A stretch of DNA of 64,000 nt from Eledone cirrhosa (Eukaryota). The stretch is from NCBI GenBank assembly GCA_964016885.1, contig OZ024740.1:149916001-149980000 (forward strand), in the 5' to 3' direction. The notes under the pieces are model-generated. The model did not search any database. It was not told where the DNA came from and saw only the letters and a list, made by a program, of their open reading frames with translations. Each line of letters opens with the position of its first letter. Position 1 is the first letter of the stretch. Made by a program: the position numbers and the translations under genes. Positions 1-64,000 of the stretch are shown one piece after another.

Positions 1-289
1 GTGTCTAACATAAGTTGATTGCATGTATGTTGATGATTACATGTTTCTAATTCGCATGATTTATGAAAAAGGTGGTGGAGTAGCAACGAGCATAAGAGTT
101 GTGAATTTTTTGTTTGTTTGCACGATTAAGTGTGTGTGCGCGCGCGTGTGTGTTATTGTATATATGCATGTATTACATGTGTATATGCAGCATATAGGAA
201 TATCAGTCAGAGATAACAACTCTATCAAATAGCCGTCATGCTCTTGCCCTGCAAGTTTAGCTAGAAAACTTTGGTTTCTGATCGTCTCT

Positions 290-1123
290 CAATTCTCACA
301 TATCACGCCTAATAGCTCTCTGTGCCTACCGATGATCATACACCAGGTAACTGCCTCGACTGACAGACTATGTGTCAAGAGTGGAGCTTCTCACTCCTCA
401 GAGACTCTTCCGACTTTGTGGATGGAATATCATTGCTAAGTAGGCATCGGCCAGTCATTGTGATCATCAGTGAAGCACTCTGTCCTGTCACCGGGAGGTC
501 ATGTGTCTCACCGTTTGTGGCTAAGTACATGCGTTTGGTGCCGTGCAGTGACAGAAGCACCTCAGTCAAAGCAAGCGCAAGTTTTTCTTCTCATGGTGAT
601 TGATTGAGGGGTAACATCGATGGATATAGTTCAACAGACAGTCGTTCGTCTCAATCCGGCATAAGGAGGCCATGGTGTTACGTTCGTTGCCTTACTGAAC
701 TGGAGCCATAATGGAACTCGGCAGCTTACACGGTGATCAACCAGCCAATAGTAGGAGTAGCGCTGGTTACACCCACAGGACACGGACCTAAAAAATGTAG
801 AATAAAATATACTCGTTCCAAACTTCTACTGACGATTGGCTGCAGTTGGTGGCTAGTCCAAGTTTTGCAGTCGAAACAACAGATACTCTTCTGCTGTTTT
901 CACGAGTACAAGGAATATTCACATATTGCTGGACCAAAAGAGAGCTAACAGGCCTGAGAGTTGTTCTGCCATGCTTGGCCTCAAACAATGCAATATTGAC
1001 ATTGATGGCTTAGAAGAAACTCGTATATCCGGTGAAGAACAACTCACAGAAGTTTTAGCTGGCTACACTTTTGGCTGGAAAGGCTATCTGGAAGACCGAC
1101 TCTGCATCATGGTGTGTATATGA
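290..1123 (+). mobile_element. RTE/BovB-like LINE 5' fragment (UTR and degenerate AP-endonuclease N-terminus)
   Basis: ORF 926-1123 contains NIDIDGLEETRISGEEQLTEVLAGYTFGWKG, resembling the RTE APE motif NIDIAALSETR...GYTFFWSG; 5' boundary approximate. Confidence 0.6.
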
Positions 1124-1184
1124 AGGGTTTGTGTTTCTGTTGTGGATTGTCTTGCGAGACAAACCACAACAGAAACAGAAACCG

Positions 1185-1328
1185 ACCATCTCAATCTTAC
1201 TTTTGAAAATCATAAGAACTGTGAAACCGATAAAATAAATAAATATTCTTAAAAGACTCCAGCTGCATTTTCAATTTCTTTTCCTTACAATTTTACTTGT
1301 GTGGGACATCTTTTAAAAAACCTCATTT

Positions 1329-1330
<2 letters not shown>
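1185..1330 (+). mobile_element. Decayed PLE 3' tail with degenerate hammerhead
   Basis: Similar to 37130-37256 (aagactccagctgcattttc); TTGAAAA 1203-1209, GAAA 1223-1226. Confidence 0.55.
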
Positions 1331-1381
<51 letters not shown>

Positions 1382-1382
<1 letters not shown>

Positions 1383-1860
1383 CGAAGGATATGTGGTAAG
1401 GAACCAAGTGGACCATAACGCACCAAAGTACTCAATACTTAGGGTAGTAGAGTGGATAATAGGAACGAGTAGGACACCGACGGCTGAGCTCAAGCCGTTT
1501 CGACGGCTAATTCTGGACTAAATGAAAATTTTTATCCTGGTATATGAATAGCCGAGCTTCTCAGGGGGTAATTCCATATATGGTAAAAGTGATTGTCACA
1601 AGGATTGGTCAAAAGTTTGTTGTTGAGACACATAATTATATCATGGCAATTTGTGGAAGGAAGGGGTAGCTGAACCTGCCAGTAGAAGATAGAGGGAGAG
1701 GGGGTGGAAGAAACCCAGTCGTGCGTTGATAGTGCCAACTACAGTAGGGCAGGAGGTCAAGCAAGTATACTAGGGAGGGGGAGGGGAGGAAGTCGAAACA
1801 ATAAGTAAAACAATATGGGGTAAATATATAGAAGAATACCAAGAATGTTAAAAGTATAAA
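1382..1860 (-). mobile_element. PLE pseudo-LTR/tail (family also at 29637-30060 and 60812-60984)
   Basis: Shared sequence gacggctgagctcaagccgtttcgacggctaattct...ggggtaattccatatatggt; abuts (TA)n. Confidence 0.7.
1474..1569 (-). ncRNA. Type I hammerhead-like motif, long stem II, C3-A8 mismatch
   Basis: Minus strand ACCCC-CTGAGAA-[G..CGGCTA...TAGCCG.C]-GAAA-CGGCT-TGAGCTC-AGCCG-TC-GGTGT. Confidence 0.6.
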
Positions 1861-2475
1861 AAAAAAACAATTTCTGGTTACTATTCCCTAACGACAGTCA
1901 TCAAGTCTCTCACTGGTACTGCTAAACTATAGAAAAGTTTACTAGGTGGGACGGAATTATAATGAGACCATTTTAAGAGTTAGTAGTAATCAACCGAGTA
2001 TATCTTACGGTGACAGATCAACAAGTGGGGGTGCCAAAATGCTAAAGAAACTACCACGAAATAATAATTCCGAGTCCCGAGACTAATACGAAATAATTGT
2101 TTCTACCCTAGGCACAAGGCCAGCAACCACCCAGTGCAAAAAATAAACTAATACGAAATAATAATTCAGAATCCCGAAAATGAATACTAATACTATCTCT
2201 AAGGGTGCCGCTACAATACAAACATTCTAGTGCAAACTACATAAATGCTCGTACGAAGTATATGAAAAATTTGATACGGAAAATTAATTCAGAATCCCCC
2301 ACCCCCCACCCACACAAAAAATACTGATATACGAGAAATTAAAGCAAAGATACCACTAAGAAATGTAGAAAGCACGGAAATGGGGCAGCCATCGGATAAG
2401 AAAGCAAGTATCCGGGGTCTATCATATCTGCTATAAAAAGCGGAGTCGGCCAATTCTATCATAGAATAGGGGATG

Positions 2476-5400
2476 AAAAACCTACCTTAAACTGCTTATA
2501 GACGCTACTAATTCGTTTATACGGAGAGTCAGATGGAAGGCCTACCACCTGGATAAGAACACCCGTAACCTTCCTGAACCCAAAGAGAGGTATGGCTTCA
2601 AAACATACCGAAACCCACCGCACAACACCTTACTGGACACCTTTGAAGAGGACCTGCTGAAAATGATCAAAAACGTTAAGTTCAGAAAGAAACACCAATG
2701 CAGCAATCCATTCTTAACGTCCCTTGATACACTAATAACTAAGATCAAGAATGACCCGCACCTCTTCGTCACCTCCGATAAAACCAAAAAGCTGTACAAG
2801 ATGGACGCGAGTAAGTATAAAAAATTAATCTATAAGGAACTACACAAAGACTACAAAAAGACACCCTCTAGTACCCTAAATGACATAAATAGAGTAGGGA
2901 AGGATATAGTCACCAGCTTAGAAATAGAAAAGTACACTAACCCGTACGTCCCTCTGACGCCTAAATTCTCTCTTAAGGATCACAAATATGACTTTAATGA
3001 AAGCCCCTCTATTAGACTAATATGCCCCTCTACATCAGATATAGGTAAGATTAGTAAAGTGATCCTCGACAGAGTACTACTGGAGCTTAATAGAAAGGCT
3101 AAGGTCTGCCTCTGGGGCAACACCGACCATGTCATAAATTGGTTCACCGAGTTGCCGGATAAAGCCACCCTGAAATTCATCCAGTTTGATATAGATAGTT
3201 ACTATGCCTCTATCTCCCCCATACTCTTAAATAAGGCACTTATCTTAGCTAGATCTAAAACTAGCCTCACTAAAAAAGAAATAGACATAATTCTAGCGGC
3301 GCGTAGAACCATTATCCAGTTCGAAGGCTCCCACTGGACCAGAACCAACCGTCCTGATAACTTCGATGTCACGATGGGGTCCAGTGACTCAGCGCAAGCA
3401 ACTGACCTGGTCAGGATATACCTCCTACATAAGCTTAGGGAAGAGATACCGGCCCTACAAGGAGGTGTATATAGGGACGACGCCCTGTTTACCGCCAGGA
3501 ACCATAGCCCCCGTAGGATAGAGAACCTTAACAAACATATACACAGGTTCTTCAAGTCATACGGCCTATCCGTAACTATGGACCTTAACCACAGGGTTGT
3601 CAACTTCCTGGACGTGACCCTGGAGTTGAGTACGGGCTTATACAAGCCATACCATAAGCCAGGAGAGTGCCTCTCTTATATTAATTATGCCTCCAACTAC
3701 CCTAAGCAGACTCTCAACTCCATAGTCTATAGTATCTCACATAGAATCTCGAGGCTATCCGCCAATGAGGATATCTTCAACCAAGCGGCAGATTACTAAA
3801 ATAGGGCCTTGATAAGCGCCGGCTTTAACCGAGGAATTTCCTACATCCCTATCGCTAGCTCTAGAAACCACCCCCCCTCATAAAACGAACGTTATAGTAA
3901 GCCATACCTATAACCGATCACGCGGCGACCTCGTTCAAGTCGGATATAATAGAATAGATAACCGCCTAAAGATCACGACCCGGCGACGGTGAACACTGTA
4001 GACTACTCGAACTATTCCCCTATTATAAAACCAACAAAGGCGGCGGCCTACTACCAACGCCTTCCAACCAACATCTTCGTGTACATAAACATGGAAGAGG
4101 TAGGAAGAGTACACCCGAGCATAAAGTGAAAGAGGCACCGAACGGGCGACTGCGCATTAACACACATAAGAGCGGTCACCTAGATGGAACCACCCGTAAC
4201 AAAAGTACAAAGACACGTAATCGCCACCGTAACGTCCTATGGTTCCGCCCCCTACTCTCGGAGTGTGGCCTCCAACATACCCCGGATGTTCTTCGAAGCC
4301 TTAGAGAAGAACTTCCCGCCCAACTATAGGTATAGAAAAATTCTTAATAGGAACAATATAAAAATATCCTTCTCTACTACTCCTAACCTAGCAGACATCA
4401 TAGGAACAACGAACCACAGTAAGATCACCAAGACACAACATCTCAACACAGACGCACCTACACCTGACAATAACTATATCGGCCTTAAAACTCCCTGGCA
4501 GCATCCAATAGTGTTGGCAACGGCATCCGCAGACGCAACCAGCATAACCGCGAAATGACTGGGGAACATGCAAGACATGACATGCGGAATAACAATCGCA
4601 CCACCCCGCGTGCTGTGGGTTGTAATGGTGCTAACGACAGCTGCGGTAGCGTAGGTAACAACGTAGGCAGCAACAATGATAGCCTTACCGTGGGAAATAG
4701 ACGGAACCGCGACAGAAATTGCAACTGCCGCGACAGAGGACGCTGCCCCCTTAGAGGATACTGCTTGACTGATAGGGTTATATATAGATGCACTATTACT
4801 AGCCACAATAGCGTTAAACATTATATAGGGGCTACCTCCGGCCCGTTCAAAATTAGGTGTCGAACACATCTCCACTTTTTCACAAATAGAAAACTAAGGC
4901 ACTCCACTTCGCTCGCAGACTACATCACATCACTAAAGGACTTAAACATCAGCTTCTCCACGCACTGGGAGATTGTCGGCAGGGCTGCACCGTACAACTT
5001 CAAGAGGAAATGCGATCTTTGCCTCATAGAGCTCTACCACATCATAACTGCACCCCACGAGCTCATCAACAGCAGATTAAAAATATCCTTCTTCAGATGG
5101 GTTAAGGATGAGGAGTGAAACCGTACACCGGATCTCCCTGCAACAAGTCTTAACACCCCGGCGGGCAGGCGCTGCAAAATAACACCCAGGAAACAATCCT
5201 TGCATACCAGACCCAGCTTCAGGCAAACAGATGCGGCAAAAAAAAAAAAAAAAAAAACTCTCAAAATAAGCGTTGATTACATGCGTATCGACAATGGTAA
5301 GGTTGTAACCTCATTTCGTAGCAGATAAAAATAAAATTTGTCCGGGAAAAACTGCCCTAACACCGGCCAGAGTTACCTCCCTTGACCTGCTGCAAAATCA

Positions 5401-5600
5401 AAACAAGCTATTTTTGCGAGCAATGAACCTTGATGTGGATTTAACCCAAAAAACTCTTTCCGAGCAATATAAGGAACACTTTTGATTATTTATGCCCTTG
5501 AGAAGCCCAACTGGGCGAAACGTACGTAGGTGTTGTTTTAAATAAACATGTTTTAACGGTCTATTCTCCGATTTTTTACTTTCCCACGTACATATATATG
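2476..5600 (+). mobile_element. Penelope-like retroelement, near full length, disrupted
   Basis: ORF 2663-3799 RT (SDKT, QFDIDSYY, VTMGS, GVYRDD, NFLDVTL, YKPYHKP); ORF 4555-5118 CNCR..CPL, VIY/YIG GIY-YIG, CDLC..E; tail with HHR and AATAAA 5541. Confidence 0.9.
5493..5533 (+). ncRNA. Minimal type I hammerhead, U3-A8 core
   Basis: TTGAGAA 5498-5504, stem II GCCC/GGGC, GAAA 5517-5520, palindromic stem III ACGTACGT, UA site; stem I imperfect. Confidence 0.6.
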
Positions 5601-6057
5601 TCTATATGTGTATGAGTAAGTACGTATAGCCACATATGAGTAGGTGTGTGTGTGTGTGTGTGTGTGTGCGGGCGGGTAAGTGTGCGTATATATATGTGGA
5701 TGTGTATGGGTGTATATATGTGGATGTGTGTGTGGGTGCAGGTGCATGCATTTGCGGGCCTCTATATGTGTGTATATATATTTGTGCATACATGTATGTG
5801 TTTATGTGCATCTCTTGGGAATGTGTGCGGATGTTTATATATGGACTATATATGTTTTTTTTTCATTATTATTATTATTATTATTGTTGTATTATTTTAT
5901 CACATATCCTCTATACATACCCGTATATATGCGTATATGTACGTATGAGTCTTGTACGTGTGCGTCTGTGTATGTGTGTGTGTGTATATATATATATATA
6001 CGTAGGTGCGTATGTATATATATATATATATGTGTGTGTGTATATATGTATAATAGG

Positions 6058-6152
<95 letters not shown>

Positions 6153-6860
6153 ATACCACATTGTATATTACATTTCATTGTATCTTTTTCTTATGTTATA
6201 CTGTTTTATGTTATTATACTGTTTTTTATTGCATAATGTATTTTCAACTGTTCACTTACAGGTGTCTTTATACATGTACATGTATATGTGGTGGAACTTC
6301 CGTGTGTAGGCGGATGTGCATGCGTGCAGGTGTATCCATGCGGCAACATGTATGCGTACGCATGTGTAGATGTATGCAGTTCGGCCTATGCGTGGGTATT
6401 TGTATGTATATGTGTGGATGTGCGTATGCATGTTAAGTTGTCCCTTTTTCTTTTGTGTGTATATATGTATATATATACATATATAAAATATATATATATA
6501 TATATGTGTGTGTGTGTATGTACGTGTGTAGGCAATTTTTATGTACGTATGTGTTCGTGTGTGTGTGTGGACATGTAATAGTTTACGTTTGTGTATATAT
6601 GTGTGTATGCATGTGTGAATATATATATATATGTATATGTATACATATAGTTATGTAATGAACAACATAAGATAATTATTTCGGTTACCAGTGGTTTCTT
6701 GGAAGCAAACGATATTTGCTTTCATTCATCAGAATGAAAAATTCCTAAGTGTGTATATATATATGTGTATACACATGTGCGTATATATGTATGTATGTGA
6801 ATGTATGTGTGTATGTATATATTCGTGTGTATGAGCGTGTGAATATATATATATAGAGAT
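5600..6860. repeat. Compound (TG)n/(TA)n microsatellite tract
   Basis: Direct reading; ORFs here are low-complexity artefacts. Confidence 0.9.
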
Positions 6861-6867
6861 AGATATT

Positions 6868-8590
6868 GAAGACCAGAGTGTACCATCTCCACCACCTATG
6901 ACACCGGACTCTATTACAACCAGGGAATTTACACCTGCAATGCTGCGACGTCACCTAAAAAATAAACGCAACCATGCCTCTCCTGGTCTTGATGGTGTTA
7001 CGTACCTGCTTCTTAAACGTGGTGGGTACTTACTTCTGCACCAGTTATCACGCTTCTTCCAATTCTGTCTGAACAACAGTGCTACTCCAGAACAGTGGAA
7101 AACTGCCAGTATCATTCCTCTGTTCAAAAAGGGTCACCGCACATCACCTGTGAACTATCGTCCAGTCAGTCTTACTAGTTGCATCACCAAACTGATGGAA
7201 TCCTGTGTCAGAGAAACACTTTGGAACTTCTAGAGCTCTCACAGTCTTATCTGGCCCTCGCAATTTGGATTTATCCCCAACTCCAGCTGCTGTGATAAAC
7301 TTATAGAGTTTCTTGAGGACATCACCCGGATCACTGATGGCGGCTCATGGGTGGATGTTGTTTACCTTGACTTTGCGAAAGCCTTCAATTCTGCTCCACA
7401 CAAAAGGCTTATGGCAAAACTCTCTGCAATGGGTGTGAAGGATGATCTTTTTAACTGGTTGAAGTCCTTCATTCACAGTCGAAGAGAGGTAGTCACGGTT
7501 CTGGGACAGCATTCCTCACCATATGAGATGTCATCTGGTGTACCACAGGGATCTGTTCTTGGCCCCCTTTTGTTTGTGGTATATATTAATGACATAGATG
7601 CCAACTTAAAGAATGCCACGGTACTAAAGTACGCAGACGACATCAAGCTGTACCTTGAGATAAAAAGGACAGATCCTGAACACTATAGATCTTGCTTGCA
7701 GTCTGCCCTGGACACAATGCAACAATGGATCTCAGACTGGCAACTCAAGCTAGCTGTGGACAAGTGCACCACCATGCATTTTGGGAGTAAAAACCCAGCG
7801 TCCACATACTCCCTCCACAGCACTAATATCAAGAAGTCCTCTTGTGAACGTGACCTGGGCATTACGGTCAGCAGCGATTTGCGTTGGACGAAGCATGTCT
7901 CTAAAATTGTCAAGAGGGCCGAGGGTGTCTTAGCATCACTCAGCAAGACCTTTGTCAGCCGCTTTCCAGATATCTATTTAAGGCTGTACATAGCTATGGT
8001 GCGGCCACACTTAGAATTTGCATCACCAGTCTGGAACCCCTATCTTGCTCAGAACATTGACCGCCTGGAAACTGTTCAGAGACGTGCAACCAAGCGAATA
8101 CCCTCCATCAGGCATCTACCATACTCTGAGCGCCTTGCTTCCCTGGGCATGGATACATTGAAGCTCCGACGCCTGGCAACTGACTTGGTAAACACCCACA
8201 AAATTGTTAACCTTGTTGCCAACAACAACCCTGAGTACCTTTTTGATTTCCATGTGTCTAACACACGTGGACATGCCCACAAAGTCAGAAAACAGAACAG
8301 TTTCCATGACTTTCGGAAACATTTTTTCACGCTCAGAGTTGCTGAAGCATGGAACAAACTACCTGCATCAGTTGTTAGCTGTTGAGACACTGCATCCTTT
8401 AAGACCTCCATGCTTCCCGAGATCCGCCAACAACTAATGTTCCCCCCTCCATACACATACACACATGTATACCATGATTCATACACTATTCACTTCCCTG
8501 ACATTTGTGTAATATTCTATGTACTATGCATACACCTTTGACGAGTTGTAGTGCACCTGAGCACTTTACACAATAATTTCATTATTATTA
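6868..8590 (+). mobile_element. CR1/L2-group LINE, 5'-truncated RT with in-frame stops
   Basis: SPGLDG, WKTASIIPLFKKG, NYRPVSLTS, YLDFAKAF, GVPQGSVLGP, YADD, FFTLRVAEAWNKLP; ends in (ATT)n. Confidence 0.9.
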
Positions 8591-9122
8591 AACGGAAAAA
8601 ATGAAACGAAATTTCATTTCCCACTCTTAGTACGGCTGTTACGTAAATATAAGTATGTACACGTACATACATAAATGTATACAGACGTACAGTAGTATGT
8701 ATATATATATATACATACATGCACACATATATATATGTACGTATGGATTCACCGAACATTTATTATAATGCTCGGTGTGTTTGTAAACAAACATCCCGTA
8801 TTAAGCCGTAGTGTCGTTTGTTCAACACTGACAAAGGAACGCTGTACTAGTTTCAAGCTTATTAGCTATCGTCAGCAACGGACGATAGCTAATAAGACTG
8901 AAACTAGTACAGCGTTCCTTTGTCAGTGTTGAACAAACGAGCAACGATGGTTGCTGGACACAACGGCTTAATACGGGATGTTTGTTTACAAACACACCGA
9001 GCATTATAATAAATGTTCGGTGAATCCATACGTATATATATGTGTGTGCATGTAAGTATATATATATACATACTACTGTACGTCTGTATACATATATGTA
9101 TGTACGTCTACATACTTATATT
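8590..9122. mobile_element. Fold-back (palindromic) non-coding element with central hammerhead
   Basis: 8646-8873 is the reverse complement of 8881-9122 (one ~16 nt indel); unpaired extension 8590-8645. Confidence 0.9.
8840..8880 (-). ncRNA. Minimal type I hammerhead, canonical core
   Basis: CGTTG-CTGACGA-T-AGCT-AATA-AGCT-T-GAAA-CTAG-TA-CAGCG; stem I CGTTG/CAGCG, palindromic stem III ACTAGT. Confidence 0.85.
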
Positions 9123-9822
9123 CATTGTTATTATTATATATATATATATATATTTAAATGTATAGAAGGTTGGCCGTATGTATGTGTACGCGCATGTGTA
9201 TGTATATATGTGTACGTTTGAATAGGACATGCTTACCCAATTGATACAGAACAGTCAGAAGGCTCGTGGCGGTATGTATTAACAAGTGTGTGTGACTGGG
9301 TCCATGGGAGTAAGGGAGAGAGGGTGTGTGAGTATATATACTGCGATGTATGTGGCGGTGTGGGTGTCTGCGCTTGTAGACGTACGAGTGTGAATGCATA
9401 GATAGGTATGTGTCTGAATGTGTGTGTGTTACTATGTGTTTATTCTAGTATGTGTGGGTGCTTACCCTGAAGTGTGAGCAGACGTGTGAAGTACTGAACC
9501 CAGCATGACTCCATTGAAATGTGTCGGATGGAAAATGGTTGATGAACCGTGTGGCAGCAGATACTGACCAGAACTTGTGATGACGTGGAGTAAAAACAGC
9601 CAATGGCATGACAGGTGTGGAAAGAGGGTTTTTTGAGGGTGTTGTTTTGATAACACCCCAGTGATAAAATTTGCTCCGGACATAACACCCGTGTCTGAAA
9701 GAACCCGCAGAAGTAGAATCAGCCAGATCCATACAAGGACCATGACTCGAGCTACATGCCGGCGAAACATTTGTAACACGAAATAAACTAAGTCCAGATG
9801 CATCACTGATTTTTTGTTTTCT

Positions 9823-9887
<65 letters not shown>

Positions 9888-10182
9888 TAGTGGAGGTGTG
9901 GGTGAGTGGGGTATGGGCTCCTATGGGAAGTGCGGTTGTTTGGGCAGGAGTAAAGGTTGGGGCTTAGTCCAAGTACAGGTTGCTGAGCCGGTTTAAATGC
10001 CGAGTGGTTCAGGTTCCCGTGTTTTGTACGTCGTAGGGTATTCCATATATATATCATATATTACTATCTTGATTTTCTATTTATCTCGTTCTCTTACGCA
10101 ATCGGTCTCACCCTGTCTCATTGTCATTACACAGTGAAATAATACTTTGCCTACCTGCATACCATCAATTTTACTAGCATTA

Positions 10183-10330
10183 TTGGCAGTATCGGTAGAG
10201 GGTCGGACGCCATACTTTGACGCATAGAGTTACGGTCCTTGCCATTCTAAGTTCATATCCCGCCGAGGTTTACTTTGCCTTCATCCTTACGGGGTCGATA
10301 AAATAAAGTACCAAAAGTAGAAACAATTAT
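10183..10330 (+). mobile_element. tRNA-derived SINE
   Basis: A-box-like tggcagtatcggt, B-box-like gttcatatcc, tail ggggtcgataaaataaagtacc; homologous to 28278-28490. Confidence 0.8.
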
Positions 10331-10585
10331 TTTACTTTACAAAAGAAATTTCCAAAACCTCATAAACAATAAAACATGGACAGCATTTACATTTGAACAA
10401 TTTTATTGAAGCATAGCGAAATTCAAATGAGAGGAGAATATATATAAATGGTCATTTATTTGTATGTTAGAGGATTGAATAAAAGGCGAGAAGTTTAATA
10501 ATGCCGCTCTAATGACAAGACCAATAATGTAATATGTGTAAATAAAACATTAAAAATAACTTGAAACCAAATGTGCTACATTAAT

Positions 10586-11565
10586 CTAACAATTCCAAGC
10601 CTCAACATCGGAATTTGTTTCCAGTTTCTTCGGATTCTTTATCCATTCCAAAGCCTTTGATACGCTTAATATCCAGACATCATCCATCTTTGAAATGTTT
10701 TCTAGGTATTCTTTCAAGACATCAAAATTATATGGTCTAGCAAGAATCCAATTCACGTGAAGAAACATACCCGCTGGTGCTCGGTTTGAATTATAATTAA
10801 TATTGAACCTTTCCATCAAAAATTTAAGAAGTTCAATTTTGCTTCTGGGTTGATTACACCCATCGAACAAAGAACAAGGGTTTTTGTTCGTGTCATACCA
10901 GCGGTTTACGGGCACTTCCCAAAAGCCAGGGTATGATTCTGTAGGACATTTCTTGTTCACACAAGACTTGCCTGGAACGCCACCGGACCTTTCTTGTTCA
11001 CATGCAGTCTGCAAAGGTGTATCTAGTGTGAATGGCCAGTATTGGTCCAAATTCTGATCACTGTCAGCACCCATAACTATTGAAGAGTCCCAAGAAAACC
11101 CAAAATCTTTCAGAACATCGAACTGTTTATTACCACCCATTTGAAGAAAAGGAGAACGAAAACCTTTAATCTGATTTTCTGGTATGCCGGATTTCTGAAT
11201 GAGATTATTTTTTATTCCAATTATTTCCTCTTTGTATTCATTATAAGACATATTTCTCCAGGAAGCAGACGGGAACTTATGGGAGACAGAATGACTTGCC
11301 ATTTCATGTCCTTTTTGGTACATTTCCTTTGAAAAAGTATAATTATTTTCACCAGAAATGAAAAATGTGAAGCTTATTGGACATCCGTTAGGATTTTTAA
11401 GTCCCAAATTAGACAATCTCCGGTAGTAATCAATGTTCCTTTTAGTGAAACCGTCGTCAAAAGTTAGCAAAAGTATTTGTGGTGTTTTCTTTCGTGACAA
11501 ACCCTGGGGAAGTTTAGTTGACAGACATTTGCAAGCAGGAAGTTGACAGCTGTCGTTACAATTAT
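10586..11565 (-). CDS. Chitin deacetylase-like polysaccharide deacetylase (CE4/NodB), terminal catalytic exon
   Basis: Intact ORF with C.LP.C.C, LLTFDDG, NPNGCPI..TFF, HEMASHSVSH, GFRSPFL, DSS, WPFTLD, PGFWEVP, RAP.GMFLH, DDVWI; polypyrimidine tract plus CAG acceptor at 11566-11578 suggests the ORF-track Met (11629) is intronic. Confidence 0.9.
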
Positions 11566-11795
11566 CTGGAGGAAAAGTGAAATGTGATATTGATATAGTA
11601 CCGAAATTAAAGACATTGAATAAAGACATTAAAAATAAAAACGGTTAAAATTGGTCAACCAATTTCCCAGGGAATTAATAGAAACCAAAATATATGATAG
11701 TGCAAATAGCTGGAATAGGTGGTTGTATATTCTACTAAATTTAAAGCTTACTGTATTCATTCGTGTATGCAAACACATATATAGACACACACACA

Positions 11796-11883
<88 letters not shown>

Positions 11884-13019
11884 AATATATATACACACAC
11901 ATATATATATATAAATATATATACACAATGTCAATTAGATCCCTAGGGATTTTTGTACAAGTTGAAAACATGTTATATATACATATATAAATCTATATAT
12001 ACACATGTACATGCACACATATACACGCACTCCCATATATATATATATACACACAATACAAAGAAATAAACAGACACAAGGCCGTAGAAGAGTCGGCTAG
12101 GATGGCGAGAAGTATGATTAGTGTAAGCTTAACAGCAGTCACCATACTTCAGTGGTTACTCTACCGTAGGGAGTTATAAACAATACAAAGAAATACACAG
12201 ACACATGCGAATACATACATATACATGAATATACCCACATATATCCCTGAATTTGTGTGGTGCCAACCTTAAACGTTGTTGCTCTATGAATAATAGGGAC
12301 AAAATAATCTGAATGGATTAGATTGATTCAATATCAGAGCTATATAATACATTATAAAGAAAGAAGAAACATTAGATATAATATATATATATATATATAT
12401 ATATTGAGTGAGTGTGAAATACCAAAGATCATTATTGAAAGTCTCTGGATGATTTCGCAAAATACATAATATGTTTTATTGGAGAAGGTAAGATATTTTT
12501 CCGCAAAAATTTGATTGCATTGTCTTGTTTCCACTTATGTATTTTTTTTTAAATGTTATTTATTCATTATAAAAATTAAATGATAGCACTCTATATATAG
12601 TTGGACCCCCATCATCTCCTGGCAACCAATATTTTTAGACCTCATTGTCTGCCGCTATTCCCAGCGAGATAGATTATGTCTGCAGCGTGATTGTCCTTTT
12701 ACCCATCATCCGGGGACTCGTCGCACAAATAAAAATAAAAATAAAAATCCTAACCAATACAATGCCCACTACTACAGTCATTTACAGTTCCCTAAACAGG
12801 AAACCTCTTTTTTAGCCATAATGAATCTGGCAAAAGAACTACAAAAAAACATTCTAGCCATAACCCAACACTACCCTCCACTACCACCATACTGCACAAA
12901 CTCCCATTGCTGCCATTAACAAACAAACCCCACAAAACAATTAAAATCAACCACCACTCTAGCCTCAACATTTTTGCTTAATGCTCAAACCCTTCCACCA
13001 ATACTCAAAAATAGAAACC

Positions 13020-13325
13020 CATCTCAATCCCCTCCACTTGGAAGCCAAAGTGAAAGTGAAGAATTTCAAAGCTATCCGTGCAGATCGCGCTGGCAGAAGA
13101 AAAGGTGGGACTGACATTTTTGTACATGATTTTTTTTGACAGAGACTAAGAACTTATTATCTAATGGATACTGTAAAGCAGTCACTGTGTACAGTAAAGC
13201 CAACAACTTAATAGTAGTTGGGCGCTATAGGCCATCCCAAACGCCTCTACCATGCTTCAAGGAATGCCTCAACAACATAAAATGTTTCATCCAACAGTGT
13301 CATCCTAGCAACATCTTAATGTGGA
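13020..13325 (+). mobile_element. Degenerate LINE AP-endonuclease fragment
   Basis: IRADRAGRRKGGT..FV and LIVVGRYRPS motifs across frameshifts. Confidence 0.5.
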
Positions 13326-14185
13326 CGCCGTTTCGCGAACTGTCATCATCAGAATGAGCGTGTGTTATTGTTGTGGCCATACATTTATTGTTTAATCGAA
13401 AGCGAAAGATACACTGAAATGCAGCATGCTTGGGGATCCATTTGTTGAAGAATATTTTATATTGAATTTGATATTGTCGTGGATGGTGTTGAAAGTCACG
13501 TATTTTTATAACCTCATATATGGAACTGGTTAGCACTAAGGTGTTGTTTACGTATCTCTGGTGTAATGTGCGTCGCCCAGAATGCAGGGCCTTTCGAACT
13601 AGATCATTTCATTGCTTGTTAGGGTAACCAGAGTCACGCTAAGTTTGGGTTGTATCAGAAGATCACTGGACTCTCGGAAAATGGTGCCTTTGGCTCGGAA
13701 GAAAATGCTGGTGAAATTGATCGTTAGAAAAGATCTGAAGTTTGTGATGGAAAGTCTTTGCAAAGCTGTGTTCTCCTTCCAGACGTTCTTGAGCTATTTG
13801 TATTGTCTCTACTGGTGGTATGCTGGTGTCCATGAATGCAAATTAGTGCCAGATACATAGTTATTGTCAGCTAATGTATGTGGAAGTGTTTATAAGTTAC
13901 CAGATGTATTGATACGTGTGTTATAAGACGTTTGAGAAACATGATCAACAGTACACCATCTTCTGTGCGAGGTCTATATTGTTTTTCGCACAAGACAGAT
14001 AAACTTTACCAACTAATAAATATCTCCCTATCGGCATACATGATCTTGCACATAAAAAGACTGACTACAACTAGAGATTAGGAGAATATGAGGAATAAAA
14101 AAGAGTAATACTTCTTTAGCGAATTTCTAAATCAAATTGAAAAACTTCACACTGCCCAGTATAACAACAAAACACAACAGACTAC

Positions 14186-14269
14186 CCTTTTAAACATGGA
14201 TCGTATAAGAGATAAAGAACTGATACAATTCCAAATAAAGATCCAAATTAGTAATATGCTGACTTTCAT
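14186..14269 (-). CDS. Candidate signal-peptide exon of the deacetylase gene
   Basis: MKVSILLIWIFIWNCISSLSLIRSMFKR then GT; same strand, upstream; phase 0 donor does not match the phase 1 acceptor directly. Confidence 0.4.
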
Positions 14270-15109
14270 CTTTTCTTCTATTTGTAATACACAACATTTG
14301 TCTTCATTACGTCTGTTAGTTATTATCATGCAGTATCTTAATTCAAATTTTATGGTGACTACAATGGTTTTTGAACTGCTTATTGTAAGATATAAGAAAA
14401 TAATTTCACTCACCTATTGGTATCGACAGAGATAAAGTGCTGAAACAAATGAGAATGAGCAGAAAACAGCATATGTTTTCTGCGGAGTGTCCCATCATTT
14501 TTCTTGAACAGAATATTCTTCTTACTAAATAGATGCGAGCGCTCTTTCTGCAAGAAACAATCAAATTTGTTTATTTTATATCGTTCGATGGTGTGAACAT
14601 GTGTGTATGTAAACACATTGTGCGTATAAAAGGAATGCACATAGATAATTTGCATATTATAATTTCTTATAGGCGTACATAAGTATGCAAGAATGTTTCT
14701 ACTTACTACGGGTTCTGATATATTCCGGATATTATGAGTGCTTAAGTTGTTTACATCAAATAACGATTTGCTGCCCAGATCCGTCAACGCAGTATGATTG
14801 GATAGCGAGGTAAATTTCTCGTCATATCAACTTAGTAAATATTTTTGACACAGAAAGTCGTGTCTGTACAAGAACTCTATTCTAAAAGACATCTGATACT
14901 TTCGGTTAAAATATTACCCGTTCTGACAAGTAAACATACTTTTGCACACATTTCAGTTTGTCGACGTGATCTTCATAATTAATTTAAAACAGTTTCAAAC
15001 GATTGACGCATCTGCTTCACAAAATTGCAACAATGGCATACATTGATATCTGTTGACATCAAATGCTTATAATGTTTATTTTCGGTTCTTTTACTGAACT
15101 TTTCCGCCA

Positions 15110-15355
15110 ATTATTTTTGTTGTTGTTCTTGTTGTTATTGTTGTTGTTATTATTCTTGTGGTGGTGGTGGTGGTGGTGGTGTGTCATGATAATAAGTACA
15201 TATACATCGCTTCTGTATTTGAATTGTATTGTGTTGATTTTTTTTAAACTTTATTTAGATGTTTTGTGTTTGTGTATCAGATCGTATAGAACCATTACAA
15301 ACAAAACAATAATATGAACCGAAATACATGCAAATTTAATGGAAAAATTAGCGTT

Positions 15356-15405
<50 letters not shown>

Positions 15406-15470
15406 GAGCAACAGCAACAACAACAACGGCAACAACAATAGCAACTGCAGCAACAGTAACAACAATAATA
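15110..15470. repeat. (TTG)/(TGG) and (AAC) trinucleotide microsatellites
   Basis: Direct reading. Confidence 0.85.
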
Positions 15471-16507
15471 CAGTTTTGCACATTTCGTGTGGCAAATGCC
15501 GCGTCCAATAAAGAAATTTGGAACATGGACAAAATCCAGTGGAAGAAAGTAGTCTAATAGTGGGAAAAAAGAAAGATAACATGGTTCTATTTGTCCTCAA
15601 AAGACAAATTGAAGAAAGCTCTGATCGATGTGTGGGAGAATATCATTTTCATCAAGTGAGGCAAGACAATCAGTACTGTATGTTTTGTCTTCAGCATAGA
15701 GAGCGAGACAAATTGCCAATCTGCTAGTGCAATGCACAGGCGTCCAAACGTTGTCCATGGGCCACCAGCACATTGTTGTGCATTGTTGGCAGGTGACATT
15801 ACGGAGTTGATGAGAAAGGATATGTAGTCAGGGAGGGTTAGCATGTACTTGCAAGTCCATGATCAATTTTTGAAGCCACAATAGCACGATGTCATTCAGA
15901 AGCTACGCCCAATAGTGGGGGCAAACACAAATGCAATGAAACTGTTGATGTAGAACGTTCTAATAGTACCACCAGTCGAAGTTCTGGAAAAATACGCAGA
16001 GATCGCATCCTCCACGGTCACAGAAGCATGTGATACCAAACGTCTTACCCCATTCACTTGCGGGGATGGGGAGTAGCTGGAGGATAGGGTGTTGGTGAAG
16101 GCTGGAGAGGAGCAGTACATCTTTTCAAGGACCAGAAAAAAAGGAAGGAAAACAGAAAAGGCTCGATGAGCGAATACAAAAGGTATATAAAACACAAGAA
16201 GAAAAACCTCACTCCGTGGATGAAGGTGAAGTTCGGCTTTTAATGACTGAAATTCCAGGCATAGATATTAATTAAAGTATCTTTTGGGGTTGCTTAGAAT
16301 ACTCTTGTAAGCTTCGACCATAATCAAAAGACACATGCATCAAAGGTACCCCATCAGCTGTACCCCAAAATGGTGGTTAAACAAAGAGTATATTGAAATG
16401 ATATATAGCTAATGGGAATGTTATATATTTAAATATGGTCCACTGGACAATATTGAGGGGTATAAATATACAAGTGAATGATAAAGGTGCTTAACCAGAT
16501 CTCTCTC

Positions 16508-19140
<2,633 letters not shown>

Positions 19141-20346
19141 ATACTAATGTAGATTTATACCTTATTTTTTTTAGTAACATTAGTATCATTGCACTCTTCT
19201 TACATCCCCCTTCTGATCCCTTCGATTATGATTACAATCTATTATAACCACCCATTCACATTTAGGCATCTTATTATTTTATTATTTTATTATTTTATTA
19301 TATTATTTTTAATAAGCCCCACTTATATTTGTATTTATTTTTGCTAATATTATACTATATATTAACCATTGCCTCGCTCTCTATTTTTTTAGTGGTAGTA
19401 TATTTTCAATACTTATATGATTTATTGAATAATTAATTAACTAGTATAATTCTTTATCCTTTAATATTATTTAATATATTATGTATATAATTTGTTTAAT
19501 AATACATAGCATTTTAATATACATTGATAAGTTATTCTATTTGTATTTTGTAAATATATTATTTTTTAAATAATTCTTTAGTTCTATAACCATTAGCCCT
19601 AAATACATTTTCTAAGTCGTTACATCTTGACATAATAAATATTTGTATTCCATTTAATAATTTGTAACTCTCTTATAAAATGTCTTATATGAATTACCTC
19701 CCTTTTATTTTCTAATTAGCATTAACCGTCAGTTAAGGATAAAATATACCCATATATTGAAGAACGGGGAGAGGGAGAGAATGGAAGAAAGAGAGTCTAA
19801 AGAATAAGATGAGAAATGAGAGGGGCACAAAGAAAGAGAGAGAGAGCAAGAGAAAGGGAGAGAGAAAGAGAGAGAGAGAGAAGAGAAAAGAAGAGGAGTG
19901 GAGAAAAGCGGGAATGATATGGATGGAGCAAAATATTTTTGGAGAATTGCGAAAGATAAAACATGATGGAGAAAAAATAAAGTATGTAAACTGAGAAATA
20001 CAGAGCTATAGCATCGTGATGACCTCTTCAGCTTCGTTTTAGATCCACAAAGTTTCGCTCGGAAAAAAGGAAGTACCATGTATATAAGGCTAGCCCACGC
20101 AACAGAACCAAAATGTCAATCCTCTCCTTCTCTCCGTTCTTCCGATCAATTTGTGGTTGTATTTCAACCCTGCTTTTTGCTATGCCCATAACAATCAGGT
20201 ATTCACACCTATCCCCGTGCTGAGATTCCTACTGTTTTATAAAAATTCATATACACTCATCGCTTCAAATCTTTTCAATTATTGTTTACACACGCACACA
20301 CACACATACACACACATATATAAAAAAAATTATAATTTTGAAGAAT

Positions 20347-20610
20347 AGTCAGACAAAATTTATCCAATTTTCCTCTCCTAAGTCCGTAGAAATCAACCAG
20401 ATAAATAATCTATTAAACGGAGCTAAATTTAAAATGTAACTTCGAAGAAATGACAGATAAATGTTATCCATTTTCCCCTGTGATGAACAGTCAGACAAAA
20501 TTTACCTAGTCTTTCCTGTTAGTCCGTAGAAATTAACTAGAGAAATAACCAATTAAACGGAGCTAAATCTAAAATGTAAGTTTGAAGAAAAAATATAGAC
20601 AAACATTACC
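20347..20610 (+). repeat. Diverged tandem duplication, ~140 bp period
   Basis: agtcagacaaaattta...agtccgtagaaat...attaaacggagctaaat at 20347 and 20489. Confidence 0.75.
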
Positions 20611-20884
20611 AAAAATTCTTCCAATCCCGATTATCGGTAGTTTCGCACGTACTTTGTGGATATGTCTAATCGTTGCATTATCCATGAAACTCCGAGCTTT
20701 TCAAGAGCCTCCCCCAGTTAGGACCAAGTTTCTAAAATGATCGCAGTCAGTAACGAATTCAAAAGGGATGAGAAAAATCACATGGCTAGCGGCTAAGATA
20801 GAGGTGTTGTGAAGGGTAGGCCAGTGGCGAGTAGGTTCATTGCTAGAAGAAGCAGTTAGTTACCGTCGAAAGTTTACTCAACCG

Positions 20885-20989
20885 TAAATGTAAGTATGCA
20901 CACGTACACACACATATATACATATATACATATATACATATAACCCCCCCCCCCCCCCACATATATATATATATATATATATACATACG

Positions 20990-21029
<40 letters not shown>

Positions 21030-21037
21030 CACATACG

Positions 21038-21080
<43 letters not shown>

Positions 21081-21688
21081 GCACTCACATATACATATAC
21101 ATATGTACGTATGGGTTATATCGAACATTAATAACAATGTTCGATTCGTTTGTAAACAAACGGCCCGGTTTGAAGCTGTGCCGTGCTGGTGACCGATCGT
21201 CACCTGTTTGTTCAACACTGGCATTGAGGAACAATCAACATGTTTCTGGGTCATTACCCTTCACCAGGACTGTATACCTCTCTACCAGTCTGTTGAACGG
21301 TTGAAACTATGTATTATTTTCTTAAGTACACATCGGCTGAGTAACCTCATTTGCATACCGAGCGAGTTATTGCTGCCCTTGCTGAATATCAAAAATAGAA
21401 TTAAAATTTTACTTCTCGCCCTAGCACAGCTGATTCATAAATGTAAGAAAATATTATATATATTCAACCGTTCAACAGACTAGCAGAGATCTGGATATAC
21501 AGTCCTGAAGAAGGGTAATGACCCAGAAAGATGCATGTTGATTGTTCCTCAAAGCCAGTGTTGAACAAATAGGTGACGATCGGTCACCGACATGGCACAA
21601 ATTCAAATCGGGCCGTTTGTTTACGAACGAATCGAACATTATTATTAATGTTCGATATAACCCATACGTACATATGTATATGTATATA

Positions 21689-21733
<45 letters not shown>

Positions 21734-21860
21734 ATGTGTATATATATATCCGTGTGTGTGTATATATATATATATGGGTGGGGTGGGGGGGTACGTATGC
21801 ATACTTACATTTATGTATCAGCTGTACTAGGGCGACAAATAAAATTCTAGTTTTATTATA
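20885..21860. mobile_element. Fold-back non-coding element with a hammerhead in each arm
   Basis: 20885-21305 inverted to 21463-21813; shares tttgtaaacaaac and gtttgttcaacactg blocks with the 8590 element. Confidence 0.85.
21500..21544 (+). ncRNA. Type I hammerhead (mirror copy 21232-21272, minus strand)
   Basis: CAGTC-CTGAAGA-AGGGT-AATG-ACCCA-GAAA-GATGCATG-TT-GATTG; mirror copy has CTGGTGA and GAAA-CATG-TT. Confidence 0.75.
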
Positions 21861-21986
21861 TTATTTCCTTACCTTATAAAATTATATGTTTTTTCACAAA
21901 AAAGTATTCTGTCTCTTATATATTCCATGTGCCATTACCAACCTCAATTTTCTCTATAACCTTCGTTTTGTGTAGTAAATTACACT

Positions 21987-22059
<73 letters not shown>

Positions 22060-22062
<3 letters not shown>

Positions 22063-22908
22063 GTCAGTCTAAAATCTTTTCCTGAGTCCAACCATTTTCG
22101 TTGCTATGGCAATGCGGCTGGACTGCCGATCACTATATTTGATTTGCAAAGCTGTCTAAACGTATTGTTATTACTCTGGGGTACTATTCCCTATCGAGTG
22201 CTAAAGCTTCATACCGAATTTGCATTCGTTAGCTAGGCCGCAACCTAAAGCTTCGTTAATGCTGTACTAAAATTTGTATTTTAACTCCTAAAATTAACGA
22301 TTAACTGATTAATTTAATTAGACAATTCTATTGATTGATTAATTGTTTATGTTTGTTTGATAACTTCTGGTTGAGTGCTTAATTCGGTTTGTTTAAGGGA
22401 ATTCCATTCCTTTGTCTCAAATTTCGAATTCACCGCCAAAAGAGAAAACCACGTGTCTATAGCGAAATTTACTGCTAGAACACACCCGCAGAGGCTAAAG
22501 AACACAAGACTTGTTGAAGAAGTAAATCCTTTGTTCTGTCGTCAAAGACCATTAACTTGCAGACCCCTGCAAGCGGAATTAGTCGATCTCGGATTTACAG
22601 AAACCTAGCGTGGATATTGTGTGTTGTATGTGATGTATATCGTATGCTATACGATATGCATTATATGTTGCATTCGGTCTCCGCGCTATGTCCAGGTCAG
22701 TCTAAAATCTTTTCCTGAGTCCCACCATTTTCGTTGCTATGGCAATGCGGCTGGACTGCCGATCGCTATATTTGATTTGCAAAGCTGTCTAAACGTATTG
22801 TTATTACTCTGGGGTACTATTCCCTATCGAATGCTAAAGCTTCATACCGAATTTGCATTCGTTAGCTTGGCCGCAACCTAAAGCTTCGTTAATGCTGTAC
22901 TAAAATTT
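22060..22908 (+). mobile_element. Retrozyme-like non-coding element: 633-nt unit plus 216-nt direct repeat, in (TA)n
   Basis: 22060-22275 matches 22693-22908 (4 mismatches seen); both copies start CAGGTC at the predicted HHR cleavage site. Confidence 0.85.
22508..22698 (+). ncRNA. Large type I hammerhead with extended stems II and III
   Basis: Stem I GACTTG/CAGGTC; core TTGAAGA 22514-22520; stem II GTAAATCC/GGATTTAC; GAAA 22600-22603; stem III TAGCGTGGA/TCCGCGCTA plus long G-U-rich hairpin; GUC at 22690-22692. Confidence 0.8.
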
Positions 22909-22924
22909 ATATATATATATATAA

Positions 22925-23800
22925 ATGTTTCATTATTTACATGGACAAGATTGACATGCGCAGCTTTGTTGGAAGTAGTATAACTACTGGCGGGCGTAAA
23001 ATCAGTCGGCTGGAATTTGCAGACGACATGTTGTTACTCAACTCGACAGAAGATGATCTTCGACTTGCATTTGATAGGTTTGATGCTGAGTACTGTATGG
23101 CTGGAATGAAAATTAGTGCTGCGAAAACTGGGAACACGTCCTGTAGTGCATGCTACATGTGAATGGGGTTCCACTGAAGCAGGTAGAGAAGATCAAGTAC
23201 CTCGGGGCTGTGTACACGGGTGATGGAAGGGAGGAGGCTGAATTAAGTGCAAGATTTGCTAAAGCTGGTGCTGTAAAACGCTAGCTTCACCATCAGTCAA
23301 TCAGAAAAGGGAGGCAAGTGTAAAAGCCAAACTCACTGTCTTCAATTCGGTTTTCATGCCAACCCTTACCTATAGTCATGAATATTGGGAAATACCGAAA
23401 GAATACGATCGTGAATACAGGCAGCCGAAATGGGATTCTTGCGAAGGGTCTTTGGAATAACATTACTCGATTAAGTGCGTTGCTCGAAGATTAGAGAGTC
23501 ACTCCAGGTAAAGCTGCTACTTCTCCGAATTGAGAGATCACAGCTCCGATAATAGGGGCATGTGGTTAGAATGTGTCAGGAAATAATCGCTGGACAGATT
23601 TTATGGGCAAAACCAACAAGTAGGAGACCCAGGAGTAGACCACGAGCAAGATGGTTGGATAAACCCATGCACTTTGCTGGTCACGCTTTGGGATCCAGCC
23701 GGATCAGTTGGAGACGGTTGCTTCTGACAGGACCCGCTGGAAAGAGTGCTTGAGGACTCTGCCCCACGACCCTCTCAGCAATACGTGGACGAAGAAAAGA
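22925..23800 (+). mobile_element. RTE-clade LINE 3' fragment
   Basis: LEFADDMLLL, KYLG, IQAAEMGFLRRV, RRPRSRPRARW; same family as 62031-64000. Confidence 0.85.
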
Positions 23801-23804
23801 AGAT

Positions 23805-25045
23805 ATATTCTTGTTTGACCGCAAACGGTTCCGATGACCAATGTTCCAGTTGTTCGACCAACACAACAGCCTACTCGTAAAATTTACGTGCAGTGGCTGC
23901 GCATTCAGTCTCAAGAAACCCATTGTCGTGTACCAACCTGCCCCTGGTAAGCAGAACAATGAACCAAATATCTATGTGTATGGTAAATGACTTGGAGTGG
24001 CTGATCAGTTTGTCTATCTGGGATGCACTGTCAATCGATACAGCAATCCTAATGAAATTCCACAGAGGATTAGGAAAGCAAGTGATGCTTTCGGAAAGCT
24101 AGAAAGGTGCCCCTGGGGTATGCGAAACATATGCAAGAAAACATAGTTAAAGGTGTAAAAGGCATGTGTGCTCTCTTCTCTTCATGCCTGCGAGACCTGG
24201 GTCACATATCTACACCACCTTAAATAGTTGGAACTTTTCCATCAGATGTGTCTCAGACGGATCCATGGCGTTCACTGGAGGGACCACATCAGTGATGTCG
24301 AAATTTTGGAAAGCTCTTTTTTTTAAAGCATAGTTCTTGTGCTTAAGCAACGATTCCGATGGAGTGGTCACCTTGCCAGGATGGGGGTTCTAGGATAACA
24401 AAACAACTATTATGGAGAGTTAGTTAACGGAAAACAACCTCCACATAAATCAAAAAAGAGGTATAAGGATTCGTTGAAAGTCTTCTTGAAAGACGCTAAT
24501 GTCTCCGCTGATACATTAGAAAGCGTAGCTGCTGATCGTAATAAATGGAGAAAGACAGTACATGAGGGGAAAGTTGCTTTTGAAGCATGTCGAATTGCAT
24601 ACGAGAAAGTAAAAAGGGATGTCAGGAAAGGCATTGCTGTTACATTTCAGACAGCAAAGGTCATCCTATGCCGCTGACATGCAGCGTCTGTGCGTGACTC
24701 TACCTCAGCAAAGCTGGACTCAAATGCCATCTTCGCAGTCATACAATGAGACCATTGGTTGACTGGCAGGCTTCTGCCGGAGATGCTACTCATCATACCT
24801 GTCAAGCATGTGGAAAAGTGTGTAGATCAGCAGGAGGGCTCAAACGACATGCAAAAGTATATGACGACCAGCCACGGCCAGCTATTGCCAGTGAATGCCA
24901 ACTCTGTGCAAGACATTTTAAATCATTGGCTGGGCTAAAAACCATATTCGATAGCAGCACTGCTAATTATTGTGTGTGTGTGTGTTTTCTTTATTGTGCA
25001 ATGGCCATACTCGATAACGAGGAGGCAGCCATCATGTATGCATGT
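23805..25045 (+). mobile_element. RTE/BovB-like LINE 3' fragment
   Basis: Degenerate HACETW, FRWSGHLARM, QLLYGEL, KRYKDSLK, DRNKWR, C2H2-like tail; ends gcagccatcatgtatg. Confidence 0.8.
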
Positions 25046-25506
25046 ATGACTATATAATTTATGGGACATTTAATCAATTTTGACTTTTCAAAAATTTGCT
25101 GGCACTATATATAACATAACTTAGAAACCAGTTTTAAGAAAGCATGAAAAGAAAAAAATATTTAAAATAGTTTTTTCTTAAATATCTATTATCAGGAACA
25201 TGCAGCAAATGGCAGGATGTCCTGCAGCCCTTCCCTGTGTAACTAACAACCTTATCTACTCCAAGTGTTTACTATCCTTGAATCTAAAAGGCATTATTCA
25301 GCCACTACAGTATTTGAAATTATAATGACTATCACTATACTAATACACGTTTAACTGGAGAAAAACAAACACTAAGACATTTAGGTTTTTGTTTACAGAA
25401 TTCAAGCCGATCCCCAATAAAGTGACTAAACATTTGTTTGTGTCAAGAAAGTTCCTGTAATTTTGCAACGAGGTGTGCACTTTGCACTCATAATATGAAT
25501 AGACTT

Positions 25507-26878
<1,372 letters not shown>

Positions 26879-28277
26879 ATATATATATATATATATCTTT
26901 TTTTTAGTATATGTTGGTTGTATACCAACACCTCAGTATGCAGATTGGAGCACGCGACGAAGTGCGCAGGTTGGTTTGGTTCCTGCGGAGTAAAGTAAAT
27001 TAAAATAAAATAAATGAGTCAAATGTTTAAAATTTGGCTTCGTTTATTACTTCTATATATATTTCGGTGACAGCCATCTTTGGTTGTGACCTCTTCAGGC
27101 AGTCCGAATTAGTGTGGTATAGACAAGTACACATGTTGTTGAGGTGTAAAACTTTGTCAATACTCTGATATGCCCAGTTCCTGGTTGGGTTGTTATTTCA
27201 CTGAGGAACTGGAATCATATGAATGTTAACGCCAAGTCAAACCACCCTAGATCCATAACCAAGGCAGTGGTGAAGAGTGTTTCGGACAGGATCTCCAGCC
27301 TGTCCGCAAGTAAGGAAATATTCGATAACAACGGGGAATATTACAACGCAGCTCTAAATAATTTGGCACATAGCCAAAATATAACATATAGTCAGAAACG
27401 CCGGGATGGGGATGGCCCAACGGACACCCACACCCGCGTTGCCCGGGGGGGGGGCCTAACAATGCAGGCAGAGTAGGAAACAAATAGGCACCACGAGCCC
27501 GACACCACCACACGGGCGTTGGTGACGAGTACGCTTAACCATGTGATGAAACCAAATATGAGTAGCAGTCTCAGGGGTGATGCTAACAACCCCAGGCCCG
27601 ACGACCCCGACCGCAGGACACGTGGGGGAGGGGGGAATGGGGGAACACCCCACGGTAGATCTCCCAGCACGGGCAACGACCACCCCACAGATTCGGGCCG
27701 TGAAGATAGCAAAACCCATAGCGCCCAAAGGGGAAGCAACAATGCGGGAACCACCAGCAACCCAACAAATCTCCAACAACTCACGACGCCCCGATCCACA
27801 CATATAGGAGGAGACACAGAAAAATCACGTGGTACAACCCTCCCTACTCAGCGGCCCTAAAGAATAGCTTGGCCCGATCATTCTTTGGACCACTTGATAA
27901 ATGCTTCCCGAGGAACCATAGATACCACAGGATCTTCAACAGACACACTGTGAAGATCTCGTATTCCCCCACGAGAAATCTGGCCCAACATATAGCTAGC
28001 ATCAACAGGAGTAGGCTTAAAAACCACACACAACCAGAAGATGGCAATACAAGCACTCAGCAGAACCATGTGAAAGGAGGGAAGGGGGAACTCCCCTCAA
28101 GCCATAGGGACCAACCCAGGCTGAGCAGACACCATGAAAGCCTAGAGATTGATTCTGACACAGCCATTATAATTTAGCCAACATCTTTATAACACACACA
28201 CATTTTAATTTATTTGATTTTTGATTTTTCAATTTTCAATTTTTCGATTTTGATTTCTCATTATTAATTTGTTATAA

Positions 28278-28490
28278 AGGGCGGTGGATTGACAGTATCG
28301 GTAGAGGGTCGGATGCCATGCTTTCCAGCATAGTTACGTCCCTTTACGATCTGAGTTCAAATCCCGCCGAGGTTGACTTTGCCTTTCATCCTTACGGGGT
28401 CAATAAAATAAAGTACCAGTAATACACTGGGTTTTTGCTGGCCTTCTGCCTAAAGTAGAAACAATTATTAATTTGTTATTTTTTTTCTGT
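28278..28490 (+). mobile_element. tRNA-derived SINE with target-site duplication
   Basis: B-box gagttcaaatccc; ttattaatttgttat on both sides. Confidence 0.85.
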
Positions 28491-29502
28491 TTTCTTCACT
28501 TTATCACCTTAATATTTAAGTTGAGATTGGTTATAACACAAACACATTTTATTTGATTATCCTATTTCGTTTTATTCTTTTACCATCTTGTTCCTCATAC
28601 CAATCTATCTAACATATTTCTGACCTTGAGATTGGTTATAGCACACACACTATCTTATTTTATTTGAATCTTCATTTTATTTTCACTTTTCATTCCCATT
28701 TTTCAGTACTTTTTCATTAATTTTTCATTTATTCTTTATTCTCTATATATTATTTATTTTCTGTTTTCTTCATTTTATTGCCTTCTATTTCTTCATATAC
28801 ATGGCAGAACCCCCCCCCCCCCACTACCACCACCACCAAAACGGGAGATGGTGGCAGGAGGGATGAAGAAACACACACACAGATACTTCTAAATTGTCAG
28901 CAGCAGCAAGATATAAGCTGACCACAACACCAGCAACACTACCAAAATAAGGGTAGAGGTCAGATGTACTTAACAATAGCAAACACTACAGGGAGCCCCA
29001 CCCCAGAAAGAATTTCTATAGACTTTGGACTGAGGAATGCTCTCAAAACTGACCAATGGGAAGTTTGACCTTACAAATTTTTATAACATCGAGATGGGTA
29101 TAACACACACACAGATTTTATTCGATTATTTTATTTTATTTTGTTCCTTTACCATCTTATTCCTTCTCCCACTTTGTCACTTTTTTTTTTAGCTAACTCC
29201 AACAATGACAACACTACCAACACAAGAATAGAGGTCAGATGTACCTCACAATAACAAGAACAACAAGTACAGATTGGCTTGCCTCAGAACGAATTTCTAT
29301 AGACTTTTGACTGAGGAATGTTCTAACAACTGACCAATGAGAGGAGAAGAGGCCCTTTGACGCTGAAATTCGTTTGTTTGAATTCATATGACTCCAGTTC
29401 CTCAGTGAAATAACAACCCAACCAGGAACTGGGCATATCAGAATATTGAGAAAGTTATACACCTCAACAACCTGTGTATTTGTCTATACCACACTAATTC
29501 GG

Positions 29503-29557
29503 ACTGCCTGAAGAGGTCACAGCCAAAGATGGCTGTCACCGAAATATATATAGCAGT
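29503..29557 (+). ncRNA. Minimal type I hammerhead (mirror copy 27049-27103, minus strand)
   Basis: ACTGC-CTGAAGA-GGTCACAGCCA-AAGA-TGGCTGTCACC-GAAA-TATATA-TA-GCAGT then AATAAA. Confidence 0.9.
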
Positions 29558-29598
29558 AATAAACGAAGCCAAATTTTAAACATTTGACTTATTTATTT

Positions 29599-29636
<38 letters not shown>

Positions 29637-29639
<3 letters not shown>

Positions 29640-30060
29640 AACAAGTAAGACCCCGACGGCTGAGCTCAAGCCGTTTCGACGGCTAATTCTGTACTGAATG
29701 AAAAATTAATTCTGGTATTTAAATAGCCGAACTTATCAAGGGGTAATTCCATATATGGTCAAAGAGATAATCACCAGGATTGGTCTAATCACAAGTTAGT
29801 AGTAAATCTGTGATGGCAAGTTGGTGGGGGAAGGGGTAGCTAAACCTGCCAGTAGGAGAAAAGGGGAGAGGGGGTGGAGTAGACCCATTCATGCGTTGGT
29901 AGTGCCAGCTACAGCTGGGTGTGAGGTCAAAGAGGATACTGGGGAGGGGGAGGGGGAGGAGGTCGAAACGGTAAGTAGAACAATGAAAGGTAAAACTGTA
30001 AAAGGTACTGAGAGAGAAAAAAAAATATAAGCAAAATCTGGTTACTAAGACTTAAGTCTC
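29637..30060 (-). mobile_element. PLE pseudo-LTR/tail, homologous to 1382-1860
   Basis: Colinear similarity; flanked by (TA)n. Confidence 0.7.
29650..29744 (-). ncRNA. Type I hammerhead, U3-A8 core, stable stem III
   Basis: ACCCC-TTGATAA-G..CGGCTA...TAGCCG.C-GAAA-CGGCT-TGAGCTC-AGCCG-TC-GGGGT. Confidence 0.8.
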
Positions 30061-30132
30061 TCGCTATTGCTAGGCTGAAGAAATACATAAATAAATAAAT
30101 AAACAAATAAGTGAATAAAAGAATAGATAAAT

Positions 30133-30222
<90 letters not shown>

Positions 30223-31412
30223 GTGTGTGTGTGTATGTGAATGTGTCTGTTGACACCTGCAATCTAGCTTAAGAGAAACATGACAATAATGATATGTCAG
30301 GCACCCAATATAGATTTATAGAATTCTCTTGACCTTTGTCACTCTAAGTAGAGCTTTAAAGAATTAGCTTTTAAAGAATTTCCCTTTTCTTTAAATCCAT
30401 CAACCATGACCGACCCCCAACCATCTTATAGACACCTGAAATATAGGCATTGTTAGCTTAAGTGAAACTTAAAAATAAGGCGTGCCACCCCAATTTGAAC
30501 TTGTTTATAGAATTATTTCTGCTTTTGTCACTCTAAATATAAATTATAGCCTTAAACAATTAGCTTTTAATGAATTCCATTTTCTTTCAACCAATGACCT
30601 CCACCCATCCCACTCCCCATCCTCTCCTACCACCTGAAAAGATATAAATAGCACAACATTTATTTTGGAAAGCCAGATTCCTGATGATTTCTAAAGAATG
30701 AAACAGTTCTAGTCCTGTAGAATCTCATCTATATTAAAACTATATATATATATATATATACATCTCTGTCGTTCGCCACCCCCACCGATACTCCCCCACT
30801 CTCCATATTCGTGACCGCATGCGCGCATGCACATACATGTGTGTACATATACATATGGCTGTGTATGAGCGTGTGTCGATATGTGTGGGCAAGGATGTGC
30901 GTATGTGTTTTGTGTTGTGTGCGTTTATACAACAATATATGTGCACATATATACATATATGTGTGTGCGTATACGTATATACAAAGTATCTGTCAGACGA
31001 AGAGCGTCTAGCTATGTATCTTTGTAAGGACCTTGACGCCACCAATACATCCATCACACCACCACAAACGCCGCTACCATAGACAACGGCACCAATACCA
31101 CACCCCCACACACACGCCAACCCGTCTACTGACAATCCACTAACCTCATACCACAGCCCATCCCACTAAGCAACCATAACCACCACCATATCAGCACATC
31201 CACCCCCACATACTCTACACGCCAAGGCCAACCCACCACCACCACCACACCACAGTCCATCTCATCCACCGACCGTCACCAACATCTCACCATCACACCC
31301 ACCCCCATATCCTTGATCCTTCCCACCAATCAAAACAACTCATTTTGTCAAACTCTTGAATCTCTGACTTTACCACATAGTATGTATTTCATTTTCTTAT
31401 AGCATTTTAAGA

Positions 31413-31499
31413 GGGTCCGTCGAGCTGCCGATTATTGAGTCGGGTAGGATCGATATAGATCGAACATTGAGCTGATCAGTGGCGAAACGCGCGTCACCT
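31413..31499 (+). ncRNA. Degenerate hammerhead in a PLE-like tail (30760-31545)
   Basis: GGGT-CCGTCGA-GCTGCCGATTA...TGATCAGTGGC-GAAA-CGCGCG-TC-ACCT then AATAAA; two core substitutions. Confidence 0.55.
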
Positions 31500-31639
31500 A
31501 TCAATAAATGTAATGAAGGAATAATCAATCGTCCTTTTTATCCTTTCTCTCTCTATATATATATATAAAGAAAAAAAGATGAAATCGAAAATGCAACTGG
31601 AGTCTTATTTAAAATAATATATATATATTTATTTGGTTT

Positions 31640-31675
31640 CTTTACCGGTTTCGCAGTTCTTCTGCTTTTCAAAAG
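31640..31675 (-). ncRNA. Minimal hammerhead, U3-A8 core (mirror copy 37146-37181, plus strand)
   Basis: CTT-TTGAAAA-GCAG-AAGAA-CTGC-GAAA-CCGG-TA-AAG; mirror copy has TTGTAAA. Confidence 0.7.
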
Positions 31676-32508
31676 TAGAGTTGAAATGGAGGGTCTGTGG
31701 TTTTTCTCACATCTGGTTGGTCTCTGAATGTTACTTGTTTTATATGGAAAAAAGTGGCTCGAAATGCCAGGTTTTTCGAGAAGTAATTTGATTGGTTGGT
31801 CAATAATTATAATAAATTTCGCGCCAGTTCGCGTTACAAAGTTCTTCAAACAAGGGGGCGGGGGAGGTGTCACAGGTTGTTTTTTCATATATGAGTGTTT
31901 GAATTTCTTTTTACTTAAAAAAAAGGTGGCTCACGAAGGCTTTTTTTTTAAATAAACGTAATTTGATTGGTTATAAATGAAGTTATGGCTGTCTCGTGAA
32001 CAAGTTTTCACAAAATTTTCGCGCCCTTATTTGGAAATCTATTCTGTAGCATTTTTAGAGAATTTTATGACAAGCAAAAGATAATGGTCAAAAGAAATTG
32101 GATGGGAGAATTGTTCTGGTTCAGTGAATATGGTTAGTTCGCTGGGGTGTCAGAATTCAGATTTTCTATTGAAGTAAAGAAAGTAAAGATGTGTATGTTT
32201 ATTTTTGGGGTTGTGTGTGTGTGTGCATGTGTATTGGAAGATGATTCTATTAGTAGAAATGGGGGAGGGAGTTCTGTGTTTGTGTGTATATGGGTGTTAT
32301 GTGTGTGTGTGTGGAGGGGGGGGGAGTATGTTAAGATGGAGAGAATATATATATTTTGTGTGTGTGTATATATGTGTGTAGGAAAGTGATTCTATTAGTA
32401 GAAATCTGGGAGGGAGTTGTGTGTGGGGTGGGTGTTGTTATGTGTGTGTATGGGTGTAATGTGTGTAGGAGTATGGTTAGCATGTTAAGATGAAGAGAAT
32501 ATATATAT

Positions 32509-32574
<66 letters not shown>

Positions 32575-35466
32575 TGTGTAGGAAAATGATTCCTTTAGTA
32601 GGAATATTTTTGAATGAACATATTTTCCTTACTTATTCGTATTTTAACTAAACTAATCGAAACCATTGAAACAGAAATGCTCCAAAAGCTGGAACAACCA
32701 TTAGAACCCAATCTACGAGATGTCCACTCAGTGAAAAACACCCTAATCAACATATGGACTCAAAAGCTCACGCCCGCAAATTCGCCCTTTGGAATCTCCT
32801 AAAAAATAATGGCAAGGCAGACATATATGAAAAGTGGCTAAACTCTACCCCAATCAACCTCCCCAAAAAACTCCAAATAAAACCCATCCCGAATGAACCA
32901 AAAAACCAACAAAGACTTAGGGAAAAGATGGCGTTAGAAACATTTTAAATAGAAATAGAACTGTTGCGATTAAGAGCCAACTCCAACGAAGAAAAATTCA
33001 AGTCACTCGACCAACAGATGGACACAGAAATCTCAAAGCACTCTGAAGGCCTACTCTACGAAAAAACCTTAAAACTTTGGAAAGAAAACTGTGGGGATGA
33101 AGAACTAACATCCCTCCAGCGATGGGAAAAAAACGTCACCTGGTTCAACAACTACGAAATAGACTTCAAAAATGAACAACATACAGGTAACCCATTTTTA
33201 AAACAAACTAAAACTCACACACCACATGCACAACAAATAGCAAAAAAGTAACAAAACATGCACAACAAATAACAAAAAAGTAACAAAACGTCCAACATAC
33301 CCCAGCAAAACTATAACGATAATCCTAAACCCAAACCCAATACGATTCGAAGGGAATGGGAGATTATCCATGAACTAAAAAACAATACGGACATTATAAT
33401 TAAGGAAGCGGACAAAGGAAGTACTGTTGTCATTATGGAGGCTGAAAAATATAAAAATTCTATGTTCTCTCTCTTACAAAATACTAATTACTATGAAAGA
33501 GTAAAAAACTACCAGCAATCAAAAACAATGACCAGATTAAACACACTGATTTATCGATACCAGGAAGACCTAACTAAAAAGGAATGCGATTATTTAACAC
33601 ATTTTGAATACAAAACCAGCAACCTTTACGGACTTCCGAAGATCCACAAGTGTAAAATAATTAACGATGCCTGTAAACAATCCACCTCAGCCTGCGTGAA
33701 CACACAATACCCCACAGACCTTAAATTAAGACCAATTGTAGTGGGCCCACAATGTGAAACACACAGACTGAGCAACTTTATAGACATACTACTAAAACCA
33801 ATTCTCAAACACATACCAAGCCTTGTAAGAGACGATCTGGACCTCTTAAACCACCTCCCCAAACATGTCAACAACGACACTATTATTGTGTGTTTCGATG
33901 TAGTGAATCTCTACACAACGATCCCACACCAATACGGACTAGAAGCAATAGGATTGTGGCTAGAGAAATATCCCAATGAGATACCTGACAGAATAGAAAA
34001 AAGCTTCATCACCGAGGGATTAAAATTCATCTTACAGAACAACTTTTTTTTATTTCGATGGCAGTACTTACAAGCAAATATCGGGGACTGCGATAGGTAC
34101 AAAAGCCGCTCCAACTTATGCCAACTTAGTCATGGCATACTTAGAAGTCCAGATATATGAACAGTCCAAATCAAAATACTGATTGAACTTCCACAAATAT
34201 TTATCAGAGAATTGGAAACGCTACTTGGATGATTGTCTCATTCTTTGGTCCCACACACTCGACCAACTGAAGGATTTCAAAAACTTAATAAACTGCATCA
34301 ATAACCACATCCAATTCACAATGGAATACAGCCAAGATCAACTCCCATTTCTGGACATCTTAATCTTTAAAAAAGACACAAATATTGAAACTGACATACA
34401 CTACAAACCAACAGATTCCAAACAATACCTGCTATTCACCTCCAACCATCCAAAGCACACGAAGACGAACATTCCTTTTAACCTAGCAAGAAGAATTTGC
34501 ACAATTGTCTCCAATTATGAAACGCGAAATAAAAGACTTCAAGAATTAAAGGAAATTCTACTCGAAAGAGAGTACCCTACATTACTAATAAATAATGGAA
34601 TAGAAAGGGCTAAAGCAATAGGCATTGATGAATTACCAAAACAGAAACAAATTCAAGGTACGTCCAATATTCTATCATATATCTCAACACACAACCCAAG
34701 AAATGCGGAAGCTTACAATACTATTCACAAGAACATCCCACTACTAAAATAAAACCCAAGAATGAAACACACAAAATAATCAAAAGCAAAAGACAACCGA
34801 AATCACTGAAAACATTACTCACCAATGCCAAATTACCTACCACAAACCCACAACCAACTGTCAAAAAATGTGGTCGCTCTAATTGTGGAACCTGCACTCA
34901 CCTCATTGAAGGAAACACGTATACATTTAAATCAGGACAAAATTTTACTGTAAAAAATCACTTCACTTGCTCATCAAAAAATCTACTTTATGCCATTAAA
35001 TGTAAAGGATGCAATGAAGATTATATAGGACAAACTAAACTCACACTCAGAAACAGAATGACAGTTCATCGCCAACAATTACGAGATCCAACCACGAGAC
35101 AGATACCACTAAGCGCACATCTAGACATATGCGCAAGTAATAAGACACCCAAATTCCAAGTCATCCCATTTTACCTTTGCGCTAACAATACAACAGAACA
35201 AATACGAATAAATAAGGAAAATATGTTTATTCAAAAATATAGAGCAGCATTAAATATGGTTTAATATACATTATGTCAACACCATAACATGGTAACCATC
35301 CAATTAGACACATACACACACACATAACACCTTCTACTTTAGAAAATAAAAACCCGAACTAAATAAACGTTAACATACGTTTGCACTGACAATACAACAG
35401 AACAAATACGAATAAGTAAGAAAAATATTTTCATTCAAAAATATTCCTACTAAAGGAATCATTTTC

Positions 35467-35501
<35 letters not shown>

Positions 35502-35773
35502 ATATATATATTCTCTTCATCTTAACATGCTAACCATACTCCCACGCAGATAACACCCATACACACACATAACCCCCCCCCCCCCACACACACACAACTC
35601 TCTCCCCGATTTCTACTAATATAATCACTTTCCTACACACATATATACACACACATAAAATATATATATTCTCTCCATCTTAACATACTCCCCCCCCCCC
35701 CACACACAACACCCATATACACACACACACAATTCCCTCCCCCATTTCTACTAATAGAATCATCTTCCAATAC

Positions 35774-35847
<74 letters not shown>

Positions 35848-35849
35848 GC

Positions 35850-36244
35850 ACACAAATAAACATACACATCTTTACTTTCTTTACTTCAATAGAAAATCTG
35901 AATTCTGACACCCCAGCGAACTAACCATATTCACTGAACCAGAACAATTCTCCCATCCAATTTCTCTTGACCATTATCTTTTACGGGGTCGATAAAATAA
36001 AGTACCAGTAATGCACTGAGTATTTGCTGGCCTTGTGCCTAAAGTAGAAACAATTATCTTTTGCTTGTCAAAAAATTCTCTAAAAAGGCTACAGAATAGA
36101 TTTCCAAATAAGGGCGCGAAAATTTAATGAAAACATGTTCACGTGACAGCCATAATTTCATTTATAACCAATCAAATTACGTTTATTAAAAAAATCCTTC
36201 GTGTGTCCCCCCCCCTTTTTAAGTAAAAAGAAATTCAAACACAC

Positions 36245-36290
<46 letters not shown>

Positions 36291-36940
36291 CACAAATAAA
36301 CATACTTTACTTTCTTTATTCAATAGAAAATCTGAATTCTGACACCCCAGCGAACTAACCATACTCACTGAACCAGAACACATCTCCCATCCAATTTCTC
36401 TTGACCATTATCTTTTGCTTGTCATAAAATTCTCTAAAAAGGCTACAGAATAGATTTCCAAATAAGGGCGCTAAAATTTAATGAAAACTTGTTCACGTGA
36501 CAGCCATAATTTCATTTTTAACCAATCAAATTACGTTTATTAAAAAAAAGCCTTCGTTATCCCCCCTTTTTTTAAGTAAAAAGAAATTCAAACACACACA
36601 CACACACAACACACAACACACACACACAAGCATACACATAAACATACACATCTTTACTTTCTTTATTCAATAGAAAATCTGAATTCTGATACCCCAGCGA
36701 ACTAACCATATACACTGAACCAGAACAATTCTCCCATCCAATTTCTCTTGACCATTATCTTTTACTTGTCATGAAATTCTCTAAAAAAACTACAGAATAG
36801 ATTTCCAAATAAGAGCGCGAAAATTTAATGAAAACTTGTTCACGTGACAGCCATAATTTCATTTATAACCAATCAAATTACGTTTATTAAAAAAAAGCCT
36901 TCGTGAGCCCCCTTTTTTTTAAGTAAAAAGAAATTCAAAC
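35850..36940 (+). repeat. Three tandem ~300-bp units separated by (CA)n; SINE 3' fragment at 35983-36052 in unit 1
   Basis: caatagaaaatctgaattctga...aagaaattcaaacac three times; TSD attatctttt around the SINE piece. Confidence 0.9.
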
Positions 36941-37297
36941 ACTCATATATGAAAAAACAACCTGTGACCCCCCCCCCCCATGTTTGTAACGCGAACTGGC
37001 GCGAAATTTATTATAATTATTAACCAACCAATCAAATTACTTCTCGAAAAACTTGGCATTTCGAGCCACTTTTTCATATAAAACAAGTAACATTCAGAGA
37101 CCAACCAGATGTGAGAAAAACCACAGACTCTCCATCTCAAATCTACTTTTGTAAAGCAGAAGAACTGCGAAACCGGTAAAGGAACCAAATAAATATATAT
37201 ATCTTTTAAAAATAAGACTCCAGTTGCATTTTCGATTTCATCTTTTTTTCTTTATACTTTCACTCGGTTACTTTTCATTTTGTAAAAACACCCTCAC

Positions 37298-40823
<3,526 letters not shown>

Positions 40824-40979
40824 ATATAACTGCTCTGTAGAACAACTGATGTTATTACATTGAGCTATTTATCTTACTGGTAATAAGGTAGTAATTAATT
40901 ACTGACCTTCACTGTTTAGGGTTTAAAATATACATAACTATAAAAAGTTTTAGTATATACATAACCATAAATAGTATCC

Positions 40980-41012
<33 letters not shown>

Positions 41013-41020
41013 CGATATTA

Positions 41021-41385
41021 ACGATATTAAATAAATGGAAACTATATTTATAAAACCATATTTATTTCATTATATATATTTCAGGGATATCATATTAACA
41101 ATATGCTATGCCTTCCTCAGACAAAATACAATATAGACAGTTTTATAGATAAATAGATTTGACATACTGTTCAACATCGACTTGTATTTGAAAAGTTGAT
41201 GCCAAATCAACTTTTCAAATACAAGTCGATGTTGAACGGTATGTCAAATCTATTTATCTATAAAACTGTCTATATTGTATTTTGTCTGAGGAAGGCATAG
41301 CATATTGTTAATATGATATCCCTGAAATATATATAATGAAATAAATATGGTTTTATAAATATAGTTTCCATTTATTTAATATCGT
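41021..41385. mobile_element. Near-perfect palindrome (180-bp arms, 5-nt loop) with two identical hammerheads
   Basis: Centre 41203; one mismatch seen; tail 41386-41476; between (TA)n runs. Confidence 0.95.
41281..41340 (+). ncRNA. Type I hammerhead (mirror copy 41066-41125, minus strand)
   Basis: TTTGT-CTGAGGA-AGG..CATATT-GTT-AATATG..CCT-GAAA-TATATA-TA-ATGAA then AATAAA. Confidence 0.8.
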
Positions 41386-41472
41386 AAATATACTCCAAAT
41401 ACTTGTTGAGTACTTTTATATCAGTTATAAATATTTACTAGTTGTAACCCAACAATTTAAATATAACTTTCC

Positions 41473-41566
<94 letters not shown>

Positions 41567-42029
41567 CTATAATAATTTGCTTAAAGACTTGAGGGATATG
41601 TAGTAAACATTGCGTTATAGAAGGCTATAACAATGCAGTTCGACTATAAATATCAATAATATCAATAAAAAGTTATTGATATGCTAATTAGAGCTTATAT
41701 TTTGGACAAAATATCCCTTTTCGAATGAGCTAAGAAAACAATACAGTGAGGAGAGAGTGTGTGTATGTGAAAGAGTGAATGACAGAAATTAAAAGCATGT
41801 GGGTTATATTTAAAAGTCCACGTGTAGATGTAGAATTTAGCTTTACTGAAATGTATTATTGGCTATCAGTGTCAATAGGTTTGACCTGTGGGTGGCAAGG
41901 TACTAGTTCAAGCATTATGTTGGATGATGATCATAAGTACTGACTATCTATAACACCCACTGCGCCTTATTCAATTTTTGTCGGTTGTTGAAGGTTGTTG
42001 TATGAGCATGTGTGTGTATGTTTGTTTGT

Positions 42030-42280
42030 GTGCATGTTTTCATCAAGATGGCTTCTTTAATCCATGTGTTATGGTATGTGGCTTTAATGGTGGGTTCAGG
42101 GTCCTTGTTCATGTCCCTACAGTTTTCAAGATGATTTATTTTGACGATGTGAGTAGAGGAGATAGTCCTTCATTCTGCTGTCTAATGGAAGATCATGCAG
42201 CCGATATAACATTCGCCCCATTTGGTGCAATAGATCTCATATACGACGTACGTTCGCAAGCACTTCATTGTTGTAAATAG
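42030..42280 (-). mobile_element. Degenerate GIY-YIG 3' fragment of a PLE
   Basis: Minus strand translates CLRTYVVYEIYCTKWGECYIGC. Confidence 0.55.
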
Positions 42281-42307
42281 TGTGTATAAATAAATATATA
42301 TATAAAT

Positions 42308-42774
42308 TTATAAATCATAGCAATAAGAGAAGGTACATAATGAATTATGTCAGATAATAGGGGATAAAATTCTACCCTGGCAAAACACATAAAAACTACG
42401 GATGGAGCGATATAAATAAATTAATAAAATAAATACCTCCACTATAACGATATACACCTGGACATAATATATACGTTATATATACACATATATTGGCATA
42501 ATATATACAACACATACATACATATACATTTATGTATGTATGTATATATATGTGTGTTGTATATATTATGCCAATATATGTTTATATATATATAACGTAT
42601 ATCTTATGTCCAGGTGTATATCGTTATAGTGGAGGTAAGTACACTCTGATTATTTTATTAATTTGTATTTACCGCTTCATCCGTAGTTTTTATGTGTTTT
42701 ACCAGGGTAGAATTTCATCCCCTATTATCTGACATAATTTATTATGTATCTTCTCTCATTGCTATGATTTATAA
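42308..42774. repeat. Imperfect ~465-bp palindrome
   Basis: ttataaatcatagcaat...cctccactataacgatatacacctggacata inverted around ~42530. Confidence 0.85.
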
Positions 42775-42852
42775 TGAGCTCAGTCTCTTTTCTTTGAGCT
42801 CCCTTGATCATAGAGGACTTATTGTGAGTTTCTAACTCTATATTATAATTTG

Positions 42853-42922
<70 letters not shown>

Positions 42923-43299
42923 AGGAATTGGTAGTTAACTTGAAGCATTGTATAGTGAGGTATAAACGTTTGAAGTTAGAAGGCCAGAACAATGCAGGTT
43001 TGGATATAGAATATAAGTGTAAAAGATAGCACTGACAATTAGTATTTTACCTTAATTGATTTAGATATCATGATATTTCGAGATAATATCTCTTCGTCTG
43101 AGGAAAGTATTCGAAGTGGGTTGCAATTATTATTAATTCTTTTTAATTGTAACACTCAACATTTGACAAGAAATACATCGAAACTGGTAATACTTTAGAT
43201 ACTGTATATACTTTATATACATTATAAAGCTCTTTTTTAAAAGAATAGTACCTCTCATTTGTTCAATAATGTCACTTTGCCGAATCAAAGAAAGGGAAA

Positions 43300-43517
<218 letters not shown>

Positions 43518-43529
43518 ATATATATATAT

Positions 43530-46500
43530 ATATGAATAAAGTTAGTCCTTCATCACTGATCTTCCAACCATCATTGGTATTTCATCACTTTAAAGACCAT
43601 ATACCTCCGGTTGGTGCGAGCAACGGCTAAAGAAAGTCGTTGGGACACGTAAATAAGGGGAACGAGCGAGACTGTAAACAAACAAAGATAGTAATGCAAC
43701 GAAAAGTGAGGAAGAAAGAGTCAAGTCCCAGATTTCCATGAATATAAGTTCGGTGAAATCGTGAACGAGAGAGAAAAAAGACCATCAAACCTAGTCGAAA
43801 TGTGAGCAAGGAAGGAATTCCGCACAGGTCAAACGGGAGGAAGAAGGAGTCTAGTCCCTGAATTCGGTGAACATAAGTTCTGTGAAATCGTAGACAAAAG
43901 AGAAAAAAGGAACAACCAGCCTGGTCAAGCGTGTGCGAGAAAAGAATTACGCACAGGTCAAACGGGAGGAAGTAGGAGAGGTAGTAGCAGAGAGTGAAGG
44001 GTGCCAACAACTTCCAGGCGTCTAACAATGGCATACCACCCTTGTATGGGCTCCGCAAAGACCACAAGACAGTCGACGACCCGACAACAGGACCACCAAC
44101 AAGACGCGTATGCGGAGCAAATATAGCTAGCAACTACAGGATCTCCTACTTCCTCTCAATGGTTATGCGCCCCATAATCAAGATGTCCCAGATGTATGTG
44201 ACAGTACAGAGGACCTCCTCAGCTGAATCAGTGAGTGCAACAAAAACAAGAACCTATCCAACTGCATAATAGGCAGCATGGATGTGGTATCACTGTACCC
44301 ATCCATTAACATTGATTTTGCTGTGGAAAAATGTGTGGAGATGATCATTGAGAGTGAGGTGGAGTTCTGCAACATCGACACAGACGAACCGGGCCTCCTA
44401 CTTAGACTTACCTACGACACTGACTACCTAGACAGCCATGACCTTAGAGGTTTCTGCCCCAGTAGACCCATAAGAGGGAGACCCCCACTATAACCTCAAT
44501 GGCTAAAAAGACTCCCATGGGAAGGTGGATTGGGTGGACCAAAGCTATACGGACCCCCCAAAACAATGATCAGGTAAGAAAAATGGTCGCACATGCAATA
44601 GGGGCTAGTATAAAAACTACCCTAAAGGGCCACATATTCAAGTTCAACGAGAAGATCTACACCCAAAATGAGGGAGCAGCCATTGGCGTCAGCATTGCTG
44701 GTGATGTTGCCAACCTTTTTATGGTATGGTGGGAAAGGAGACTTAAAGATCTCCTTAATGAGAGCTCCATAGACCTCATCATGTACTCTCGTTACGTAGA
44801 CGATATCAATATAGTTATAAGAACAACCCCCCAGAGAGCACTAACAAGTTTGATTTAGAACGTAGCACAATGGAAAGCATCCAGCAGATAGCTAATTCCA
44901 TACACCAGAGTATAACTGTAACTATCGACTACCCTTCCAAACACCCTAACAATAGACTACCTGTATTAGACACGGAACTCTGGATTCACACTATAGACGA
45001 GAGAGCCCAAATTCTCCACTCACACTATGCTAAACCTATGGCCTCCAAATACCTGATACTCAAAAACTCAGCAATGTCCAGTAGTGCTAAGTTTAATATT
45101 CTGATCGCAGATTTGGTACGAGTGATGAAGAATGTGTCTCGCATGTGCGACCCAACAGAAATGGAAAGACACATCCAACACTTTATCAACCGCATGCAGT
45201 TCTCTGGCTACAACCAAAGAGACAGAGTCAGAGTATACGAAGGAGCCATGGAGAAGTATAAGACCCTCATAGAACTGGACATGAAAGGAATTTTCCCATT
45301 ATACAGGAGCATATCATGGAATAGCTTAGATAGGGCTAGACATAAGATAGGGAAAGTCACCTCATGGTACGACAACCAGAGATACCAGAGTGTCATGTTT
45401 GTGGACGCTACCCCTGGAGGGAAATTAGCTAACCAGTTTAGAAAGGCCCTGAGAAAGACCCACTTAAAGATTAAGGTGGTAGAAAAGCCAGGAACCACCA
45501 TAAAATCCCTGATCAGCAAAACCTACCCTTTTAAGAAAACCCACTGTACTAATAGGAAATGTATCATATGTAAGGTAAACCCTCGGTTAAACTGTAAAAC
45601 TAGAAACGTAGTCTATAGCATAAGATGTACAGAGGGTACTTGCAGAAACATGACAACAACATACATAGGCGAGACAGCTCGTAGCATAAGTGAAAGGATA
45701 GACCAACACTGGGGGGAACTAAAAGGACGAAAAAACGGTTCAGTACTATACGAACATGCCAGACAACAACACGACGGTAACATAGACAACATAGAAATTA
45801 GAATAATATCTAAACATAGAAATGACCCAGCAGATAGGCAAATCAGAGAGGCCAGTGAAATAGAACTTAGAAGGCCAAGGCTAAACAGAAAGAATGAATG
45901 GAATAACAACAACGCCCAAACAAACAACACTGACCTAAGAGAAGTATAAATAAATAAATAGATAAATAAATAAATAAATACATACACAAGCACAATAGCA
46001 ACAAACACATATAAACACACACTAGTAAAGATAGAATACATTAACCAATACACAGTCACCCAATCACGAACACACATCAAACAAAACACTATACACATAC
46101 GCAAACGCATGCGCAAAGAAGACAAAATAAAATAAACAAATAAATAAATATATAAACAGACTAAATAAAGATGGCGTAGAAAATACAATGCAACGGGAGG
46201 AAACAATAGCACCATGACGATGTAGCAGATGTGCAACGAAAGAACTTTGATAAACTATATATATGTGTTTGTGTCTATATTGTATCTGTATTTTTGACCG
46301 TTAGTCAGTCAATGGCAACATTGAGGACCGAATAAATTAGATTACCGATATAAAAGACACAGAAGCGAAAAGCGAAAACCAACCAAACAGTGAGTGTGTT
46401 CTGTTATTAATTCTGTCAATATTACACAAATATGACCCTCCCCAAGTATAACAATATTTGTTTCGACACACGATTTCATATCAAAAACCTCGCAAAACTA
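43530..46500 (+). mobile_element. PLE of a third lineage, frameshifted
   Basis: LYGLRKDHK, MDVVSLYPSI, QNEGAAIG, RYVDD, LPVLD, HYAKPMAS, CTNRKCIIC, VVY..YIGETAR, R..REA; degenerate HHR at 46210-46252. Confidence 0.9.
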
Positions 46501-46544
46501 TATATATTTATATATATATATATATCGAGAGTGAGAGAGAGAGG

Positions 46545-47750
46545 ATGATACATACATCAGGCATGATGGCTGCCTCCTCATTATCGAGTATGGCCATTGC
46601 ACGATATAACATTATTAATTGTTTCTACTTTAGGCACAAGGCCAGCAATTACCCAGTGCATTACTGGTACTTTATTTTATCGACCCCGTAAGGATGAAAG
46701 GCAAAGTGAACCTCGGCGGGATTTGCTATCATGCAATGCGTGAAGTGAAGTGAGGAAAGACTGTGCATTGAGCCAATCCCACTCTCTGAACGACAGTAGC
46801 TATAACCCGAAAGGAAGAGATCAACAGCATCGGTATCTACTTAGCCGCAGGTTTTATGTCGGAGTTATCTTAGTTTCCTGAGTTGCCTTCTTCCTAGACG
46901 AATGCCCTGGCAAGGGCTAGGGGTCCTCCACTCCCAGTGGTTTAAACGCGCGATCGGCTATCCATCCCGATTATTTCCCCGCGCATATGTCCCCGCGCAT
47001 ATATATACACATGCATACATGTATATACATATATACACATGCATACATGTATATACATATATACACATTTTTGGATGGCCGTTGCCTCTTATGAATTCTT
47101 CCGCCCTTTGTGAGGTTTTGTCTTTTGTCCTGCAGGGTGTCCAAAATCACCCTCCTCACCAAATAAACTTGGTGGGGTTGCCGGTTTAGTCGCCGACAAC
47201 CCGACCATGGGACAGGTTCTACTGGGTTACATGTTACCAGTAGCATGCGTACATGCATACATACATACATACATACATACATACATACATACATACATAC
47301 ATACATACATACATACATACATACATACATACATACATGGTGGCTGCCAACTCGTTTTTGAGTACGGCCACTACTTTATATCCATGCAGGAGAACCCCTA
47401 CCGATGCGCTGAACGAGTGTGACTTTTTAGTCCAGCCAGCGACTTCAAAACTCTGGTACAAACACTACACCTGTGACAATTATTGACACATAGTGCGGGA
47501 CCCATGGTACCATGTGATGACAAGTGCAGAGAGATCTCCAGATATAAAGCAATGCCTGTGTCGTGAAGCTTTTATAGTGAGCAAAGGCACTGCACAAAGC
47601 CAGTCCCACTCTCTTAACCAAGATGATATTTACCAAAAAGAAGAACAAGTCAACATCATTGGATACCATCAAGGTTGCAGGTGTTATATCAGAGTTTTCC
47701 TTCTCCTAGAATTCTGCCTTGACAAAGGCTAAGGGGTCATCTAACCTGTC
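46545..47750 (-). mobile_element. Cluster of short RTE-derived pieces (5' UTR and 3' ends), a SINE fragment and (ATAC)n
   Basis: 46560-46602 matches the RTE end at 24995-25035; minus-strand ggagaaggaaaactctga and ggcagccaccatgtatg; SINE 3' half at 46615-46725; 47070-47245 recurs at 54720-54897. Confidence 0.6.
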
Positions 47751-47812
47751 ACATACATACATACATACATACATACATACATACATACATACATACATAC
47801 ATACATACATAC

Positions 47813-50122
47813 AACGCGATCAGTCGCATATTTTGGCGTGGGAGACTATTTATTAAATTTAAGATGAATACTATCTCCGACAGTAATGCTACAACTACAG
47901 TCAGGTTGAATAACTGGTTATTCTTCTAACAATATCTTCTGAAGACACCTTTTTTTCGAATTCGTAGAGATATCCGACTAAATACATAATTCATTTTACA
48001 AGGATTTGTTACAAACAGCATGGCTGAATACAACATCAACAAAAAAATTAAGGAAGTACCGAAGACAAATAACATGGAAGGTAATCAAACTTTATTCAGT
48101 TGTAGCTACAGAAGAAACCGAAATTATAAATCGCATTTCTCTTGGAGTTGCGAACTTAATAATGATTTATTTAATTGTTATAAAATGGCAAAAAAACAAT
48201 CTCTTCATTGGCTATATGAATAGAATGAAGCTACACTGGGACGAAATGCACCCAGAACTAAATTATTTCACAGCGAAACAATTATGCCAACAAGCGACGT
48301 TTGTTGAACGTAAAAATAAGATAAGTATTATTAATTGTAAGTCCCCCACAACAAACATGTTATCAACAACACGTGCTACAGGTCGCCATGCTACTAGACT
48401 TCCTAGCAGCCAGGTCGAACAGCGCCTTGAAACAACTATGCCTGTAAGAAACTTGACACCACCTGTACCATCTAAGTCTACCTCGAATGCTGGGGAAAAC
48501 ACTATCGATAATAATAACAATCGAAGAAATAATAATAATAATAATCGAAGAAATTTGACACCACGTGTACCATCCGAGTTTACCTCGACTGTTGTGGAAA
48601 ATACTATCGATAATGATAATAATCAAAAGTATAAACAATTGAAAATTTCCCTCAACGAAATCTTCCAGAGAGAAATTAACTCGTATAAATATCTCTCTTG
48701 CTGAACGTATTAAAACGACAATGTTTAATAAAAAACCAAATAATGAAATATTACGTGTTATTGACGAAATAGGGGATGAATATTTACGACGGATAAAAAC
48801 CCCAACATTTTGGCAAATCAACGCCTGTTTATATGCCCTAGAAACGACAGTGAAGCATTATCTTGGTGATAGCAGATATATTAACAAGAACACAACACCA
48901 CCAAAAATACCATCATATATAACTAAAATAGAAAAAAAGATTGCTGACCTATGAAAAAACATAGGATATGTGACAATGCTCTTTACATGCAAACAAACAC
49001 AAAAAAACCTTACTCCTCACCAACAAAGAGTAAAAAATAAAATAGAGACGATATTTGGTAACAGTAGAACCAGAAGTCTCCAATATAAGCTGATCACCAT
49101 CAAACAAGAATTGAGAGCTGTTAGCGAAAAACGCCGATACCTGAAGAAGGTAGATGAGAGAAAAATGCTTAATAAAAGATTCAGACGAAACCAAACATCA
49201 GTCTATAGAGATATGAAGGGCAAAATAATAAATCTCACAGAGGCCCCATCCCAGAAAGACATAGATTCCTTTTGGAGAAAAATATGGGGTGAAAAGAAGA
49301 ATTTCAACCAAGATGCAGTGTGGCTAAGAGAAATCCGAAAGAACTATTGCTCCTACACTACATCAAAAACATACGAAATAAGTGAGGGTTCCCTTGAGAC
49401 TGTGATAGGAAAACTCCAAGATAAGAAAACACCAGGAAGAGACATGATTGTCGGCTACTGGTACAAAAAACAGATATTCTATCGGAGGTATCTTACTGAC
49501 CTCTACCAACAAGTTCTTAAGATACACTTATACCAGAATGGTTGACATTAGCACAAACATTACTGGTCCCCAAGAAAAAAGACACCCACTTGGCAAAAAA
49601 CTACCAACCCATTGCATGCCAGAACCAGATGTATAAGATGTATACAGCCTGCCTCAACCTATTCCTCCAAGATCACTGTGAAAATAATAACATCACAGAT
49701 GAACAAGCAGCTGGAAAGAAAAGGGTTTGGGGATGTGCTGAACAACTCCTAATCAACAAAACTGCGATATCGGAGGTGCGAAAACTTAGGAGGAATATGA
49801 CTACATTCTGGCTGGACTACAAGAAAGCTTTCGATTCTGTTCCCCACTCTTGGATGATAGAGGCCCTCCAACTTGCTAAAGTCCCAGACATTATTGTCAG
49901 AGCCATAGAGAGGTTGTCTTCTTCTTGGGCTACTATCGTCAGGTTAAAGACAGAGAGGGAGGACTCTATTTTCACTGATAAAATAAAATATTGCAGGGGT
50001 ATATTTCAGGGGGACAGTCTCTCTGTGATATTATATATCTTGTCAGTAAACCCCTTGTCCTTTCTGCTCAAGAAATGTGAGGGATACATCATTGGCTCAC
50101 AGGAGGACAAAATCCTTAACCA
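47813..50122 (+). mobile_element. R4/Dong-like (RLE-type) non-LTR retrotransposon, truncated within the RT
   Basis: MKLHWDEMHPE, NKRFRRNQ, FWRKIWG, KTPGRDMIVGYWYK, NYQPIAC, EQLLINK, LDYKKAFDSVPH, GIFQGDSLS, ILNH then break; clade call from motif memory only. Confidence 0.75.
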
Positions 50123-53100
50123 CTGTGAGTGTTTTAGCGAAATTGATAGCTCTAAGGAGAAGTGGTAAAGTGATGGAGGAGTAGTAATTATTGATGTCGA
50201 ATTGGATAAAACGGCAATGTTCCTTGTTACATATGCCGTTGAACCAATCAATCACCGCGAAAGAATTGTTCCACAGTGCAAGAGGGGCCACTTCTAATTT
50301 CAGGTATAATTCTATCAAGAATCCTTTTACTAAGTCTACCTAAATCGGACTTCGTAGGGTTAATAAGCCGAATAGAGGGGTTGTTCGGAAAATTGAATTT
50401 GTGATCCTTCAGGGTAAAGTGGGGAGAAATAGGGTCCAGAAGTTCAGTGCGGTCCAGGATGTTGAGATCAGAGGTGATTTTAAACTCAGCATCGTTGATT
50501 TCATTGATGACGCAGCGATTAGTTTTCCGGTAATCCTTAGTTACAGCATTATGTAGTAGTTGATGGTAAGTACTGCGCTCCACTTGATATAGGTTGCCAG
50601 TTTTGTCGGAATGGACGTGCATGGCATTAGAATCCTTAATATAACGAATTCTATTCTTCAGGTCCTGCTGGAAGGAATTGCTCCTATTCCGAAATTTGAT
50701 ACTCCGTATGAGTTCCAAGACATCGTTTTCGAAGGGTAGCAATGCTGGGTTACACGGAGGGTTATTATAGGTTATAAACCCCAATTTATCCTGATTGTTG
50801 TCTGCTTTTCGCTGATTATCGAAATAAAAGGCACGCCGACGCAACCTTTTAATGAACGCGTTTGTTTTCTGTATCAGGAGTTTTAGGTATGTTTTCCTGC
50901 TTGGTACGGGTATGTTCTTTGTAGAAATATTCAGATGTTGTTTCTGCATGATGAATATAAGTCAATAGAGTGCTCAACCGGTGTACCGTGATGATGGTCT
51001 TTTGACCATGACTAAGTGCGGCTCACGTGCTTGCGACAGGTTCAGAAAAGAACTCACAGCCTACTTTAAAGGCTTCAACCTCTCTATACAGGTTGAGGCC
51101 AACCTCTCGGTCGTTAATTACCTCGACGTTACCCTCAATTTATCGAATGGCTTGTATTACCCGTATAGAAAGCCGAATGATACGCTTAATTACATAAGTA
51201 AGCATTCTAACCATCCTGCCAGCTTAACCAAGAACCTGGTAAGAAACGTTTCTTTGAGGCTTTCCTGTCTATCTACTAACGAGCATATTTTCAACGACCA
51301 TTCCACATATTACAATGAAGCCCTTGCTCAGAGTGGATTTGTCGATAAGGTAGCATATACAGAGTACCAGAATAGACCTAGAAGAAATAGATCCCGACGC
51401 ATTATATGGTATAACCCACCATATAATATGGAGGTGGCCACACCATTAGCTAAGATATTTCTATCCCTTATTACGAAGCATTTTCGCCTACACATAAATA
51501 TAGTAACATTTTTAATAGAAATACTATTAAAATGTCTTACTCTATGACTCCTAACCTTGCACATAACATCACAGCTTCAAATTTAGCTAAACTACCTAGC
51601 CGTAGAAACACGTGCAACCCTGTAGTTAGTACTAACTGTAATTGTAGGAATCGGGTTGATTGCCCCCTATCCGGGAAATGCCTCTCTAGTAACATTGTCT
51701 ACAAATGTAAGGTTGAAACACCCACGTCCCATAGGGCCTACATAGGGTTAACCGCCAATAGATTCAAGCAGCGTCTTTACATGGATACCCATTCTTTTCG
51801 TTACCCTCTAAGAAGGAATATGACGTCACTTTCAGCTTATATCTGGAGTCTAAAAGACAACCACACCCAATATAAGTTACACTGGGAGATCCTAGCTAGG
51901 GCTAGATCGTATAACGGAAATAAAAGACCATGTGACCTCTGCGCCGCTTAGGCTCTGGAAATACTCTACACCACTGATCACATCTTAAACAAAAGATCTG
52001 AGGCAATTTCGGCTTGTAAACATAAATTGCACAAAACCTTCCTGTATTACAGCCCCACATTATACCCTAACGGATAGTACGATCTATACGCGGATATTTT
52101 ACGTCTTTATGTTGTAGCTAAGTATATGTTATGTTTATACCATTACTTATTTGCATAGGTAAGTATATATTACCTGTATGTTTTGTGAAGGAACGTATAC
52201 TTTCTCGTACGTATACTTGATAGTATATGTTATGGCGTATATTTTATATATTCTGGTACATATGCTTTTGGTTATGTGTATACGTGAGTTTTGCGTCTGT
52301 GTGAGTATGCGGGTTCGTACGTATGTAGGGTGTGTGTATATGTGTACTTCGTGTTTTGGTTGACGTACGTCTCCGAACATATGTGTATTTACATGCATGT
52401 AGGTATGTGTGTGCGCTTGTTATATACGTATTTATTTATTTATATACGTTTATATAATTATTTGTATACACGCACACACACATATTTATATGTGCGTGTA
52501 TTTGTATACCTATGGCGAGTGTTTTCACGTATGCTTGTGTATGTATTTATTTGATTTCAATTACCTCTGTATTTTATTTACTTTATTCTTAACTCTGAAG
52601 CCGAGAATCATTCGGTCTCCTAGTTAGAATTTTAGTCTACGACTTCAGTTATACCATTTACGAGGTTTTGTCTTTGCGTGCAATTGTTCCCCACGTTCCA
52701 CATATGACGTATTGTCTTCTTTTTTTCCGTTCATTGCCAGAGAACGTCTCTATGAACCACCTAAGAGAACATTAGTCTACGACTTCTTTTATACCATAAA
52801 CGTGGTTTTGTCTTTGCGCGTAATTGTTTTTCACCGCTCCTGTTAATGACGTATTATATTCGTTTTTTCCAGTTCTTTGCCAGGGAACGTTTCCACGAAC
52901 CAAAGTATCGTCTTCCTGTCTTCCTCCGGTTGCAACGTTTTTTGAAATATTCACTTCTGCGTTCACAGATTGACTTTGTTAGTTTCAGAAGATCCCGTTA
53001 AGGATGAAAGCAGCGATTCTTTGCTTAAACTTTAATCTCTTTTTTTAATAAATATATATGGCAGCGATAATGAGGGACAGAGACCGCTGGAGAGAACTCG

Positions 53101-53130
53101 TCCATGGATCTCGGGAATTTTACCCGCCTT
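50123..53130 (+). mobile_element. PLE with inverted 5' coding segment
   Basis: N-terminal ORF on minus strand 50949-50123 (STKNIPVPS, SDKTGNLY, FIQFDI); YRDDGL to GIY-YIG on plus strand 50981-52030; tail with ~140-bp duplication and HHR. Confidence 0.9.
52981..53031 (+). ncRNA. Hammerhead-like motif, U4 changed to A
   Basis: AGTTT-CAGAAGA-TCC-CGTTAA-GGAT-GAAA-GCAG-CGATTCT-TTGC-TT-AAACT. Confidence 0.6.
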
Positions 53131-53134
53131 AGAT

Positions 53135-53199
<65 letters not shown>

Positions 53200-53204
53200 G
53201 AGTT

Positions 53205-53490
53205 GTAATAAAATGAAAACGAAATTTCATTTCTCACACTTAGTACGGCACTTACTTAAATGTAAGTATGTATGTATACGTACATACATATATGTATACA
53301 GACGTACAGTAGCATGCATATATATATATATATATATATACATACAGGTACACATACATATATGTACGCATCAGTTTAGCGGACGCTTATTATAGCGCCC
53401 GCTTTGTTCGTTTGTAAACAAACTGAACAGCTACTGTACGTCTGTATACATATATGTATGTACATATATGTATGTACGTATACATACATA

Positions 53491-53494
<4 letters not shown>
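53205..53494. mobile_element. Short fold-back copy of the 8590 family, truncated before the hammerhead
   Basis: aaatgaaaacgaaatttcatttc..cttagtacggc start as at 8598; 53262-53312 inverted to 53430-53494. Confidence 0.75.
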
Positions 53495-53530
<36 letters not shown>

Positions 53531-53538
<8 letters not shown>

Positions 53539-53896
53539 TAAACGGAATAGAAAATGCTGACAAATTGTTCACAGTTGAAAAATGGTTTAATTAGGAATAA
53601 AAGAGTATTAGTGATTGTATGGGTTAGTATTCAGTTGTGGTTTTAAGTTTTCAAGTTTTTACCGGTTGCGCATTTCTAAATGCTTTTCAAAAATAATTTT
53701 GAGATAGAGTGTCCGTGCTGTTTGCTACACATACACACGCGTACATCAACATACAAAGAGACTTATATATACACACACACACACACTTCTCCGTATAAGA
53801 CAAAAGCTGAAAAATATCTTTTGACATGCTAAAATACCCCCCATTGCTTTCAGACACATTCTTACTGACCATCCCTGCCACCACAAATTACTCTGC

Positions 53897-53977
<81 letters not shown>

Positions 53978-54480
53978 TTGTTGTGAAAGAGTCATTTCTC
54001 AATCTTGGCGCAAAACCAATTTTTTATTCACATGACCTCTACCGACCAATCAAAATTGTTTTGACCACAAGAATTTTTGCTGGAGCCACTTTTTTAACAT
54101 AAAAACAGTCTTGGCGCAAAATCAATTTTTTACATTCACATGACCTCTACGGACCAATCAAAATTGTTTTGACCACAAGAATTTTTGCAAATTGGAGCCA
54201 CTTTTTTAACATAAAAACAGGTAGAATTCCCAAAACTAATCAGATCAGAGCAAACAGCACGGACACTCTATCTCAAAATTATTTTTGAAAAGCATTTAGA
54301 AATGCGCAACCGGTAAAAACTTAAAAACTTAAAACCACAACCCATACAATTGTATGGGTTGTGGTTTTAAGTTTTTAAGTTGTGGTTTTTAAGGTTTTAA
54401 GTTGTGGTTTTATTCCTAATTAAACCATTTTTCAACTGTGAAAAATTTGTCAGCATTTTCTATTCCGTTTACCAATATAT
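53531..54480 (+). mobile_element. Non-coding PLE-tail element with ~200-bp inverted ends and a hammerhead-like motif
   Basis: 53531-53726 inverted to 54249-54480; TTT-TTGAAAA-GCATT-TAGA-AATGC-GCAA-CCGG-TA-AAA at 54282-54318 and mirror 53657-53693; internal ~107-bp duplication. Confidence 0.8.
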
Positions 54481-54969
54481 AATAACTTGTGTGTTACACC
54501 TCTATTCTTTTAACATATTCTGAACAAGCAATGCCTGTGCTCGACCAATCCCACTTTTTCTGAGCATCGAAAACACTACCCGAAAAAGAGAACTTGCCAA
54601 CTTTATAGAATGCTTCCGAAGCCATAGGTTTTTTTTTTCAGAGTTTTCATCTCCTAGAAAGGTGTTGTGATAACAACTGGTGACCTTTCGCTCCCAGGTG
54701 AAAAAAAAAAAAATACTATTTGGATGGCTGTTGACTCTGCTGAGTTCCTCCACCCTTTGCCGGGTCTTTTATTTCATCCCGCATGGTGTCCAAATATCAC
54801 CCTCCTCATCAAGCAAACTTGGTGGGGTTGCCGGTTTAGTCGCCGACAACCCAACCATGAGACAGGTTGTACTGGGCTACATCTCACCAGTAGCACTCGA
54901 GAGCACGGCACAGCTTCAAACCGAGCCGTTTGTTTACAAACGAATCGATATAATGTTCGATATAACCCA

Positions 54970-55407
54970 TCTCCTATATAAATGGCAATTTCTGTCTGTC
55001 TGTGTATCTGTGTATCTGTATATCTGTGTATATGTGTATAACCAGTTGGCGCCTACACCAGTGATCTGATCACGATGAAACTTTACACACATGTTAAGCT
55101 GATATTCAGAAACAGGACTGACTAATTGGATTTCAATAAAAATCAGTAATAGAACCCCTGAGGACATCTTTACAATAGACGAGGAAAGAGAAGATGTTTC
55201 AGTGAGAGAGGGGGAGGAGGAAATACTACTACTCTATTTTAAACCCTCCTTCCCACGACTCAGTCCTCCAAACGAGGCAACAACTTATTTTTTTTTTTTT
55301 TTGTTCTTCATGCTGTAGAGAAAGAGAGAGAGGGCGTGAGAGAGAGAAATAAGAGAGAAAGAGAGGAGTTGAGAGAGAGGGGATAAGAGGGAGAGGGGGA
55401 ATGAGAG

Positions 55408-55449
<42 letters not shown>

Positions 55450-57169
55450 GCAATTGTGGCGCTCACCAATAGGCTCATCCATGGCGCCCTGGACCCTTAC
55501 GCCCGAGGCCTTTTTTTTTCGGCCAGCCTCCCCACTCTCAGGAAGAATGAGGGTGGCATACGCCCCATTGCTGTGGGCAATGTCTTCCGGAGGCTGGCTG
55601 CCAAGGTGATCTGCAAATCCGTAACACACGAATTGGGTGAGGAGTTTATTCCGGTGCAACTGGATGTCGGCGTGTCCTGTGGCTGTGATGGGGCCGCTCA
55701 TGCAACCAGGCAGTTCTTCAACAGCTGCCCACCGGAACCGGCATCCAGTGACTCCAGGCACCTCATTGTCAAGCTTGACATAAGGAATGCCTTCAACTCT
55801 TTACGCCGGGATCATCTGCTCGAAGCCTTTCTCAGCCGAGCCCCCTCTGTCTACCCGCTGGCCTACCTGTCGTATGGAGCCCCGAGCATGCTCCTTGCTA
55901 CTGATATGGTCATACACTCGGCTACTGGGGTCCAACAGGGCGACCCTTTGAGACGCCTCCTGTTCGCCCTTGGCATTGACCACATCATCCGGAGTATCAC
56001 GGCCCCTCTCAACGTTTGGTATCTGGATGATGCTACGTTGGGCGGGCCCGTACGGACGGTCTGCCATGACCTTCAATCGGTGGTTCCTGCCCTGGAGGGA
56101 ATCAGCCTACAGGTCAACTCGGCCAAGTAGGAGGTGGTGAATGTCAGCCTCGATGCTGCGAGCTTTGCAGCCTCCGTCTTGGACGTGCGGTCCATTCTCC
56201 GCCAGATTCAGGTGATCCCCCAAAGAGGATGTCCTCATCCTCGGGTCACCGATCCATCCGCCGGCCATCCGCTCCACCATCAGGTCCAGGTTTCAACAGC
56301 TCCAGACTTTCACGAGCCGACTGGGCTTGATTGACGGCCACCCAGCTCTCTTTCTGCTGAGGAACTGTTTCGCCATGCTGAAGCTCCTCTATACACTCCG
56401 CAGCGTTCCGTGCTACACCCAGACATCTCTCCTCGCTGACCTCGATACTTCTATCCGAGCAGCATCCGAGGAGATATGCAACGTCAAGTTTGACGACATA
56501 GGGTGGCAACAGGCCACTTTACCTGTCAGGTATAGCGTCCTTGGCCTCCGGTCCCCGATCTCACTAGCTTTTCCGGCGTATCTTTCGTCGGTAACCTCGT
56601 GCCGCGTCCTCGTCAGCAGGGTTCTTGAAAACACAAAACAGAACCCTCTGTGTTCAGAGAACGTGAGGCCGCCTGTGAGACGTGGGACTGGCTGGGACTT
56701 AGCCCAGTAGCGTCCCTCCTCCTTCTACCCCTGTTGACGTCAAGTCCTCCCAACGCACTTGGGATGCCATCCAGTCCAGCCTGGTTTCAGACAGACTCAC
56801 GCGCCAGCTCGACCAGCACCGCCTTGTTTGTTTTCGTGCAGCCTCTAAACCCCACAGTAGTGCCTAGCTCCATGCCCTGCCCTCCTTCTCCACTGGCACG
56901 CAGCTAGACAACCATAGCCTGCGCATTGGCCTTTCCCTGAGGCTCGTAATTCCTCCTTCAATGACAATAGATATTTATTCCTTAGTCATATAGTTTGTCA
57001 GGAATTCTGAACTTGCAACTTTACTGCATAGTGTTACATTGGAAGAAGATACAGACATTCCTTGGTACCTCTGCTATGTACAGTAGTATAAGTGAGATCT
57101 GTTTATTGTAGCAAGCTCGACCTGTTAGAAATAGCAGCCAAATTTCTTTCAAATCCCTTGAACAGTCTT

Positions 57170-57202
<33 letters not shown>

Positions 57203-58177
57203 CACACACACATACACATGCATTTGTGTGTATGTATGTATGCCATGGAAGTCACTATAACTGTTGGTGTACCTAAAAGAAATAGAAAACAAATCTCCCT
57301 CAAACAAGATCCTACTGCCATAGAAGAAAAAGTTGGTGAAAGCTACAATATAAAAATGTTAATTAACCCAGGCTCTACGGCACTTTGCGCCAAGGACTGT
57401 AAACTCTCCAAATATCGGTCGCTCTCCGACAGGTTTGTTGCTGAGCCCATAACAATGGAGACTTCTGGTGTCCTTGGCTCTAGGGCTACGTCACCACGAA
57501 CGGCACAGAGTTGGCTACCCGCATGGGGTGGGCTTCGCAAGCCGGAACGGATTTTCTAACACGTCTCCCTCACCATCCTCTATGCCGACTGCCGGGATTG
57601 CTGGGTGGCCAGCGCGTGAGCCCCTATTTGCTCATAATAGTGAGTAATGGGGAGATCGGGAGAGATGGAGGCAGTAACTGTGGGAGTTTGGTTCCTGGTA
57701 TATATGTATATATTTACCACACTTACACACATTTAAATAAACTTTCCTGAATTACAAAAATGAGTAAGTAAATTCCACATTCATAAATAAACCAATGGTA
57801 ATTTTTTTTTTTTAATTTATGCTTTTTAAAATAGCCTTCACATTTTGTTTGAATTTCAGAGGTTCTGATTGTACAAAAAAAAAGGGGGGTAAATAAAATC
57901 TAAATTTATTTTTTTAGTCATGCCCTTTGCACTGACAACATACCTAATGATTCTTCCAAGTGCGAAGCATTATATATGGTGACTGTAACAGGGAACAGTA
58001 TTTAAAAAAATCCCCACGAGACAAAACTAATAATATTTTTATCTACAAGATTTGCTTTAAACAAACGGCAATAAATATTCTGCTATAATTCCTACTTTAG
58101 TTAAAATTCAGCAATTTCAATGGTCAAATATTGTAACTTTAATAAAATACCCGTGAATCACCGGGTAGCTCAGCGAG
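54970..58177 (+). mobile_element. Non-autonomous Helitron
   Basis: Starts TC, ends with hairpin cccgtg..caccggg then CGAG (CTRR variant); lies between A and T with no TSD; removing it restores tataacccatacgtacatatgtatatg as seen at 21656. Confidence 0.75.
55452..57560 (+). mobile_element. CRE-like non-LTR retrotransposon fragment
   Basis: GGIRPIAVGNVFRRLAAK, KLDIRNAFNS, GVQQGDPL, WYLDDATLGG, QATLPVR, PITMETSGVLG; interrupted at ~56960-57370. Confidence 0.8.
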
Positions 58178-58229
58178 TACGTACATATGTATATGTATAT
58201 ATGTGTATGTATGTATGTATATATGTATA

Positions 58230-58326
<97 letters not shown>

Positions 58327-58456
58327 TTGTGTACATGTGCATACTTACATATATATATATATATGAAACTTTACACAACTGTCAACATATTTCAAGATAT
58401 ATATACGATATAACATTAACGAAGATCGCTGGTATTAATTCAACGGTCTCCGGCCA

Positions 58457-58491
<35 letters not shown>

Positions 58492-58532
58492 CGAAACATA
58501 AGTCAATTGCATGAACTCATAATCCTTTATTT

Positions 58533-58588
58533 ACTGCTATATATATTTCGATGATAGCCATTGAATGGCTATGACCTCATCAGGCAGT
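58533..58588 (-). ncRNA. Minimal type I hammerhead, canonical CUGAUGA
   Basis: ACTGC-CTGATGA-GGTCATAGCCA-TTCAA-TGGCTATCATC-GAAA-TATATA-TA-GCAGT then AATAAA. Confidence 0.9.
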
Positions 58589-58864
58589 TAGTCAGTTCTT
58601 AGATATGCCAGCTCTGTGTGTATAGTGTTGATGGTATCAGAGCTTTGGGACATATGAGCTTGTTAGGAATACTTTGATGTTGTCAGCAGGAATGGTCTTG
58701 ATTCTCATTGGTCAGTTTGTAGATGGTAGTAGGTTGGTATTTGACCTGAAAGAGGCAGGTGGTTCTGTGAGGTTCAAACCGTCAGGCAGGATGACAATAG
58801 TTCCATATGACTGATTTTCACAAAAGGCATTCTTGGTCAGATGTATTTTCAAATAAGGTTAATA

Positions 58865-59050
58865 GTTGTTTCTACTTTAGGCACAAGGCCAAAAATAACT
58901 CAGTGCATTACTGGTATTTTATTTTATCGACCTGGTAAGGATGAAAAGCAAAGTTAACCTCGGCGGGATTTGAACTCAGATCGTAAAGGGACCTAACTAT
59001 GCTGGAAAGCATGGCATCCGACCCTCTACCGATACTGCCAATCCACCGGT
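58865..59050 (-). mobile_element. tRNA-derived SINE
   Basis: Reverse complement of the 28278 family; taaggttaatagt duplicated in the flanks. Confidence 0.85.
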
Positions 59051-59789
59051 TAATATCCATAAGGTTAATAGTATGAAATAGATACTACAAGTCATTCTTA
59101 AATTGAGGAATTTATGTGGAGTGGTGCTACTGAAAATTATGGTTGGAGTAGAAAGTTTACAAATAAAAAGGCTTATGTAGGTTGGCTTGCACTACACTCA
59201 CACCCACCCCCACAGACACACACACACATCCACACATACAAAAAGTGGGGTGGTAATACTTAATATAATGGTTAGAGTCCAATACTTAGATAGTTTAGAA
59301 AATTTAGAAATAAAAGGTTTATGCTGGTTCACTTGTACATACACTCACACCTACCCCCTCAAACACTCACACATCTAAACACACAAATCCCTACAGGTGT
59401 GTATATATATATATGCATGCATGCATGTACGCTCAAGTATACACACATATATATATATATAAAATATATATATATATACACAGAACATACACATATATAA
59501 AATATATATATACAAAAATATAAAAAAAATATATATACATAGAATACACACACACACACAAAATATATACACACGTAAAACATACATATATATATATATA
59601 TATAAAATACACACACACATACACACATATATATATAAAACATATACATACAGATACGCACACATATATAAAATACGCATACATACACATATAAAATACA
59701 CATATATATACACATGATAAATATATACATATATATATAAAATCAGGTTCAATATTACATTGTTTAGATGACTCCTAACCAGTAGAGGA

Positions 59790-60984
59790 TCCGGTGGACC
59801 ATCTACCATAGGGACCGCAAACCATGGGTGGTTTGTTGTTGTCCATTGGTCATTGGTATGGAGTGTAGGGGACCTACCGGGGGGAGGGGGGGGGGCTTCT
59901 GGGAGGCCGTAACCGGGGTTTATCCATATAGCTTGAGGAAAGTTCCCGTCCTTAGGTGTCTGCAGGCACCGAATAAGTCGGCCCTTCTGTTTAATAGCTT
60001 GGTTCCGCCATGAAGAATCTCGAGTGTCTCACTAAGATAGAGGTTGCAAATACCAGACCCGCCTCTGTCTGGGGAAACCTTTCTAACCACGGACCAGACC
60101 AGAGAGTGTGGAGTCTTTTCAAGTTTGAGCTTCCAGATCAATACAGAAAGGGCCGTACATTTCCTCTTATCTATTATGTTAAAGGAATGGCGATGATTAT
60201 ACCACCGAGCTTTGAAGCTCATCGCTGTGGATCCTATGTAGTGGTGCTCCGAGTTAGGGGTTGTGACCTTGCACCTGTAGACCACGTTTTTGGCCATTCA
60301 TTCATTACTAAGGGGGCATAGCGATGGGTCTCTGCAATTACATGACTTCTTAAGCCCCACCACATGTACCGCGTGGTTAGCATCACTCGGGGTTGGCTGG
60401 GAAGCCTCCGCAATCAGCACAGGGTCGTTGGGATCCGGTGTGCTAGTTGGGCCTGTCCGGGTTCCGATGCGTCCCGCGTGCTGGTTCTGTTGGGTGGCTC
60501 CGGGGTTTACGGTGGTATTAGAGGCAGTGAGCCTATTCCTATTTATGCCAGATATGTGCTGGGCTACGGAGCGTGTGTTTGAGTAGGAAAGTTTCACCGT
60601 GTGCCTGTTGAATATTTTATGGTACTTATGGGCCCTAGGGAAACATATATTCAGTACTCTAAAGAATGTTCTAGCCAGGCTGGTACGTAGACCCACCAAA
60701 TACGGGGGTTATACCATGTGACCTTCCTGGTCCTATTATTGCGGGGTTGTTGGGTGTCCGCCGTGGGCGGTTGTGCACAGCTCAGGTCGAGCTCGGTTGG
60801 TGTCACTTGGGTGTGCGACCAGATGGACCATAACGCACCAGAGTACTCAATACTTAGGGTAGTAGAGTGGGTAATAGGAAAATGTTTAACCCCGATGGCA
60901 GAGCTCAAGCCGTTTCGACGGCTATTTCTGGACCGAAATAGCGGTCGAAACGGCTTGAGTTCTGCCGTCGGGGTTAAACATTTT
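59790..60984 (-). mobile_element. PLE 3' fragment (GIY-YIG) preceded by a pseudo-LTR and a short fold-back
   Basis: TWYNP, IFNRHTVKLSYS, CNCRDPSLCPL, VVY..YIGST, FKARWYNH, CRH; palindrome 60879-60984. Confidence 0.85.
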
Positions 60985-61289
60985 TTTCATATATATATAT
61001 ATATATACTGGCTCGAGACCGTTGAATTAATACCAGCGATCTTCGTTAATGTATATATATCTTGAAATATTTTGACAGTTGTGTAAAGTTTAACAATATC
61101 TCACAAATCCTGACATGAAATTATTGTGCAGTAAGAGAAACCCAATATTAGTCAATGGCAATAACATCTTAACTATTTGACCAGCTGCAGTTTTATTTGC
61201 ATCTGAACAATAAAACAACAATAGCTGCGTTTGAAGCAATTCTGTAGTTGAAAAGGATTATTGATTTATCGATTGGCCCTCCCGTCCCT

Positions 61290-61550
61290 TTCGACTATGA
61301 GCGTTCCAGTAATTCGATCAACAGAACAACCTCATCATGATAGTGACAGAAACTGGAAGATTTAGTATGGTACAGTGTGTGACTAGACTGGCACTTTTAT
61401 TTACCAGTTATAGTCTAACCGACGGGCTTCCAAACAGATTCCGTGAAACCAATTTCCCTCACATGGAATTGTTCAACCCGAGGCCATAGTAAATGATATT
61501 GCCCAAGATGCCAATCAGTGGGATCGAACTCGCGACGTAATGATAGTGTG
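61290..61550 (-). mobile_element. Degenerate SINE
   Basis: Minus-strand B-box gagttcgatccc followed by ggcatcttgggcaa. Confidence 0.55.
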
Positions 61551-61661
61551 TCAATTTTGATCTATCAGGTACCACGTATTACACGATGGAGAGCTCGTGT
61601 ATAAAGCTTTCGTACACCTCCAACATCATTCATCCATTTAAAATATTCAAACTATAAGCAG

Positions 61662-61960
61662 AGGCATGGCTGTGTAGTCATGGGATTCACTTTGTAACCA
61701 GGTGGTTTCGAATTTACTCCCATTGCGTGGCATCTTGGACAAGTGTCTTCTACTATAACTTACAGTTCACCAATTTCTTGCCAGTGAAATTCGGTGAGCG
61801 GAAACGGTAGAAGCCCGTCGTATATATATATATGCATATATGTCTTGCATATATATTTAAGTGTCTCGTTAGGATTGTGTCTGTGTCTAAGTCTATGTCC
61901 TGTAACTTGGCGGTTCAGCAAAGTGAGATCGATAAAAAAATAATAAGAGCATTTATGATC
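61662..61960 (+). mobile_element. Degenerate SINE
   Basis: ggcatggctgtgtagt...gcgtggcatcttggacaagtgtcttctactata; related to the 61290 copy. Confidence 0.6.
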
Positions 61961-62030
61961 TCTTCACTGTGGGGCCCCATATTGGCCATAATACATGAAA
62001 CCAGTAAAACAATAAAAGAAGAAAAGAAAC

Positions 62031-64000
62031 ATCTCTTCTTCGCCCACCTATTTTTGAAAGGGTCGTGAGGGAAGAGTCCTTCAACATCCTTCCAGCGGGT
62101 CCTGCCAGAAGCAACCGTCTCCAAATGATCTGGCTGGATCCCCAAGAGAGACCAGCCAAGCTCATGGATGTTATCCAACCATCTTGCTCGGGGTCAATTC
62201 CTGTATCTCCTGTTGGTTGGTTTCGCTCGTAAAATCTGTCCAGCGATTCTTTCCTGAGACATTCTAACCACATGCCCCTAGTATCGGAGCTGTGATCTCT
62301 TAATTCGGAGAAGTAGCGGCTCTACCTGGAGTGACTCGCTGATCTCTGAGATATGCACTCTATCGAGTAACGTTACTCCAGAGACCCTTCGGGAGAACCC
62401 CATTTCGGCTGCTTGTATTCGCGATCGTATTCTTTCGGTCATTACCCAAAATTCATGACCATAGGTAAAGATTGGCCAAAATACCGAATTGAAGATAGCG
62501 AGTTTAGCTTTTACACCTACACCTCTTCTTCTGATTACCGAATGCTGGATCTTGCGCATTACTTTACCCGCTCCTGCGATTCTTGCACTTACTTCAGTCT
62601 TCTACTTTTCATCACCCGTGTATTCGGCCCCGAGAAACTTGAACTTCTCTACATCCTTTAGTGGATTTCCATTCGAGTGCAGAGTCACTGCGCAGGCTTT
62701 ATTGACATGCTGAAAGTCGGAGATCACTTTCTGTGTCGAGTTAAGTAACATCATGCCGTCGGCAAATTCCAGCTGACATATTTTACACCCACCAATCGTG
62801 ATATCACATCCAACCCGGCTGCCCATGTCAATCCTGTTCATGAATGTAATGAACAGGAGAGGTGACAGTACGCTCCCTTGGCGGAGTCCAATTCCCACAT
62901 TGAATGATTTCAATTTAGCACCATTTACCCGAACACAAATACTCGGGTATTCGTATAGAGACATCAGGGCAACAAGAAGCTGACCGTCGATCCCATACTC
63001 CTGCACAACCTTCCACAGCAGATCCCGAGGAACGTGGTGATATGTATTTTCAAGATCTACAAAACAAGTATATACCTCTCAGCAATACTCCCACGATTTC
63101 TCGAAGACCTACCGAAGTATGAATATTTGGTCGGCTGTGCTGCGCCGAAAGCCACACTGTTCATCAGCTAGCTTCAGCTTGACAATCGCCCTGCATCTCT
63201 TTACCTGGCATTTTACATAGATTTTACCGAGGAGGCATAACAAGGAGATCTCCCTGTAATTAGAATAATCTTTCTCGTCTGCCTGTTTGAAAATTGGGAT
63301 TACCACTCCCTATTGCCATTGCTTAGGTACCTTTCCAGAGATCCAGGCCACCCGGAATACACGAGTCAGCCAGAGATTACCTTATCTATTTAAGGCCTTT
63401 AGCATCTCGGGCCGAATTTTATCTTCCCCAGTGGCCTTACCACATTTTAGCCCTTTAACTGCTCTAATAACCTCAACCTTTGAGAGATTGATCACCGCTT
63501 CCAAATGCACCTCATGTACATCAGAAGATGCTGTTGTGATCGGATTTAGGAAATCAGCAAGGTATTTTCTTTCCACCTACTGAGGATGCACCTCCATGAA
63601 ATGAGAAGAACCTCATGCACGTTGCTGATAGTAGGTGTGGAGGAAGACTTCTTATTACGAAGTCGGTGAATGGTCTGCCAAAACACTATTTACCTACTTA
63701 AAGATGGATTCCAGCTTAACCCCAAAGTCGTCCAATGTCTTAACTTTGGACGCCTTTACTGACTCTGCAGCGATTCTTGGTGCCTCTTTGTACCGCAAGA
63801 ACAAGAAGGAGGATTTATTTCCAAACCAAGCTTTGTAGGGTCCCATCTTTGCTCGAATGTCATCTTTGACCTTTTGATTGAAGCAAAGGGTCCTCACGCC
63901 ATCTGGCGTCACACAAAGCTTCTTTTGGCCACAGCATTTAACAGCTGAAGCAGAAACTGCTGAGCTAAACAATCCCCACTCTGTCTCAGCGTCCTCAGTT
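62031..64000 (-). mobile_element. RTE-clade LINE (RT region, runs off the window)
   Basis: KATGEDKIRPEMLK, NYREISLL, EQCGFR, GLRQGSVLSPLLF, EFADG, IQAAEMGF. Confidence 0.9.

Follow-up and report, generated by a model that had tools for sequence, protein, structure and literature searches.

The window analysed here is a 64,000-nt stretch of the Eledone cirrhosa genome (contig OZ024740.1, positions 149,916,001 to 149,980,000), to which all coordinates refer unless another locus is named. Its positions 7234-8589 (plus strand) hold the 3' part of a LINE, made up of an RVT_1 ORF (7234-8385), a 3' UTR and an (ATT)n tail, and it is into this tail that an unrelated element, occupying 8590-9122, has been inserted. 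The whole insertion consists of two 5'-truncated pieces of a ~420-nt hammerhead ribozyme (HHR) unit placed head to head, u1 to u307 in inverted orientation being followed by u8 to u251, where u1 denotes the first C of HHR stem I. The left arm, as delimited by alignment (u1-u251; 8646-8880, minus strand), has an 18-nt deletion relative to the family and continues outwards into a 56-nt tail (u252-u307; 8590-8645, minus strand), which is found on this arm only and whose end at 8590 is a fixed outer end of the family, termed T. The right arm (u8-u251; 8881-9122, plus strand) contains a broken HHR and ends at a second fixed outer end, M (~u250). A 7-nt loop (8874-8880) lies between the inverted stretches 8646-8873 and 8881-9122, which are identical at 217 of 224 aligned bases and differ by 7 mismatches, two 2-nt gaps and one 18-nt gap, the latter corresponding to 8939-8956 (plus strand), a stretch retained by the right arm and by the family. 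The initial annotation had correctly described inverted arms of ~230 bp, a last stretch of ~55 nt on a single arm and the absence of an ORF (stop-free frames in the element reach at most 97 aa, and those are low-complexity). Given the differences between the arms, the palindrome is not 'pure' as had been claimed, and the tandem repeat family behind the element had been overlooked.

The junction between the arms (8880/8881) is blunt, with neither microhomology nor inserted bases. A likely 12-nt target-site duplication (TSD) that had gone unnoticed flanks the element at 8578-8589 and 9121-9132 (both plus strand), with 11 of 12 positions identical, and its right copy is followed by (ATT)n/(TA)n; the duplicated word is absent after the tail in all 14 other copies of the host LINE. 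The minus strand of the element folds at -366.8 kcal/mol (z -45), a value reached by none of 100 shuffles, and a transcript through it would be expected to collapse into a single long hairpin, burying the ribozyme. The locus is present three times within a ~32-kb tandem segmental repeat and was entered once in the junction counts below. As a copy, it is a dead, doubly truncated insertion, ordinary and inert.

The type I hammerhead motif occupies 8840-8880 of the minus strand and comprises a 5-bp stem I, the CUGACGA core, a 4-bp stem II, GAAA, a 2-bp helix III within a palindrome of 6 nt, and a GUA cleavage triplet; cleavage is predicted from the sequence to fall after u36, between 8845 and 8844. 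The motif had been called complete and canonical. Its type I core is indeed full, but stem I has lost the outermost of the family's six base pairs and stem II is closed by a U.U mismatch rather than by G-C. It was also correctly seen that the opposite arm begins inside the core, at 8881; this arm lacks C3 and U4 and has an altered stem II. Metazoan type I HHRs are described as having a helix I of 6 bp, a helix II of 4 bp and a helix III of 1-2 bp within a palindrome, and are expected to act as dimers (Cervera & de la Pena 2014, PMC4209133). The unit family shares these helix lengths and differs from the canonical form in the U.U closure of helix II and, in the window copy, in the 5-bp helix I. 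Pairs of HHRs on opposite strands, 100-700 bp apart, are noted in the same work (PMC4209133).

A search of the window against Rfam at the gathering score returned no match, and among the 64 matches found around the element at E<=10, all of them under their gathering scores, none was a hammerhead; the HHR call therefore rests on motif and covariation. All stems and the NUH triplet are kept in 386 of 478 HHR cores of the family, overlapping loci being counted in. Sister families in the same genome preserve the geometry although their letters differ: over seven sequences, 8 of the 12 pairs are changed on both sides, and 97.6% of the cells can pair, compared with 26-47% in slid controls, while none of 500 shuffles reaches the covariation score. 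Because the sample is small and its rows were chosen by core pattern and intact stems, this covariation supports selection on the fold and falls short of proving activity. The helix III palindrome varies in its letters yet stays palindromic across families A to D, as expected for dimer-acting type I HHRs according to PMC4209133, and the closing pair of stem II is A.A in family B and G-C in family C. The ~420-nt unit itself folds at z -5.7, part of the signal coming from TA palindromes. By eye, a possible splice donor lies upstream of the HHR.

The members of the family are pieces of a non-coding tandem HHR unit with a period of about 420-430 nt, of which the 3.0-Gb genome contains many copies: 3,058 exact matches were counted for a 37-nt word from the tail and 1,503 for a word running from the M end into (TA)n, with none for the reversed control in either case. 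Long arrays join the units head to tail at a fixed point; locus L006 has 3.1 copies at a period of 428 nt and L095 has more than 20 units. The longest stop-free frame in the doubled unit is 61 aa, and the ends of the family are asymmetric and not LTR-like. At L093:817-5121 the units alternate between 422 and 420 nt, a dimer-period repeat that may reflect either a dimeric template or later amplification.

Several relatives were seen alongside. An older sister family, B, which is ~69% alike, is represented in the window by a head-to-head copy at 20965-21755, in whose HHR all three helices show compensatory changes; locus L340 has the same two-end anatomy as this copy. A decayed relative of the unit (~77%), with its tail end in (TA)n, lies at 53156-53423. 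Two further tandem HHR families, C and D, were found at L169:1-520, L357:5800-6300 and L237:1-720. Family C is a distant sister with homology to the unit along its full length; it retains the unit's tandem join and occurs head to head in L357; family D has a period of ~310 nt and ends in (TA)n. Families C and D amount to a small radiation of repeats of the retrozyme type within the genome. Contigs from four runs, whose type is unrecorded, place the family in the records of three organisms.

The outer ends of the family are concentrated at two sites, M and T (u307), which in the first 160 loci account for 168 of the 215 distinct ends. After removal of duplicates (50-nt context, 44 or more matches), 319 loci contained 159 distinct head-to-head junctions. 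Seven were left out of the paired-end counts, one arm being cut by the edge of the locus, and the 152 with both outer ends readable comprise 98 M+T, 4 T+T, 3 M+M and 47 with a non-canonical end, so that M pairs with T in 98 of the 105 junctions with canonical ends. In a set anchored on M, 46 of 47 partners end at T, and an inverted partner is present in 69 of 92 M-ended chains. Targets are rich in (TA)n, which is found on both flanks of 61 of 98 complete insertions. Among 14 insertions with a flank other than (TA)n, 11 have direct repeats of at least 8 nt (shuffled mean 3.7, maximum 8); duplications outside (TA)n measure 8-14 nt, and the clean cases 12-14 nt. Fixed termini together with TSDs of constant length and a cognate transposase had been named in the initial annotation as evidence against its reading: the outer ends proved to be fixed, whereas TSD length varies and the two termini differ from one another.

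At the level of sequence the family has the features of a non-LTR retrozyme (an HHR in each monomer, head-to-tail monomers within 150-450 bp, no coding capacity, TSDs longer than 4 bp) and those of an insertion of the type made by Penelope-like elements, or PLEs (an adjoining inverted, 5'-truncated copy, a one-sided tail, variable TSDs and an AT-rich or microsatellite target), and it lacks those of a MITE. The ORF with RT and GIY-YIG domains that defines an autonomous PLE is absent from the unit and from sequence continuous with its ends. The initial annotation had suggested looking for a parent extending upstream, and none was found among the PLEs compared. Across 30 EN-end loci and 4 long loci of the abundant Neptune-like PLE of this genome, neither DNA in common with the unit nor, by a pattern search, a canonical HHR was found. 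No DNA in common with the unit was seen either for two PLE ends of the window that carry an HHR (scores of 36 and 42; shuffle maxima of 38 and 36, respectively). ORFs within 400 nt of chain ends were considered as candidates and rejected, being unrelated neighbours. It is very unlikely, in our judgement, that the unit is no more than the pLTR end of an unsampled autonomous PLE and that the copies are ordinary truncated PLE ends with no separate non-autonomous element. Their anatomy is the same as that of PLE ends, and only ~350 loci out of thousands were examined; against this stand the fixed-point head-to-tail joins of the long arrays, the same tandem join in distant sister family C, and the lack of any recurring flank leading into an ORF at the 456 distinct 5' ends and 215 3' ends.

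The initial annotation had tied the axis of the palindrome to the ribozyme, proposing that a cDNA stopped at HHR stem I and folded back to give an RNA-derived mimic of a MITE. We plotted the junction centres against HHR position and observed that they spread over the unit, the pattern named in that annotation itself as contrary to its reading. The inner ends scatter over the whole unit (chi-squared p=0.06 pooled, p=0.34 in the new set defined below), and both fall within the HHR in only 2 of 159 junctions, the window copy and L103. The first 160 loci had hinted at hot spots at u0-11, at the cut site (u36-38) and at the foot of the tail hairpin (u264-274), and these three were fixed in advance and then tested on 64 new junctions (128 ends). 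None replicated: u0-11 held 5 of 128 ends (3.7 expected, p=0.30) and, in a second count of the new set, 5 of 156 (4.5 expected), the cut site 1 (0.9 expected) and the hairpin foot 4 (3.4 expected). The pooled data do favour a stop at stem I, with 16 of 318 inner ends at u0-11 (9.1 expected, p=0.02) and 23 of 456 among all 5' ends (13 expected, p=0.007), but these pools include the discovery loci and the window copy, and the former count without the two ends of the window copy is 14 of 316 (p=0.07). A weak preference for u0-11 is possible, yet the ribozyme does not set the centre, and the position of the window copy's centre is most likely a coincidence. Fold-back from stem I thus appears extremely unlikely, even though it is geometrically possible in the window copy. 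With short, near-perfect palindromes in just 4 of 98 complete insertions, the family is no MITE mimic. A true DNA-transposon MITE with terminal inverted repeats deserves next to no credence: the window copy does resemble a long inverted repeat with a target duplication, but the variable centre and asymmetric ends rule this out, lengths likewise vary widely, and tandem arrays, duplications of unequal length and a covarying ribozyme also speak against it. In several respects the initial annotation was borne out: the element derives from RNA, is related to PLEs or retrozymes, carries a tail and is no DNA transposon.

Self-priming in a more general form, in which the cDNA folds back and copies itself, an endonuclease resolves the hairpin at the second fixed site and local hairpins set the position of the fold, has been proposed for head-to-head PLE palindromes (PMC3846280), so that the fold-back idea of the initial annotation was, in general terms, already in print. 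The arm lengths bear directly on it. In 43 of 98 complete insertions neither arm is nested in the other, about as many as the 40.8 obtained by permuting lengths, and the lengths of the two arms are independent (rho 0.02, p=0.83). The non-nested insertions cannot be products of self fold-back, with the qualification that post-insertion deletions at palindrome centres could turn nested arms into non-nested ones. Joins within 30 nt of symmetry are in excess (24 of 98, 13.8 permuted, P=0.004), and many of them lie on local palindromes, but such joins are predicted by self-priming and by the annealing of two cDNAs alike. Rare variants are common to the two arms at 8.0% within a locus and at 0.9% between loci (maximum 1.7% in 200 shuffles; chains longer than 2.6 kb and zone u151-200, which is TA-rich, were excluded), which agrees with self-priming; adjacent tandem units share them at 11%, comparable to the arms of one locus, and the sharing suggests either a common source RNA or locus for the two arms or later homogenisation. 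In the window copy the right arm lies within the range of the left arm, as fold-back would need, but a clean 3-bp fold-back would not leave the extra 4 nt at 8881-8884. We regard self-priming as an unlikely account of the family as a whole, and it may apply to a minority of copies, the window copy included.

We consider it likely, instead, that the element is an insertion of a high-copy non-coding hammerhead repeat made in trans by a Penelope-like enzyme, in which two separately primed cDNAs were joined. A multimeric or circular RNA of the unit would be bound by the PLE protein, and TA-rich DNA would be nicked by the endonuclease on both strands, at positions ~12-14 nt from each other. Reverse transcription would be primed at u307, the end of the tail, from one nick and at u250 from the other; both cDNAs would halt at essentially random points, and their 3' ends would be joined, usually via 1-6 nt of microhomology, before fill-in. 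In the window copy the cDNAs would have stopped at u1 and u8, and such stops would yield a near-perfect palindrome centred on the ribozyme. Fixed outer ends, M+T pairing, scattered inner ends, duplications, microhomologies and tandem arrays can all be read directly from the loci; for the microhomologies, an overlap of at least 2 nt is present at 49 of 76 asymmetric junctions without inserted bases (18% by chance), its boundaries being approximate as taken from BLAST. That arms ending at M are paired with arms ending at T, while the lengths of the two are independent, favours twin priming as the origin of inverted insertions of the PLE type. In the twin priming of LINE-1, both target nicks reportedly prime cDNA, and a microhomology join gives an inversion; the unit family differs in that each priming has a fixed internal position and that the two arms are duplicates of a single unit. 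Several points run counter to the two-primer model: no autonomous partner was found among the PLEs compared, near-symmetric joins are in excess, the junction of the window copy has no microhomology, the tail of 56 nt exceeds the published 30-40 nt, and M+T pairing implies a difference in start site between strands that an anole PLE did not have in vitro (PMC11167929).

Much of this anatomy has precedents. PLEs are described with an inverted 5'-truncated copy, a one-sided tail of 30-40 bp and (TA)n targets, by a mechanism called open (Craig 2021, PMC8557442), and the same anatomy with TSDs of 8-10 bp was reported together with the self-priming proposal (Arkhipova 2013, PMC3846280). In vitro, two RT start sites bound the tail and are alike on both strands in the anole PLE, each of the two DNA strands is cut and extended, and the reaction does not depend on HHR cleavage (Frangieh 2024, PMC11167929); an active non-autonomous PLE pair has also been described (PMC9977147). 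The unit family thus resembles endonuclease-positive PLEs in the inverted truncated copy at the 5' end, partial tandems, the tail at one end, variable TSDs, (TA)n targets and two RT starts, and differs from them in its lack of an ORF and in its longer tail; it favours two independent primings over the self-priming of PMC3846280.

Non-LTR retrozymes, for their part, are built of tandemly repeated non-coding monomers, 150-450 bp long and each with a single type I HHR. They occur in thousands of copies, have target duplications longer than 4 bp, are proposed to be non-autonomous PLE derivatives (Cervera & de la Pena 2020, PMC7229834; bioRxiv 10.64898/2026.07.22.740005) and are reported to derive from PLE ends (Li, Clavereau & Pollet 2026, bioRxiv 10.64898/2026.07.22.740005). 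The unit family is like the metazoan non-LTR retrozymes in its tandem non-coding HHR monomer, copy number and TSDs longer than 4 bp. Circular RNA and cleavage, demonstrated for published retrozymes (PMC7229834; bioRxiv 10.64898/2026.07.22.740005), are putative in the unit family, and the PLEs compared here include no parent pLTR. The portions of PMC7229834 and bioRxiv 10.64898/2026.07.22.740005 available to us contain no description of head-to-head arms with two fixed ends. We found no published account of the family in the literature on Penelope inverted insertions, octopus retrozymes and cephalopod non-autonomous Penelope elements, Repbase and Dfam being outside this scope. The combination of inverted copy and tail is already known for PLEs; the value of the unit family lies in the counts, which show M paired with T and arm lengths independent of each other.

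With confidence only a little better than even, we extend the two-primer reading to the proposal that asymmetric twin priming gives rise to the head-to-head insertions of PLEs, with priming at the tail end on one target strand and 56 nt inside on the other and with cDNAs of independent length that join via microhomology, and that animal non-LTR retrozymes are inserted by the PLE route and not spread by satellite amplification alone. If true, this would replace the published idea of self-priming and offer natural material on which to test it. Being short, young and present in many copies, the passenger lets the structures of PLE insertions be counted, their mechanism having been stated to be open in PMC8557442, and a retrozyme family is tied to PLE machinery through insertion anatomy rather than phylogeny. 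For annotators, the rare symmetric copies are those that can pass for MITEs.

The window is dense in PLE remnants. The Neptune-like PLE, found at 33273-35264 and at L355-L358, is very abundant and young, with 21,455 first-look candidates, many 775-aa frames and an upstream frame of ~410 aa. Minimal hammerhead motifs with a long helix II occur at PLE ends running into (TA)n, at 27098 (minus strand), 29508 (plus strand) and 58583 (minus strand), the first two facing apart and flanking remnants of PLE ORFs. RT or GIY-YIG-like remnants, PLE-like by eye, lie at 2477-5118, 37740-38441, 44762-45949 and 50248-51951, and a Pfam scan of some of these returned no match. At 10586-11644 (minus strand) there is an uninterrupted 352-aa polysaccharide deacetylase frame (PF01522); it lies in the ~32-kb segment, which is repeated in tandem at least three times with 98-99% identity and could be a gene array or an effect of assembly.
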